A stretch of 64,000 bases of DNA from Camelus ferus (taxonomy: Eukaryota), in NCBI RefSeq assembly GCF_009834535.1, contig NC_045696.1, positions 69,814,001 through 69,878,000 on the forward strand. Direction: 5' to 3'. The notes under the pieces are model-generated. The model ran no database searches. It had not been told where the DNA came from and saw only the letters and a list, made by a program, of their open reading frames with translations. Positions 1-64,000 of this stretch are shown here, in pieces. Position numbers and translations under genes: made by a program. Numbering within the stretch: the stretch's first letter is position 1; every line of letters starts with the position of its first letter.

Positions 1-1650
1 ATTTTAAAACAGTGCTACATTTTTTAAAGTAAAAAACACAATATCTAGAAATAGAAACAATAATTCCTTAATGCTATCATATATTCAGTGTTCAGTTTTC
101 AGTCATCTCAAAGGTTATGTTATGTGCTGTATGTACAAGCTTTACAATTTGCTTGAATCATGATCAAAAAAGATCTCTATATTGTGACTTGGTGACATAT
201 CTCCTAATTCTCTTTTACACTAGGTTTCTCCTCTTTCCCTCTTTTTTTCCTTGAAATTTATTTAAGAAAAGGACATTTGTCCTGAAGAGTTTCCCACAAT
301 CTGAATATCGCTGATTGTATTCCCATGGGGCCATTTAACATGTTTCTCTACCCATCCTTGGATTTGTTTCCCTGTAAGTTGCTAAGCAGATGTAGAGGCC
401 TGATCATGTTCAAGTCAATTTCTTTTCCTGGCAGACTGTGATCTCCCATGAGGAGGTACATGATATCTGGTTGTCTCCATTTGTGATGTTAGCAGCTTTT
501 GAACATCAATAACTAGATCCATTAATTCATTAGGACTTCCAAATGGCGTTACTAAAGGCTAGCATGCCCTTTTCGTTCATTAGCTGGAATACTTTCATAA
601 AGAAACACTTTTCTCTATTATTTGGTTACTCAGTGGTATAGTTCATAAAGGAAAAGCAGAGTAAATGATAATTCTCTTTATTTAGCAGTTCTCAAAATAA
701 TGGATTGTTCACTTGAATCTTCCCACAGTGACAAATTAATTTTTTGTATTTTTATGAACTTATGTTGACTAAACATATTGATGTGATACACAAATCACCC
801 CATTTTTAGCCAGTGGGAGGCTCTTTAAGTTGGCATCTAAGCCCTTTTGACCAGACCTTAGTGGTCTTTGACAACTCTTGTTCTGTTCGATGTGGCAGGC
901 TGCCCCAAACATGGAATTGGCCTTTTCTCCAAGGAATCCTAGCTACTTTTAGTAGGAATCAGTATTTTAAGATCACAATCTGAGTGCCAGTTGGCTCATT
1001 TTTACTCCTTGGTTATTGTTTTTAGGCCTCTGAAGTGGAAGCAACTAGAAAATTCTTTTTTCTAAGATAAATTCATCATGAGTTTATGATGATACTTCAA
1101 ATTCAGATTCAGGGTTTATACTTAACTCCTGTCTTACATCTGTATTTTCTTTTCCGCATGCTAAGAATCCTGGTTCTCAGCAATACTGGAAATGATACTA
1201 GAATATCACATAGTTCTTCACCCCACAATACACATTCAACAGTCTCAGGATAACAATACCAACAGTACTACCAACAATATGATTGCCATAAACAGTTTAC
1301 AAGTCTTTAAGCAGTTCTTTTTGTCCTAAGGGTATATCTCACTGGGCTAATTAAATCACTATGTTTTAAACTCACTCGAAATAGGTCCCCTTTGTGTGTC
1401 TTCGCCACTAACTTGATTTACAGTAAAGTTCATTTATTTTTCTTTCAATCTTTAAATGTTTTTAAATCTTAAATTATGTACAATATTTACCTAGTTGAAA
1501 AGTCAAATCTATAAACATTACCTTCTATTCCTTTCCTCTCCACTCTCTTCCTCCCTTCTTCTACAGATAACATTTCAAAACATGCTATGGCTTATCCTTC
1601 CATATTTTTTAAAAAATATAAGCAGGTCTTTTACATAAATAGTTTTTACT
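1..1650 (-). mobile_element. Old L1 (L1MC-like) 3' region, degraded
   Basis: T-rich. Segments such as ttgtcctaagggtatatctcact (~1321) are the reverse complement of motifs in the 6480-8040 copy. Confidence 0.55.
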
Positions 1651-2479
1651 ATGAGATCCATTTTATTTGCTCTCCCTTTATTTCTCTCTCAGTATTTTTT
1701 GGTATTCTGTAAAACCATGCCCACAACCTACCTTGGATCCCCTTATAAAGAAAGAGAACCTCACAAGGAGAAGAATCACATGAAATTCTAGGACCAATCA
1801 GGACTTCCTGACCAGAAGGGATGAACTGGGGGTCAGGGGAGAAAGTGGTCCCACTCAGTTCTCAGCACCTTGTGTGTGGCTGGTGAAAGTGGAAGGGTAG
1901 CTACAGAGACTCTTCTCACAAATGTTCCCTCTTCTACTGCCAGACAATTAACTGGAGGTCCCTCTAGCTGGCCTGCTTTTGTGTTTTGTTTTCCTTTGAA
2001 GATTTAGCTATTTGTAGAAACATAAAATGAGATTTGTGGTGAAATCTGAGAAATCATGTTTTTGGTTTCTTGGCGAGTGAGGGATAAGGGACACTGGCCG
2101 AGCTACCACTTGCCCTAACCCAACCTACTACTGCCCAGGAACTACTTTGGCCCCTATCCAGTTAGTGGCCCACTTGTCAAATGGCAGTCTTGGGTGACCT
2201 CTGCAGCTTCTGTGTTTGTGTGTGTTGGGGGGGTGGGGATAGGTCATGGCTCCCTACACCACTTACACTACTGTATTTTTGCTTCTTGCTGGAAGCTGGG
2301 ATGTAAAGAAACCTAACCACATGATCTCAGTTCTTGGAGGACCTCAGGGACTATATTATAAATAGGACAGATACTCTAGATTGCCTGCAGGATTATGACC
2401 CTGGATTCCAGTAATTTACCCCATGTTACAAAATCACATCAACCTTCAGATTCTTACTGACCCTCTGGGCATGTCTAGT

Positions 2480-4830
2480 TCTGACTTGTCTCAATTCCTG
2501 CTCTGCCCAGCCCTTGAAGACACTACCTTCAGAACAAATGTGGCTGTGAAGGCCAGCAGGGTTTACTTTTGGGAGATTCAGAGGGCTGTGGGAAATAGAG
2601 ACTCCATTCTTAAAGGGTGCACACAAAATCTCACATGCTCTGGAACCCAGGGCAGAAGCAGGCCCACCTGCTAATCTTGAAGAGTCTCCTAGAGAGGCAG
2701 GAGGCAACTGGAGCTCACTGTGGGGACAAAGACACTGGTGGCACCATTTTGGGGAGCTCCTTCTACCTCATGTTCACTGGTGCTGGCAAGCACCATTTTG
2801 GAATCCTCCCTCTAGCTTATTAGAGCTGGGACCCTTCCCTACCCACTAGCCTTTAGGCACCAGTATTGGGGCGCCTCAGGCCAAGCAACTAGCCAAGCAG
2901 AGACACAGTCCCATCTACCAGCAAGCCTGCTGCCTTAAGACTCCCTGAGCCCACAACCACTCCAAGACCCAGCTCTGTCTACCAGAGGGCCCAGGACCTG
3001 GCACTGAAGCCAGAGACCCTGGGGCTTGGCTCCACCAACCAGAGAGCCAGCACTAGCCCCAGGACCCAGCCTCACCCACCTGTGGGCAGACACCAGCCCC
3101 AGGATCCTCTGGACTCCTTCCCTGCCCACCAGCGGACAAATACCAGCTTCAAGACCACCAAAGCCCTGCAGCCTCCCATTCCAGGACCCAGTGCACCTAC
3201 CAGCAGGCCAACACCAGCTCTGGGATCCTCAGGGTCCTGCAGCCAGAGACCCAAAAACCCAGCTCCACCCACCAGTGAGCTGGCACTAGCCCCCAAACTC
3301 CCTGGACCTCAGCCCCATCTACCAGGAGGCTGGTATCAGTCCCAGGACACCTTAGACCCTTCAGCCAGCTGACCTGGGATCCAGCCCCATTCACCAGCGG
3401 GCCAACACCAACTTTGGTACACCTGGACCCCACAGCTAGCTGTGACAGGAGCTGGCCCCACCCACCAGCAGGCTGACACTGGATCTGTGATCACCAGCCC
3501 CACAAACAGCTACTTCAGAACCTGAATTCACCCATCAGTGGGAAAGCACTAGTTCTGGGACCCCCCCAGCAGCCTTGTGACCAGCCCCACCAAACAGTGG
3601 CCAGCAGCCTATGTACAAGGCAGGGCCTAGCTACCAACCAGACCGGGAGAGGGCAGCAACACTTACCAGACTGCCCACAGTAGTCAGCCTGCCACAACAG
3701 AAGGAGCCACGTATTCCATATAGGGGGGACCCTAGAACATACAGCTCTAGTGACCAGAGGGAGTGAGCTGCTGGAATGCACAGGATGTCCCCTACAAAAG
3801 GCCACTTCTCCAAGGTCAGGAAACGTAACCAACCTACCAGAGACATAGAAATAAAAACAACAAATTAGGCAAAATGAGGCAACAGAGGAATATCTTCCAA
3901 ATGAAGGAACAAGATAAAACCACAGAAGCAGAACTAAGTGAAGGTGAGAAAGGCAATCTACCTGATAAAGAGTTCAAGGTAATGAACATAGAGATGTTCA
4001 AAGAATTTGGGAGAAGACTGGATGAATAGAGTAAGAAGGTAGAATTTTTTTTATTGAAAAGTTAGAAAATATAAAGAACCAAACAGAGATGAGTAATTCA
4101 ATAACTGAAATGAAAAATACACTAGAAAGAATAAAAGTAGATTAAACGATACAGAGGAATGGATCAGCAAGCTTGAAGACAGAGTAGTAGAAACCAGAGC
4201 TGCTGAACGGAAAAAAGAAACAAAATAATAAAAAGAAATGAGGACAGTTTAAGACACCTCTTGGACAACACCAAATGTACCAACAATTGAATTATAGGAG
4301 ATCCAGGAAGAGGAGAGAGAAAGAAAGGGGCAGAGAACCTATTTGAAGATGTAATAGCTGAAAACTTCCCTAACCTGGGAAAGGAAACAGACATCCAAGT
4401 GCAAGAAGCATAGAGAGTCCCAAGCAGGATCAACTCAAAGAGGACCACATCAAGACACACTATAACTAAAATGGAAAAAATAAAGAGAGACTATTAAAAG
4501 CAACAAGGGAAAAGTAATGAGTTACATACAAGGGAATTCCCATAAGTCTATCAGCTGACTTTTCAGCAGAAACTCTACAGGCCAGAAGGGAGTGGCGAGA
4601 TATATTTAAAGTGATGAAAGGGAAAAACTTACAATCAAAAATACTTTATCCAGCAAGGCTCTCATTCAGATTTGATGGAGAAATTAAAAGCTTCACAGAT
4701 AAGCAAAAGCTAAAAGATTTCAGCACCACCAAACCAGCTTTACAACAAATTGTTAAAGGAAATTCTCTAGTCATCAAACCATAAGAGAACAAAAAGAAGA
4801 AAGGGAGAGAAAAAAAGACCTACAAAAGAT
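2480..4830 (+). mobile_element. LINE-1 5'UTR plus disrupted ORF1
   Basis: C-rich, CpG-decayed 5'UTR with internal repeats. ORF1 from ATG 3874 (MRQQRNIFQMKEQDKTTEAELSEGEKGNLPDKEFKV...) has stops and frameshifts, with typical L1 ORF1 motifs (gctgaaaacttccctaacctggg; tcagctgacttttcagcagaaactctacaggccagaagggagtgg). ORF1 ends ~4770. Confidence 0.9.
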
Positions 4831-5125
4831 TGCTTTGGCAGTTTGGGGTCTTTTATGGTCTCATATAAATTTTGGAATTGTTTGTTCTAGTTCTGTGAAA
4901 AACATCATGAGTATTTTGACAGGGGTTGCATTGGATCTGTAGATTGCTTTGGGTAGTACAGCCATTTTGATCATTTTGATTCTTCCAATCCAAGACCACA
5001 AGATATCTTTCCATTTCTTTGTATCACATTCAGTTTCCTTCATCAGTGTTTTACAGTTTTCAGAGTATAGGTAACCTCCTTGGTTAAGTTTATCTCTAGG
5101 TATTTTGTTGTTTTTGATGCAGTGG
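4828..5125 (-). mobile_element. LINE-1 ORF2 fragment (post-RT region)
   Basis: Minus-strand translation YSENCKTLMKETECDTKKWKDILWSWIGRIKMIKMAVLPKAIYRSNATPVKI is a classic L1 ORF2 segment. Confidence 0.9.
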
Positions 5126-5214
5126 AAATGTTTATGCCAGTTATCACATTCTGATTTTTGAAGTGAAAAGAAAAAAAAAGTGAACAAAGGGCTGGAAATG
5201 GTAAAATATCCTTT

Positions 5215-5365
5215 TCTTATGGGTGAGGTGTATTCCATTACATATATACGCTGCATCTTCTTTTTCCATTCATCTGTTGATGTGCACGTAGGGTGCTTCC
5301 ATATCTTGGCAATTATAAAGAATGTTGCTGTTAATAGTGGGCATATGTATCTTTTTTAATTAGTT
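5215..5365 (-). mobile_element. LINE-1 3'-end fragment
   Basis: tattccatt...ccattcatctgttgatg...gggtgcttccatatcttggcaattata is the reverse L1 ORF2-end/3'UTR motif. Confidence 0.75.
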
Positions 5366-6479
5366 CTTATTTTGTGGTTGGCTTTATTCCTTTGATAACT
5401 ATGTAAGTTTAAAAAGCTAAAGCTCTAAACATTCTTGGAAACAATGAAGAGTACATATATGTAAAATTTTTAAATAGGCAGTATATTGTGTATATGTATT
5501 TACATGCAATAGATTGCATATGTGCAGTCAAACTGTAACAATTCTACCTCATAAAACTGAAAAAGGAAAAAAAAGGTATGGGGTGTGACAAGGTGGAGGC
5601 AGAAACATTTGGCTGTGAAGGACAAGAAAAAGATAGAGCAATAGTGAGTGGAGAATGTCTTTGACAAAGAATATGTTTAAGAGTGAGAGAGGTGAATGGT
5701 TTTATTAGAGTTGTAACCATCAGCATGCTGAAAGAAACAAAAGAGTGAGACTGTGGAGTCTTACTGTCCCTTTAAAAGGTTTTAAACCTTATGGGACAGG
5801 GCCAGGGCCTCCTTGTCTTCGTCAGCTACAGAGATGACATAAGTGACAAGAGTAGTGATGTCAAGAGGCTGCAACATCCAGGCTATCACAGCATGAACTA
5901 GGGAGAAGTGCACCAGACTGGAAGGGCTCACATCAGCACACTCAGCCTGGAGCCAGAGCAGAGGACAAGACCTCTTGCAGCGGGAAGGTTGGTGCCTCTA
6001 GCTTTAGAAAAATGGGGTTGAGGAATTTTTTTAAAACCATCAATTATCAATAATTCACCCTCTTCTGATTGTGTGCCTTTTGACTCTGATTCATAGTAAG
6101 AAATACATTTTAACACTGTGACCTAATACAAATATATATAAGAAACAAAAATTTCACATATTCTTGCTGATGATAAGGAAAAAGTATATATAACGAAGTT
6201 TATGTTAATTATTCTTAATATTTAAATACAATATACAGGAGTGCCAAATAAATACTATAAAAATTAGGAAAGATTGGGACTTGAAAAGTGTGAATCTCAT
6301 TTCTAGATTCATACAACCCGATTAGTACTTTCGTACTAATTAGTACAGAAGACAACGAACAAACTTGGGTATGGGTAGTCTGACTATTTAATCAAAATAT
6401 TTCCAAAGGTCAGTTCTTTAATTATTTATAATAACAAAATTATAATAACAATAATAGAAATAACCCAGATATCCATTAA

Positions 6480-8045
6480 GAGGGAACTGGTGCAATTAAC
6501 TCTACTATATAGATACAATGGGATATCACGCAAATGCCAGAATAAATGAGGACTACATTTACATACTACTACAGAGTAATACCCAGGACGTATTAGTAAA
6601 TGAAAAAAGCAACCAAATAAAGTGTGCATGATATTCTAGAGAGAAGGAAAAGATAGAGGAAAAAGGGATAGAAGCTAAATCTTTCTGAATATATCTTGTT
6701 TGATTCATTTGACTATGGGATCACATACACTTTTTACATAATTAGAAATATGTAATTCAAAAAAGCAATCCCTAAAAATAAAAAGCAAAATGAAATAAAT
6801 AAACCTAACTGTATATTGAGTTTGTGGCATAACCACACAAATATGAATTATTTCAGATGAATTTCAGACACTGTAATTTGAGCGTATATGCTTAGTGGGA
6901 TATATCCTAAGGACAAAAGAAAGAAAACAAAAGAAAAACTGTTTTCAGTAACAGTAATAGTATTATTTTCAGTAATAGTAATTGTATTGTTTTCAGTAAT
7001 AGTAATTGTGTTAGTGTCAGTAGTTATTTCTAAGGGAGTAAGAATGTTTTGCATGTGTTGAGGGATAAAGCAAAACAGTGATTATATTGGTTTTATAGTA
7101 TGAGACAAAAGGAGAAATAAATTAGGGTAGATGAGGTTACATAAAAATCCTGTAGTCCTGAATTTTGAATTGGAAGTATCACTATAAACTCATGATGTAT
7201 TTTATTTTTTTTTTTAAAGTATTTCCTACCTATACCCATAGAAAAGACCTAAAAACAAGGCCCAATCAAGTATCAGTGAGTACCCTGCCCAGACTGTGGT
7301 ATCCAAAATCTATTTCACACTTAAAGAAACCAGAGCTTTTTGGAGAGATGGTTGATTCCATATCTGGAGCAGGAAATATGCAAATTGAGCCTCAAACATG
7401 TCAGGAAATCAGAAAGCCATCAAAGGCATCCACTGCCCAAAAATGAGACAACTGCCCAATTGCTCAAAAATGTCCATGAGAATAATACATACAATTATTT
7501 GAAATACCTCAAATATGTTCATGAGTTCATAATAATCCTTTAAAAAAACAACTTACTGGTCACCTTTGGAAGATGCTAGGGCATCAAATCATTATTTTGA
7601 AATCTGGTAATTAAAAGAGGGGTTAAAAAAGCATTTATCCCACTTTTCCTCAGAGTAAACAAACAGTTGGTAAGAAGTTTCTTTATAGACATATTCCAGC
7701 TAACAAATGAAGAAGAATGATATAATACTGCCATTTTGCAAACAATGTGATGTAATGTATCTTGGTACTGATCACCCATGACTGCTAACATCACATAAAG
7801 AGAGACATCAGATATTATAAACCTCCAGATCGAAATACACAACTGCTATTTACATCTTGCCCCTCCCCTTATAAAAACTGAACCTCAGTCTGATCAAGCC
7901 TCCAGATCTAACTGCCAATTTACAGGAAACGAAGGGGACAGAAGAACATGGTAAACAACATTAAATAAGTCAACAAAATCCAAAATCCAGACCATGGAAA
8001 ACTCTGCAAATAAATGAGTTGCTAGGAAAAAAAGAAAAGAAAAAA
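6480..8045 (+). mobile_element. Old L1 (L1MC/ME-like) 3' region
   Basis: A-rich L1M 3' motifs, similar to the 24800-27960 copy. Confidence 0.6.
6941..7012 (+). repeat. 24-bp tandem repeat x3
   Basis: gttttcagtaacagtaatagtatt / attttcagtaatagtaattgtatt / gttttcagtaatagtaattgtgtt. Confidence 0.9.
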
Positions 8046-9394
8046 ACAGGAGAGGGATATTTCTTACAGTTTAATCAGGAGAGCAAAACACTTTGAGTGA
8101 CATAAGGGATTTATTATAGGACTTAGACCTGACATAATTGGAAGAGCTGGTTAAGCACTCTGTGTAAATCAGTTGCCCCTGCATCTGCTACTGGCCCTGA
8201 AGTTAGGGAGGCTGACCATTAGGAAGACCAAAACCAAGCTGGAATCCTTGTCCGTCTCTCACAGGAACCTATGTTGATCCCTCACCAACTCCAAGCCTCC
8301 AACTCTGATGATGTGGGTGATTATAGAAAAACTAGTGCAATTCTTAACAGAGCTGCACGTAATCCTGATCCATTAACCATTATGTCCAGTGTCCAGTAGT
8401 TAAACTTGAGCTTGCCTCTATGTTTTTCACTTCGTCATTTTTTACTATTAAATAATCAATTTTAAAGCATTTTGTACAAGGTCAATTAAAATGTTACAAT
8501 TGTTACAAACTCAAAATATGTTGCATTGATAATAATACCTTTTCCTGAAAAACACATACATTTTTTATCTAAAATTCACTAGAAGATAGCAACAGTTTTG
8601 CCAATAGCAAAAATTATACTAAACTTTGCTTCAACCTTAGCTGCACCCATACTATGTTAATCCTCCCATTATGACAATAGTCAAATCATCATATACCATG
8701 GAACCAGAGAGCAAATGACCCAGTTCTTATCAGTTCATATATTATCACATCCCTCTTTCTATCTCCATTTACTGCAGTTGGGCAGAAGATTGGTGCAATA
8801 TGTACAGTTTTTCCAAGTGTCCTTATGATGAACTCCGGCGTTTTCTATTTCATTATATTCTAGTATATCCTATTTCATTTAAAAATAAAAAGCTGGTTGA
8901 GAGCCATTAACTTGATTTCATGACCTACTAATGGATTGTGGCCTGCAATTTGAAAAACAGTGCCCTAGGCTGGGTTATATTTACAGTATTAAAGTCTCCC
9001 CCCACACTCTGTATAATGTTTAAATTCAGTTAACTTTTGGGTCTCTGTATCTTTGTCTTTATTCTTCATGTGTGTGCTTTGGATTTTCACTGCTCTTTCA
9101 GATCTTTACAGTTCAGGGATATGATGGAAATTCTAAATGTGGGTGATTTTGTAGACCATGACATGGTTTTCTTCTTCCTTCAAATAGGAAAGCCAATATG
9201 GCTAGGCAATAACTCAGTTCTGTTAGATCTCCTTTAATCAACATCTCAGGGACAGGTCTTAAAGTCATTCTTATTGTTAGGTCTCTAAAACTTATTTCTC
9301 ATTTTCTAATTGCAACTCATAAAATTCTGTCTTTGTTTTTTAAAATTTAAACACCTGACAAAGATATCTTGAAAAGGTGTGGATGGATATTTTT

Positions 9395-9840
9395 CTGATT
9401 ATTCTATTGCTGCATGAAACTGCAATCATTTATAATGTTTATGGATTCTGTGGGTCAGTAATTCAGAGACAGCCAAGTGGAGTTCGCTTGTGTCTTCTCC
9501 ACAATGCCTGGGGCCTTGCTGAGAGGAGACTCATGTTGCTGGAAGACAAATCATCTGCGGGCTTCTGCACTCATATGTCTGGTGCCTGGCTGGGGTGACC
9601 TGAGGCAGGGCTCAGTGGGACCTGTCAGCTGGAGTGATTAGATGTGACCTCTCCATGTAGTACAGTGTGATGACTGGGTTCTGAGAGGGAGCAACGTTCT
9701 AGGATAACCATGTGAAGCTGTGTCCGTTTCTTGACCTAGCCTTAGAAGTTACACAGCATCATTCTGTCACACTCTGAGATTCAAGGACTCACACACCTTC
9801 TCCAGATTAAAGAGCATAAACTCCACCTTTTGGGGCAATG
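9395..9840 (-). mobile_element. MaLR (MLT1-like) LTR, degraded
   Basis: ctattgctgcat...ggattctgtgggtcag...cttgacctagccttagaagttacacagcatcattc are MLT1 reverse motifs. Confidence 0.65.
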
Positions 9841-10248
9841 TTTCAGATCCACCAGAAATATCTGTCTTTGATGATTTCTGAATGGGCTTTTTATGTCTTC
9901 TCATTATCCATGCTCAGCTTTCTTTTATTCATTCAGCAGTACATTGACTGAGCACCAACCTTCCATTAGGCATTGTGTTAAGCACTGAAAATATGAGAAA
10001 CAAGAGAGAAAAAATTCCTACCCTCATGGAGCTAACTCAAAAGAAAGAGAGTACACAAATAATTACACACAGAATGCCATAGTATTTTTCTATTTAGCTA
10101 CATTTTTTAACTTCTTCCCTGATGATGATTTCCATATTGTTCGCCTTCTCTATTTCCTATAGACTCCCTATTGTTTTCACTTAAATCTTTTTAATCTATG
10201 TTCTAGGTCTTTCAGTTTTTCTTGTGTTGTTTTTGGTTTTGTTTTGTT

Positions 10249-10252
<4 letters not shown>

Positions 10253-10286
<34 letters not shown>
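10253..10286 (+). repeat. (TG)17 microsatellite
   Basis: Direct reading. Confidence 0.95.
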
Positions 10287-10291
<5 letters not shown>

Positions 10292-11114
10292 GCCCTGAGA
10301 TTTAGGTTTCTAGATTGGTCTTTTTTCTCAATCACTTATTTGCTCAGTGACATCCCCATTCAGATTTTTATTACTTTTCTTGATGTCTTTGGCTTGTATG
10401 TTCACTCCCCAAATACTATAGGATTACTTGTTTCAGGCACTGTGCCGAGTACATGGATATAGAGCTCAGACACAGCTTCGCCTCTAACAGGAAATGCACT
10501 TTAGAACAAACTCTGATGTCAGGCAGACAGCATGTAGAATTGCAGCTTTGTCACTTACTAGTTAGAACTTTACTTGATAAATTGTATAGCTCCTGCCCTC
10601 TTTTCCTCCTGAGGATGGTAATACTACACACATAACTAAGACAGTGGCTGGAACTTGGTGGAGCCACAATAGACATTTATTCCCTTTAAATACAGGACTC
10701 AGTGAAAAACAAACAATTAAAACCAACATTTTCAAAATGGTGTGAAAGTGTTAATACAAAGGTGTATACATAAGAAACTTTGTGAACAGACAAGTGCCAC
10801 CTAGCTTAGGTGGCTTGAAAAATTTCCCATAGAATAGTAATTCGCATCTTGCAGTGGGTGGAGGGAGTACAGAAGGTGCTGGGAGGAATCACTGAATTGA
10901 AGAGAAAAGGCTGAAAAAATATATTCAATATTATTATACTTTATATTTGGAAAAGTGAAAAAACTTTGTTTTCATAGTTCAAACTCAAGAGGTAAATATA
11001 AATGCACTCCAGATGGTAGAGATATCTAGCAAATACATTATATATTCTTTATATCAGCAACTCCCAAAGGCAAATAGTCTCAGGGCAAGGTTGGTATGGG
11101 ATGTTTATAGGATG

Positions 11115-11140
11115 TCTATATATCTATATATCTATATCTA

Positions 11141-11191
<51 letters not shown>

Positions 11192-11195
11192 ATCT
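11115..11195 (+). repeat. Compound (TATC)n/(TA)n microsatellite
   Basis: tctatatatctatatatctatatctatatc followed by a perfect TATC run. Confidence 0.95.
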
Positions 11196-11259
11196 CACTC
11201 GGGGGTACTTTTTTTAAAAAACACTGAAAAAATTCACTATAATAGCTAGTGATTAAGCC

Positions 11260-11545
11260 TTGAATAATGAGTAGAAATTAGCCAGGTGGAAAAGAGAACA
11301 AAAGAGAGTTCTGGGTTGTAGGAACACCCCTTGCAGGGGTGTGAGAGAGCTGGGCTAGTTTGAGGACTACAAGTGGTTTTATACGGCTGTGAGTGAGTGG
11401 TAGAAGATGAGCATGGAGAATTTGGCAGGGCCAAATCTTAAAAGCACGTGTATGCTCTACAAAAAGAATAATACTGAGAGCAACTGAAAGTCACTGAAGG
11501 ATTCTGAGGAAGGGAGTGACAAAGACAGGTTTGCTTTTCTAATAA
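11260..11545 (-). mobile_element. L2 fragment
   Basis: agccttgaataatgagtagaaattagccagg...cactgaaggattctgaggaagggagtgac are L2 motifs. Confidence 0.55.
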
Positions 11546-11889
11546 CACCTATAAATTCCTTCTGGAATCATGGTTTCTTCTTGAATCTCTCAGAAAGTGG
11601 TAAGTGTGGGCTTGTTGACAGTGGCCTGAGTCTTAGCTGGTACTGGTGCTCCTGCCATGGGAGATGCCCTCTTTCCCATGCTGACTTTCTCTTTCTCTTA
11701 GAGATTGCAATACTTGTTGTTGGCACAACTGACACTAGATAATGGTGCTGTCTTGAAGCTAACCCTAGGGAACTGTTACCTTTGAAATGTCACTTTTTTT
11801 ACTTTTTTGGTGAGTTTATCTAGGAAGTTTCCAGTGCTGAGTTTATTGGGAGGTAACAAGAGGACGTGAAAAAAAAAATCTTAGGCATA

Positions 11890-12062
11890 CAGTTCAAGTA
11901 CTTCATTCTGTATCTTGCCCTGCATGACTGTAAGTCACAACCTCTCTGAGCTTCAGGTTCTTCATCTGAAACATGGAATAATAATCACTATGTAAAATTG
12001 TTGTGGGGGTTAAAGAAAATGTTCTCTAAGTGCCTGAATCATCGTAGGTATTCAACAATAGT
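11890..12062 (+). mobile_element. MIR SINE
   Basis: aagtcacaacctctctgagcttcaggttcttcatctgaaacatggaataataat is the MIR core. Confidence 0.75.
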
Positions 12063-12074
12063 GAACTTTGCAGA

Positions 12075-12512
12075 TGTTGTCAGTGCCCCACCCATGTTCC
12101 CTCAGCACTTATTGTTCCCATGCAACCAACAGCTTCTCACTGCAAGCACCTGTGACTCTGCCTGAGGGCTTTCCCTTGCCAACTCTTGCTTGGGCCAGGC
12201 TGGAAATACCAAGAAGTTAATGCCCCCAGAAGTAGCCCTTTTAACAAACGATGAGTGGAAGTTGGTAGATTAAAACTCCTTCTTTCTTGCTCCCTGAGTG
12301 AGACAAACTGAAGCCTATTTTACATATTCTCCTAGGGGTCTCCAATGGATTGTGACTCAGTTGTTCCCTCTCATGAAAGCACCCTGTATTGGCTTCTTTT
12401 CCTTCTCAGCCTGACTTCCCTATGCCCCTCCCAGTGACCACTTCCCAAACAAACTGCTTGGCAGTCAAATCCTTGTCTCATGGTCTGCTTCTGGGGAACC
12501 AGACTGAAGACA
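12075..12512 (+). mobile_element. ERVL LTR (LTR16-like)
   Basis: Ends aaatccttgtctcatggtctgcttctggggaaccagactgaagaca, typical of the LTR16 family 3' end. Confidence 0.6.
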
Positions 12513-12921
12513 GTGGTAGCCATTATTCATTTATTCATTAGTGACTGACTACAGACAATGTGTCAGGCACTGTTTCTTATTACTGTTCCTTTCTCCTGTT
12601 AACCGCTAAATTGCTACACCTAGGATTTCTGGTTTCTTGAATTTTTAACAATTATGCTATTAAAAATTTAAAGGAAAAATGTAAGAGAAATTCTTTCCCA
12701 TAATCTCACCAGTTTAGCACAAAAGCTATTTTTATTTCTTCTTATTTGCTTCCATTTTTTTTATACATGTGTGCACATTTACTACAGTTGCGATTGTAGG
12801 TACAATCTAGTATTCTGTGTTTTATTTTTCCACTTAGCTTCCTACCATACTCACTTTCCCTAGCTTTCAAAACTGACACTCTAATTGCTACCTCATATTC
12901 CATTAACCTACTGTAGGACAT

Positions 12922-13386
12922 TGTGATGGTCAATTTTATGTGTCAACTTGACTGGGCCATTTACTACCCAGATATTTGCTCAAACATTATTCTGAGTGTT
13001 CATGGGCTCGGATGAGATTAGCATTTCAGTTGGTCAACAGAGGAAAGCAGATTGCTCTCTCTAACATGGGTTGGCCTCATCTAATCTGTTGAAGGCCTGA
13101 ATAGAACAAAAAGGCAGACCCTACCCTAAGTGAGGGAGAGAATCCCTTTTGCCTGACTGCCTTCGAACTAAGACAATGGCTTTTTCCTGCCTTCAGACTG
13201 AAACTGAAACTGGGTTCTTCCTGGGTCTCCAGCTTGCCAACTTACTCTGCACATCTTGGGACTTGTCAGCCTCCATAATTGCATGAACCAATTCCTTATA
13301 ATAATTCTCTTTACACACACACACACACATACTCTCTCTCTCTTTTTCTCTCTATTGGTTCTAATTCTCTAGAGAATTCCAACACA
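12922..13386 (+). mobile_element. MLT2 (ERVL) solo LTR
   Basis: Starts TGtgatggtcaattttatgtgtcaacttgactgggcca and ends ...ctattggttctaattctctagagaattccaacaCA. 5-bp TSD gacat/ggcat (1 mismatch). Confidence 0.85.
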
Positions 13387-13794
13387 GGCATATAGATTTT
13401 TTTCCCCAAATGTGACTAGTACTACACACATACTAGACATAAAGTCTTTATGCCATAATCTATTTTTTGTTTTTGATTTTGTGAGCAATACATGAACACT
13501 ATACAAACTGAAAAGATTTTCCTTCATCCACAATGAAACTCACTATTACAAACTTCTTACACATCCTTCAAGAAGTACACTATGCTGGTATCACACAAAT
13601 GGCAGCATACTCCCCACACTGTTCTGTGCTTTTTCCGTTCAGTAATACACCCTGGTCTCCTTTCACGCCAGCACTCGCTGCTTCAGTGCTTCTAACAGGC
13701 TTGTTCCCTCAGCTCCCCTTGTTGCTATTTTTCGTGACAGTATCTCCTCAGCATAGATGCTCTCTCCCTCGCAGAAAAATCAGTATCTTCCTCC

Positions 13795-14270
13795 TCTACT
13801 CATTCATTTAGTCACTCGCCAAACATTTACTGAGCATTTACTATCTGCTGAGCTCTGAGCCAGGCCATGGCACAGAATGGTGAACAGAACAGGCCATGTC
13901 CCTGCCCTCATGGAGCTCAGTCCAGGGAAACAGAAGCAATGGGCCAGAAATTTCAGAGAAGCTAGATGAATGAATTAATGAAGGATGTTTGGGGTGCGGT
14001 GTTCTTCTCCACACAGGCTTTCTGAAGGAAGCCACCTTGCTGAGACCTGAAGAATGAGGAGTTAGCATGGTGAAAGACTGCAGGAAAGGTGTCCCAGGCA
14101 GATGTCAAGAGAGGGACATGACAGGAGGAGAAGTGTGGAGGTAAGAGGAGAAAGCTTAATACAGAGACTGCTAGTGGGCTGGAGAAATGAGTCTGGCCAA
14201 GTTGGTCCAGGTCACCAAGCCCTCATGGGTTTTGTGCTGGGGCAATGGCAGACCACTGAAGGGTCTACTT
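13795..14270 (-). mobile_element. L2 3' fragment
   Basis: cattcattt...aaacatttactgagcatttactat...ccctgccctcatggagctcagtccag. Confidence 0.7.
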
Positions 14271-14319
14271 TTTGTTAATTCCTTCAGTTTGATGTCTCCT
14301 GTTTCTCCTTTTCTTTCAG

Positions 14320-17020
14320 ATATTTGAATACTTTTTACCTATTGACCTTTTTTGCTATATTTTCTGCATTATTTATTAGTGTTTGTTCTATGGGTTACAA
14401 AAGGCATCCTTAAGTTTTCACAGTCTAATTTAGAGTTTATACTGTACCACTTTATATAAAAAATAGAATTGAAACCACATAGGTCCATTTGCTTATCCAT
14501 CCCCACCATACTTTATATAATACTTGTCATATGTATAACTTCTATATACATTCTAAATCCCACTAGAGATCGTTATGATTTTGTTTTGAACACTCTTATT
14601 TATTTTGAAGAAATTAAGAGCAAAAAATTGTCTTTTATTATTTATCTAGATATTTACCATTTTTAATGTTCTTCATACCTTCCCAAAGATGAGTTTCCAG
14701 CTTAGTATCATTTCCCTCCAGCCTAAAGAACTTTAGCATTTCTAGTAGTGTAGTCATGCTGGTAAGTATGTTAGCATTTTTAAATCTGGAAAAGTCAGGC
14801 TTTTATTTTCATTAAAGGCTATTTTTGCTGAATTATAATTCTGGGTTAAAAATTTTAGTATTTAATTGTTATTCATAATTATTATGAACAACTACACACC
14901 AACAAATTGGATAATCTAGAATAAATGGATAAATTCCTAGAAACACACAAGTTACCAAGACTGAAACATGAAGAAACAGAAAATCTGAACAGACCAATTA
15001 CTAGTAAAGAGACTGCTCAGTAATCAAAAACCTTTCAAGAAACAAAAATCCAGGACCAGATGACCTTACTGGTGAATTTTACCAAACATTTAAAGAATAA
15101 TTAATACCAATGCTTCTCAAACTATTCCAAAAAATATAAGAAGAAGGAAAAGTTCCAAATTCATTCTACAAGGCCAGCATTACCCTGATATTAAAACCAG
15201 ACATGACACTGTAGAAAACTAAGGAAAACTTTTCCATAGGAAATAGAAAACAGGCCAGTATTCCTGATGAACATAGATGCAAAAATCCTCAACAAAATAT
15301 TAGCAAACTGAATTCAACAATACACTGAAAGAATCATACACCATGATCAAGTGATACTTAAATCTGGGAAGCAAGGATGGTTCAACAATCACAAATCAAT
15401 CAGTGTGACGCACCACATTAACAAAATGAAGGATAAAAATAATATGATTATCTCAATAGATGCAGAAAAAACATTTGACAAAATTCAACACCTATTTATG
15501 ATAAAAACACAAAAAAGTGGGTAGAGAGGAAATATTTCTCAACATAATAAAGGCCATGTATGACAAGCCCACAGTAAACATATTCAATGATAAAAGACAG
15601 AGCTTTTCCTCTAAGATCACGACAAAGATGCCCACTCTCATCACCTATATTCAACATAGTATTTAGAGTCCTAGCCAGAGCAATTAGGCAATAAAAAGAA
15701 ATAAAAGGCATTCAAATCAGAAATGGAGAAGTAAACTGTCTCTATTTTCAGATGACATAATACTATATATAGAAAACTCTAAAGACTCCACCAAAAAAAC
15801 TGTTAGAATAAATGGATTCAACAAAGTTGCAGGATACAAAATAAATACAGAAAATAGAAAATATTTGCAGATTGTATATATTTTAGCAGTTTGACTGTGA
15901 TGTTTCTAAGCATGGTTTTCTTTATATTTACCGTTCCTAACTTTGTTCAATCTGTAAATGTATCTTTTAACAAATGTAGGAAATTTTTAGCTATTATTTC
16001 CAAAAATAACTTTGTTTACTCATTCTTTCCTCTGGTAACACATACATTGGTATTTTTATATTGTACCATAAGTCCTTGGAGCTCTTTTCTTTTTCTTGGA
16101 GCTCTTAATTATTTATTCTTCAATAGTTCTTCTTTGTTCTTCAATTGGATAATTTCAAGCTCACTGGGTTGTTCCTCTGTCATCCAAAATTTACTGTCAA
16201 ATCCACCCAGTGAATTTCTCATTTCAGACAATGTATGTCTCAGTTCTAGAATTTCCATTTAGCTCTTTTTTATAGTCCTTATCTTTTTACTGATTGTGAG
16301 CAAATTTTTCTTTACTTCTTTGAACATGATTACAATAGCTTTTAAAGCCTTATACACTTATTTCAACATCTGAATCTTCTCATCATTTATCTTTGTTGAC
16401 TGTCTTTTCCCTAGAGAACAGGTCTTCAAACTATGTCCTGGACCTTGTAAATGCTATGCTGTAGAGATTCTGGATTTTGATATATTTCTCTAAAGAGAGT
16501 GAGTGTGTGTGTGTTTTAACCAGCAACTAATTTCATTGGACTTAAACCTTAAACTCTGTCTCTTGGATGGTAGCTCAAATGTCAATTTAATTCTTTTATT
16601 CTTAGCTCAAGTCTGTCCAATGCATATGCATGTGGTTTAGAGGTCAACCAGATATTTGAAGAGTGTATACACAGAATTAAGAGCACTCCCTCTGTGACAT
16701 TCTCCTTCCTGAGATTCCACTCTCTGCTCTCCTGCACCTAAGGTTTTCCTGAACTTTATCCTGTGGTGCTTTAGACCAGAAAGACAGTAAATGTTCTCTC
16801 TGTTTTAGTTACCCTATGCTGTGGCTTCTCTTCAGGCAAAAAACTTTGAAAATGGATAACTTATCCTGATTTTCCTTTTTTTCCTGAGTGTTGATTCCTC
16901 TCCAAAATCTTTGTGCTTTTGATTACTCTACAACATCTTCAGGTTTTGTGCTTTTGTATTTTGTCCAGTTTATAGTAATCTGTGGGAAGACTGAGTCTGC
17001 TAGGAGCTACTCAGCAAAAC
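14320..17020 (-). mobile_element. Old L1M fragment(s), interrupted by a + strand L1 ORF2 piece
   Basis: T-rich reverse L1M motifs (tagcatttctagtagtgtag; atccacccagtgaatttctcatttcag; ctcagttctagaatttccattt). Confidence 0.6.
14880..15860 (+). mobile_element. LINE-1 ORF2 fragment covering part of the RT domain, disrupted
   Basis: Reads [42 protein letters not shown]..., [40 protein letters not shown]. Confidence 0.92.
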
Positions 17021-18134
17021 ACTTATGGTCTATTCTTAAAACACTTACGGTTTTGAATCAAATGCTTAGGGCAATTTCAGGACTGGGACTTATGAAAAAA
17101 GGTATACAATTTTCATGTTTCATAGTTTTCTTCCTCATAAATATTTCTTATTAATTAATGACTACATAGAGAATCTCATTTAAATTTGTTTATTTCTCAT
17201 TTCATTGCTTTGGTTGAAATAAGTTTCTTTTATCTGTTTTATTTTCTTTGACTTTAATCTCCTATAATTAATTTACTTTCTGGAAGTTTCATTTAGCATA
17301 TATTTGCTTTGTATATAGATTAATATTAAAAAAAAAGAATGTTAATTTATTAAAATTGTGGCAGACAGAGCATGGGAGAAGATGTTTCTATCTGAATTCT
17401 CATCCTAAATAAGCAGATGCCCTAGGATGCTGGGCCATAAAAATAATATTCTATACCTATTAAAAACTAAATTATAGAAGAATATTAAGTGATTTGGAAA
17501 ATAGTTCATGAAAAACTGCAAAATACAGTTGATTGAAAGAAGTATGATCTTATTTTTATTTTAAAAAATCGGGTATAAATGTGGGATCAGTGGTTAGACT
17601 CCAACAGTGCAGTTCACAGACTGAGTCATAGTTCTACAAAGCTCACCCTAGGTGCCCACAGTGATTTGGTACCAGAGTCTTCCAGCTCCAACCTCAAAGG
17701 TTGTTGAGTGTAGAACCTTCTATGCTTTACATCCATACCCTTTCTGTGGCCTCATGATGGGCAGAATGTATTTCCATGTCCCAAAAGAAAAGAACTTTCT
17801 TTTGAACTCTGGAGACCAGTGTATTTCTTTTCTTTTCCTACTTGTTCATCCCTGCTCTGGCCTGCCCACTTCAACTGTTTTTCCCAACCCAGGACTTGAA
17901 AGATTTTGGATTTGTGTTCCTTTCTTTCTGAGAATTCCATGCATTTTATGTGAATTTCTCCCTCCTCACTGAAGACTAGCTCTCATTATCATGTAATGAG
18001 GCAGCATGCATTAAATAAAAGGCCAGATGGTGAGAACCTGTAGACCATACAACATTTGCATAACTAAATTTGGACTTCCATTCATAAGAAGAGATTCAGT
18101 TTTGATATTTAATACAAACATCTTTATGCTTCAT

Positions 18135-18500
18135 ATCAGCCATAATAATTCTATGTAAGATATAACAATCCACACCCAACGACCTAAAACCATAGTCATT
18201 TATTTTTCACTATGTATCTTTAGATTGGCTGAAATTTAAGCTTTAAGCAGCAGGTTGGGACTGTGTTTGCTCCACTATTTCTCATTCCCCTTGGACCAGG
18301 CCCAACTGTAGTAGCCCATTTTAAGCCGTCTCTTTCATTATTTTTACCCTCAACCCATTGGTTGAGCAACATCACATGTCTAAGCCCCAAACTGAGGTGT
18401 ATGGGATACATTCCATCCATCATAAGGCCACAGCAAGGGTGTGAATGTAAAATACTACAGGGCAGTGGATAATTGGGACCAATAATTCAATCTGCCACAT
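18135..18500 (-). mobile_element. MaLR (MLT1-like) LTR, degraded
   Basis: atcagccataataattctatgtaa...acccattggttgagcaacatcacatgtctaagccc...aataattcaatctgccaca. Confidence 0.55.
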
Positions 18501-21500
18501 TTAGGGTACTATATTTCTATTTCTTTTATACATGGTTTTTCAATTTAATTAACAGTCAGCAGTTATTAGAGCAGACTTTATAGTCAAGTAGATTTGGGTT
18601 TGAATCTTTACTCTAGCACTTTGCTGGCTATGAGAACCAGAGAAAATTATCTTACCTCTCTGAATGATGGTTCCCCATAAATCATCCAGAATTCCATCGC
18701 CCAGATTTAAATCCTGTCAATATTTTGGTGTGTTTATTTTCCCCAAGCATATATTAATTTCCCCTACAAATTTAGAGTAATACAATTTTTTAAAAAAATC
18801 TAACTTCAAATTAGCATTTTGCCAGATTGTAGAAATTATTTTGAAAGAACAGTTTTTTTCTGCTCCCCTCCTCAATTCTTGTCAGGGTTCAGTCCCTGGT
18901 GGCGGTGCAGGAAGTTGTGTCTCAGGCCATACTCATGTCAGAATCACATGGAAACCTTGGTAAAAATATGGATTCTGAAGGCCCCCAGGCATCCAAAGAC
19001 TTAACTCCTGGAGCTAGGCTTCTGGGGTAAGAACCTTCCCCATCAGGATGGGCTGATTTTCACAGTCACTGGAGGGAGTTAAATTCCCAATGGAACCCAA
19101 ACCACTCTAGCTTTCCATCCTGGAAGTCATGGACACTCAGAATGATGATACAAATGTTTTAAACTGACGGCCAGTTCAAGGAAAAGCATAATTTTTAATT
19201 GCTGCAGAATTTTTATCATATGGATATCACAATTTATTTTCCTTTTGCTGGGCATTCAGGTTGTTTTCGATTTTTCACTATCTCAAATAAATAATGTTGC
19301 AATAAACATGCACACATCTTTGACCACATTTCTGATTATTTGCAGTGGAAAGATCCCTAGAAGCGTGATCTTTGAAATAAAGGGTATAAACATTCCGGAG
19401 GTTCTTGACAAGTACTACACTACCAAATTACTTGACAGAAAGGTTATACCAATTTATTCTCACACTAGCATAATCTTTAGAAGGTGCTGATGCTTTTAGA
19501 TTAAACTCCAAAGTGATTGTTTTCACTTAGGGTGAGAATGTGAAACTGTCATAGACTAAAACAAATGTGGAACACTTAGATATAAACTTCTTTTAAAAAC
19601 TGAAGTTGGAAGAAGCAGTAACATTTTTGGATATGAAAGATGATCTAATTTTCATTAAATATGCTAAAAATTGACGTCCCATAGAATAGTGCTTATAGAA
19701 AGCAAACTGCAAGCCTAAGGAAGGCTTGCAAGTAATCTTCAGAGATTTCCAGGTAAAGAAAAATCTGAATGACAAATGGCAGAGGAATAGGAAATAAACC
19801 AGAATCTCTGCCAACTGACTTCTAAGAAAGAGAGGAAAAGAAACAGGATGACAAAATGAGTTCAAGCTAGAAAACAACATAAGAACAATACAGAGGGGTT
19901 TAAAAAACACATTGAAGGGAAAAATATGGGGAAATGCCTGTTTTAATCAAAACACTGGAGACACACCAGAGGTGATCCTATGAGACTTTGAAATCACCCC
20001 TTAAGCTGACCCCTTAAAAGTGGAGGATGAAAGCACTGAAGATGAAGCTGGGAGTGGTGCTCAGAGGGCATCCTGCAGACTCCGCATCATCAGGGTAACC
20101 CAAATGTCAGCTGGGTTCTGCTGACCCGTCATCTCTAGACCAGATGGGCTTGAGCCCCACTGTACCCAGCCAAGGTCCACAGCTCTATCAAGGTTTCTGC
20201 TCATTCATTCGGAGGGCCTCTCTGCCTCCCAGGTCCAGCTTTTCTGAGACCATCTGTGTCCCCAGCATGTCCACATGGTTTCTTACTCCTCTTTCAACAA
20301 CTCCCCCACTCACATGGAACATTAATATGTTCAAGTTCATTAAGATGTGGAGGTCTGGGGGCAGGGTCACGTTGCCCATTATGCCATAAAGCACTTAAAA
20401 TTGCATTTTAGGCTTTCTGGTTCATAAATGTCCTTTAGATCATTCCCTACTGGCGGTTTCTCCCTGGCTTTTTCCCTAGGCAGGGCCCTTACTCCAACAG
20501 TCTCCTAGCCCTTCTCTCTCCTCTTCTCACTCCTTCACCCTGAAAGGAGCACCTTCTCCCCAACCCAACCCCCAAGAAAAATTAATTTCCTGCTTCTGCA
20601 AGTGCAGCCTTTTGGTTCTTTTTGGTTGCCTGAGCCCTAGCCAGCCCTTATGCCCTAGGGCTTATCATGGTATTTCCTGAAACAAAGACAGCTACTTTCT
20701 CAAGAAGAATTCTGCTAATAGATCTTACTACTGAAAGACTCCCTTAAAAGATGATTAGATCCAGCCTTCTGCCTTCAGCAGGTGATTGAGACCCTGAGAT
20801 TAAACGAATTGCCCCAAACACATTAGAGTGAAAAAGTGGTGAGGACTAGACCCCAGGTTTTCTATTTCTAAAGCTGTGCCTTTTCTACTTCAAATTTATG
20901 TTTACCACATGATGGTGGCTATTCTTTTGTTTCTGATATGAGTTAATAACTTACTTCAGAAAGCCTGCTTTGGTCTCTTATCAAAAGCAGCATCTTTGTC
21001 ACCATTCTTTGTGACTTTTGCTTTTGGCAGCAGTTTTTAGGAGTAGGTGAATTGGACAATTCAAAATTCTTTACTGCTGTATTCAGAAGGTCAGATAATT
21101 GTTAAAGTGAATAGTATCATTACCTTGTAGATACAGTAACTACCCCCTCTACTTCACTGCCTTCCCTTTTCTCAGAAAAGACAGAGCAGATGAAAAGCTT
21201 AAATAGAGCTGGGCATAACGCTAGTTTTAAAATTGAATATTTCCCACTGAATTCCATTATTAATTTGATGATATCTTACCACAGAAAAAAAAACTTTTGC
21301 TTGTAAGATAAATAATATTTAAGACAGCAATAAGACTTTATAAACCGGTCTTTTAAAAAATAATTCAAAGTAAGCCACAAAGTAGTTACTTTACTGAACC
21401 AAAACCAAACTGCTGTTTTATGAAGCTGCCCAAAATCTCCCTCTTCAAGCTGGAGCACAGTGAAAGGATGCTGTCTGGTGCCCTGCCTGTTACATTCAGT

Positions 21501-23409
21501 CTCTGAGTCTAGCATGAGCCCAGGATAAATTCCCTTGGAGAGTGTGGCAGCATTAAGCTATTTGTTTCATGGACCTGGTGAAGGCTGCTAATAGCTCTGT
21601 TAGTTGTTCTTTTTAAAATAGCAACAAACATAAAAAATTGCTTATAAGCAGCTGCATGTGTGTTATTTAAAATTGTCCATCTGAACAATGGCAAACTTCT
21701 GACAAAAACAACAATTTTTGTTTTGGCGTGGTACTTACTTAGCTGTTCTTTTTAACAGTAATTAGCTAATCAGATCAGCTGCTTCTGAAGACCACTTCTG
21801 GTGTGATTGCTAAAAATGTTCACATATAGGAGGGTGATTTAAAAAAATAGTTATCCAGGAGGATGTATATTCAATTCGTTTAAATCTGGGAAAAAATTAC
21901 ATAGGTAAATGAAAAAAAATAGAGGTAACTGGGATATAAAAATAGATCCCTCCCATTAAAATCAGAATTTAATCTACCCATTCTAATATTAATGGTCACT
22001 GGTTTTCAAGATTTAGAAGAAAAAAATCTCAAAACCTAATTACCAGATGTGGTACTGATCTTAAAACAAATTAGAGTCAAATGGCATCTTTTTAAATATG
22101 TTGGTGACTACAGCAATTTTATAAAAGCATATAACTTTTCTGAGGATTATTCAGTTTTCAGCCATGCCTCCTCCTTCCTCTTCTCAGGAACACTGTAAGA
22201 ACCAGAGGTAATTTATCTGGCCTGGAACAAAGACTCACCAATTTTACTGTACCTTGTACCAGGCAGTTCTTTATTGTGCCTTTTCCATCAACATTACCAG
22301 AAAATGCCAACAATGCTAGACTTCTCGAAATTCTGCTTAGGTTTATTTTAAAGTCATGTGATAATTCTAATACTTTGTTTGGGCAAAATTACTAAGTAAC
22401 AACTCTGGTTTGGGGACAACAGGTCTCTTTCTCCTTTTGACACTTTCCCCTATCTCTACCTTCCCCTTTCTTTTTTGTTTGCTTGGTAGAAAAAAAAAGT
22501 TAAAATTAAATCTATATTAATATTAATATTAATCTTTCTCTGGAGCTGGCACAGATGTTTCAGAAGCACACAGGCAGATTCTGTGTCCAGTGAAGGGGGC
22601 CTAACAGAACTGAGTAACCTCAACCAACCCCATTTCTATAAATGACTTGCTGATTTGGTCTTACTCAAGTACTTGACCTTTCTAGGTCTAATGGCCATCC
22701 TTTGCCTGGGATCTCAGATAGTCTCATTTCACTCTGCTGGGACCAGATGACAGTAAGAATCAGATTTAGTTCTGGGCATCACAAAATTGCATATGCTAAG
22801 GTAGGTGATCAGAGAGGTGAAGAATAGACCTTGGTTCATGGTTGGGGGAGGCTGTTGAGTGAGCAGCTCTAAAGAACTGGGAGGTATGCTAGTTGGTAAC
22901 ACTGAAGGGCAGGGGAGGAGACTGTTCTGTGTAGTTCCACAAAGCATTACAACAAAGAACGGCACCTTGCAGTGCCTCCTGGAGCCTCAGATTCTTCATT
23001 CATAAAATAAGCTAGTGTGCTTGAAGATCTTGAAGATTTCTTTTAGCTCTATGTGATTTTCAGTCTCTAGTAGGAAAAGTGATTTCAGCTCAATTCAAGG
23101 AAAAGTTGTCTTCTAAACAACCAATCTTCTAATAACAGGCAACTTCAGAAGGTGATGAGCTCTCTGTTTGTGTGGGCAGAATTGGGGTGATCACCTGTCA
23201 GGAAGCCTGTGGCAGATCCTCCTGCATTTGCTGGGAAGATGGACCAGATTATGATTAAGATCCTTTCCAACTGTGTCCAGAAACATTTGTTTCAAGCAGT
23301 TGCCAGAAGAGCAACTCCCCTTGGAGTGACGCTAAAGGGCTCAAAGTCAAGAACCTAGTGGGAGGAGGGAAAGCCAATCTTCAGTAGGAATAGTGACATC
23401 CTTACCTGC

Positions 23410-23620
23410 CATCTACTGAGTGACAGGCCTCATACCAGGTACTTGACATATACCATCTTTAACTCTTACAGCAATTCCATGAGGTAGGTATTATTCTCTT
23501 TTTGCAAAATGGAATTGAGGCTCAGAAAGGCTAAGTAACCTTATTAAGGTCGCACAGCTAGTAAGTGAAAGTTAAGAAATTCAATTCCAGGTCTACTGAC
23601 TTCAATACAGCACTTCCCAC
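23410..23620 (-). mobile_element. MIR SINE
   Basis: ccatgaggtaggtattatt...gaggctcagaaaggctaagtaacctt...aaggtcgcacagctagtaagtg. Confidence 0.8.
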
Positions 23621-24099
23621 AATGCTTTCCTGTCTCAAGGAGTAGGGCGCAATGGGAAAGGAAGAGAACACAGAGAAGGGGTAGAGCATCAAGGAAGCCA
23701 AATACAGTGTAAATTAGAAACCATGAACTAGACTAAACTTCTATAGCCTGTGGGCAGGAAGGGGATGTTTACTTGCAGGCTGAGTTTGAGAGGCCACTTG
23801 ATTGAGAGGACATTTGATTGTAAAACAAGAGGCTCATGGTGTTTCTGCTGACATGACTGTTTTGAACTGAATGTTTATGTCCCCCTCTAGAGAATCTACC
23901 AGGAGTCTCTCACTAGGGGTACGCTTGATCTCTCTTCAGGTATTTACCACTTTTCAACCTTTATCGTAATTATTTGGTTCATGTTCCCTTTGACCGTAGA
24001 TTCACTGGCTAAGTTTTTTTTTTTTTTTATTGTCTTATATGCTGTACCTTCACATACTCAAATGTATTACAGTACCACCTGGGTATCTTCCATGTGCCT

Positions 24100-24560
24100 C
24101 CAAAGCCACTCTTCACCCTTCCCTTCTATACTGTGTCCTGGAGGCTGCTCGTTACAAATGGCACTAATGGGCTCCTTTGCCCTCTGTCTTCTGCTTTGAT
24201 TCAGCCATTAGAGGGCACTGGGAAGACTGGGAGAAAAATAGGAATGATTTTTATTCCTGCTGTCATGCTCTCAACCTCCTGAGCTGCAGTGAGCAGTGAC
24301 TGTGTTCAACCCAAGTCCAAGGTTTCTATCGGGCAGTCCTCTCCTGTAGCTCTCTTAGTTCCATTAGTGTTCGTCCCACCCATCACTCTTTAGGGCAAAT
24401 GGGGAAAATGGCTCCCTGTTGCTGCTAGTGGCAGCGTGCTTCACCAGGCCCTGTTTATGTCTTTTAACCTCATTCACACCTCTAAACAGTACTTCTCCTT
24501 GATTCTCAGTTATTCTGAATGAGTGTCCTGTGTTTCCTACTAGGACTCTTACTAATAAAT
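24100..24560 (+). mobile_element. ERVL LTR (LTR33-like)
   Basis: Ends gagtgtcctgtgtttcctactaggactcttactaataaa, resembling the LTR33 3' end. Confidence 0.5.
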
Positions 24561-24794
24561 GCACTAAAAGCCTCATTAAAAAAACCAAAATATCCTTTCA
24601 CTCTTGTAACTTTCGCTTGGCATTTATCTATGTATTTCTAATTAATTTGCTTATATCATTCCTTGACTTACCAATTTTATCTATTATGTATTGACTTCCC
24701 ATTAAGGTCAATGACATTTAGCTCTTCCACATTTCCTCTTTCCAGCATAGTTAGAATCCAGTGTTTTTTATTAAATGAGATTGGTGAGCTTTTG

Positions 24795-27700
24795 TTCTTA
24801 GATAGGATGATTCAACATCACAAAGATGTCTGTTATCCTTAATTTATAACATAATGTAATCTCAAAATAACAACTTTTTATGGAGGTTGAAAAGCTGGTA
24901 TCAAACTTCATATGGAAAAACAAATAAGAACAGACAAGAAAATACTTTTTAAAAATCCTTAAAGAAAATAAAAAAGAAAAACAGCTACAAGAGGAACTAG
25001 ACATACCAGACATTGAAACATACATTGAAGCCTTTATAATTAAACAGTGGGGTATGAACACATGAATAGATAGACCAGTAGAAAAGAAAGTCCAGAAATA
25101 GAACCAAGTATATATGAAACTTTAGTGTGTGATAAAGGTGGCATCTCAAAATATCTGGGCTGAAGTATTTTTAAAATAAATACTACTAAACAACTAGTTA
25201 GCTATTTGGGGAAAGAAAGGTAAAATTAGATCCATACCTCATTCCATACAGAAGAATAAATTTCAAATGGATCAGGGACTTAAATAAAAAAATGAAGCCA
25301 CACAAGTCCTATTTTAAAAAATGAGTGAATTCCTATTTAACCTGGGTGTAGAGAAAAGCTTTTATTGTAACTCAAAGTCAAATGGAATGAAAGAAAACAT
25401 TGATAAACTTGACTGCATAAAAATTTGCATGGGAAAAAACACCATAAACAAAGTCAAAAGACAATTAAAACCTGGGAGAAAATATTTACAACATATCACA
25501 GATAAAGGGCTTATAATAAAAACTGAGGCAAAAAATAGATCAAAACACAAAGAAGAATGGACAAAAAAATGATCAGAAAATGTTCCTAAAAAAGGAAATA
25601 AAGATGATCCTTAAACATATGAAGTTCCTTTGCATTCATAATTAGAGAAATAGATTAAAACTACACTGATATACCATTTCTCACCAATTAGATTGGCAAA
25701 AATTAAAAATATAATCACCTTGTTGGCAGGCTGTATACATTGTACTCTTGTACACTGCTGGTGGGATTGCAAATTGGTATAACCTTTTTGGAAGAGAATT
25801 TCAAAATACGTATTTAAAACTCACATGTGTGTGCACATATAGTCTTTTGACCTAGCAAGCCCACTCCTAAGAATTTACCCTGAAGATAAACCTCCAACAA
25901 TACAAAAATACACACATAAAGGCTATCCATGACATCACTGTTTATAAAATTAAAAAATATTGGAAACCACTGACACACATATATATGAGACACATGTGTA
26001 CTATAGAATTGTTAAAAGAAGAAATGAGAAAGATCTCTGTGAACTAATATGATTTGTAGGATATACTGTTGAGTGAAGATATCAAAGTACAAAGGAGTAT
26101 CTGCAGTTATGCTATTTTTATTGTAAGAAAAAGGAATAATAAGAAAAAAAAATACTTGTATATGTTCATTTGTGTAAAAAGAAACACAGGAATGATAAAC
26201 TAGAGACTAAAGAGATTGGTTATCCTCAGGATCAGATAGAATAGAAGTAAGGGGGAGGGATGGAAATCATCTGACTATAACTTCTGTATTTTGGAACCAT
26301 GTTAATGTTTTGCATACTGAACAACAACAAAAAGAGAAGAATAAAATCAAAGATGGAGGGAAACACTAAAATGTAAAAAAAACCAAACCAGCCAAATTTC
26401 AAATGAATAAAATAACCAATACTGAAGAGGGAAATAAAACTCAAGTAACTTTTGAACATTGTATCTGGACTGCATACTCTCAGGCTAAACCCAAAAGAAC
26501 TCTAAACTAATATTAGATAATAGTTAGGAGCCTAGTTAAATCTTTTTTCTCATAAATGTGGGTTAGCAATTCTGTGTATCCTAGGACTGATCAAATGAGT
26601 ATATATATTGTGGATAATGGGAACCAAGTCTTTCCACAGTTGAAGGAGAGCTACAAATATGAAGAGTGGGAAGGAGGAGAAAATTAATCCTGCAGTGTTT
26701 CACTGGAATCATAGGTATCACTGTAAACTTGTGATTTTTAATACACACAGTAATAGGTAAATATAGATCAGCATGTGTGTGTATTTACATACAAAATCTA
26801 TTTCCTAGCTCTTTTGTCTGTCTGGGTCTACATTCAACAATATTCCAGCAGCAGTGAGTATCTGGCATGCAGATCTTGGTTTCTAAATACTGTTCTCTGC
26901 TAACGGAGCACCAGGGCTCCTTGAATAAGTGGCTGATTATAGGACTGAGGCAGAGAAAGTGCAAACATAGAACAATGTCAGAAGCTTCCATGAACCAGCT
27001 TGAAGGGGCTCTTGCTGATCAAATTTGGGAAAGTCTGAGCATCAAAATACTTAATGACAGTAAAAGTTTATAATGCTTTGAATAAAATAAGAACGCATTA
27101 GTCTACACTGATATAACGTATATGAGTGGTGGGAGAGGGAGGAAAACTCTGCCTCACAGTAGAATGCCAATAAATATAAAAGGAATGATAAAATTAATAT
27201 TACCATTTGGCAACCATAATAATAATAACTAACCTAGTCAAGAGTCAACAACAGATACTAAAAATAGCAGTTGAAATTTTGAGTAACAGAGTATATACAT
27301 AGTTTCAAGGTATTGCCCCAAGAGATACTTAGTAACTTTATAACAGAGAAACCCAGGCACACACCACCTTCAGTAAATGAGCGAAGTTAGTATCACCAAA
27401 GTTAGTAATGGGAAAAATCAGCATCTTGTGCCTCCTGATACAATGCACAATATCACTTCTGCTGTATTTCTGCAAGAAAACCTATAACGTGAAACTAATC
27501 ATCAGGAAACATCAGAAAAACCCACCCTGAGGGGCACTCTATAAAATAAGTAGCCTGTTTTAACCAACAAAGTCAATGTCATGAAAAACAAAGAACGACT
27601 GACAACTGTCCAGATGAAAGGAGAATAAAGAGATAAAACAGCCAAATGCAGCAAATGTCTTGCTATAACAGATAATGACACAACTGGTGAAATGTGAATA

Positions 27701-27960
27701 AGGTTTGTAGAGAATAGTATTGTTTATTTCCAAGTTTTGATCATTACACTGGGGTTATATGAAGACTGTTCTTTTTTTTTTTTTTAAGTAGATATAAACT
27801 AAAGTAGGCACAAAGGGACATCCCATATGCAGTTTACTTTCAAATGGTTCTGAGACACAGAGAAAAGAATAAAACAAATATGGTAAAACGTTAATGTTTG
27901 GGGGATCTAGATAAATGCTATAGAGGACTACTTTGTACAATTCTTACAAACTTCTCTTAA
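24795..27960 (+). mobile_element. Old L1 (L1MC-like): ORF2 3' part and 3'UTR
   Basis: aagtccagaaatagaacca; tagatccatacctcattccata; degraded translation NTINKVKRQLKPGRKYLQHITDKGLI; gataccatttctcacc. Confidence 0.8.
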
Positions 27961-28229
27961 GTCCTCATTATATATATATTTGTTTATAAATAAATCTATA
28001 TATGTGCAAATATATGTACATATAAGTATGAATATGTATAAGCCAAAAAAGCCTTTTAGTTTAAAAAAAAAATGTAGATTGCTGGGTCCCAGCTTTGAAA
28101 TTTTTGGTTTGGGAATTCTAGTGGTGGGTTTGGGGAATCTATTTTTAAAGTTCTGGTGATTACCATGCTTAATCTGGTTTGAGAATCATTCTGGGCCAGA
28201 GTAACAAAAATTTTGTTACTGAAGGGTAG

Positions 28230-30190
28230 AAAAGATAACAAATATCCATATACCTACCACTTAGCTTTAAAAACAAAAACCAGTTACAATGAAAATTCCC
28301 TATGTGCCCTTCCATCTCCTATCCCCCTTTCTACCCTCCCAGAGGTAATTATTATCTCAGACTCGAAGCTTTCCCAGAGATCATTATCTCAAATTTGAAG
28401 TTTGTCATTCCATGCATATTTTTATACATTTACACTACACAAAGATATCCATATCAGCAATAGAACTGTTTTTGCATATTTTCAAACCTTAGAAATGGTA
28501 TCATAACAAATATTTCCTTCTACAATAAAACTTTTCATTCAGTATATGTTTTGGTTTTTAACTAATTCATGTAACCTATTTCATTTATTTCATCCAGAAG
28601 AAAGGGATAAACTGATTCCAGAGAAAATGCAATGTGCATACTCTTTGACCTGATGTATAATATTCAACTTATGACAATACCACAATTTATTTTTTCTAAT
28701 CCATTTTCTTGCTGCTGGACATTTGGGTTCCAACTTTTCACCATCCCAGTGCTACAAGGAACCTTGCAATATGTTTCCTTATGCACTTGTAGAATTTCTT
28801 CATAGGAGAAATTGCTAAATCAAAGGATGTGCACCTTTGTTTATTTTCTCCGTAGTCATCATTTCTCTCTTCTGGATCATGTATAGTCATCCACAGTAAA
28901 AGAAGAGTAGGCAGAGTCTGTGGGCACAGATGCAGGTATGAAGGCAGATACGGTGGGGATTTGTTGCTCTCCTGATTGCTTCCAGTTTCTCAGTGAAATA
29001 GAAAGTGAGGTTACCTGCTGGGACCTGAGTGGATGAAGAGCAATTGGAGGGTGTGAAGAAAGATGATGTAAGAGGCCATCTAGCAGAATGTTTGCCAAGG
29101 AGTGCTAAAGGCTTCTATCTTTGATTTTATTGGATATTGACAAAGTATTCTTCAGAACAATTATCTCAACGTACACTCTTGCTAGCAATGTATGGCGGTT
29201 CTGATGCCCCTAACCTTCACCAATAATTTGTCATAATTTTATAATTTTGTCAATTTAATATTTGTGAATAATGTTAATTTCCCCATTTACTCATGAGTTG
29301 AGCTTATTGCCCATTTGAGTTTCTTCTTCTGTGAATTAGCCCATTCATATTCTTCCCTATTTCCTAACAGTTGTCTTTTCCTGACTGATTTGTAAGTTCT
29401 CTTTTGCAGTTTGGATAATACATCTGTGTTTAAATTATGACTGTACAAATATTTTCACTGTTGAGCTTATGACCATTGTTCCTTTCTTGTATGACCATGT
29501 GTTTTTCCTAGAGTTAATGATTTCCTTGTTTTTCCATTTGCCTAGTTTTCTATATACCTGTGATTAATTTTTTCCAAATGCTCCAACATGCTGCCATTCT
29601 ATCAGAAATAATTACTATGCACTCTACATGAGTTCCATTCCATTTGTTCCTTGAAGTCCTCACTTTCAGAGCCATCTATCCTCTTGTTCCAGCCTCTGCT
29701 GATTGCTTTCTGAAAGGCTACATTGCTGGCATTCTGGATCTTCTACTCATAGTGTCCTGGGTTGGATTCCATATTTCCCAAACCTCATCTTCCTCTTCCA
29801 TGGTTTTGTTGGCACAGTGGCTTCCTCTCAAATGGAAGCATGTCTGAATCCCTGCATGCCTTTTTAATTGATGGTCTAACTAGGTTTAGAATTCTAGATG
29901 GGAAATCATTTCCACTCAGTTTTGAAGGCATTGCTCTACTGCCTCCTAGAGTCCTTTGTTTTAGAAAAACACACGTCCACTCTTTTTCCAAATCCTTTTT
30001 ATATGACCTATTTTCTCCTAGAGGCTTTTATAATTTAGCTGGGTTCTAAGTTTTACAACGTGATTTGCTCTGGATCTTTTGCACTGGGCCTTCAGTATAC
30101 CAGTTCAATCTAGAGATCCATGTCTTTAATTCTGGAAGGTTTTCTTGTTTGTTTTTCTGGCATTATTTTCTCTGCTCTTTATTTCTCAAA
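28230..30190 (-). mobile_element. Very old L1 (L1ME-like) fragments
   Basis: caataccacaatttattt...ctggacatttgggtt; tttcttcttctgtgaattagcccattcatattc. Confidence 0.55.
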
Positions 30191-30239
30191 CTTCTTTCTA
30201 AATCAACATTTGGATTTGATTTTAGGTGTGGAGCAGATT

Positions 30240-30575
30240 CTTTTCTGTGCCTCTGTGCCTTTGCATATGCTAGTCCTTCTACCTAGGATGCATTTTCTCT
30301 CCCACTCCTTCTCCTATCCAAGAAAATCCCTACTTATCTTTCAAAACACATTTCCAACATCGGTTCTTCCATGGTGATCCCCTTCCTGAATGAGATGGTC
30401 TCTCCTCCTCTAGGCTCACAAAGTCTTTTGTGGCACCTCAAATGCCAAACTATAATCTGTTTATACATCTACCTCTCTCACAATTATAAACTCTTCTAGC
30501 AGGATAATGTTTATCCATTTCTTTCTCCTTAGTGCCTAATATTGTGTAATGCCATGAATAAATAAGTGAATTCAA
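30240..30575 (+). mobile_element. L2 3' fragment
   Basis: gcctttgcatatgctagtccttctacctaggatgc...cttagtgcctaat...atgaataaataagtgaat. Confidence 0.7.
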
Positions 30576-30793
30576 CAGGGGTGAAAAGTGAACACTTCTT
30601 CCTGCTACATGTCAAGTGCCATGTAAGGTAGGTATCATTTCATACATCTTCACTTAACCCTTAGAGCAAACCTCAGATAGTAATTGTTAATGCAACAAGT
30701 ATTACCTGAGCTCCTATTATGTGCCAGGTTTGATACTGGCCAATGGATGAAAAAGACAAGATCTCATTAAGACTACTTTTTTTTCTTCTCTCA

Positions 30794-30940
30794 GGGCGGA
30801 GGATAGAGCTGAGTGGTAGAGTGCGTGCTTAGCATGAACAAGGTCCTGGGTTCAATCCCCAGTACCTCCAATAAAATAAATAAATTAAATAAAAACCTAA
30901 TTACCATCCCCACCAAAAAAAAAAACAAAAAACAAAAAAC
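30794..30940 (+). mobile_element. tRNA-derived SINE (camelid Vic-1-like)
   Basis: gggcggaggatagagctgagtggtagagtgcgtgcttagcatg..ggtcctgggttcaatccccagtacctcc with A and B boxes, an A-rich tail and a degenerate taagact..ttttctc TSD. Confidence 0.88.
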
Positions 30941-33019
30941 TAAGACTTTTTTCTCACACAATTTTTAAAAACTGACATGTAATTCACATACCATAAAATC
31001 CATGTTTAAAGTGTACACCTCAGGGGTTTTTAGTATATTCACAGAGTCATGCAACTATCACCACTAAACAAGATTTTTTTTAGCTGTATAAAGGAAGTGC
31101 TTTGTGTACTCTGGGGTCAGGTCGAGGAGAAAGCAGTTTTCTAAGGGAAGAAATGCATTCCAGGGAAAGGGGGTAGTATGTACAGAGGAGCAGAGTTCTG
31201 AGATGGCCTAGTATTTGGAAAATATAAAAGTACGAGATGGGGGTGGGGGGGGCTAGAGTTTATGGTGAGGAAGTAGGTTGGACTATTTTACAAATGAGGA
31301 ATCGGGAAGTTCAGAGAGGTGAATTAACTCAACTAAGGTCAGACAATTTGTTTCTTTCGCCAACTCAGAAGTATCTAGACGATGTTACCCCACCATCAAA
31401 TCATCCCCAACAAGCAGGTAGGTGCTGACACCACCAAATACTGTATTATCAAATACTGAATTGCCTCCAGACATTGTCTTTCCTCCCAACTTTCCAACAA
31501 ATAGGCTTCATTTTCCCTCCCAACTCCTTGCAATATCTAGAATCACTGGCCCATAATGACCACTATTACTGATGAGCAAAAACATTTCCACTATGGTTTT
31601 TTTTTTTTTTTTGATTCTAAAGGTTCCACCACAGTGATGCTATCAGAAGGTGTTCTGTCCATGGACAGAAATATTTTCGTAATGAAAGTTAAGATGAGGC
31701 CTTAATACTTTATGGGCTCTTTGTCAGACTAACCTGTATTTGCCAATTGTGTTTCAAGCCCTCTGTATGGCCATGAAAAAGGTCTACTCTTCTGCACCTC
31801 AGTTTTCCTACCTGCGAAGTGACATTAAGAAATCTTGTCCCAGCCATCTTACCACCATTCTGCCCAAAGGAATCACTGGAAAATCATGAGGATCTGTACT
31901 GCTGAAATTCATGAGGAAAAGGTTAATATGTTTTTAAAAGTAATATGCCTAATATAATAGTTTCTCCAACTTTCTGACCTCAATGAAACATTCATAAAAT
32001 CTTTGCTTATTTAAGCTTCATTTCAGCCCAGATCAATCTCCATCCATTTCATCTCTCTGGGAAGGGAAGCAGAAGGGAAACTCAGGAGAAAATAGGTAGA
32101 AAACAAAGTTTTGTCAGGCAGTGGCAATGACTTCTGGGTTTCTGGTTTTGCATTTGGAGGCTGTTTTCTATCATGTGAAAGAGCAACTTTGCCTTCTAGG
32201 ATAAGGAACTGTGGGTGCTGCAAATCAGAGGTGTAGTGGACACATGTCCTCCAGCACCATGTTTACAAACCACCAGCAGGACAGAAGACACAAATTACAG
32301 CAAAGAGCAGTTACATTCCAGGAAAAAAGTTTGCAAGTGACCTGGTGAAACAGGGTAGAAGAGGTCACCAGAAGCCACCTCTGCCAAGAATTTTTAGATG
32401 TTTGCTGCCCATTAGAGAATCCATGTTAAAAGGTGTGCAGTAGGACCTAGGAATTGACATGTCTGAAAATATTATACAACAAAAGTTTTACTAACCTTTC
32501 AGAGAAGAATGAGACAAATTATCCCTGCCTGCCACTCTCATTTCTCTTTTAGAATGTGCAGCTTTGAAGTACTGAAAATAAAATAAGCAAACATGTTGGC
32601 CTATAATACAAAGGTGACCATACCAATTAGGGGTATTTGTGTAAATAATCTGAAGATCATTAATTCCTAGTCTGCTGAGGTTTACACACACACACAGTAG
32701 TTTTCATTTGTGATTCTTCACTACATTTTAGTAGGGAAGCATCCACCCCTAAATCATCTGTTAGCTTGGGGAATAATGGCAAAGTACATTCCCAACTCCA
32801 GCAGTAGTAAAATCCAATTCCTCTTCTAAAAAGAGGGAATATGTAAATATTTGAGGTGAAAGCCAGAATCCAAATTACTGCAAATATGTAGGTGAGAATG
32901 AGTACATTTTCTCCTCTGGACAACTAATTATTTAGGGAGATCTCCTTCCCCGCAAGTATTTTAAAGCTCGAGTTTCTGGGGGGAAAGAAACAAGCATGGA
33001 GTGTGTGTCCACTGTGCCT

Positions 33020-33190
33020 CCACACTCTACTCAGTTATCTGTGTAGCCTTCACAATAGTCCTGCAAGAGTTGGTTGCCTTAACCTCTTTTTATAGGTGAA
33101 GAAACTTAGGCTCAGAGATGCTGGAACATTCCAGACCACACAGCTGGGGGCAGAGGAGGAAGGTCTGAATTCTAGGCCGAAACACCTTCC
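33020..33190 (-). mobile_element. MIR SINE
   Basis: cttcacaatagtcctgcaag...tttataggtgaagaaacttaggctcagaga. Confidence 0.65.
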
Positions 33191-35098
33191 ACTGGCCAGT
33201 GTTTCCCAGACAAGAATCACCTGGGAGTACTTAGGGAAAATGCAAAATCCAGGCTCACAGAGTCAGTCTTCAAAGGAAGGGGCCTAGGAACGTGTATTTT
33301 TTTTAAGAAGCCGCGCTCCCTCTGCCCACTTTGTCAACAGGAGAGCTTGGAAAAGACAGTGCTTCATTACCCAGTCAGGAGACCAGAACCTATGCCATCC
33401 CTACATTTGTGGCTGCTTTACGAAGAGACCTGCAACACCCTCAAGAAAAAAAAAATCCACATTTCTCCGATCAAACCATCACCTCTCCTAAGGCCCCCCA
33501 GAAATCCAGACCTTGGAACCTTCTTCTGCCCCTTCGTCTCTGAATCCTGCCAATTTTTTTCTTTCCTATAGAATTTCATTTCCTGGCTAGGACAAGGCTC
33601 TAACCACCAGACTTCCAGACGGTCCCCGGAACTCGCTACCGGCCTTCAGCCTGTCTGGCTCCTTCCCTAGCCCCTCGGCTGGGGCTGTTCTCATCCCAAC
33701 CCTGCCTCTTCCGTCGGTCACGTTGTTTCCTCCGCTTGGAAGGACCTCTTTCCTCTCCGGGCCCTTCCCAGTGCTCGGGGAACTCCTACACCGCCTGAGC
33801 GCCTCTGCTTCCAGCCACCCTCGCCTCCCACCACCCCGGCTCGGGGACTGAACCCGGCCTCGCAGCCTAGCAGCAAGCGTCGATCGTCACAGCCGCAGCC
33901 CCTGCCCCCCTCCGCTCGCCTCCCCACCCGCCACCTGGCTTCGCAGCGGCCGCTCGGGAAGCCCTCGGCACTTCCCAGAATAGAGAGCAGCTGCCAACGT
34001 CAGGCTACCGCCGGTCGTGGGGTTCCGGGCGCACAGGGTGCGGGCGGAGGGGACGTGGCTCCTCTCTGGCCTTCCGTCTCCTCTGACGGGCCGGGAAACT
34101 GAGGCCCAGGGCCGGAGCAACTTCCCCGGGGTACACGGTCCGGTAGGGCCCGGCCAGTCACCGGCCCCAAGCGTCCCGACTCCCGTCCGCGCTCCCTCGA
34201 CCACACGCGCCGACCGGTTGCCCCGGAGAGCGGGGCGGGGAGCGGGTCTCGGAGCGTGCGCTGCGCCCGGGACCGCGCAGGACGCCGGACTCGGCCAACT
34301 CGCCGCCAAAGTTGTGGTCTCCCAGCTTGCCCTCGCTTCTCACCTCCGAGACACACCTTCCCGCCGGCACCGGCAGCCGCGCCCTCACATCCGGTCCACC
34401 TTGCGCACACCCCTTTCCACGCTCTCCCACAGCCCCTCGCCCTCCCACGCCTGCGGCTGCCAGCCGCTCCCCCTCGCGCACTCCCACCCGCGCCTGGGGC
34501 GCGCCTTCCCCGCCCGGCCGCTCGCCCGGCCTCTGCGCCGCGACTGCCCGGGGTTCTGGAGCTCGGGAGCCCCAGCCCGGGGCCGCAACCCGCTTCCGCC
34601 CGCCCGGCGCGGGGCAGAAGCCTGGGTAGCCGCACGGAGCGCTCGGAGCGTGGGGGGCGCGAGGCGAGGGGCGCAGGAGCGCGGGGCGGGGAGGGGGCGC
34701 TCGCTCGCTCACTCTCAGCTGCGCACACGCCCGTACAAACTCTCACACAGACACACGCGGGGTGCGCTGCCGCCGCCCGCCGCTGCTCCTCCTCCCGCCA
34801 CCGCCTTGAGAGGGAGAGAGAGGGAGGCAGAGAGAGCGCTTTGTCCGCGCGCCGCCGCCCGGCCCGGGACTCTGCCCCGAGGAGGCAGCCGCGCCGAGTC
34901 CCCGCCTCCGCCTCTGCCCCCGGGCGGGCCGGGCCGGCTGCGGTGGGGGGAGCCAGGCTGAGGGTGGGGGTGGGTGGCGGGCGGGCGGAGGGCGGGGAGG
35001 GGGGGCGGAGGAGGAGGAGGGGAGAAGAGGGCAGCGGAGGAGGCGAGGAGCGCCGGGTACCGGGCCGGGGGAGCCGCGGGCTCTCGGGGAAGAGACGG

Positions 35099-35276
35099 AT
35101 GATGAACAAGCTTTACATCGGGAACCTGAGTCCTGCCGTCACCGCCGACGACCTCCGGCAGCTCTTCGGGGACAGGAAGCTGCCCCTGGCGGGACAGGTC
35201 CTGCTCAAGTCCGGCTACGCCTTCGTGGACTACCCCGACCAGAACTGGGCCATCCGCGCCATCGAGACCCTCTCGG
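35099..35276 (+). CDS. IGF2BP2: IGF2BP2 coding exon 1 (N-terminal part of RRM1)
   Basis: Translates [59 protein letters not shown](G), the IMP2 N-terminus with RNP2 (LYIGNL) and RNP1 (SGYAFVDY). 178 nt, ending at donor G|gtgagc (intron starts 35277), phase 1. Confidence 0.98.
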
Positions 35277-36838
35277 GTGAGCAGTCGGCGCTGTCCCCCT
35301 CCCCCTCGCCTCGCCCAGCTCAGGCCGGGACGGCGCCCGGAGGGAGGCCGAGCCCTGCGGGCGGCGCCCGGCGGGGGCTCCGGCGCCCGCACGCTCACTT
35401 CCACGCACCAGACCTTCAACTCTCACCGCCGGCCCGCTTCTGGGACGGCCCGCTCCCCTCCCCCCCAGCTCCGGACTCACCCCTTGCCCTCCGAGCCGCA
35501 GCCCTGGGGCGACCCCCGTGCGGCTCCGAGGGTCCCCGAGGCTCGCTGTCTTTCTGGGGGCACCATTCGTTCCTCTGGTCTCTGAGCTGCTCTCCAGAGT
35601 TCCCCCACCCCCATCCTTAGAGAGCCCCCGTCACCCCTTCTTCTCTGACCTTCTTGTCACCCCCTTTGTCAGGGGACCCCCCCCAATCCTGCTTCTCCTC
35701 CCTTGACCGGACCTTACCCCTTCCCGTGCCTCGTGCCCAGGACCTCTCGCCCTGTGGCGTCCCTTGAACCGCACTCTTTTTTCGAGCCCCCTCCCCAGCT
35801 CGCCCCGGGGTCCCCCACTTTTCGCACCCCCTCGGTGTCACCCCGATGATCCTTTCCGAGATTTCAGGGCTCCCCTAACCCCAGCCCCTGCACGACGGCA
35901 CATCTCTCTCGGTCCTCTCCCGAACCTCAGTCTCCTCTCGCTCGTCTCTCAAGCGCTCCTATTTTTCTCTGAATTTTTTGTCCGATTTTATTGAGAGGAA
36001 CTCGGAGCTGGGGGCTTTCCGCCGCCTGTGCCCCCGCCTCCCGCTCGGCCAGAAGCACCTTTTTACGAGGTACCCTGTCTCAACTCGGTGGGGGCCCGGG
36101 CTGAGAACCGAGAAAGAGGCGACCGGGGGGCCCGCGAGAGCGCTGGAGCCCAGACGGGAGACGGAGAGCGACACACACACACTCGCGCGCGCGCGCACTC
36201 ACCAACTCTCCCTCTCGCACACGCACCGCTCGGAGTCGCGCTCGCCCCCAGGCCACGAGCCGGCGCCCCCAGAACCTCCGACGGGCCACAGCCCCTTCCC
36301 CACTGGCGCGCGGGGTGGGGGCGGGGCGGCGGAGAGGCCAAGGTGACCAGAAGCCGGCAGGGACCGGGCTCTCGCAGAAACGGACCCCGGGGGGCTTCGG
36401 CGCGTTTCTTCGGGGCAACCCGGAGGAGAGGGCAAGGAGGGGAGCACAGTGGAGCCTTTGGGGCCCGGGTTAGCGGAATGGAGAGGTGGGGGCTGAGAGA
36501 AGAGGGGGGCCGCGCCAGCCCTGCAGCTTGAGTTTCAAATGAGCTCATCCTTTCAAATTGGCGCCGCTCTTTATTAAATTTGTTTTTCCGGTAATGCCAC
36601 CCACAGCCATACCTGGGGTCGGGATCGGGGCTCGCACCCTTAACACCTCGTCCCAGAACACGGGGCGCCCACCTTTCTTCCCACTGGGAACCAAGTTTGC
36701 CCAGCTTGAACCGGGTAGGAGACCCCTTGAGGGCGCCCGAAGGCGGAGTCGGAGCGTGGAGTTCTGTGCGTGCCCCTCCTAGACCCCCGCCCGTTTGATC
36801 TCGGGAAGGTTCTGAGTGCTTTAATTTCTGTTTTAAAG
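35277..36838 (+). other. IGF2BP2: IGF2BP2 intron 1 (GT-AG, CpG-rich)
   Basis: Bounded by gtgag at 35277 and aag ending at 36838. Confidence 0.95.
36011..36020 (+). promoter_or_regulatory. NF-kB consensus site next to an AT-rich tract (35960-35992)
   Basis: GGGGCTTTCC fits GGGRNNYYCC and lies just downstream of an A/T-run patch inside the CpG island. Confidence 0.55.
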
Positions 36839-36899
36839 GTAAAGTGGAATTGCATGGGAAAATCATGGAAGTTGATTACTCAGTCTCTAAAAAGCTCAG
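36839..36899 (+). CDS. IGF2BP2: IGF2BP2 exon 2 (rest of RRM1)
   Basis: Acceptor ttaatttctgttttaaag| and donor AG|gtaaat. 61 nt, continues the exon 1 frame as (G)[19 protein letters not shown](R) and ends in phase 2. Confidence 0.97.
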
Positions 36900-38984
36900 G
36901 TAAATATATTTTGCTTAGTTATTTTGTGATTGGGCTTACGTATAAATACAAAAATACACTCAGTTTTTAAAAATGTGCTTTTATAGTTTTTTAAAAAAAG
37001 GCTTTTGTTTGTTTTGTTAGTGGAGATGAAATAGTTTAGAAAGTTACATTTTTTACTTTCATTATATAAGGTGTTTACTGTACTTGGAAAATATCTGGTG
37101 CCTTATTGGGGGTTGGGGGTGGCGATCACTAGCTGTGTTAAATTCGCTGGGACCGTTTAACTTGTTTATGAAAACTTGCCTCCCCCACACCCCTACCCCC
37201 ACCCCTACCCCCAGCACAATGGCAACAAATGCTTGTCAAGACTTCCTGTGAGATGTTAAGAGTAAATATTTACTGTGTCAGCTAAATTGCTTAACTAAAC
37301 TTCGCGATTAATTAGTTTTCTTTTTTAGATGGGTTAATGTTGAATAATAAAATAATTCAGTAAGGGGTCGATATTTTGCATAGCACTTTAAACAAGTAGG
37401 TTGTTTGGATTGGATGGCAGTTAAAAGCCAGACTTTTTTTAGTCACTGAGACTACTGAATATTGCTTCTGAGCGTTGTGTTGTTGTTGTTGCTTTTAAGA
37501 TATGTTTGAGGCTAAACAAATATCACTGTGAAATCTATAATTATGTTTAAGTGCACTGTTGTTAATGAAGGAGTAAAAAGTTTTGTGGAGGTTGGATTTC
37601 TCCACAGTGATTTGCTTACATGAGAATGTCTATGAGGAGAGAATGAGGGAGAACATCTTTGTTTAAAGTTTATTGTGGACTTTAAATTTGGGCCCTTTAT
37701 TACTCATTCTAGATTTTTTTTCTCCTATGTGTCGTAATTTAGTTTATATCCCATTCACATACATTTCTTCACCATTAGTCATTAAGTAGCTGAATTGGAG
37801 ACTAAGTGAAGGAGCTTGACTTACCACCTTTACAATTTGTGATACTCAGTAATGTAACCATTTGCTTGATTTTTGCCAGGATTGAATAGATTTTAAAACA
37901 AACTATCCTAATTTCATAAATACATAGATGTTTTGTTAAAGGGGTTTTTAAAAATGTATGCACATTTCCAGATATGTTTTAACTAAGCAACAGAATATCT
38001 TTTGTTTGCCAATGATTCTGTGGCATATCAGAAAACTACTTAATACCTTTAAAAAAAGAGGTAAAAGTAATGATTTGCAGTTTCATGTGTAATACTAAGC
38101 TAGTTCTCTCTAGGAAAAGATGTAAAGTGTAACTGATTGGTTTTTCAATTAAGTATTTTAAATTTTATACTATAAAAAATTTTTTTTGGCTTGAGAAATC
38201 TAAGTTGAATCTTTCTGATATATTAAGTATTTATTGTAGGTTAAAATTATTACCTTATAACACTTGAATATTTGATGAATATATTGAACAGGGTTCTGAA
38301 GAACCACTCAAAATATTTGATGGGCTGTGTTTCTATAAATATCTAATTCGGTTGGCTATGTAGCTGTTTTGAGTTCTTTTTGGATTATAATTAGTAAAAA
38401 TCAGTAGAATTTTAACTTTGGTTAGTTGGTGTCTCATTTCATGTTGCTAAGTATGTTATTTAATATTGCAATGTAAGTGAAATACTAGTTTATCTAAAGT
38501 TATTAACATCTGAAACTTCTCATAAATAAACTACTTTTAAACTTTTTTCTTTCAAAATGTAGAGGTTATTTGCTTTTAGCTGGAATGTCATTTAAATAAT
38601 TTTGTTATGTTTATATAAGAGCTCAGAATTGAAAACTTGTCCTAAATTTTTAGCATTAATTAAATAGAAGCAATCTAGAACCTATACAGCCCTATTAGTA
38701 CATGATTTCTTTGAACATTGTGGGCGATATGAAATACCTAGGAGGTAGATTAAAATGCGCTGTGCATGATTCACTACACTGAAGACGTCTGACATACCAA
38801 ATGTATGCATAAGCTGCTGCTGTAGAGGGTTGCATCATTTCTGATTGGATGGTTTTAATCTTTTTTTCCTTTCCTTTATTAGTTTAAAATGCAGAAATTA
38901 GTTACTGGTACTGCAGGCTAAGGGAGAGATAGCTAATGACTAGTATTGTGTACTGAGCTCAGACTCCTGGGAGGAGGCAGCTGT

Positions 38985-39034
38985 ATGTTCTCATGTACAG
39001 GGCTCTACCACGGTGGGGACTCTCAAAAAGCAGG
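38985..39034 (+). CDS. IGF2BP2: Candidate alternative first coding exon of IGF2BP2 (short N-terminus lacking RRM1)
   Basis: ATG TTC TCA TGT ACA GGG CTC TAC CAC GGT GGG GAC TCT CAA AAA GCA GG|gtactg = MFSCTGLYHGGDSQKA(G). The phase-2 donor matches that of exon 2. It resembles a human alternative N-terminus that I recall as MFSCPGHYHVDGFLNPG (not verified here). Confidence 0.6.
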
Positions 39035-41440
39035 GTACTGTGACATTTGAAACCAAAGCTTTTATGTTACATGGTGACTATTTTGGTGTTCTTTTGTTGC
39101 ACTTCCATGAAAATTAACAAGTTAGAAGTACATTTGTCAGCGTTAAGTCAGTTTTATGTGTGGTTTTTTTGTTAGTTGAAGTGAAAATGTGAAGAAAACA
39201 GTTCATCCTCATTGCTTGCTTACTTAAAAAACCATTCCACAATTAGTGCTCATTTTCTTTATATTGTTCTGACTTCTTTCTGTTCTCAAGAATCAGTTTT
39301 AATATCTACATTCCAAATAGATTTTTTTAAGCTAATGGTACTTGGGAGGAGATGTTTTTATCTTAAGTTATGAAAATACTGGCATGCCATTTGCTTACCA
39401 ATTGGATCTTTTGTTAAATATCATTCTAGCATCATTTTATATGTGCTGTTATAGTAGACAGACCAGAAGTAGAAAACTTTTTTCTTTTGCCACATGTGCT
39501 TCATTCTTATTAAATGTAAATTATTGTAATGTAAACCATGTACAAACCATCTATTTTTTCTTACTTTCTAAGTTGGTTTCAGGCTCTGTTAAATAAAAAT
39601 CTTCAGATCTTTTTTCTCTATTCATATTTCTTGCTAGTATATATGAATCAAAGATTTCTTAAAGAAGAAAAAACTAAAAAGGGCTTTAAGAGTTGTGGAA
39701 ACTTCCTCGATCGAAATTCCATTTTTGATGTTGATGAGAGTTTGGTTAAAAAAAAATTATATATGTGTCTACACACATACACACACACATGCGTGTGCGC
39801 ACATACACATATTGTATAAATTGTTTTGAGTTGAGACATATACTAACCTGAATGTGCTTTTATAACCAAAGTTGAATGATTCTGTGAGAAACAAAACTTT
39901 GAAAAATGCAATTTCTGCCCACTTCTAGGAAGTAACTAAGTGGTGCTAGACATGCTTTCACTGAGATGGTGAGAATACTATGAGGTAGTGTAGGAAAAAG
40001 CTATGAATTTGTCTTTCATGAGTTAAAAATCAGTAATTGTCTTCTCTCCAATGCAAATGAATTTGGTCTCCTATAGGAATGTTAAAGAAAACAGTATCTC
40101 AATTGTATTTTGCTTGTATGTACTACATTGTGTATAGTTGAATTAAATACCAAAACAAAACAAAACAAAACAAAAACAAAAACCCAACAACCACCCAACC
40201 TCAAGTCCTCCCTGCAACAAAGACTTTTAGTGCATCAATTTTTAATTTTGTAGCAACAGAAAAGACTTTATTAGGTTAAAATCGTATGGTAGTCTCCTAT
40301 TTCAAGAATTTGTTGAATTAGAAATTAATGTCTGGATTTAATTAGATGGATTCCATGTGTGGATATAGTATGTATATTTATATATACATATCTCTCTCTC
40401 AAACTCTAAGGTTACTTTTCATTTGGCTTTTAGTTAGACATTTAGTTTCCCATTTTAAAAAAGGCTAATAGTTTTTTCATATGGTTCTAGGTAATGCCAT
40501 AGAAAATTACATGTTTTTGTGACCTTTAAGAGCTAAGTATTAAAATTAAAATAGAAGCAATAAAGAAAAAAATTACTTGATAATTCAGATTTAAATTCTA
40601 GTTTGCATTTTAAAAGGCAGATTATTTGATGCTTTTACATTATTTAGTTAAATTTTGAAAAACCATTGAAATCTATACAGCAAAATAGATATATACTGCT
40701 TGATTTTTTCCAATTTGCCAAATTCATATCAATTTTAAATTATAGTGATTTATAAAAGTATTAAATGGCTAAACATCTAAACATTAATTCTAAAAGGTGA
40801 TTTGGTGATATGTAATACATTTGCCGAATTGTGGTTTTTTTTTTTTTTTTTTTTAATTATGTTTCTTTGTTATTATGGCTGGGTATAAGATAACCAGTAA
40901 GAGATGGTCTCATAGTTTTGTTTTCTATTATGTTAACCTGAGACTATCATTCATATAGAGAAGATGAAAGAAGATTAGTAATATTTGTACAACACCTTTT
41001 ATATGTAATGATCTAAAGTGCAATATTTTCCTCAAGAAGAAAAAATTTTAAAGGACATTGGAAGATTTAGAACTAATTGCATATCAAAATCAACATTTCA
41101 CTATTATTTTGAGTAAATATTTTTATTTTATGGAGATTCCTCCAATTTTTCATTTGGGGGTATGTAAATGACATTGAAATGTACATAAAAGGATAGTAAT
41201 TTGGACAGATTTATTAAAAGTCAAGAAAGCTGTGACAATCATATTTCTATAAGAACTATTTATAAATATTTGATACTTTCAACTTTTAAAATATTTGCTC
41301 GCTACTGCTGAATCATTCTTCCAAGTCTGCTAATAAAATCCTCAAAAGTAGATGAGTGATTGGTCAGAATTGTTAGAGGACATTATCTGAGCTAAATGTA
41401 TCATCTCTGATTCAGTGGAGTGTGTACACATAGGGGAGGG

Positions 41441-41463
41441 GTGTGTGTGTGTGTGTGTGTGTC
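41441..41463 (+). repeat. (GT)n microsatellite
   Basis: Direct reading. Confidence 0.9.
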
Positions 41464-43269
41464 TATTTTGTGGGAGACAGTACTTTTAGACAGATGGTAT
41501 CAAGAGGGAAGAGGAGGAAATCTTTAACTGAGCAACAGTTGTTCTGGATTTCAGTCCTGACAGGGCAAATGAAAATCACTGGATGTTTGAACCTTAGAGT
41601 GAAGGGAATCGAGTGAAATGATACTTGCCTGAGTGATGCATAACTCTTGCAGGTGGTTAATCTTGTGGAAGCCAGGGCACAGGTACCTGTAGTCGCTTCT
41701 CCAGTGAGCATGCTGCTGGAAGGACCATCTAATGCAAAATTTACCCTCCTTCACTTCTGCTTGGATGTCCCCTCTCACTAATAAAGTTAGCAAGTGATTC
41801 TGTGAAGGCTTTGATTTTCTATAGAAAATTTAAGATTTGAATATGCATTTTCATTTAGAAATTCTATACTGTGGAAGGCAGTTATTATTTTGCATAACAG
41901 AAGTACTCAGAGAATCAGTTTCATTAGAAGCAGCATAGTATTGAACTGGTTTCTTTGGAGGCTGTTAAAAAAGTTGAATTATAAATTACAAAAATATATT
42001 TATAAAAACTCTTTTTAAATACCACCAAAATGTCTTCATTGTTCTTTTAGGTCTTAAAAAAGAGGTCTTAAAAAAGTGGGGCTTGTCTAAACCAGTTTTT
42101 TAAACCAGTTTTCTAAAACTTTTAGTCAAAAGCACACATTTCTCAAAAGTTATGATTAACTTCTTAATTTGAAGAATGGGACAGTTATGTTTAACAAAAC
42201 ATACTCAAATAACTTATTAGTCAAAGTTATTACTCCTTTTTACATACAAATTCAAGTTCAAATTAGTTGGATAGTCATTCAAAAGACTATCATTGAAGAA
42301 AATATAATAGCAAATAATCAACAAACACCTACCAGTAAAGATAACAGTCTTTCTTTTCATTTATCGTCATTAAAATATTTTAAAAAATCTTTTACTTTAT
42401 AATTTGACTTCATGCTTACAAACTTGTAATTTTCATTTGGTGGCATGGACGGTATGGGTTCTATTTTGGGCTGCAAAATTGCAGAGTGCTCAGAGCATTA
42501 TTTTTAAGGTTTTTCTTTTCCTGTTTTGATCATGTACTTTAGCCTTTCCATAAAATAGTGAAGAAAAATTATTTTCTTTTACAGAAAAATTCAGATTTTG
42601 TTACTTTGCCTTCCAAAAAGGAGGAGGAATATAATTACTGTTTCTTTAATTTGGTTTAGAGTTTGGTGACATATTGAGGTGTAGAATAAGTGGACCAGAG
42701 AAAATGGATACTTTTGCATTAATAGCAGGCAGTCAAGTCCAGAAGGCAACTTGATGTCCATCATTTAATAGACGTATGTTTCCTCCCCAAGCCTCTAGTT
42801 CTCACTAAATAATTACCTTACATTTTAGAGATACTTTTTGTTTTGTTTATTTTTAGATTTCCTGATTATTTATCTGTTCTACATTTTATTTCTTAAAATG
42901 TGACCCTTTAGTTAGAATTCTCCCATTCTGTTTATTATCAAGAATATTTCATAAAATAGATACTTTAGTAAGCTCAGTCAATGAAAATTAAGAGTTCTGA
43001 TGCATGTTTTAGACTTTCTTATTTTTATCTGTATCATAGGAAAATGTTGTACCTAATGACCAGGAAAATTTGTGTGGGACCGTTACAATGAGAATGATAT
43101 TTTCAGTTTTTCTAATTACCGTAAAATTAATGTGCACCAACATGTGAGAATTTGCCATGGGGGAAGCTTGGATTTTTAATTTTTGTTTTAAATGTGATCA
43201 GAAAGGTAGTTTCATGATTTCATGTGTTGATATGTAAATAATACTACATATGTGTATTTTTAAGTGCCT

Positions 43270-43495
43270 GAATCTTATGTTCGTATTGTACTGATGATGT
43301 CCCAACCTCCTGGACACATTATTTCATTTATTCTAAATAATAATTATGTGCAGAAGATGGGACAATTAATATTATTCCTTTTTTTAAGATCAGAAAACTC
43401 AGTCTCAAAGAAATTTAATAGTTTGCCTAAGTTCAGTGGCTATTAAATTGTAAAGCTGGAGTTAGAACCCAGGTCTTCTGATTCTCAGTCCAACA
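43270..43495 (-). mobile_element. MIR SINE
   Basis: cagaaaactcagtctcaaagaaatttaatagtttgcctaag...gctggagttagaacccaggtcttctgattc. Confidence 0.65.
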
Positions 43496-44303
43496 TGAGT
43501 GTGCTTCACCTGCATTTACTTTGTTTAGTTAAAGAAGTCAACTGAAATTGTTATAAGGATCAAAAGTTGCCATTCAGGAGTGGTGGAAAGCTGTAGAAGT
43601 ATATTTGTTTGTGAATGATCCTTTGCAACCATCTTATTCTTACACCAATCCAAATGATCTATACTTTGTTACCATTTTTAGGAAGATTAAAAACAGGTCA
43701 TTTAAAAATCACCAGCAGCATCACCTTCTCCCATCACCATGCTTGCCCACAGACAGAAGTAGGGTCACGCCTAACTAAGCAGGTTGGAGTTGTTGTTGTT
43801 GTTACATTGCTTTTTTCAATGGTTGCATTCCTTGTGCTATAAAATAGAACACTACCAAAAAAGATGTTTCAACAGCTGAGCCACACAGATTTCACAGGTA
43901 GCCCTGATCAGGACTGTGGGCCTTGTGGTAAATGAAAGTTGAGCTCAAGGAATCACTTGGGTGGGTTTTTCCCAGATCTCAGCCAACCCATTGCTGCAGG
44001 GCAGGACTGTGTTTTGGTTTAAGTGTTTTCCTGGTAGCTGCCAAGTCTTTCCCCAGATTTGGTGTCTCTCTTCCCTTCACTTTCTGTACAGAATGTGACC
44101 TTTGGCCTCTCCTGTGGGGTAAAATAAGCATTAATAGGATAGCATCCATAAAGTTCTCAGAGTTCTTCGTTAAAGATATAGTCACTGAAAAGCATATACT
44201 AAATAACTAAGTGTGTGAAGAACAGTCCGTTTCCCCTTACTTGTAAACTTTTCCTGCATTTATCCTCTTGTTTCCTTTAACTTTTGTGTACTCTCATATT
44301 TAT

Positions 44304-44326
44304 GGTGGTGGTGGTGGTGGTGGTGG
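44304..44326 (+). repeat. (GGT)n microsatellite
   Basis: tggtggtggtggtggtggtggtgg. Confidence 0.9.
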
Positions 44327-47300
44327 GAGGGAGGAAAGAATTATCAAGAAAAAAATAGGTGAAAGAAGATTATTTCCAACTCTCCAGGCATTTCATTTCT
44401 TTAACTTAGTATAAGAGTCTGTAGTGGGGTTTTGCATGTTCCGCAGAATTCTGACTCAGAAGGTGGGGAAAAGGAAGAAAGGTAGCTGATGCCTACTAAG
44501 TAGTTGATGTGTTGGGCACTGGACTAGGCCTTCTCTGTATCTTCTTGTATCCTCACGACAGCCAGGAGAGTTCTGACTTTCATCCCTTTTACAGATAGGG
44601 CTGTAAAGCTTGGTTCAGGCTCCAAAGCAACTCCTCCTTCCACCTGACCAAACCTGCTTCAAAGAAGCAGTAGCCTTCTTACGCTTGCTGTCTATCTAAT
44701 TTGAATATAGCAATAAAGTAGGAAGTTGTGATAACGTGTACATGGGTTACAGAGTAACTTTGTATTTTTCCTAACTCAGAATTACAGATAAAATTTACAG
44801 ATATGCTAAGGCAGATAAAGGACTAAAGTTTAATAAATTTTTAGGTTAGTATAATTGAAAAACAACTAAAAGTGTTATTCATAATTTGAAGAAACTTTCT
44901 TGAAGTAATCTTATAGTAGAGGCATTATTGATTATATAAAGATAAAAAGATTTTTAAAAAATCATTGTAGTTGGAAGTTAAGTGTAAAAACGTATACATA
45001 TGCAATGTGGATGCAAGGGAAGCGGTTGTCTGTATTCATGACTTTGGTGCAGGTATTTTTTTTAAATCATGAAAAAAATCCCTCACGCTTTTTTGTTTAT
45101 AACCTAGAATGTTGCACAAAGTATGGCATACTTTCATTTTTATCATATATAAAAAAAAAGTGTCTATGGTTTGGAGAAGGAAAACAGGGGATTCTTGAAA
45201 ATTCCCTTCCATAAAGTGGTTCATCTTCCTAACTTTAGAAAATTTTAAGCCCTTTGACACATGAAAAAGTCAGTGAAAAAACAGGGAGTAGAAAGATTTG
45301 TATGTTCTTTTAATATATTACTTAAGCATATTATGCATTCATGAGTTTTTTTTGTTTTTTTTTTAGTAAATAGGACTTTAAGGTACAATTATACTAACAA
45401 TGCAATGAGATATACAAGAGTTTTGCTTCTTAGATATAGAGGGGTACTTTTTTGATAAGAACATAGTTTTATGAAAAAACCTTATTATGACATGGAAAAA
45501 TAATTTCTTTTCTCAGTCAAGAATATTATCAGAGAAAATTTTTATTATGTTTTTTTTTTCACTCTTTGTGTTCAAAAAATAAAGCAAAAAATATTTAATT
45601 GAATGCTGGGTCTCTGGACAAGTTAACCTCAAACCAGATCATGAAATAGAGGATATTTTGAAAAAGCTCATGTGAGCACAGGCTCTATAGTTTTTTTTTA
45701 TGTGGAGACCTTTTACTTTTGTCCCTCCTGGTCTTTGTGATTTTAGCAATACGTATTTGAAAAATGGATGTTTTTCTTAGTCATTGTGTGGATAAGGTTT
45801 TAGAGTAAAAGTGTTTGTGCATCTTTATTTGGGAGAGTTGGAGGTAGTTGATGAAATAGTTTAACACTGGAAAAATAGAGTTTAACCTCATCAATTATTA
45901 AGAAAGAAAGAAAGCAGGGGAGAAAGGAAGGATGGAGGAAGGCGGGAGGTAAGGAAGCGGGAAAGGATGCAGGCAGGCATAGAAGCATAGGTGACTGACT
46001 GAACTTTGTCATGCTGCTGGTACATTCTCTCTGTAATTCCAGAGCATGTGAGAAAGACTGGTACTCACTGATAGTGGGTAGGAGACAGTAAGTGATTCCC
46101 TTGGTGACAGCAGGACTGGGAGTCTCACATAAGCTGTTCTTTTCTTCGAAGTTTAAAAACTCCAGGAGTATGTGGTTGGCCTGCCCCACAAGAGGTCTTA
46201 CATTTCTTTGTACAAGGCCCTGCACTGGCCACTTCCTTCCTCTCGCATTCTCCTTCCCCTTTGCATTTCCGGGGGGATGGCCAGGCAGGGCTGGAAGGTG
46301 CCTGGTGTGCAGGCCTGCTGCTCCTTCGCTGGCCGTGTCCGGGGGAGCTGGGAAGCGTGTGTGCGCTTGCTCAGTGTGCTGGAATGTATGGGATCTGTGG
46401 TGTACATACACTTACTCAGAGCGTGCTGCAGACACGCTCCTCCATGGTCTCAGTGGCTGTGGGGGTCAACCCTGGAGGCTTTTGTGAGTGGCTGAAAATC
46501 TGGGAAGGAATTTTCCCATGCTGAAAGTTCAGGTTACCTTTTTTTCCTTGCTGAAGTGCAATTGCATTTATTCTTTGTAAAAGAAAAAAAAATCTATTTA
46601 AAAAAAATTGAAGAACATAAAAAAATTTGTGGATGCATAAATAATCTGGGCCTTCTGCTGGATCCAGCTGTACTCTTTTTCCCTTTCTCTTCAAACTGAT
46701 AGTGATGTCTTCAGATCATGGACACTGAATTTTTAAACTAAGCTCTTTAAAACTCCTTGGGTTGTATCACCGCTAAAGATGATGAAACCAAGAATCTTTA
46801 GAAACTAAATTTTAAGTTCAGATTTTTTTTAAATGTAGGATTTAATCTCCTTTTTTAAGGAATAAAGAACAAGCTACTAGTTGATAAATAGTCTTTAAAT
46901 TCTTTAGTTGCTTAATATTTTTTAAAATTTAGATTTTATTATTTTTTTCTTTATAAAAGATTTGAGATGACAATGGTGCTGGTGGCTCAATTATTTGAAA
47001 TAAAGACAGGGATTTAGGTTAATGCAGTAGATAAGTTAAAAAGGAGTTATAAAAGACTGGGAACAGGTGGCTGGTTCTAATGTAATTCTTCATACACTTT
47101 AAGAGGTTTGCCAGGGGAGAGTTAGCACTTTGGTTCATTGATTTCTGTATTAATGGTTTGCTGTATGTGTCTATTTCAATAGTGATTTCAAAATAATGAT
47201 TTTGATACTGAAAATGATTTGTGGCTTTAGTTCATGTATAATGATCATGGTCAAGGTGTTAATAATACCTGCCTTAAAAATTTCCAGGCCAAAGTCACAT

Positions 47301-48373
47301 CTTTTATTCCTCACAGCAGTGCTTTTAACAGTATGTTTCTGAGAGCCTTAGGGTTCTGAGGAGATGCCAAATTTATGAGGAGAGGAAGTGGACATATGTA
47401 CCTGGGGGATCCTGGCTTCTTACCCACCTTTCAATTGGAAGACAGCTGCAGTTGTTGTTTTATATATTAGAGTTCCGTCTGGAATTTACTTTAGAAAAGG
47501 GATTTGCTACTTTAAAAAACAGTTCGGAAATATCAGTCCTATAGTATATAATTCTGGGCCTTGAGTGCATTCCTTCCTTGATCAGGTATTCTAGCAGACC
47601 CAAAGCTTTTTCTGGGGGGGGAAGTTTAGATGTTAATCTCTGCTACTTCTGAATCCTGTGAAATGGCCTTCCATCTCCTGTCACATTTGCTTTAGTAGCA
47701 AATGTTTGCTTTGCTAACTGTATGCCAGACTACTAAATCTATGGATTTTTCTATAATCATCAACAGCACAGATTGTTTGTCCTTCAGGAACTTTCCAGGG
47801 TGCTCCTTAGGCAATGATTGTACTCTAGCTCTTGGCAGAGACATGAGAGTCGATTGACTTTGAAGAGTGATAAATCTTGTGCCATGGGACCCACTCATTC
47901 ATCAAGAACAAGTTTTTGCTTTAGGAGGTCCAAGCAGGATGGCCTTCCTGCCCCTTCTTCAAGCAGAACAGCCCTACTTTTATCTGTTGTACATTTTGGG
48001 GTTCCATGAACACAAGGGCGATCTTCAAAATATTTTCAGCTGGTTAGAATGGAGGCCTAATGAATCAAAAGGGACTTGAGCCATTCTGTTTTAACACACA
48101 CTTCTTTAGTGTTCATTCTGTCTGATTCTTGTTCAAAAACAGGATATTACTTCAAAAACTATATGTTATTTTTTTGGGTGATTTTTTAACTTATGGCCAG
48201 GGACTCTGTGGGGAGTCCTGATAGTCCTGAGAGAGAGAGACTGGGACACTATGAGCTCTGTTCTATGCCCTGTGCTTCTAACTTCCGGTAGACTGGTCTT
48301 CAAAGATTGATGAGTTCATATTATACACCCAAGTTTTGTAGTAAAACTATTCTAAGAGACCACCGTATATTTA

Positions 48374-48587
48374 CAGGGGTCCACCCTCAGATGCCTGCAG
48401 ATGATGTAAGTGGTGGAAAGGGGAGTTCTGTGAAGTATAGGAGGGGTAGCTATTAGTCAACTCCAGCCAGAAGTGAGAGTTCTTACGTTAAATATTGGCA
48501 ACCACTGAAAAAATTTTGGAGACACTGCGAGGGTCAAAGAAGAGAGCAGGTTAAACTGGCCTATGGGTTGCCAGTTTGCAGTCTCTG
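48374..48587. mobile_element. hAT-Charlie MITE (MER58/MER3-like), degraded
   Basis: Begins caggggtcc and ends ggcctatgggttgccagtttgcagtctctg, which look like degenerate TIRs. Confidence 0.45.
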
Positions 48588-50543
48588 CCACATGAAAACC
48601 TGCATCTTCTGCAAAATATTGTTGAAGACCCTCTCGATTATATTTAGTATCATTTACCCTTCAGGCTTTCTGTGAGTGAGAGGGAAAAAATCCTTCTCTT
48701 GATAAACTGGGTAAACTAATAGGTCTCTTATCTAATGATGATAGCTGTTTGGAAGCTCAAAACTAAAATTAGGTCTCAGTTGGAGCAACCATCCTTAGTC
48801 TAGTTTTCTGGAGTAATTATTTTCTCCATTATAGAGTACCCTATAGTTTTATGTTTATGTAGTGATCTTGTTTTGTTTCTGTTATATTTAGCCATCTAAA
48901 ATTCTTTGGTAATGTTGACTATACATATGCTGAATACATGACACTCATAAGTTTATATACTACTTCTTAATACATGTTCATGAGAAAAAAAAGGCCTCTA
49001 TTTTTATATAGTTGGAGGAACTTGTTTCCACATCAATCTAAATTATCCCTACTCCAGTTAAACATTAGGCCAACTATAGATAGTGATTTAAATCATTTCC
49101 TAAGAAAGTATGGTTTTCATATGTCTAGCAAACATTTTAAAAAATAAGAACTTGAGTTCCACCTATAAATGAACATCTGACATGAGGCAAGTAGTCTTAA
49201 AAGCATAGAGTACTTAGTAGGAAAATTCAGTGGTGAAAAGTTAGACTTTTGAATATGTTTGAAAAATGTTTTCATAACCGTTGTACTTTCTTGTATTTAA
49301 GTTGAGGAAATTGAAGGCCATATGGATTCTGCGTCTGGGCCCTGGGGGCAGTAAATACTCATTAAGATCAAACTAATTGAAAACTACCAATTGCCTAAAG
49401 GGACCTTTTTTTTTTTGAAAATGAAAAACAAAAAACTACTCTGACAGTTGGAATTAACATTTTTTAAATGTATCTTTTTGTTCTATAATTTACATGCGTA
49501 ATGGAATAGCTCATTAGTGATCCACCGGAATGGTGAGGTAAAGCACTTGTCTTGGAGAACGTAAGTTAACAAGTTATCTGTGCTGAGGCATAATAGAGTG
49601 GCACACAGGATCTGGAAATTAAGGGTTTTATGTGGCTTCCCTCGTTGGTGATGGATCTAAATGGCCATCAATTTCATAAAAATAGCCAACACTATTTTTT
49701 GGGCTGGTCTTTTGAATTTTAAAAATTTGAAGTTCCATGAGATCTGGGTCTTATTTCTTATTTCCACTGTTGTTGCATCTTGAATGCCTTGAATGGTGGA
49801 CATAGCTGCTTATTAAATATTTTTGAATGAATTAATTAAAATTAAAGCCATAATAAAATATCATTAATAATTTATTTTTATTTCATTCTCCCTTTCTCTT
49901 TTGTTCTTCATTTTCAAACAGGGCAGGGGGAAATAGCAGTTCAAAGATTTTGCTTTTTTTGAATGAGTTTTTCAAACTTTTCACTTAATCTTTGGCTTGA
50001 GTCGAATGAAACCATGGGAATTTTAGGTAAGAAGTCTCTTTAAAACATGAGATGACCTGCAAAGAGCAGTTGCATAGGGCTGCAAAATGAGTATTGGAAA
50101 GCAAAGATTTAGATTTGGTGGAACCAGAGTAGGTTTTACAAATTAGTCTTTAAAAAAAAAAATAAAGATAGATTAATCTTAGTACTATTAGGTTCAGTAT
50201 GATTACATGAAAATCCAATTTCCCCTGTAGATATTTCTCTCTGTGTAACCCAAATTGTGTTAAAAATCTGCTGGTAATCACAGAAGAAAAACATGTTTGA
50301 AACAAACAAAAACAGCTATCCTTTTATTTTAAGACAGTAGGTGGATACAAGAATTAAACTTAAGGTGTGTTTTTATACAGTAAATCAAATAAGATCAATT
50401 TAAGTAGGTGGCCTTGAAAGTTATTGTGAGAAAAACAGACAAGTACAAAAATGACAGGATTTACCAATGGATAATTCATAACCAAAGGAATGACTGATCT
50501 TCAATTAAATGTTAATTGCGGAGCAGAATGCTGTCAAATGCTC

Positions 50544-51060
50544 TGTATTAGTAATCTATTGCTGCATACAAATTACCCCAAAACTTAGCAGTTTAAAACA
50601 ACCAACATTTATTATCTCACACGTTTTCTGAGGGTCAGGAATATGGCAGCAGTTTAGCTGGGTTATTTTGGCTCAGCATCTTTGATGAGATTGAAGCCAA
50701 GTTGCCACCCAGGGCAGCAGTCATCTGAAGACTCAGCTGGGCTGGGAGATCTGCTACCAGGCTCACTCATGGGCTTGTTGGCATGCCTCAGTCTTTCTCT
50801 GGCTGTTGGCCGAAGGTCTCAGTTCCTCGCAACATGGGCTTCTCTGTCTGTGTACAGCGTGACAGGAGCCCTCCCCGAGTGAGTAATCCAAGGAATAGTG
50901 ACACCACACAGCCTTTTACGGCCTGGTCCCTGAGCTGCACGTTGTCACTTCTGCCTTATTTTGTTTGTTAGATACCAGACTCTAGTCCAGCCCACACTCG
51001 AAGGGAAGGAATTACTCAAAAACTAAATACCAGGAGGTGGGGATCATTGGCGACCATCTA
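50544..51060 (-). mobile_element. MaLR MLT1 (MLT1F/E-like) LTR
   Basis: tgtattagtaatctattgctgcatacaaattaccccaaaacttagcagtttaaaacaaccaacatttattatctcac... Confidence 0.85.
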
Positions 51061-52178
51061 GGGTTGAATTAAATCAACCAGGAAAAGTCAGCAAATCGAA
51101 GGGAGACTTGGTTGATGTGGGGCTTATATGGAAGAGAATAATCCCCTTATAATAATACTTATAATTAGCCCTTTTGGAGTTAAACTAGAATTCTTTTTAA
51201 AACAACAGTAATAACAGTTATAGTTTGCTGAATCCTTTTACAATCCTTATTTAATTTTTAACAGTACCTTGTAGGTGAAGAAGGCAGATACTACTATCCT
51301 TATTTCATAGATTAGAGAACTGAGGCCCAGATTGTTCAAAGTACTGAGTGAGACAGGGTTACATAGTTAGTATGTAACCTGAGTTAATTTTTTGTTTTGT
51401 TTTGTTTTGTTTTTTCTTTTTCTTTTTTGCCACTTTCTTTTCTTTCCTCTGAAGAATGGTTTCAGTTACTTCCCTTTTATAAAACACAACTTAATTTTTC
51501 CCTTTCAACCTTATCTAAAAGAGCTGATTTTTTAATGACTAATTGAAAAGTTTAAAACACTGTTTCTGTAGTATCAATAAAGATGTCACTTTCCTGCCAG
51601 CAGCAAGAGTCCTTTTTGCTATTTTTGTAACTGGGTGAGGTCTGATTTCTCCAAAATTGTGCCATACTGCGGTTAGCCATGGTCTACAAGAGGAAAATAT
51701 ATTTACCCTTCTTTAAAATCACTGGTTTTCTAAGAAATATGCTATTTTCTATACCAAATCGGAGTAAATCTCGGGCCAAATGCAGTGGTCACTTTGATAT
51801 CAGACAAGCCAGTTCTCTTCTCCACTAAAAATACAAAACATCAGGCCCTCAGATCTTTGGTACCTACCTTTATTGTACATTTATGTCTTGAAGAAATTTT
51901 CTAGTTTTTTTGTATTGTTGTTAAAGCTAGATAAATCCATGTCAGTGTTGATGTGTGAACATTTCCCTAAACTCATGCAAACCTATCAACTTTGCCTATA
52001 GAGTGTCCTAAATTTCTTTGACTTAAGCCAGATATACTATTTTAATAGTCATGCCTTTAAATTTTTAGTGAATCTCAGTGCTTACTTTACTCGCATATAC
52101 TTCCAATAACACATTCAACCTTTTCCCTTAAAGGTCCAGATAATATGATAGTTAATATGAAGTGAAAAGTTACTTTGA

Positions 52179-52333
52179 GGATTTACTGTATAACATGGAG
52201 AACAATATTCAATATCTTGTAATGACCTATAATGGGAAATAATCTGAGAATAATATATATGTATAACTGAATCACTTTTCACATCTGAAACTAATACAAT
52301 ATTGTGAATCAACTATACTTCAATTAAAAATAA
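52179..52333 (+). mobile_element. 5'-truncated LINE-1 3'UTR (artiodactyl type)
   Basis: ggatttactgtataacatggagaacaatattcaatatcttgtaatgacctataatggg...aactaatacaatattgtgaatcaactatacttcaattaaaaa. Confidence 0.85.
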
Positions 52334-52337
52334 TCGA

Positions 52338-52490
52338 GGGGGGAGGGTATAGCTCAGTGATTGAATGCATGCTTAGCATGCATGAAGTCCTGGGTTCAGT
52401 CCCCAGTACCTCCTCTAAAAATAAACCTAATTATCTTGCCCGCAAAAAAAAAAAAAAAGAAAGAAAAAAGAAATAATAAATAAATGAAAT
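52338..52490 (+). mobile_element. tRNA-derived SINE (Vic-1-like) in an L1 tail
   Basis: ggggggagggtatagctcagtgattgaatgcatgcttagcatgcatgaagtcctgggttcagtccccagtacctcc plus a long A tail. Confidence 0.9.
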
Positions 52491-54041
52491 ATATCCTATT
52501 AAAAAATAAAATTTATATTTAAATAAGTGTCAGATTATCTCAAAACACCCAAAAACTTTTAATAAAATAAATTTGGAATTAAAAACGGTTATTTTAGTTG
52601 TTTCCTTTTGAACTTGTATAGACTGAGGCTTACAGAAAGTTAGAGACTGCTTAGGAGTGCCTGCTCTTAAGGAAAGATAGGTGCTTTTTACATTGTTTTA
52701 AAAAAACCGCTAGTGGTAAATATAATACTAACATTTCTGTACAGGTTACTCAAGTCCATCTCAGCATATCCTGAGTTATCCTTTGCTTGCCTCTCTCACT
52801 TCTTTATGCTCTGAGTGGATTGTTGACCTCTTCAGAGTTAAAAATCTTGATGTATTTTTTTTCACATAACAATCAAATGATTATAGTATTTTAACTTTGT
52901 TTTCTTTAGAGAATTTAGAAAGAACATCCCAGCTGCTGTCACTGGAGAGACTGAGTTTAAGGTTTATTTCAGATTTTTATCTCCTTCAGAGTTAGGAGGT
53001 TCAAGGTGAGCATGAACAAGGAGTTCTGTGAGCTCAGAGGACTGACTGTGATATGTATCTGTACACTCTTTTTATTGCTGGTTTTCTTAATATTTTGACT
53101 GGCTGTGGATGTGCACCCAAAGAAAGATATTTTTTCTCATTCTTCCTCAGTGACTTTTCTTCTTGTTATAATCCCAGCCTGGGGAAGAGGGGTCAGGCCT
53201 CAGGTGACTTGCTTATGTCTCAGATAATCTCGGTTTTTCCTTCTTAATTTGCCCCTACAGTTGATTGGTTTTTCAAGACAAGAAAAACAGCATTTAGGGG
53301 TAGAAGGATTTGGAGGGGGGCATTTCCTGTTTGTTGACCCAACAGAGCCCATTTCTCAGGCCTCCTCATTGAGCCACACAGGTGTCCCTGCCTACGGAAT
53401 GTCTCACCACAGGAGCCACATGTGGAGTCCAGATAGGAAGCCACTCCTGTGAGTGGCTCTTGAGTACACCTGTGTGACCTTGGGAAACATAACGTTTCCT
53501 GGATTTTCAGAAATGCTTGTGGACCAGTGCAATTGAAGTGTGAACCGCGGATATTCATGGTTGTGTCTCACAGCCTAGAAGCCACATGGTGTAGAGTGGT
53601 TGAGTGTTGTCATCATCAAATGCTTCAGATCCTCCTCTCTGTAAACACATGGAGTATCATTTTCTCTGAATTTGGTTGATGCTGTTCAATTCTTGACCTG
53701 AGGTTATGGTTAGGATTAAATACATTGAGGCCTCATGAATTCAGACTAGTTGAAATAAGGGAAAAATGAATAATTCACAGAATGTCTGAATAGACAGATT
53801 TTTAAAAAATTGTATTATTTTCAATTAAGAATTGTAACCAGAGTAAAATAATAAAATGCTGCTAAAGAGCAGTCCTCCTAGACCTTCTTATTGAGTAGAG
53901 AAAATGATTCATACTTATGATAATAGTTATATATAAATACTTCTAAAATGTGTTTAATAGCTTATTCTTTTGAGTAGCTTAAATTTACCTCTTATGATTT
54001 TGTTTATATTGATTTCTTTGTTGAGTAAGCATTCCTTCCCT

Positions 54042-54162
54042 CTTTTTTGGGGAGGAGGTTTATGTATTTATTTACTTATCTTTAGTGGAGGTACTAGGGA
54101 CTGAACCCAGGGCCTTGTGCATGATAGGCAGGTGTTCTACCATTGAGCTATCCCCTCCCTCC
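54042..54162 (-). mobile_element. tRNA-derived SINE (Vic-1-like)
   Basis: ggaggtactagggactgaacccagggccttgtgcatgataggcaggtgttctaccattgagctatcccctccc is the reverse complement of the same SINE. Confidence 0.88.
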
Positions 54163-56219
54163 TTGCATTTCTTTTCTCCTCTTAAGGAAAAGGTGAATTC
54201 TAGTTTTATCCTATTACAGTTAATCAGTGAGCTATAATCTTGATTCATCTTAGGTTTTCAATGCCCTTGAGATACAGATAGTTAATATATAGGTAGTGTC
54301 CTGTTCTGAAAGAATTTAGGATGATGCCTTCATAACTTTCAAATGACAGAAAGGGGTTAAAAATCCATCCATTCGAAAGAGAGTTCAATTTAAATCATGG
54401 CAATCCAGTATTATTTAACTGACAGAAAATGAAGGCAATTTTGATCAGAATAATCACAGCTTAATAAAATGGAAATACCTCTTTTTTGAGTACTTTTATT
54501 TGGGAAATATTCACCAAGAAGAATTTAACAACCAGTGGTACCTTGGGGGCTATTTTAATGTTTGATCATTTGTCACTTGATTCTGTGCTGCCCTTTAAAG
54601 GTAAAATGTAAATGCATTTTTGTTTTAAAAGAGTATTGCGGGTAACTTCTAAGATTGAGCCCAGCAAACTGCGTTTGTCAGAAATAGGATGATAACCTCC
54701 AATATTTAGCTGTTAAGTAGAAGAGGCTGCCTGGGAGCTGTGTTCTAGTGGGAGACTCAGAGCCTGCGGTCAGCTAACCCCTGCTACCTTGGCACTCCAA
54801 ACGGTACTTTCAGTATTTAACTTCTATGTTTATTTCAGTTCTTCTAACAACAAAAAAGTGTTTGTGGATGTTTTTATCTTGAGAAAAGCATTTACTCCTG
54901 AAGATTTTCTCTGTCAAGTTCCTTAGAGACCTAAATGTCATTGATCCTGCTTGTCTGGTTGTTGGGTATGTAATAGAATTCTGTATCTAGTTGGTTTTCA
55001 TTTGGGTTTTGAAATGAACTGCCTGTCATCTTTCAGTTACCTCAGCTGAGTCAACTGCTGAACATCAAATAATGTCCGAATAATTTTAAAAATGTTTTTG
55101 AGACTCAGTAGGAATTCAGTAAGTTTTTTCAATTTGGAAGACCATTGCTTAAGCACCTGTTATGTGTTTAGCCAGAGTGCAGGCCATAGAGCATAGGATG
55201 ATGAGGAAGCCAGCCCGGGGTCCCTGCATTAATGAGCTAGGCCCTGAGGACTCTTCTCTTGTTCTTTCCAAATCCATAGAAGCAAACTATAGGGAAACTT
55301 TCTTTTCACCTACTGTCCCAATACCAGCTTAATGTGTTACCATATTTCTGGTTAGTCAGGAACACTTCTTAAATGCCTTCAGTGTGTTAAGCCTAGAAAG
55401 AGAATGCTAGTTACAGAGCGAAAGACTGGTAGTCTGAACCTGACCTCCCCTTGCTACTTGTGTTCACTTCTTGGGGGCATTAGGTTTACCTTCCAGATTA
55501 CATTTTTCATCACTTACTCCTAAGTATTCAGCAGCACCTATGTGTGAGGCGTTGGGTTAATTGTAAAAAGTACAAAGGTAGATAAACCACAGAACCTGCC
55601 TTCAGCCTGAAAGTAAAATTAGTCTATAGTTCCTGATGAGTCCTATAATGCCAGGGGACAAGGTCCAGGTGCACCTTCGTGGGTCAGGGAGTGCACTGCC
55701 TTGGAATTGTATGCTCTGTTGTGGACAGTGGAAAACTGGCAGCTGGGTGGACCCCTTGAAGATCCACTGAGAGGTGCCCATCTGGGTAAAACTCCCCCAA
55801 GTCACTCCCAGGGTCTCACTGTCACCTTGTCTGTACTGTGTGGCTGCATAGCTGTGTGCACAGCAGTGCTGTGTAATAGCCTGCTCCACTGCTTGAGGAA
55901 GGAAGGAATGACTGACTTGTGGTGTGTGCCCAGTCCCCACATGGCAGGTACTTACTAATGGTTGAATGAAACTGTATCTGATTTTATCCTAGTTTAACTT
56001 CAGTAGCTGAAATTCTCAGCAAACAGTGCTCTTTGATAAACTCAGTTACTTGTCTTATTTGATGATTGAGCAGAAAGCCATTTTCTTTGGCTTATACTGT
56101 TGACAACCTTTCTAAAATTTTACAAATTTCACTCCTGGATAAGAAGTGGTCTACTATCTTTATAATAAAATTAATTTAGAACCACTATTAATAATTGTTC
56201 AACTGGAAAGAGTGTAGGG

Positions 56220-56392
56220 CAGTGATTCTCAGTGTGGTCCTTGGACTGTCACCTGGGGACTTGTTAGAAATGCAGTTTTTCTGTCTCACCCCAGACCTAC
56301 TGCATCAGAAATTCCCTGGTGAGGGCCAGCAATCTGTGTTTTAACAAGGCCTTTAGGTGATTCTGATGAATTTTCAAGTCTAAGAGTCACTG
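56220..56392. mobile_element. MER5A-like hAT MITE
   Basis: TIRs cagtgattctc...gagtcactg; internal ttgttagaaatgcag and cagacctactgcatcagaa; 8-bp TSD gtgtaggg/gtataggg. Confidence 0.85.
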
Positions 56393-56400
56393 GTATAGGG

Positions 56401-56562
56401 CAACTGTTCTGAACCCAGGAAGTGCATTACAATTTTTAAAAAAAACAGTACCGTAGTCCACCCACAGAAATTCTGATTCAGTTGGTCTGGGGTGAGGACT
56501 AGTATAGTTATTTTAAGTGTCCCCATGTGATGCTGATGTGCAGCTAGAGTTGAGAACCATTG
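56401..56562. mobile_element. MER5B-like hAT MITE
   Basis: caactgttct...gaaattctgattcagttggtctggggtgagg...gagttgagaaccattg. Confidence 0.7.
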
Positions 56563-57489
56563 ATATAGAGGGTAGAGCAGAAATTTGAAATTTACTCCAT
56601 ATTAGCCACTCCAGCTTGCTTAAAAAATAAATCCAAAGTAGTGCTTCTTTCTCCTAAAAGGTAGATAAAGGAACACTTACAGTTAGATTTTGCTTATTCA
56701 GGGTTTTATTGAACAGAGAGTCCACTTTTCATGGCATTGCATTAATAAAAACTCTCCCATAAAAACAGGTGTTTTAGAGCCAGTGGTATTTTCCCACAGG
56801 AGCAATGTCATATTTGGGTGTTAACTCTCCTGATCAAAGCCCGGGCACCAAAAAAATCATAGATGGGACCAACAATGTGCCATAATATCAATGATACAAT
56901 AATTATAAACCTCTGTGTTCACTTGAAATAATAAAATTATGCTCCAAGTCTAATAAAATGAGCATAGACATGGTACACAATCTGACATCACCTCCAGAGA
57001 TCTTGGGGCTACAGAAAAATGCATGTGGTCATAAGAAACGGTTTTCTGAATCTAGTATATAATAATAAATATTAACACAATTTGTATATATTCTTAGAAT
57101 TTGGAGTGGAAAGATTTGGATAACCTGAGTCTAAAAATGTCCAAGGAAGTCTTAAGTGGATCCCTTTTCCCCGGTAGACTTCCCTGGAGTAAGCAGTGTG
57201 TGCCGTTGGAGGTGGTGATAACATGGGTACTTCTATCCCTGAAAAGCATTTTTTAATGAAAGGACTGATCCAAGATTTCTCCTCTTAGTTCCCTCAAAGT
57301 TCTGCCTATTAGCAAAAATACAGGTAAGAGAATAAATATTGTAATTCATTACACTTTACACTTGACTAAAAAGCCACAAATTAATTGTAAATCATTAGGT
57401 CCTGCTTTTTAAGAGAGGCACTTCAGATGTTCTCTTTGGTTGGCTGGTTGGCACAGACTTGTGAGAATCTGGGCAAATGGTTGGTGGAA

Positions 57490-57660
57490 AAAGCACTGGA
57501 CTTGGTGCCAGAAGACCCAGTCCAGCCTGGCTGGCTCCTTACTGCCTCTGTGGCTCTCGACAGGATACTTCTCTGAGCTTCCATCTCCTTTCCTGCAATA
57601 TGAGCTTGGATACACCTAACTCACGGATTGGAGGATTGAATAGGTTAATATAGATAATTG
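57490..57660 (+). mobile_element. MIR SINE
   Basis: aaagcactggacttggtgccagaagaccc...acttctctgagcttcc. Confidence 0.6.
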
Positions 57661-58785
57661 TACCCACTATAAGAAGCTTTCCATGGGAGTTGTTTTAAGT
57701 AGTTGAAATACTGACTGGTGAAGCAGATGTGAGGAATTCTACCTGTATCTTGCCTTCTTGCCCCTGGAGTAGAAAGCCTGGTTCATGGTGAATACTCACG
57801 CAGATAGAGTTGTGGGAAGCTCGGGGAAGTAGTCGGGGAGTATGTTTCTCACCCTCCAAATCCTTCCTGGGGAAGGAGAGTAATGTTCGCAGTCTGGATA
57901 GTTAGGAAAGGCCCAAGAGTGGAGGGGGTTTGGAGCACGTTGTTGATGTCCTACCTGTAGCCAGGTCTGCATTTTGACTCAAAATGCATTGTCAGTTAGG
58001 GATCTTGGTAACGATATGTTGCTCAGTAACAGAAGCGCTGTTTGGACCAAACTGTGGCAGCAAACTTTTCTTGGCAGGTGTACCCTGTTGATACTGAACT
58101 CAGTGTGCGCTGATAGTTTTATGTCAACTACTATAAAAGAACCACAGTAACTCAGATTAAGCCACAGTGACGCAGGTTGCACAGGTACTACACTCTAGAA
58201 ATTCTAAGGCAGTTATCAAACAAATGTACTGCTAGAGAAAATTACTGCCTATTATATTAAATTAGTCTCAATGTTTTTTTGTTTGTTTGTTATTTTCCTT
58301 AGCTCAGGATTCTTCTTATTGCCCCCGGAGCTTTTGTTTTAAGAATACGCTAAGTTCTTTAACTAGAAACAGTTCTTTAAGCTTTAATATGCTTAGTAAT
58401 TCAAAGAGAACTAAAGGAAAATAAAAAATGATTGAGGAATATAGTAATCCCCTAAGTAAGTTTTTCCATAGATTCATAGAACCCACAGAATCCATAGACC
58501 TTAGAGATTATCTAGACCACTCTCTCCTCCCTGTGGAAATTCAAGCTCAGAGAGGTCAAAATTGTTACATTGGACATTAATAAAACATCATTCTCCTCAC
58601 TGTCATTGCCATGCTTTTTCCTCTATCTCACATAACCTCTAGAAGATTTCTTGTAAAATTTATTTTTAAGTAAAGCTAAGCTCAGAAACAAAACATTCAA
58701 TATTTTTCATTTTCTTAAAGAAGTTCACCAGCCAAAATGATTGTCTCTTCTTTGTCTCCTTTGAGACACATTTCAAAATAGCACT

Positions 58786-59360
58786 GATGCACCATATGAT
58801 CCAACATTTCACTTCCGGAATATACCCGAAATAATTGAAAGCAGGGACTCGAACAGATGTTTGTACACCCACACTCATAGGAGCATTATTCATAAAAATG
58901 TCAAAAACTGGAAGCAACTCAGGTGTCCATTGATAGGTGAATGGATAAACAAAACATACATCTATATATATGATGTGTATCTGTACAGTGGAATATTATT
59001 CAGCCTTTAAAAAGAAGGAAATTCTGAAACTGCTACAACATGGATAAACCTTGAAAACATTATGCTGAGTGAAATAAGCCTGACACAGAAGGACAAATAC
59101 TGTGATGCCACTTCTGTAAGGTACCTAGAGTAGTCAGCTTCATAGAGACAGGAAGTAGAATGGTAGTTGCTAGAGACTAAGGAATTATTGTTTAGTGGAT
59201 ATAGGGTTTAAGTTTGGGAAAATAAAAAGTTCTGGAGATGGATGGTGGGGATGGATGCACAACAGTTTGTACTTAACAGTACGGAACTGTCTACTTAGAA
59301 TGGTTAAAATGGTAAATTTCATGTTATATGTATTTTATCACAATTTTAAAAAGTGTTGGA
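58786..59360 (+). mobile_element. LINE-1 3' end (L1MB-like)
   Basis: ccatatgatccaacatttcacttccgg...ggaatattattcagcctttaaaaagaaggaaattctg...aaaatggtaaatttcatgttatatgtattttatcacaattttaaaa. Confidence 0.88.
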
Positions 59361-59864
59361 AAAAAAGAGGTGGCCTCCAAATAAAGTCAAGACTTTAAAA
59401 AGCTTTTTAAAAAAATACTGATAGGACAGGAACTCTGGCTGTTCATTGATACTTGAAAGAGGCAGTAAGGTCTGGTGGAAGGAGTACTGGCCTTGGCTTG
59501 GTCTAATTCTTGGCCTGTCGTTAACCAGTTCTGTAACCTACCCACCTGGCCATTAGTTTTCTCATCAGTAAAGTGAGGCTGTAGGCTGTCCATCTCCAGC
59601 CTTCCTGTGTGCTCTAGAATTCTGTGAGTGTTCAAGTCCTTACAAAGAAATACTTGTTTAGGAACAACTGCCTGTGAAGATAAGGAGCCTGGCACATCTG
59701 AGATATGAGGGCAGACCAGTTCTCCAGAACTTATTCTGGCCAACCCTTGTCTTGGGCATACGGTAAGCATTTTCATCTGTCCGTCCTGCTTTGATGCTCT
59801 CTAAGCAGGACCAGAACTCTACAGAGTTGTCAGATTCCAGAGCCGTATTTTGGGTCCTTATATA

Positions 59865-59951
59865 GGTTATCACCCATCTCTCCACAGCCCTGTGGGGCAA
59901 GTGCTGGCAACCTCATTCCTCAAAAGAGGAGCCTGGCTTCAGGGAAGTTGC
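59865..59951 (+). repeat. 87-bp dispersed direct repeat, copy 1
   Basis: Matches 60619-60705 at 85 of 87 positions. Confidence 0.92.
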
Positions 59952-60142
59952 AGTACTTTGGGGTCCTGGACCTGCTTTGACAAAACCAGGCCCAGAGGTG
60001 GGGACTGTTTCTCTCAAGTGCTTTTGACCGAACCCTTGTGGCGTAAGATACCAGTTTCTTTATTACTACCTCAGAGATAGTGCTTTTCCTATCCATCTGT
60101 CTCTGTTTTCAGTAATCCACGGAAAAGGTTCTGTCTGACCTG

Positions 60143-60385
60143 AGTGTCCATCGACAGATGAGTGGATAAACAAAATGTGGTATATCTACACAATAGAAGA
60201 TTATTTAGCCTTTAAAAGGAAGAAAATTCTGAAACTTGCCACAACATTGATGAACCTCGAAGACATTATGTGAGTGTAATAAGCCAGTTGCAGAAAGGCA
60301 CATACTGTATGATTCCACTTACATGAGGCTCCTAGTCACATTCATAGACACAGAAAGTAGGCTGGTAGTTGTCAGAGGCTGAGTT
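60143..60385 (+). mobile_element. LINE-1 3' fragment
   Basis: gtgtccatcgacagatgagtggataaacaaaatgtggtatat...catactgtatgattccacttacatgagg. Confidence 0.85.
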
Positions 60386-60618
60386 GTTTCTTTCTGGCTT
60401 TGGAGCATATAGTTTGGTACCATGTTAATCCTTCCCCTCAGGTTTCTTGTAGGCTTTACTTTTGTTAAACATGCACAGACTGATTGACAAGCAGAAACTT
60501 AGCTTTTACACACTCTGAGTGCCACATGTATGCAGCTTGTGGGTATGCTGGGTGAGAGGAGGTAGAAACAGCCTGGCATGAAAAATAGAGGCCATGGACT
60601 GGGCTGGTTGCTTGTATG

Positions 60619-60705
60619 GGTTATCACCCATCTCTCCACAGCCCTGTGGGGCAAGTGCTGGCAACCTCATTCCTCAAAAGGGGAGCCTGGCTTCAGGGAG
60701 GTTGC
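60619..60705 (+). repeat. 87-bp dispersed direct repeat, copy 2 (inside a degraded reverse MIR, ~60600-60790)
   Basis: Matches 59865-59951 and continues as MIR-like cccaaagccaacagc...gatctgaatt...gtgactacaaag. Confidence 0.9.
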
Positions 60706-62797
60706 CACTCTCCCAAAGCCAACAGCCAGAAACCTTAGATCTGAATTTACATCTGTGTGACTACAAAGTCTGTCGTCTTTCTTCTATACCACGCTTCTTA
60801 ATATAGGAAAGCATATAACCATGCTATTCAATAGTTTAGACCTGAAAGATTATCTCCAATTCAAGAAGGCAGTGATAGAATCACTAGCTGGTCTTGTTTG
60901 TAATTTTCCTCCCTGTAATGGTGAGATCTGAACGATTTTGTGACTGTTGAGCCATGTTTGTGATAACCACAACAAAGAGTAGAGCAATTCCTCAGTGGCC
61001 TTGTTTGTTAGGACGATAGATGATTCTAGCCAGGAAAAAGGAGGAAGAGCAGTGGGCTCCTTAGGAGAGGGTCTTAGGTAGTTCAAAAGCTGTCATGGGA
61101 ATCTGATGCTACTAGTTCCTTGTAGGTCTATTTATGATGTTTTTAGGGATGCTTATGGTGTGACCGGATACTCTCCTCATTTTGTGTTTGCACCTGTGTG
61201 TTTCTAAGTCATAGTGGCTCTTGCTCGACCTATTTTTAACTTCTACACTAACTCCAATTTATTATGGGATAGAACTTGGAGTTTATCTTCCCTTGCTATT
61301 CCACTCATTAGTCATTCAGTTAGACTTTAACAAGTCAAGATAAGAAATAGAAAGAATACCACTTGATATTACTAGTTGAGGGTGTATCCCCTTTGTGTGT
61401 CCCTCCTTTCTGCCCCTGCCCCATATTTTTTCCTGAGACTAATGTGGTATATGACATGCAATTGTTGTTCCGTGGATGAATGGATGGATAGATGGACGAG
61501 CTTGCTGTTTAGAGAGAATCATTGTTTATAACTTTGATAATATTGATGCTAAACGAATACAATGCAGTCTCTCTCTCTTTTATTTTTGCTTGTGGTGTTG
61601 GCTAAAAAGGCAGATACTCACTTCCACAATTAGCTAGACTTTATTCTGCATATCTAGTTGTTTGGAGGGGTCTGAAACCAATAAAGTGATAATCTGCTTT
61701 TTAACGGGATTTGCTCTAATTTGATGAGTGATTTGTCTCTGATCATACATTCAAGCAGATGGCAGTAACAGTAATAACTTTAGTAGGTGGAATTCAGTAT
61801 GAGAAGGTACATCTGGGCTTAATGAAGTTCAGAATTAAAGGTGCAGCCACTCGCATATTCAAATACTTGAATGATCCATATCATATATACGAATCTAAGA
61901 CTGTCACGCCCTCCCCCATCTTTCCTTCCCATATTTTCCCATTCTAGAAGAACCCCCATTGTCAAAGCTGCTCTTTATTCCTTCTCTTCATCTGCACCGC
62001 TGCCTGAGCAAAGCTCTAGAGGGAGGAGAGAAGAGGGGTTAGGAATGTGGTGGCTTATTCCTGGAAGTTTAGAGTCCCTATTAAAATGTATTTTTCTGTA
62101 GAAATGGTATTATGGGAATAATAGGTTGTATGACATGTAAGCTTTTAATGGCTTACATTATAATGGCTAGTTAGGATACTGAAGTGCAATTAAAAATTAC
62201 TTTAAAATTATGTAAGTTTCCTATGGTTTTCTCTCCCTTCTTCCCACCTTGACAGTCCTACTAAAGGTGAACCTCCTGGTGAGCTGATACTGCCTGTGAA
62301 AGTGATGTCAGCTCACTCTGATGCGCACCGGCTCAGTGGTCTTTACCTGGACGTCAGCAGCCGCTAGTGCCTGGCTCAGAGGACATGCCTCCCAAAACTT
62401 GATGAATTAGGTTGAAGTTAAGGAAGAGAAACTTCTACATTCTCTATTTTCATTTTTGCCAATTCCTCAAGAACCTTCTTATGTTGAGCTCTTCATCAGT
62501 GCTAGAATCTGGATTTATGTATTGATCCTGTTATTATTCAGCAAACACTTATTGATCACCTACAGAGTGTTAGGTGCTACCAGCAGTGAACCAGAGCAAT
62601 TCCATTGCCTGCTCTCTTGGAGCTTATAATCTGGTAAGAAAAAAAGACCACTGGGTCTGGGGCAAGACTGTTCTCTAGAAATTGCTGCTACTTTAGAAAT
62701 GCATAGACTGACTTTAAATTAGCCTATGTGTCTGTGGCAAAATCTCTTCTTACCTTGAATATCAGTGATGAAAACGTGACTTTTATAGTTATTCAGA

Positions 62798-62904
62798 GTG
62801 GGGAGGGTATAGCTCAGTGGTAGAGTACGTGCCTAGCACGGGCAAGGTCCTGGGTTCAATCCCCAGTACCTCCATTTAAAAAGAAAAAGGAAAGAAGAAA
62901 GTAA
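62798..62904 (+). mobile_element. tRNA-derived SINE (Vic-1-like) with perfect TSD
   Basis: ggggagggtatagctcagtggtagagtacgtgcctagcacgggcaaggtcctgggttcaatccccagtacctcc plus an A-rich tail. 14-bp TSD tatagttattcaga at 62784-62797 and 62905-62918. Confidence 0.93.
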
Positions 62905-63767
62905 TATAGTTATTCAGAATTGTCCCTAAATTAATGAAAAACATGATGTGGGCAGTTTGCTTTTATACAGTCTTTGATTAGAGAGTGATTCTTACTTACC
63001 TTCTTTTAAAATAGGTCTTAAAATAGTAATCTGAGATATTGAACAGCTTTTCCCAAATATTATACTAATTATTAATTTTCTGAGTTTTCTATTAAGGCAG
63101 ACTATCAGTTTTCCTTGTGCCTGGTGATTAATTTAGTTGCATATTATTTCTATTCATAGCTCCTCAATCCTAGGTAAAATTGAGAGTATTTAACGGTGAG
63201 TAGCTTCATTTAGTTTCACATGGAAAAAAATTAAATCATGAGAAGGAAAGGTTAAGAAAATAATAATACAACAAAACTAGTAAAATAAAAGGTGATTGTA
63301 CTGGGAGAAAATGAAATTTTTCTCCTGGTATTTGTGGTGCAAGATTTCTTTCTATAGATTATGTAATTTACATGAGCTATTTGAAGGGATTACGTTCTTA
63401 ACAGTCCCCTTAAAGCTCTTTATTATTGAAAAAAGGCCTGAAGCCTTTTTTCACGCTTGTTTCATGATGCTCTATAAAATGTAAAGGGATTTTCAAGATA
63501 AAAATAATTCTATTTGAGGATTTGGGGGGTACTCACCTCTGTCTAAAAACAAAAATGCTTAAACAGTACATTATGTCAGATCTGCCTGTTTAAGAGATTT
63601 GAGCACACCTGGTAGCAAAGAGGTTTAACCTAGTTTCTCAGATGAAAACTCGAGGTGGAGGAAGGATGAGGAACAGTCCAGGGTGAGCCTCGGAGCTGGT
63701 TACCTTTAGCCTACTTTCTCTGGGATGACGCACTTTATCCTCACAGGGCAGGCAGATTCCTCAGCCC

Positions 63768-64000
63768 ATGCATTAAGATTCCTGGTTGCAGGTAGCAAAA
63801 ACTCACTTCATCTAGCTTAAACGAAAGGTGGGGTACTATTTTGCCTACTTAACCACACCGCAGGATGAGCTGAGTGAAGTGGACTTTACGGATGTTGAGA
63901 ACTAGGAACTGGAACACAGCGTGTATCTGTTTGGCTTCTCCGTACTTTCTCTCCACCTTTTGTTCTATGTCTATTTTTCAGTGTAGGCTTCATTCTTCTC
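63768..64000 (-). mobile_element. Old MaLR (MLT1K/L-like) LTR fragment
   Basis: tgcattaagattcctggttgcaggtagcaaaaactcacttcatctagcttaaac. Confidence 0.5.

What the first reader, a model, noticed from the sequence alone, without database searches (positions are those of the whole stretch)
38985..39040. Hidden alternative first coding exon of IGF2BP2 in intron 2 (RRM1-less isoform)
Seen: about 2.1 kb after exon 2, a GC-richer patch in AT-rich intron reads ATG...MFSCTGLYHGGDSQKA-GG|gtactg. The donor is in phase 2, like the exon 2 donor, so it would join exon 3 in frame and replace RRM1 with about 17 residues. An inverted CCAAT (ATTGG, 38844-38848) lies ~140 bp upstream. From memory (unverified): a human IGF2BP2 transcript starts at a similar distance with MFSCPGHYHVDGFLNPG, the same length and phase. 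Inference: start codon, length and donor have been kept between primates and camelids while the peptide has drifted, which suggests selection on the isoform rather than on its residues. It is too short to appear in the ORF track.
Basis: partly seen in the sequence, partly recalled or inferred. Interest (0 to 1): 0.7.

Follow-up and report, generated by a model that had tools for sequence, protein, structure and literature searches.

The report
Known minor IGF2BP2 alternative start exon
This short stretch inside intron 2 of the RNA-binding-protein gene IGF2BP2 is the counterpart of a minor alternative start exon already catalogued in humans, but its reading frame appears to have slipped in other mammals, so it looks like an ordinary, weakly constrained exon rather than a hidden essential protein form.

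Summary
In detail: ATG 38985, 16 codons, GG|GTACTG, phase 2 like exon 2. It is the orthologue of the first exon of human RefSeq variants 4-7 (NP_001278803.1, UniProt isoform 5): same place within about 13 nt, 8-11 of 17 residues shared with primates. So it is real and already known. The claim that start, length and frame are kept by selection is not supported. All 13 records with this frame among 377 proteins held are primate. RefSeq models from yak and walrus use the same stretch and donor in the other two frames, which needs a 1-nt loss and a 1-nt gain beside the donor (inferred from peptides). The ATG context is poor, the donor weak, human blood expression at the assay floor, and an RRM1-less protein already arises from Met69. 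New here: the best pyrimidine-tract acceptor in 27 kb lies at 38882, so the exon may also act as a 152-nt internal exon with an early stop. Splicing in this species is untested. The scan has no earlier IGF2BP2 note.

The parts
35099..35276 (+). IGF2BP2 exon 1, coding part (first 59 residues of RRM1)
   Evidence: identical over residues 2-59 to human IGF2BP2 chain 2cqh_A; GT donor at 35277
36839..36899 (+). IGF2BP2 exon 2 (61 nt; cumulative phase 2); holds Met69
   Evidence: translation matches residues 61-79 of P0108; AG|..|GT ends
36865..36867 (+). Met69 ATG, strong context (-3 A, +4 G): start of the published RRM1-less p58
   Evidence: PMC3299737 section 7
38841..38859 (+). Two branch-point-like motifs (38841-38845, 38855-38859); the first overlaps the inverted CCAAT at 38844-38848
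   Evidence: sequence; branch consensus recalled; CCAAT 3 of 4 flank matches, as 9 of 32 in the intron part
38860..38882 (+). Polypyrimidine tract and TAG: candidate 3' splice site
   Evidence: 19 of 20 pyrimidines; top of 269 YAG sites without an upstream AG, among 1851 AG in 27 kb; exon 2 acceptor has 14 of 20
38883..39034 (+). Exon if used internally: 152 nt, stop codon at 38899-38901 after exon 2
   Evidence: use not shown
38915..39034 (+). Approximate extent of the orthologue of the human first exon of variants 4-7 (about 120 nt: about 70 UTR + 50 coding)
   Evidence: inferred from transcript starts and lengths in the PMC6365563 supplement and the 79-nt canonical UTR in PMC3299737
38985..39034 (+). 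Coding part in the primate frame, in phase with exon 3; ATG context poor (-3 T, +4 T)
38993..38995 (+). Second ATG, out of frame with exon 3 here; it is the start used by the yak model
   Evidence: P0234 matches 11 of 14 residues in this frame
39035..39040 (+). 5' splice donor AGG|GTACTG, weak
   Evidence: 4 of 11 matches to the U1 consensus against 7 and 10 for exons 1 and 2; 1167 of 1612 intronic GT score as well; position fixed by primate, yak and walrus models

Best explanation
The stretch is the orthologue of the minor alternative 5' exon of human IGF2BP2 variants 4-7. Mechanism: occasional transcription from a weak, TATA-less, non-CpG start about 3.9 kb downstream of the main CpG-island promoter; the roughly 120-nt exon is spliced from its weak donor at 39034 to exon 3; ribosomes that start at the poor-context ATG 38985 make a protein with 17 new residues, RRM2 and four KH domains (about 493-542 aa), nearly the same product as p58 from Met69. 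The exon and donor position are old (primates, yak, walrus, this genome), but which ATG is in frame changes by lineage, so the element is at most a weakly constrained minor start, not a coding exon kept for its product. Shown: position, homology, phase, human annotation as first exon. Inferred: frameshifts in yak and walrus, weak output. Not shown: any transcription, splicing or translation in this species.
For: Human record NP_001278803.1 isoform f / UniProt isoform 5 / ACB86627.1 begins with the 17-residue peptide and continues into exon 3; it has one RRM match instead of two. All four human variants 4-7 start at chr3:185,821,132, 3908 nt from the canonical start; the mapped distance here is about 3895 nt. 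A primer labelled '1st' exon in that supplement aligns by eye to 38999-39021 at 16 of 23 bases. Yak P0234 needs a 1-nt loss at about 39030 (then 1 substitution) and walrus P0235 a 1-nt gain (best in or next to the A run 39025-39031, or near 39016) to reach the same donor in their frames. 13 of 13 MFSC-frame records are primate. Human blood qPCR for the variant 4-7 amplicon: median RQ 0.0106 in all groups, variant 4 not expressed (PMC6365563 Table 3). Weak donor and ATG context. No TATA-like box in 38700-38990; CpG o/e 0.12.
Against: No RNA evidence from this species. The frameshifts rest on two predicted peptides and sit at an A run, where assembly errors are common. Primate models keep M-F-S-C, length and phase in all 13 records, and this genome shares that frame; neutral retention came out at only 1.4-18% under assumed rates. 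Non-primate MFSC-frame forms may hide among unseen cluster members (15 of 249 listed). The same paper's variant-7 assay gave RQ about 3.9, as high as total IGF2BP2, and its RNA-seq assigned reads to variants 4-7, although that assay has no primer in the first exon. The strong acceptor at 38882 is not explained by a pure first exon.
Confidence: 0.5

Rival explanations
1. Hybrid or mainly internal poison exon: exon 2 is spliced to the acceptor at 38882, the 152-nt exon brings a stop five codons later (38899-38901, 133 nt before the next junction), and the message is degraded by NMD or gives an 85-residue RRM1-only peptide. The human 5' ends about 30 nt inside the exon would be hybrid starts or incomplete cDNAs.
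For: Best pyrimidine-tract YAG in 27 kb, with two branch-like motifs 24 and 38 nt upstream. Frame lability in yak and walrus is what a non-coding cassette allows. Hybrid first-internal exons keep strong 3' splice sites and start near them (abstract and one passage of PMC11797052; IGF2BP2 is not named in its main text).
Against: Human RefSeq variants 4-7 all start inside this exon and lack exons 1 and 2. The donor is weak. Conservation of the acceptor in other species was not testable. Regulated poison exons are usually far more conserved than the roughly 70% seen against human (recalled). A T-rich tract in AT-rich intron can rank first by chance.
Confidence: 0.2
2. Unused remnant in this species: the sequence is alignable intron that kept ATG and GT by chance, and is not spliced here.
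For: Donor no better than 72% of intronic GT sites; no MFSC-frame record for alpaca or camel among the proteins seen; neutral retention up to 18%.
Against: Models in three distant lineages end at this very donor; a strong acceptor, GC-richer body and donor together look like an exon.
Confidence: 0.18
3. One reading: a coding first exon kept by selection because the RRM1-less isoform from an independent promoter has a function, the peptide being free to drift.
For: Same ATG, length and phase in primates and this genome; yak and walrus models still give an in-frame RRM1-less protein from another ATG, although models without an in-frame ATG would not have been found this way; a truncated IGF2BP1 is reported to be functional in breast cells (one citing sentence in PMC10039515).
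Against: Frame differs in 2 of 2 non-primate models found; poor ATG context; weak donor; floor-level expression in human blood; p58 from Met69 already supplies an RRM1-less form in human and rodents.
Confidence: 0.12

Closest known systems
Human IGF2BP2 RefSeq variants 4-7 (NM_001291872-875); isoform f NP_001278803.1 = UniProt isoform 5
   Same: Same position in intron 2, same 17-residue length, same donor phase, 8 of 17 residues identical (11 of 17 for lemurs and tarsier); loses RRM1.
   Different: Human use is documented as cDNA; use here is untested. Function of the human isoforms was not found described in searches.
Yak XP_005903441.1 and walrus XP_012420080.1 IGF2BP2 models
   Same: Same stretch and donor, joined to exon 3.
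   Different: Read in the other two frames from other ATGs; predicted models only.
IGF2BP2 p58 (Met69 leaky scanning; PMC3299737)
   Same: RRM1-less protein of almost the same size (531/488 aa against 536/493 aa); Met69 is intact here in strong context.
   Different: Made from the canonical mRNA by translation, no second promoter; shown on blots in human and rodents. 23 of 377 proteins held start at Met69.
Hybrid first-internal exons (PMC11797052)
   Same: Exon with a strong 3' splice site and an annotated start just inside it.
   Different: Dual use is not shown for this exon.
N-terminally truncated IGF2BP1/CRD-BP (Fakhraldeen 2015)
   Same: Short isoform of a paralogue lacking the N-terminal part (citing sentence and title only).
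   Different: Paper not read; its origin from an intronic promoter is recalled; no homology tested.

Membership tests
Orthologue of the human IGF2BP2 variant 4-7 first exon | Same position relative to the canonical start and exon 2 | tested here: met
   3908 nt in human, about 3895 nt here
Orthologue of the human IGF2BP2 variant 4-7 first exon | Sequence homology beyond chance | tested here: met
   best hit in 27 kb; 0 of 300 shuffles for lemur, tarsier, yak, walrus; 4 of 300 for human
Orthologue of the human IGF2BP2 variant 4-7 first exon | ATG and GT donor 50 nt apart, phase 2 | tested here: met
Functional alternative first exon in this species | Capped 5' ends at the exon | not testable with these tools
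   no CAGE or 5'RACE data; human annotation only
Functional alternative first exon in this species | Junction reads from 39034 to exon 3 | not tested
   runs holding the stretch exist but no read alignment was obtained
Coding exon under purifying selection | Reading frame and start kept across mammals | tested here: not met
   yak and walrus models in other frames; peptide-level inference, assembly error not excluded
Coding exon under purifying selection | Coding part better conserved than flank, in its own frame | tested here: not met
Hybrid or poison exon | Strong 3' splice site upstream | tested here: met
   19 of 20 pyrimidines, rank 1 of 269; crude score
Hybrid or poison exon | Stop more than 50 nt before the next junction on inclusion | tested here: met
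   stop 38899-38901, 133 nt before 39034
Hybrid or poison exon | Upstream junction reads and NMD sensitivity | not tested
   no RNA data obtained

The most novel reading that the evidence does not exclude
The exon is a hybrid switch in IGF2BP2 intron 2: included after exon 2 it poisons the full-length message, used as a start it gives an RRM1-less protein from whichever ATG a lineage has in frame. It would be an undescribed way to tune the dose of a type 2 diabetes and cancer RNA-binding protein, possibly by feedback.
Probability: 0.15. Interest if true: 0.45.

Novelty: already known. Interest (0 to 1): 0.15.

Why it matters
Little as it stands: it extends a catalogued human minor exon to another mammal. 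Two points are of modest use. The frame changes between lineages argue that human isoforms d-g are not kept for their N-terminus. And the product would be about the same size as p58, so blots cannot separate the two sources of RRM1-less IGF2BP2. If the upstream acceptor is used, the exon would be a testable NMD switch in an intron whose variants are tied to type 2 diabetes risk (PMC3299737, introduction passage).

Tried and rejected
No whole genome is held for this window, so exon 3 and flanking DNA could not be read. Orthologous DNA: a motif scan of metagenome contigs gave 0 matches; an exon 1 scan gave one 40%-identity locus that is not IGF2BP2-like. A search of 1.84 billion representatives with the 36-residue open frame around the exon gave one chance bacterial Ig-like hit. 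Public runs hold the stretch (20 of 24 rows, 4 on record as RNA) but were not aligned, so they are no evidence. Rfam found only tRNA-like matches far from the exon; no tandem repeat at the exon. The promoter scan is for bacteria and was disregarded. CCAAT as promoter evidence: weak, since 9 of 32 boxes score as well and the motif doubles as a branch-point-like site. Downstream GT at 39074 fits U1 better by eye but lies past stops in the MFSC frame, so it cannot give this protein. Chance ORF with no homology: rejected. Earlier scan notes: the word igf2bp2 met none, no look-alike stretch. The 2015 CRD-BP paper is not held, so its details are unread.

Full report
Setting. The window holds the 5' end of a mammalian IGF2BP2 gene. 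The exon 1 peptide is identical to human IGF2BP2 RRM1. Exon 1 codes from 35099 to 35276, exon 2 is 36839-36899, and together they end in phase 2 (one search had exon 2 one base off). Exon 3 is outside the window and no genome is held.

Observation. ATG 38985, 16 codons, GG, then GTACTG, in a patch of 52-54% GC. All as stated. The bare pattern is common: 25 such ATG-to-phase-2-donor pairs in 27.1 kb. The CCAAT is there but 9 of 32 in the intron part are as good.

Homology. Searches with exon 3-4 residues and then with a lemur N-terminus (best 120 of 1749 and of 1085 hits listed) and cluster look-ups gave IGF2BP2 records whose first 17 residues replace exons 1-2. One is human NP_001278803.1 isoform f, UniProt isoform 5, GenBank ACB86627.1. 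They share 8-11 of 17 residues with the window peptide, and their best match in 27 kb is at 38985. The supplement of PMC6365563 (passages read) lists human variants 4-7 as starting at chr3:185,821,132 against 185,825,040 for variants 1-3, places primers in their '1st' exon, and gives lengths 198 nt below their canonical partners (my pairing). With the 79-nt canonical UTR of PMC3299737 the human first exon is about 120 nt and maps to about 38915-39034, within about 13 nt of the expected distance. The isoform has one RRM match instead of two. So the exon is real and catalogued.

Frame is not kept. Of 377 proteins held, 13 start with the MFSC frame and all are primate; after the eight top hits the score falls from 63 to 47 bits. 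Two non-primate models map to the same stretch and donor in other frames: yak XP_005903441.1 starts at the second ATG (38993; 11 of 14 residues) and needs one base fewer, best at 39030; walrus XP_012420080.1 reads the third frame from 38929, where this genome has ATA and an in-frame stop, and needs one base more. A colobus model reads the second frame across the junction into the shifted frame of exon 3, which fixes the junction position. Walrus similarity is 14 of 19 codons before the ATG and 10 of 16 after it, so conservation is at DNA level and ignores frame. Limits: these are predicted peptides, the indels lie at an A run where assemblies err, only 15 of 249 members of the largest cluster were seen, and primate models may be projections of the human record. 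That range is not low enough to demand selection when the two other non-primate lineages seen differ.

Signals are weak. ATG 38985 has T at -3 and +4; the donor has 4 of 11 matches to the U1 consensus, reached by 1167 of 1612 intronic GT sites; exons 1 and 2 have 7 and 10 (consensus recalled, crude score). No TATA-like box, CpG o/e 0.12. In human blood the amplicon shared by variants 4-7 had median RQ 0.0106 and variant 4 was not detected, against about 3.1 for the total assay; against this, the variant-7 assay, which has no first-exon primer, gave about 3.9 (PMC6365563, passages). An RRM1-less protein is already made from Met69 by leaky scanning in human and rodents (PMC3299737, sections 7 and 9 and passages); Met69 is intact here in strong context, and 23 of 377 records start there.

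A missed feature. At 38860-38882 lies the best pyrimidine tract plus YAG in the 27 kb (19 of 20; first of 269), with branch-like motifs 24 and 38 nt upstream, one of them overlapping the CCAAT. Used after exon 2 it gives a 152-nt exon with a stop at 38899-38901, 133 nt before the next junction, which by the usual rule triggers NMD. The human annotated start falls about 30 nt inside. That is the anatomy of a hybrid first-internal exon (PMC11797052, abstract and one passage; IGF2BP2 not named there). Internal use is not shown.

Mechanism. Most likely (0.5): a minor downstream start, spliced through a weak donor to exon 3, giving a little RRM1-less IGF2BP2 that duplicates p58, with no constraint on frame. 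Rivals: mainly internal poison or hybrid exon (0.2), unused remnant here (0.18), selected coding first exon (0.12). No RNA alignment was obtained for this species, so every step of expression here is inferred from orthologues.

Literature. Ten searches of the open library found no functional study of this exon; subscription journals are mostly outside the library, and the 2015 CRD-BP paper was seen only as a title and one citing sentence (PMC10039515). Other papers were seen as search listings only. Supplements of the hybrid-exon papers, which may list this exon, were not read.

Verdict. Observation confirmed, orthology to a known human exon shown, selection on the isoform not supported. Already known; interest 0.15.

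Noticed in passing
window 59888-59945: A porpoise RefSeq in-frame insert between exons 2 and 3 (P0045, P0049, P0372) matches here, just after an acceptor-like pyrimidine-AG ending at 59887; no matching donor was identified in this genome.
   Followed up: partly
window 36854-36899: An out-of-frame ATG in exon 2 gives the same first residues as a whale IGF2BP2 model (P0208), which rejoins the frame through another intron 2 segment.
   Followed up: no
proteins P0322, P0324, P0326, P0327, P0330, P0332, P0355: Whale, mole, panda, anteater and bat models carry other short N-termini joined to exon 3; those long enough to test (P0324, P0330, P0355) did not map to this part of intron 2. Lineage-specific starts before exon 3 are common in annotation.
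   Followed up: partly
window 38972-39034: A colobus model (P0328) starts at an ATG about 13 nt upstream of the MFSC ATG, in another frame; this genome has AGG there. In those primates it would be an overlapping upstream ORF.
   Followed up: partly
window 38889-38921 and 38936-38956: Two short upstream ORFs (10 and 6 codons) precede the MFSC ATG; the second lies within the mapped first exon.
   Followed up: no
window 52343-52414, 54086-54157, 62803-62874: Three tRNA-like matches in intron 2, two called tRNA-Ala; probably heads of tRNA-derived SINEs (SINE reading is inference).
   Followed up: no
window 3874-5256: ORF fragments that resemble LINE-1 ORF1 and ORF2 pieces (resemblance recalled, not tested).
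   Followed up: no
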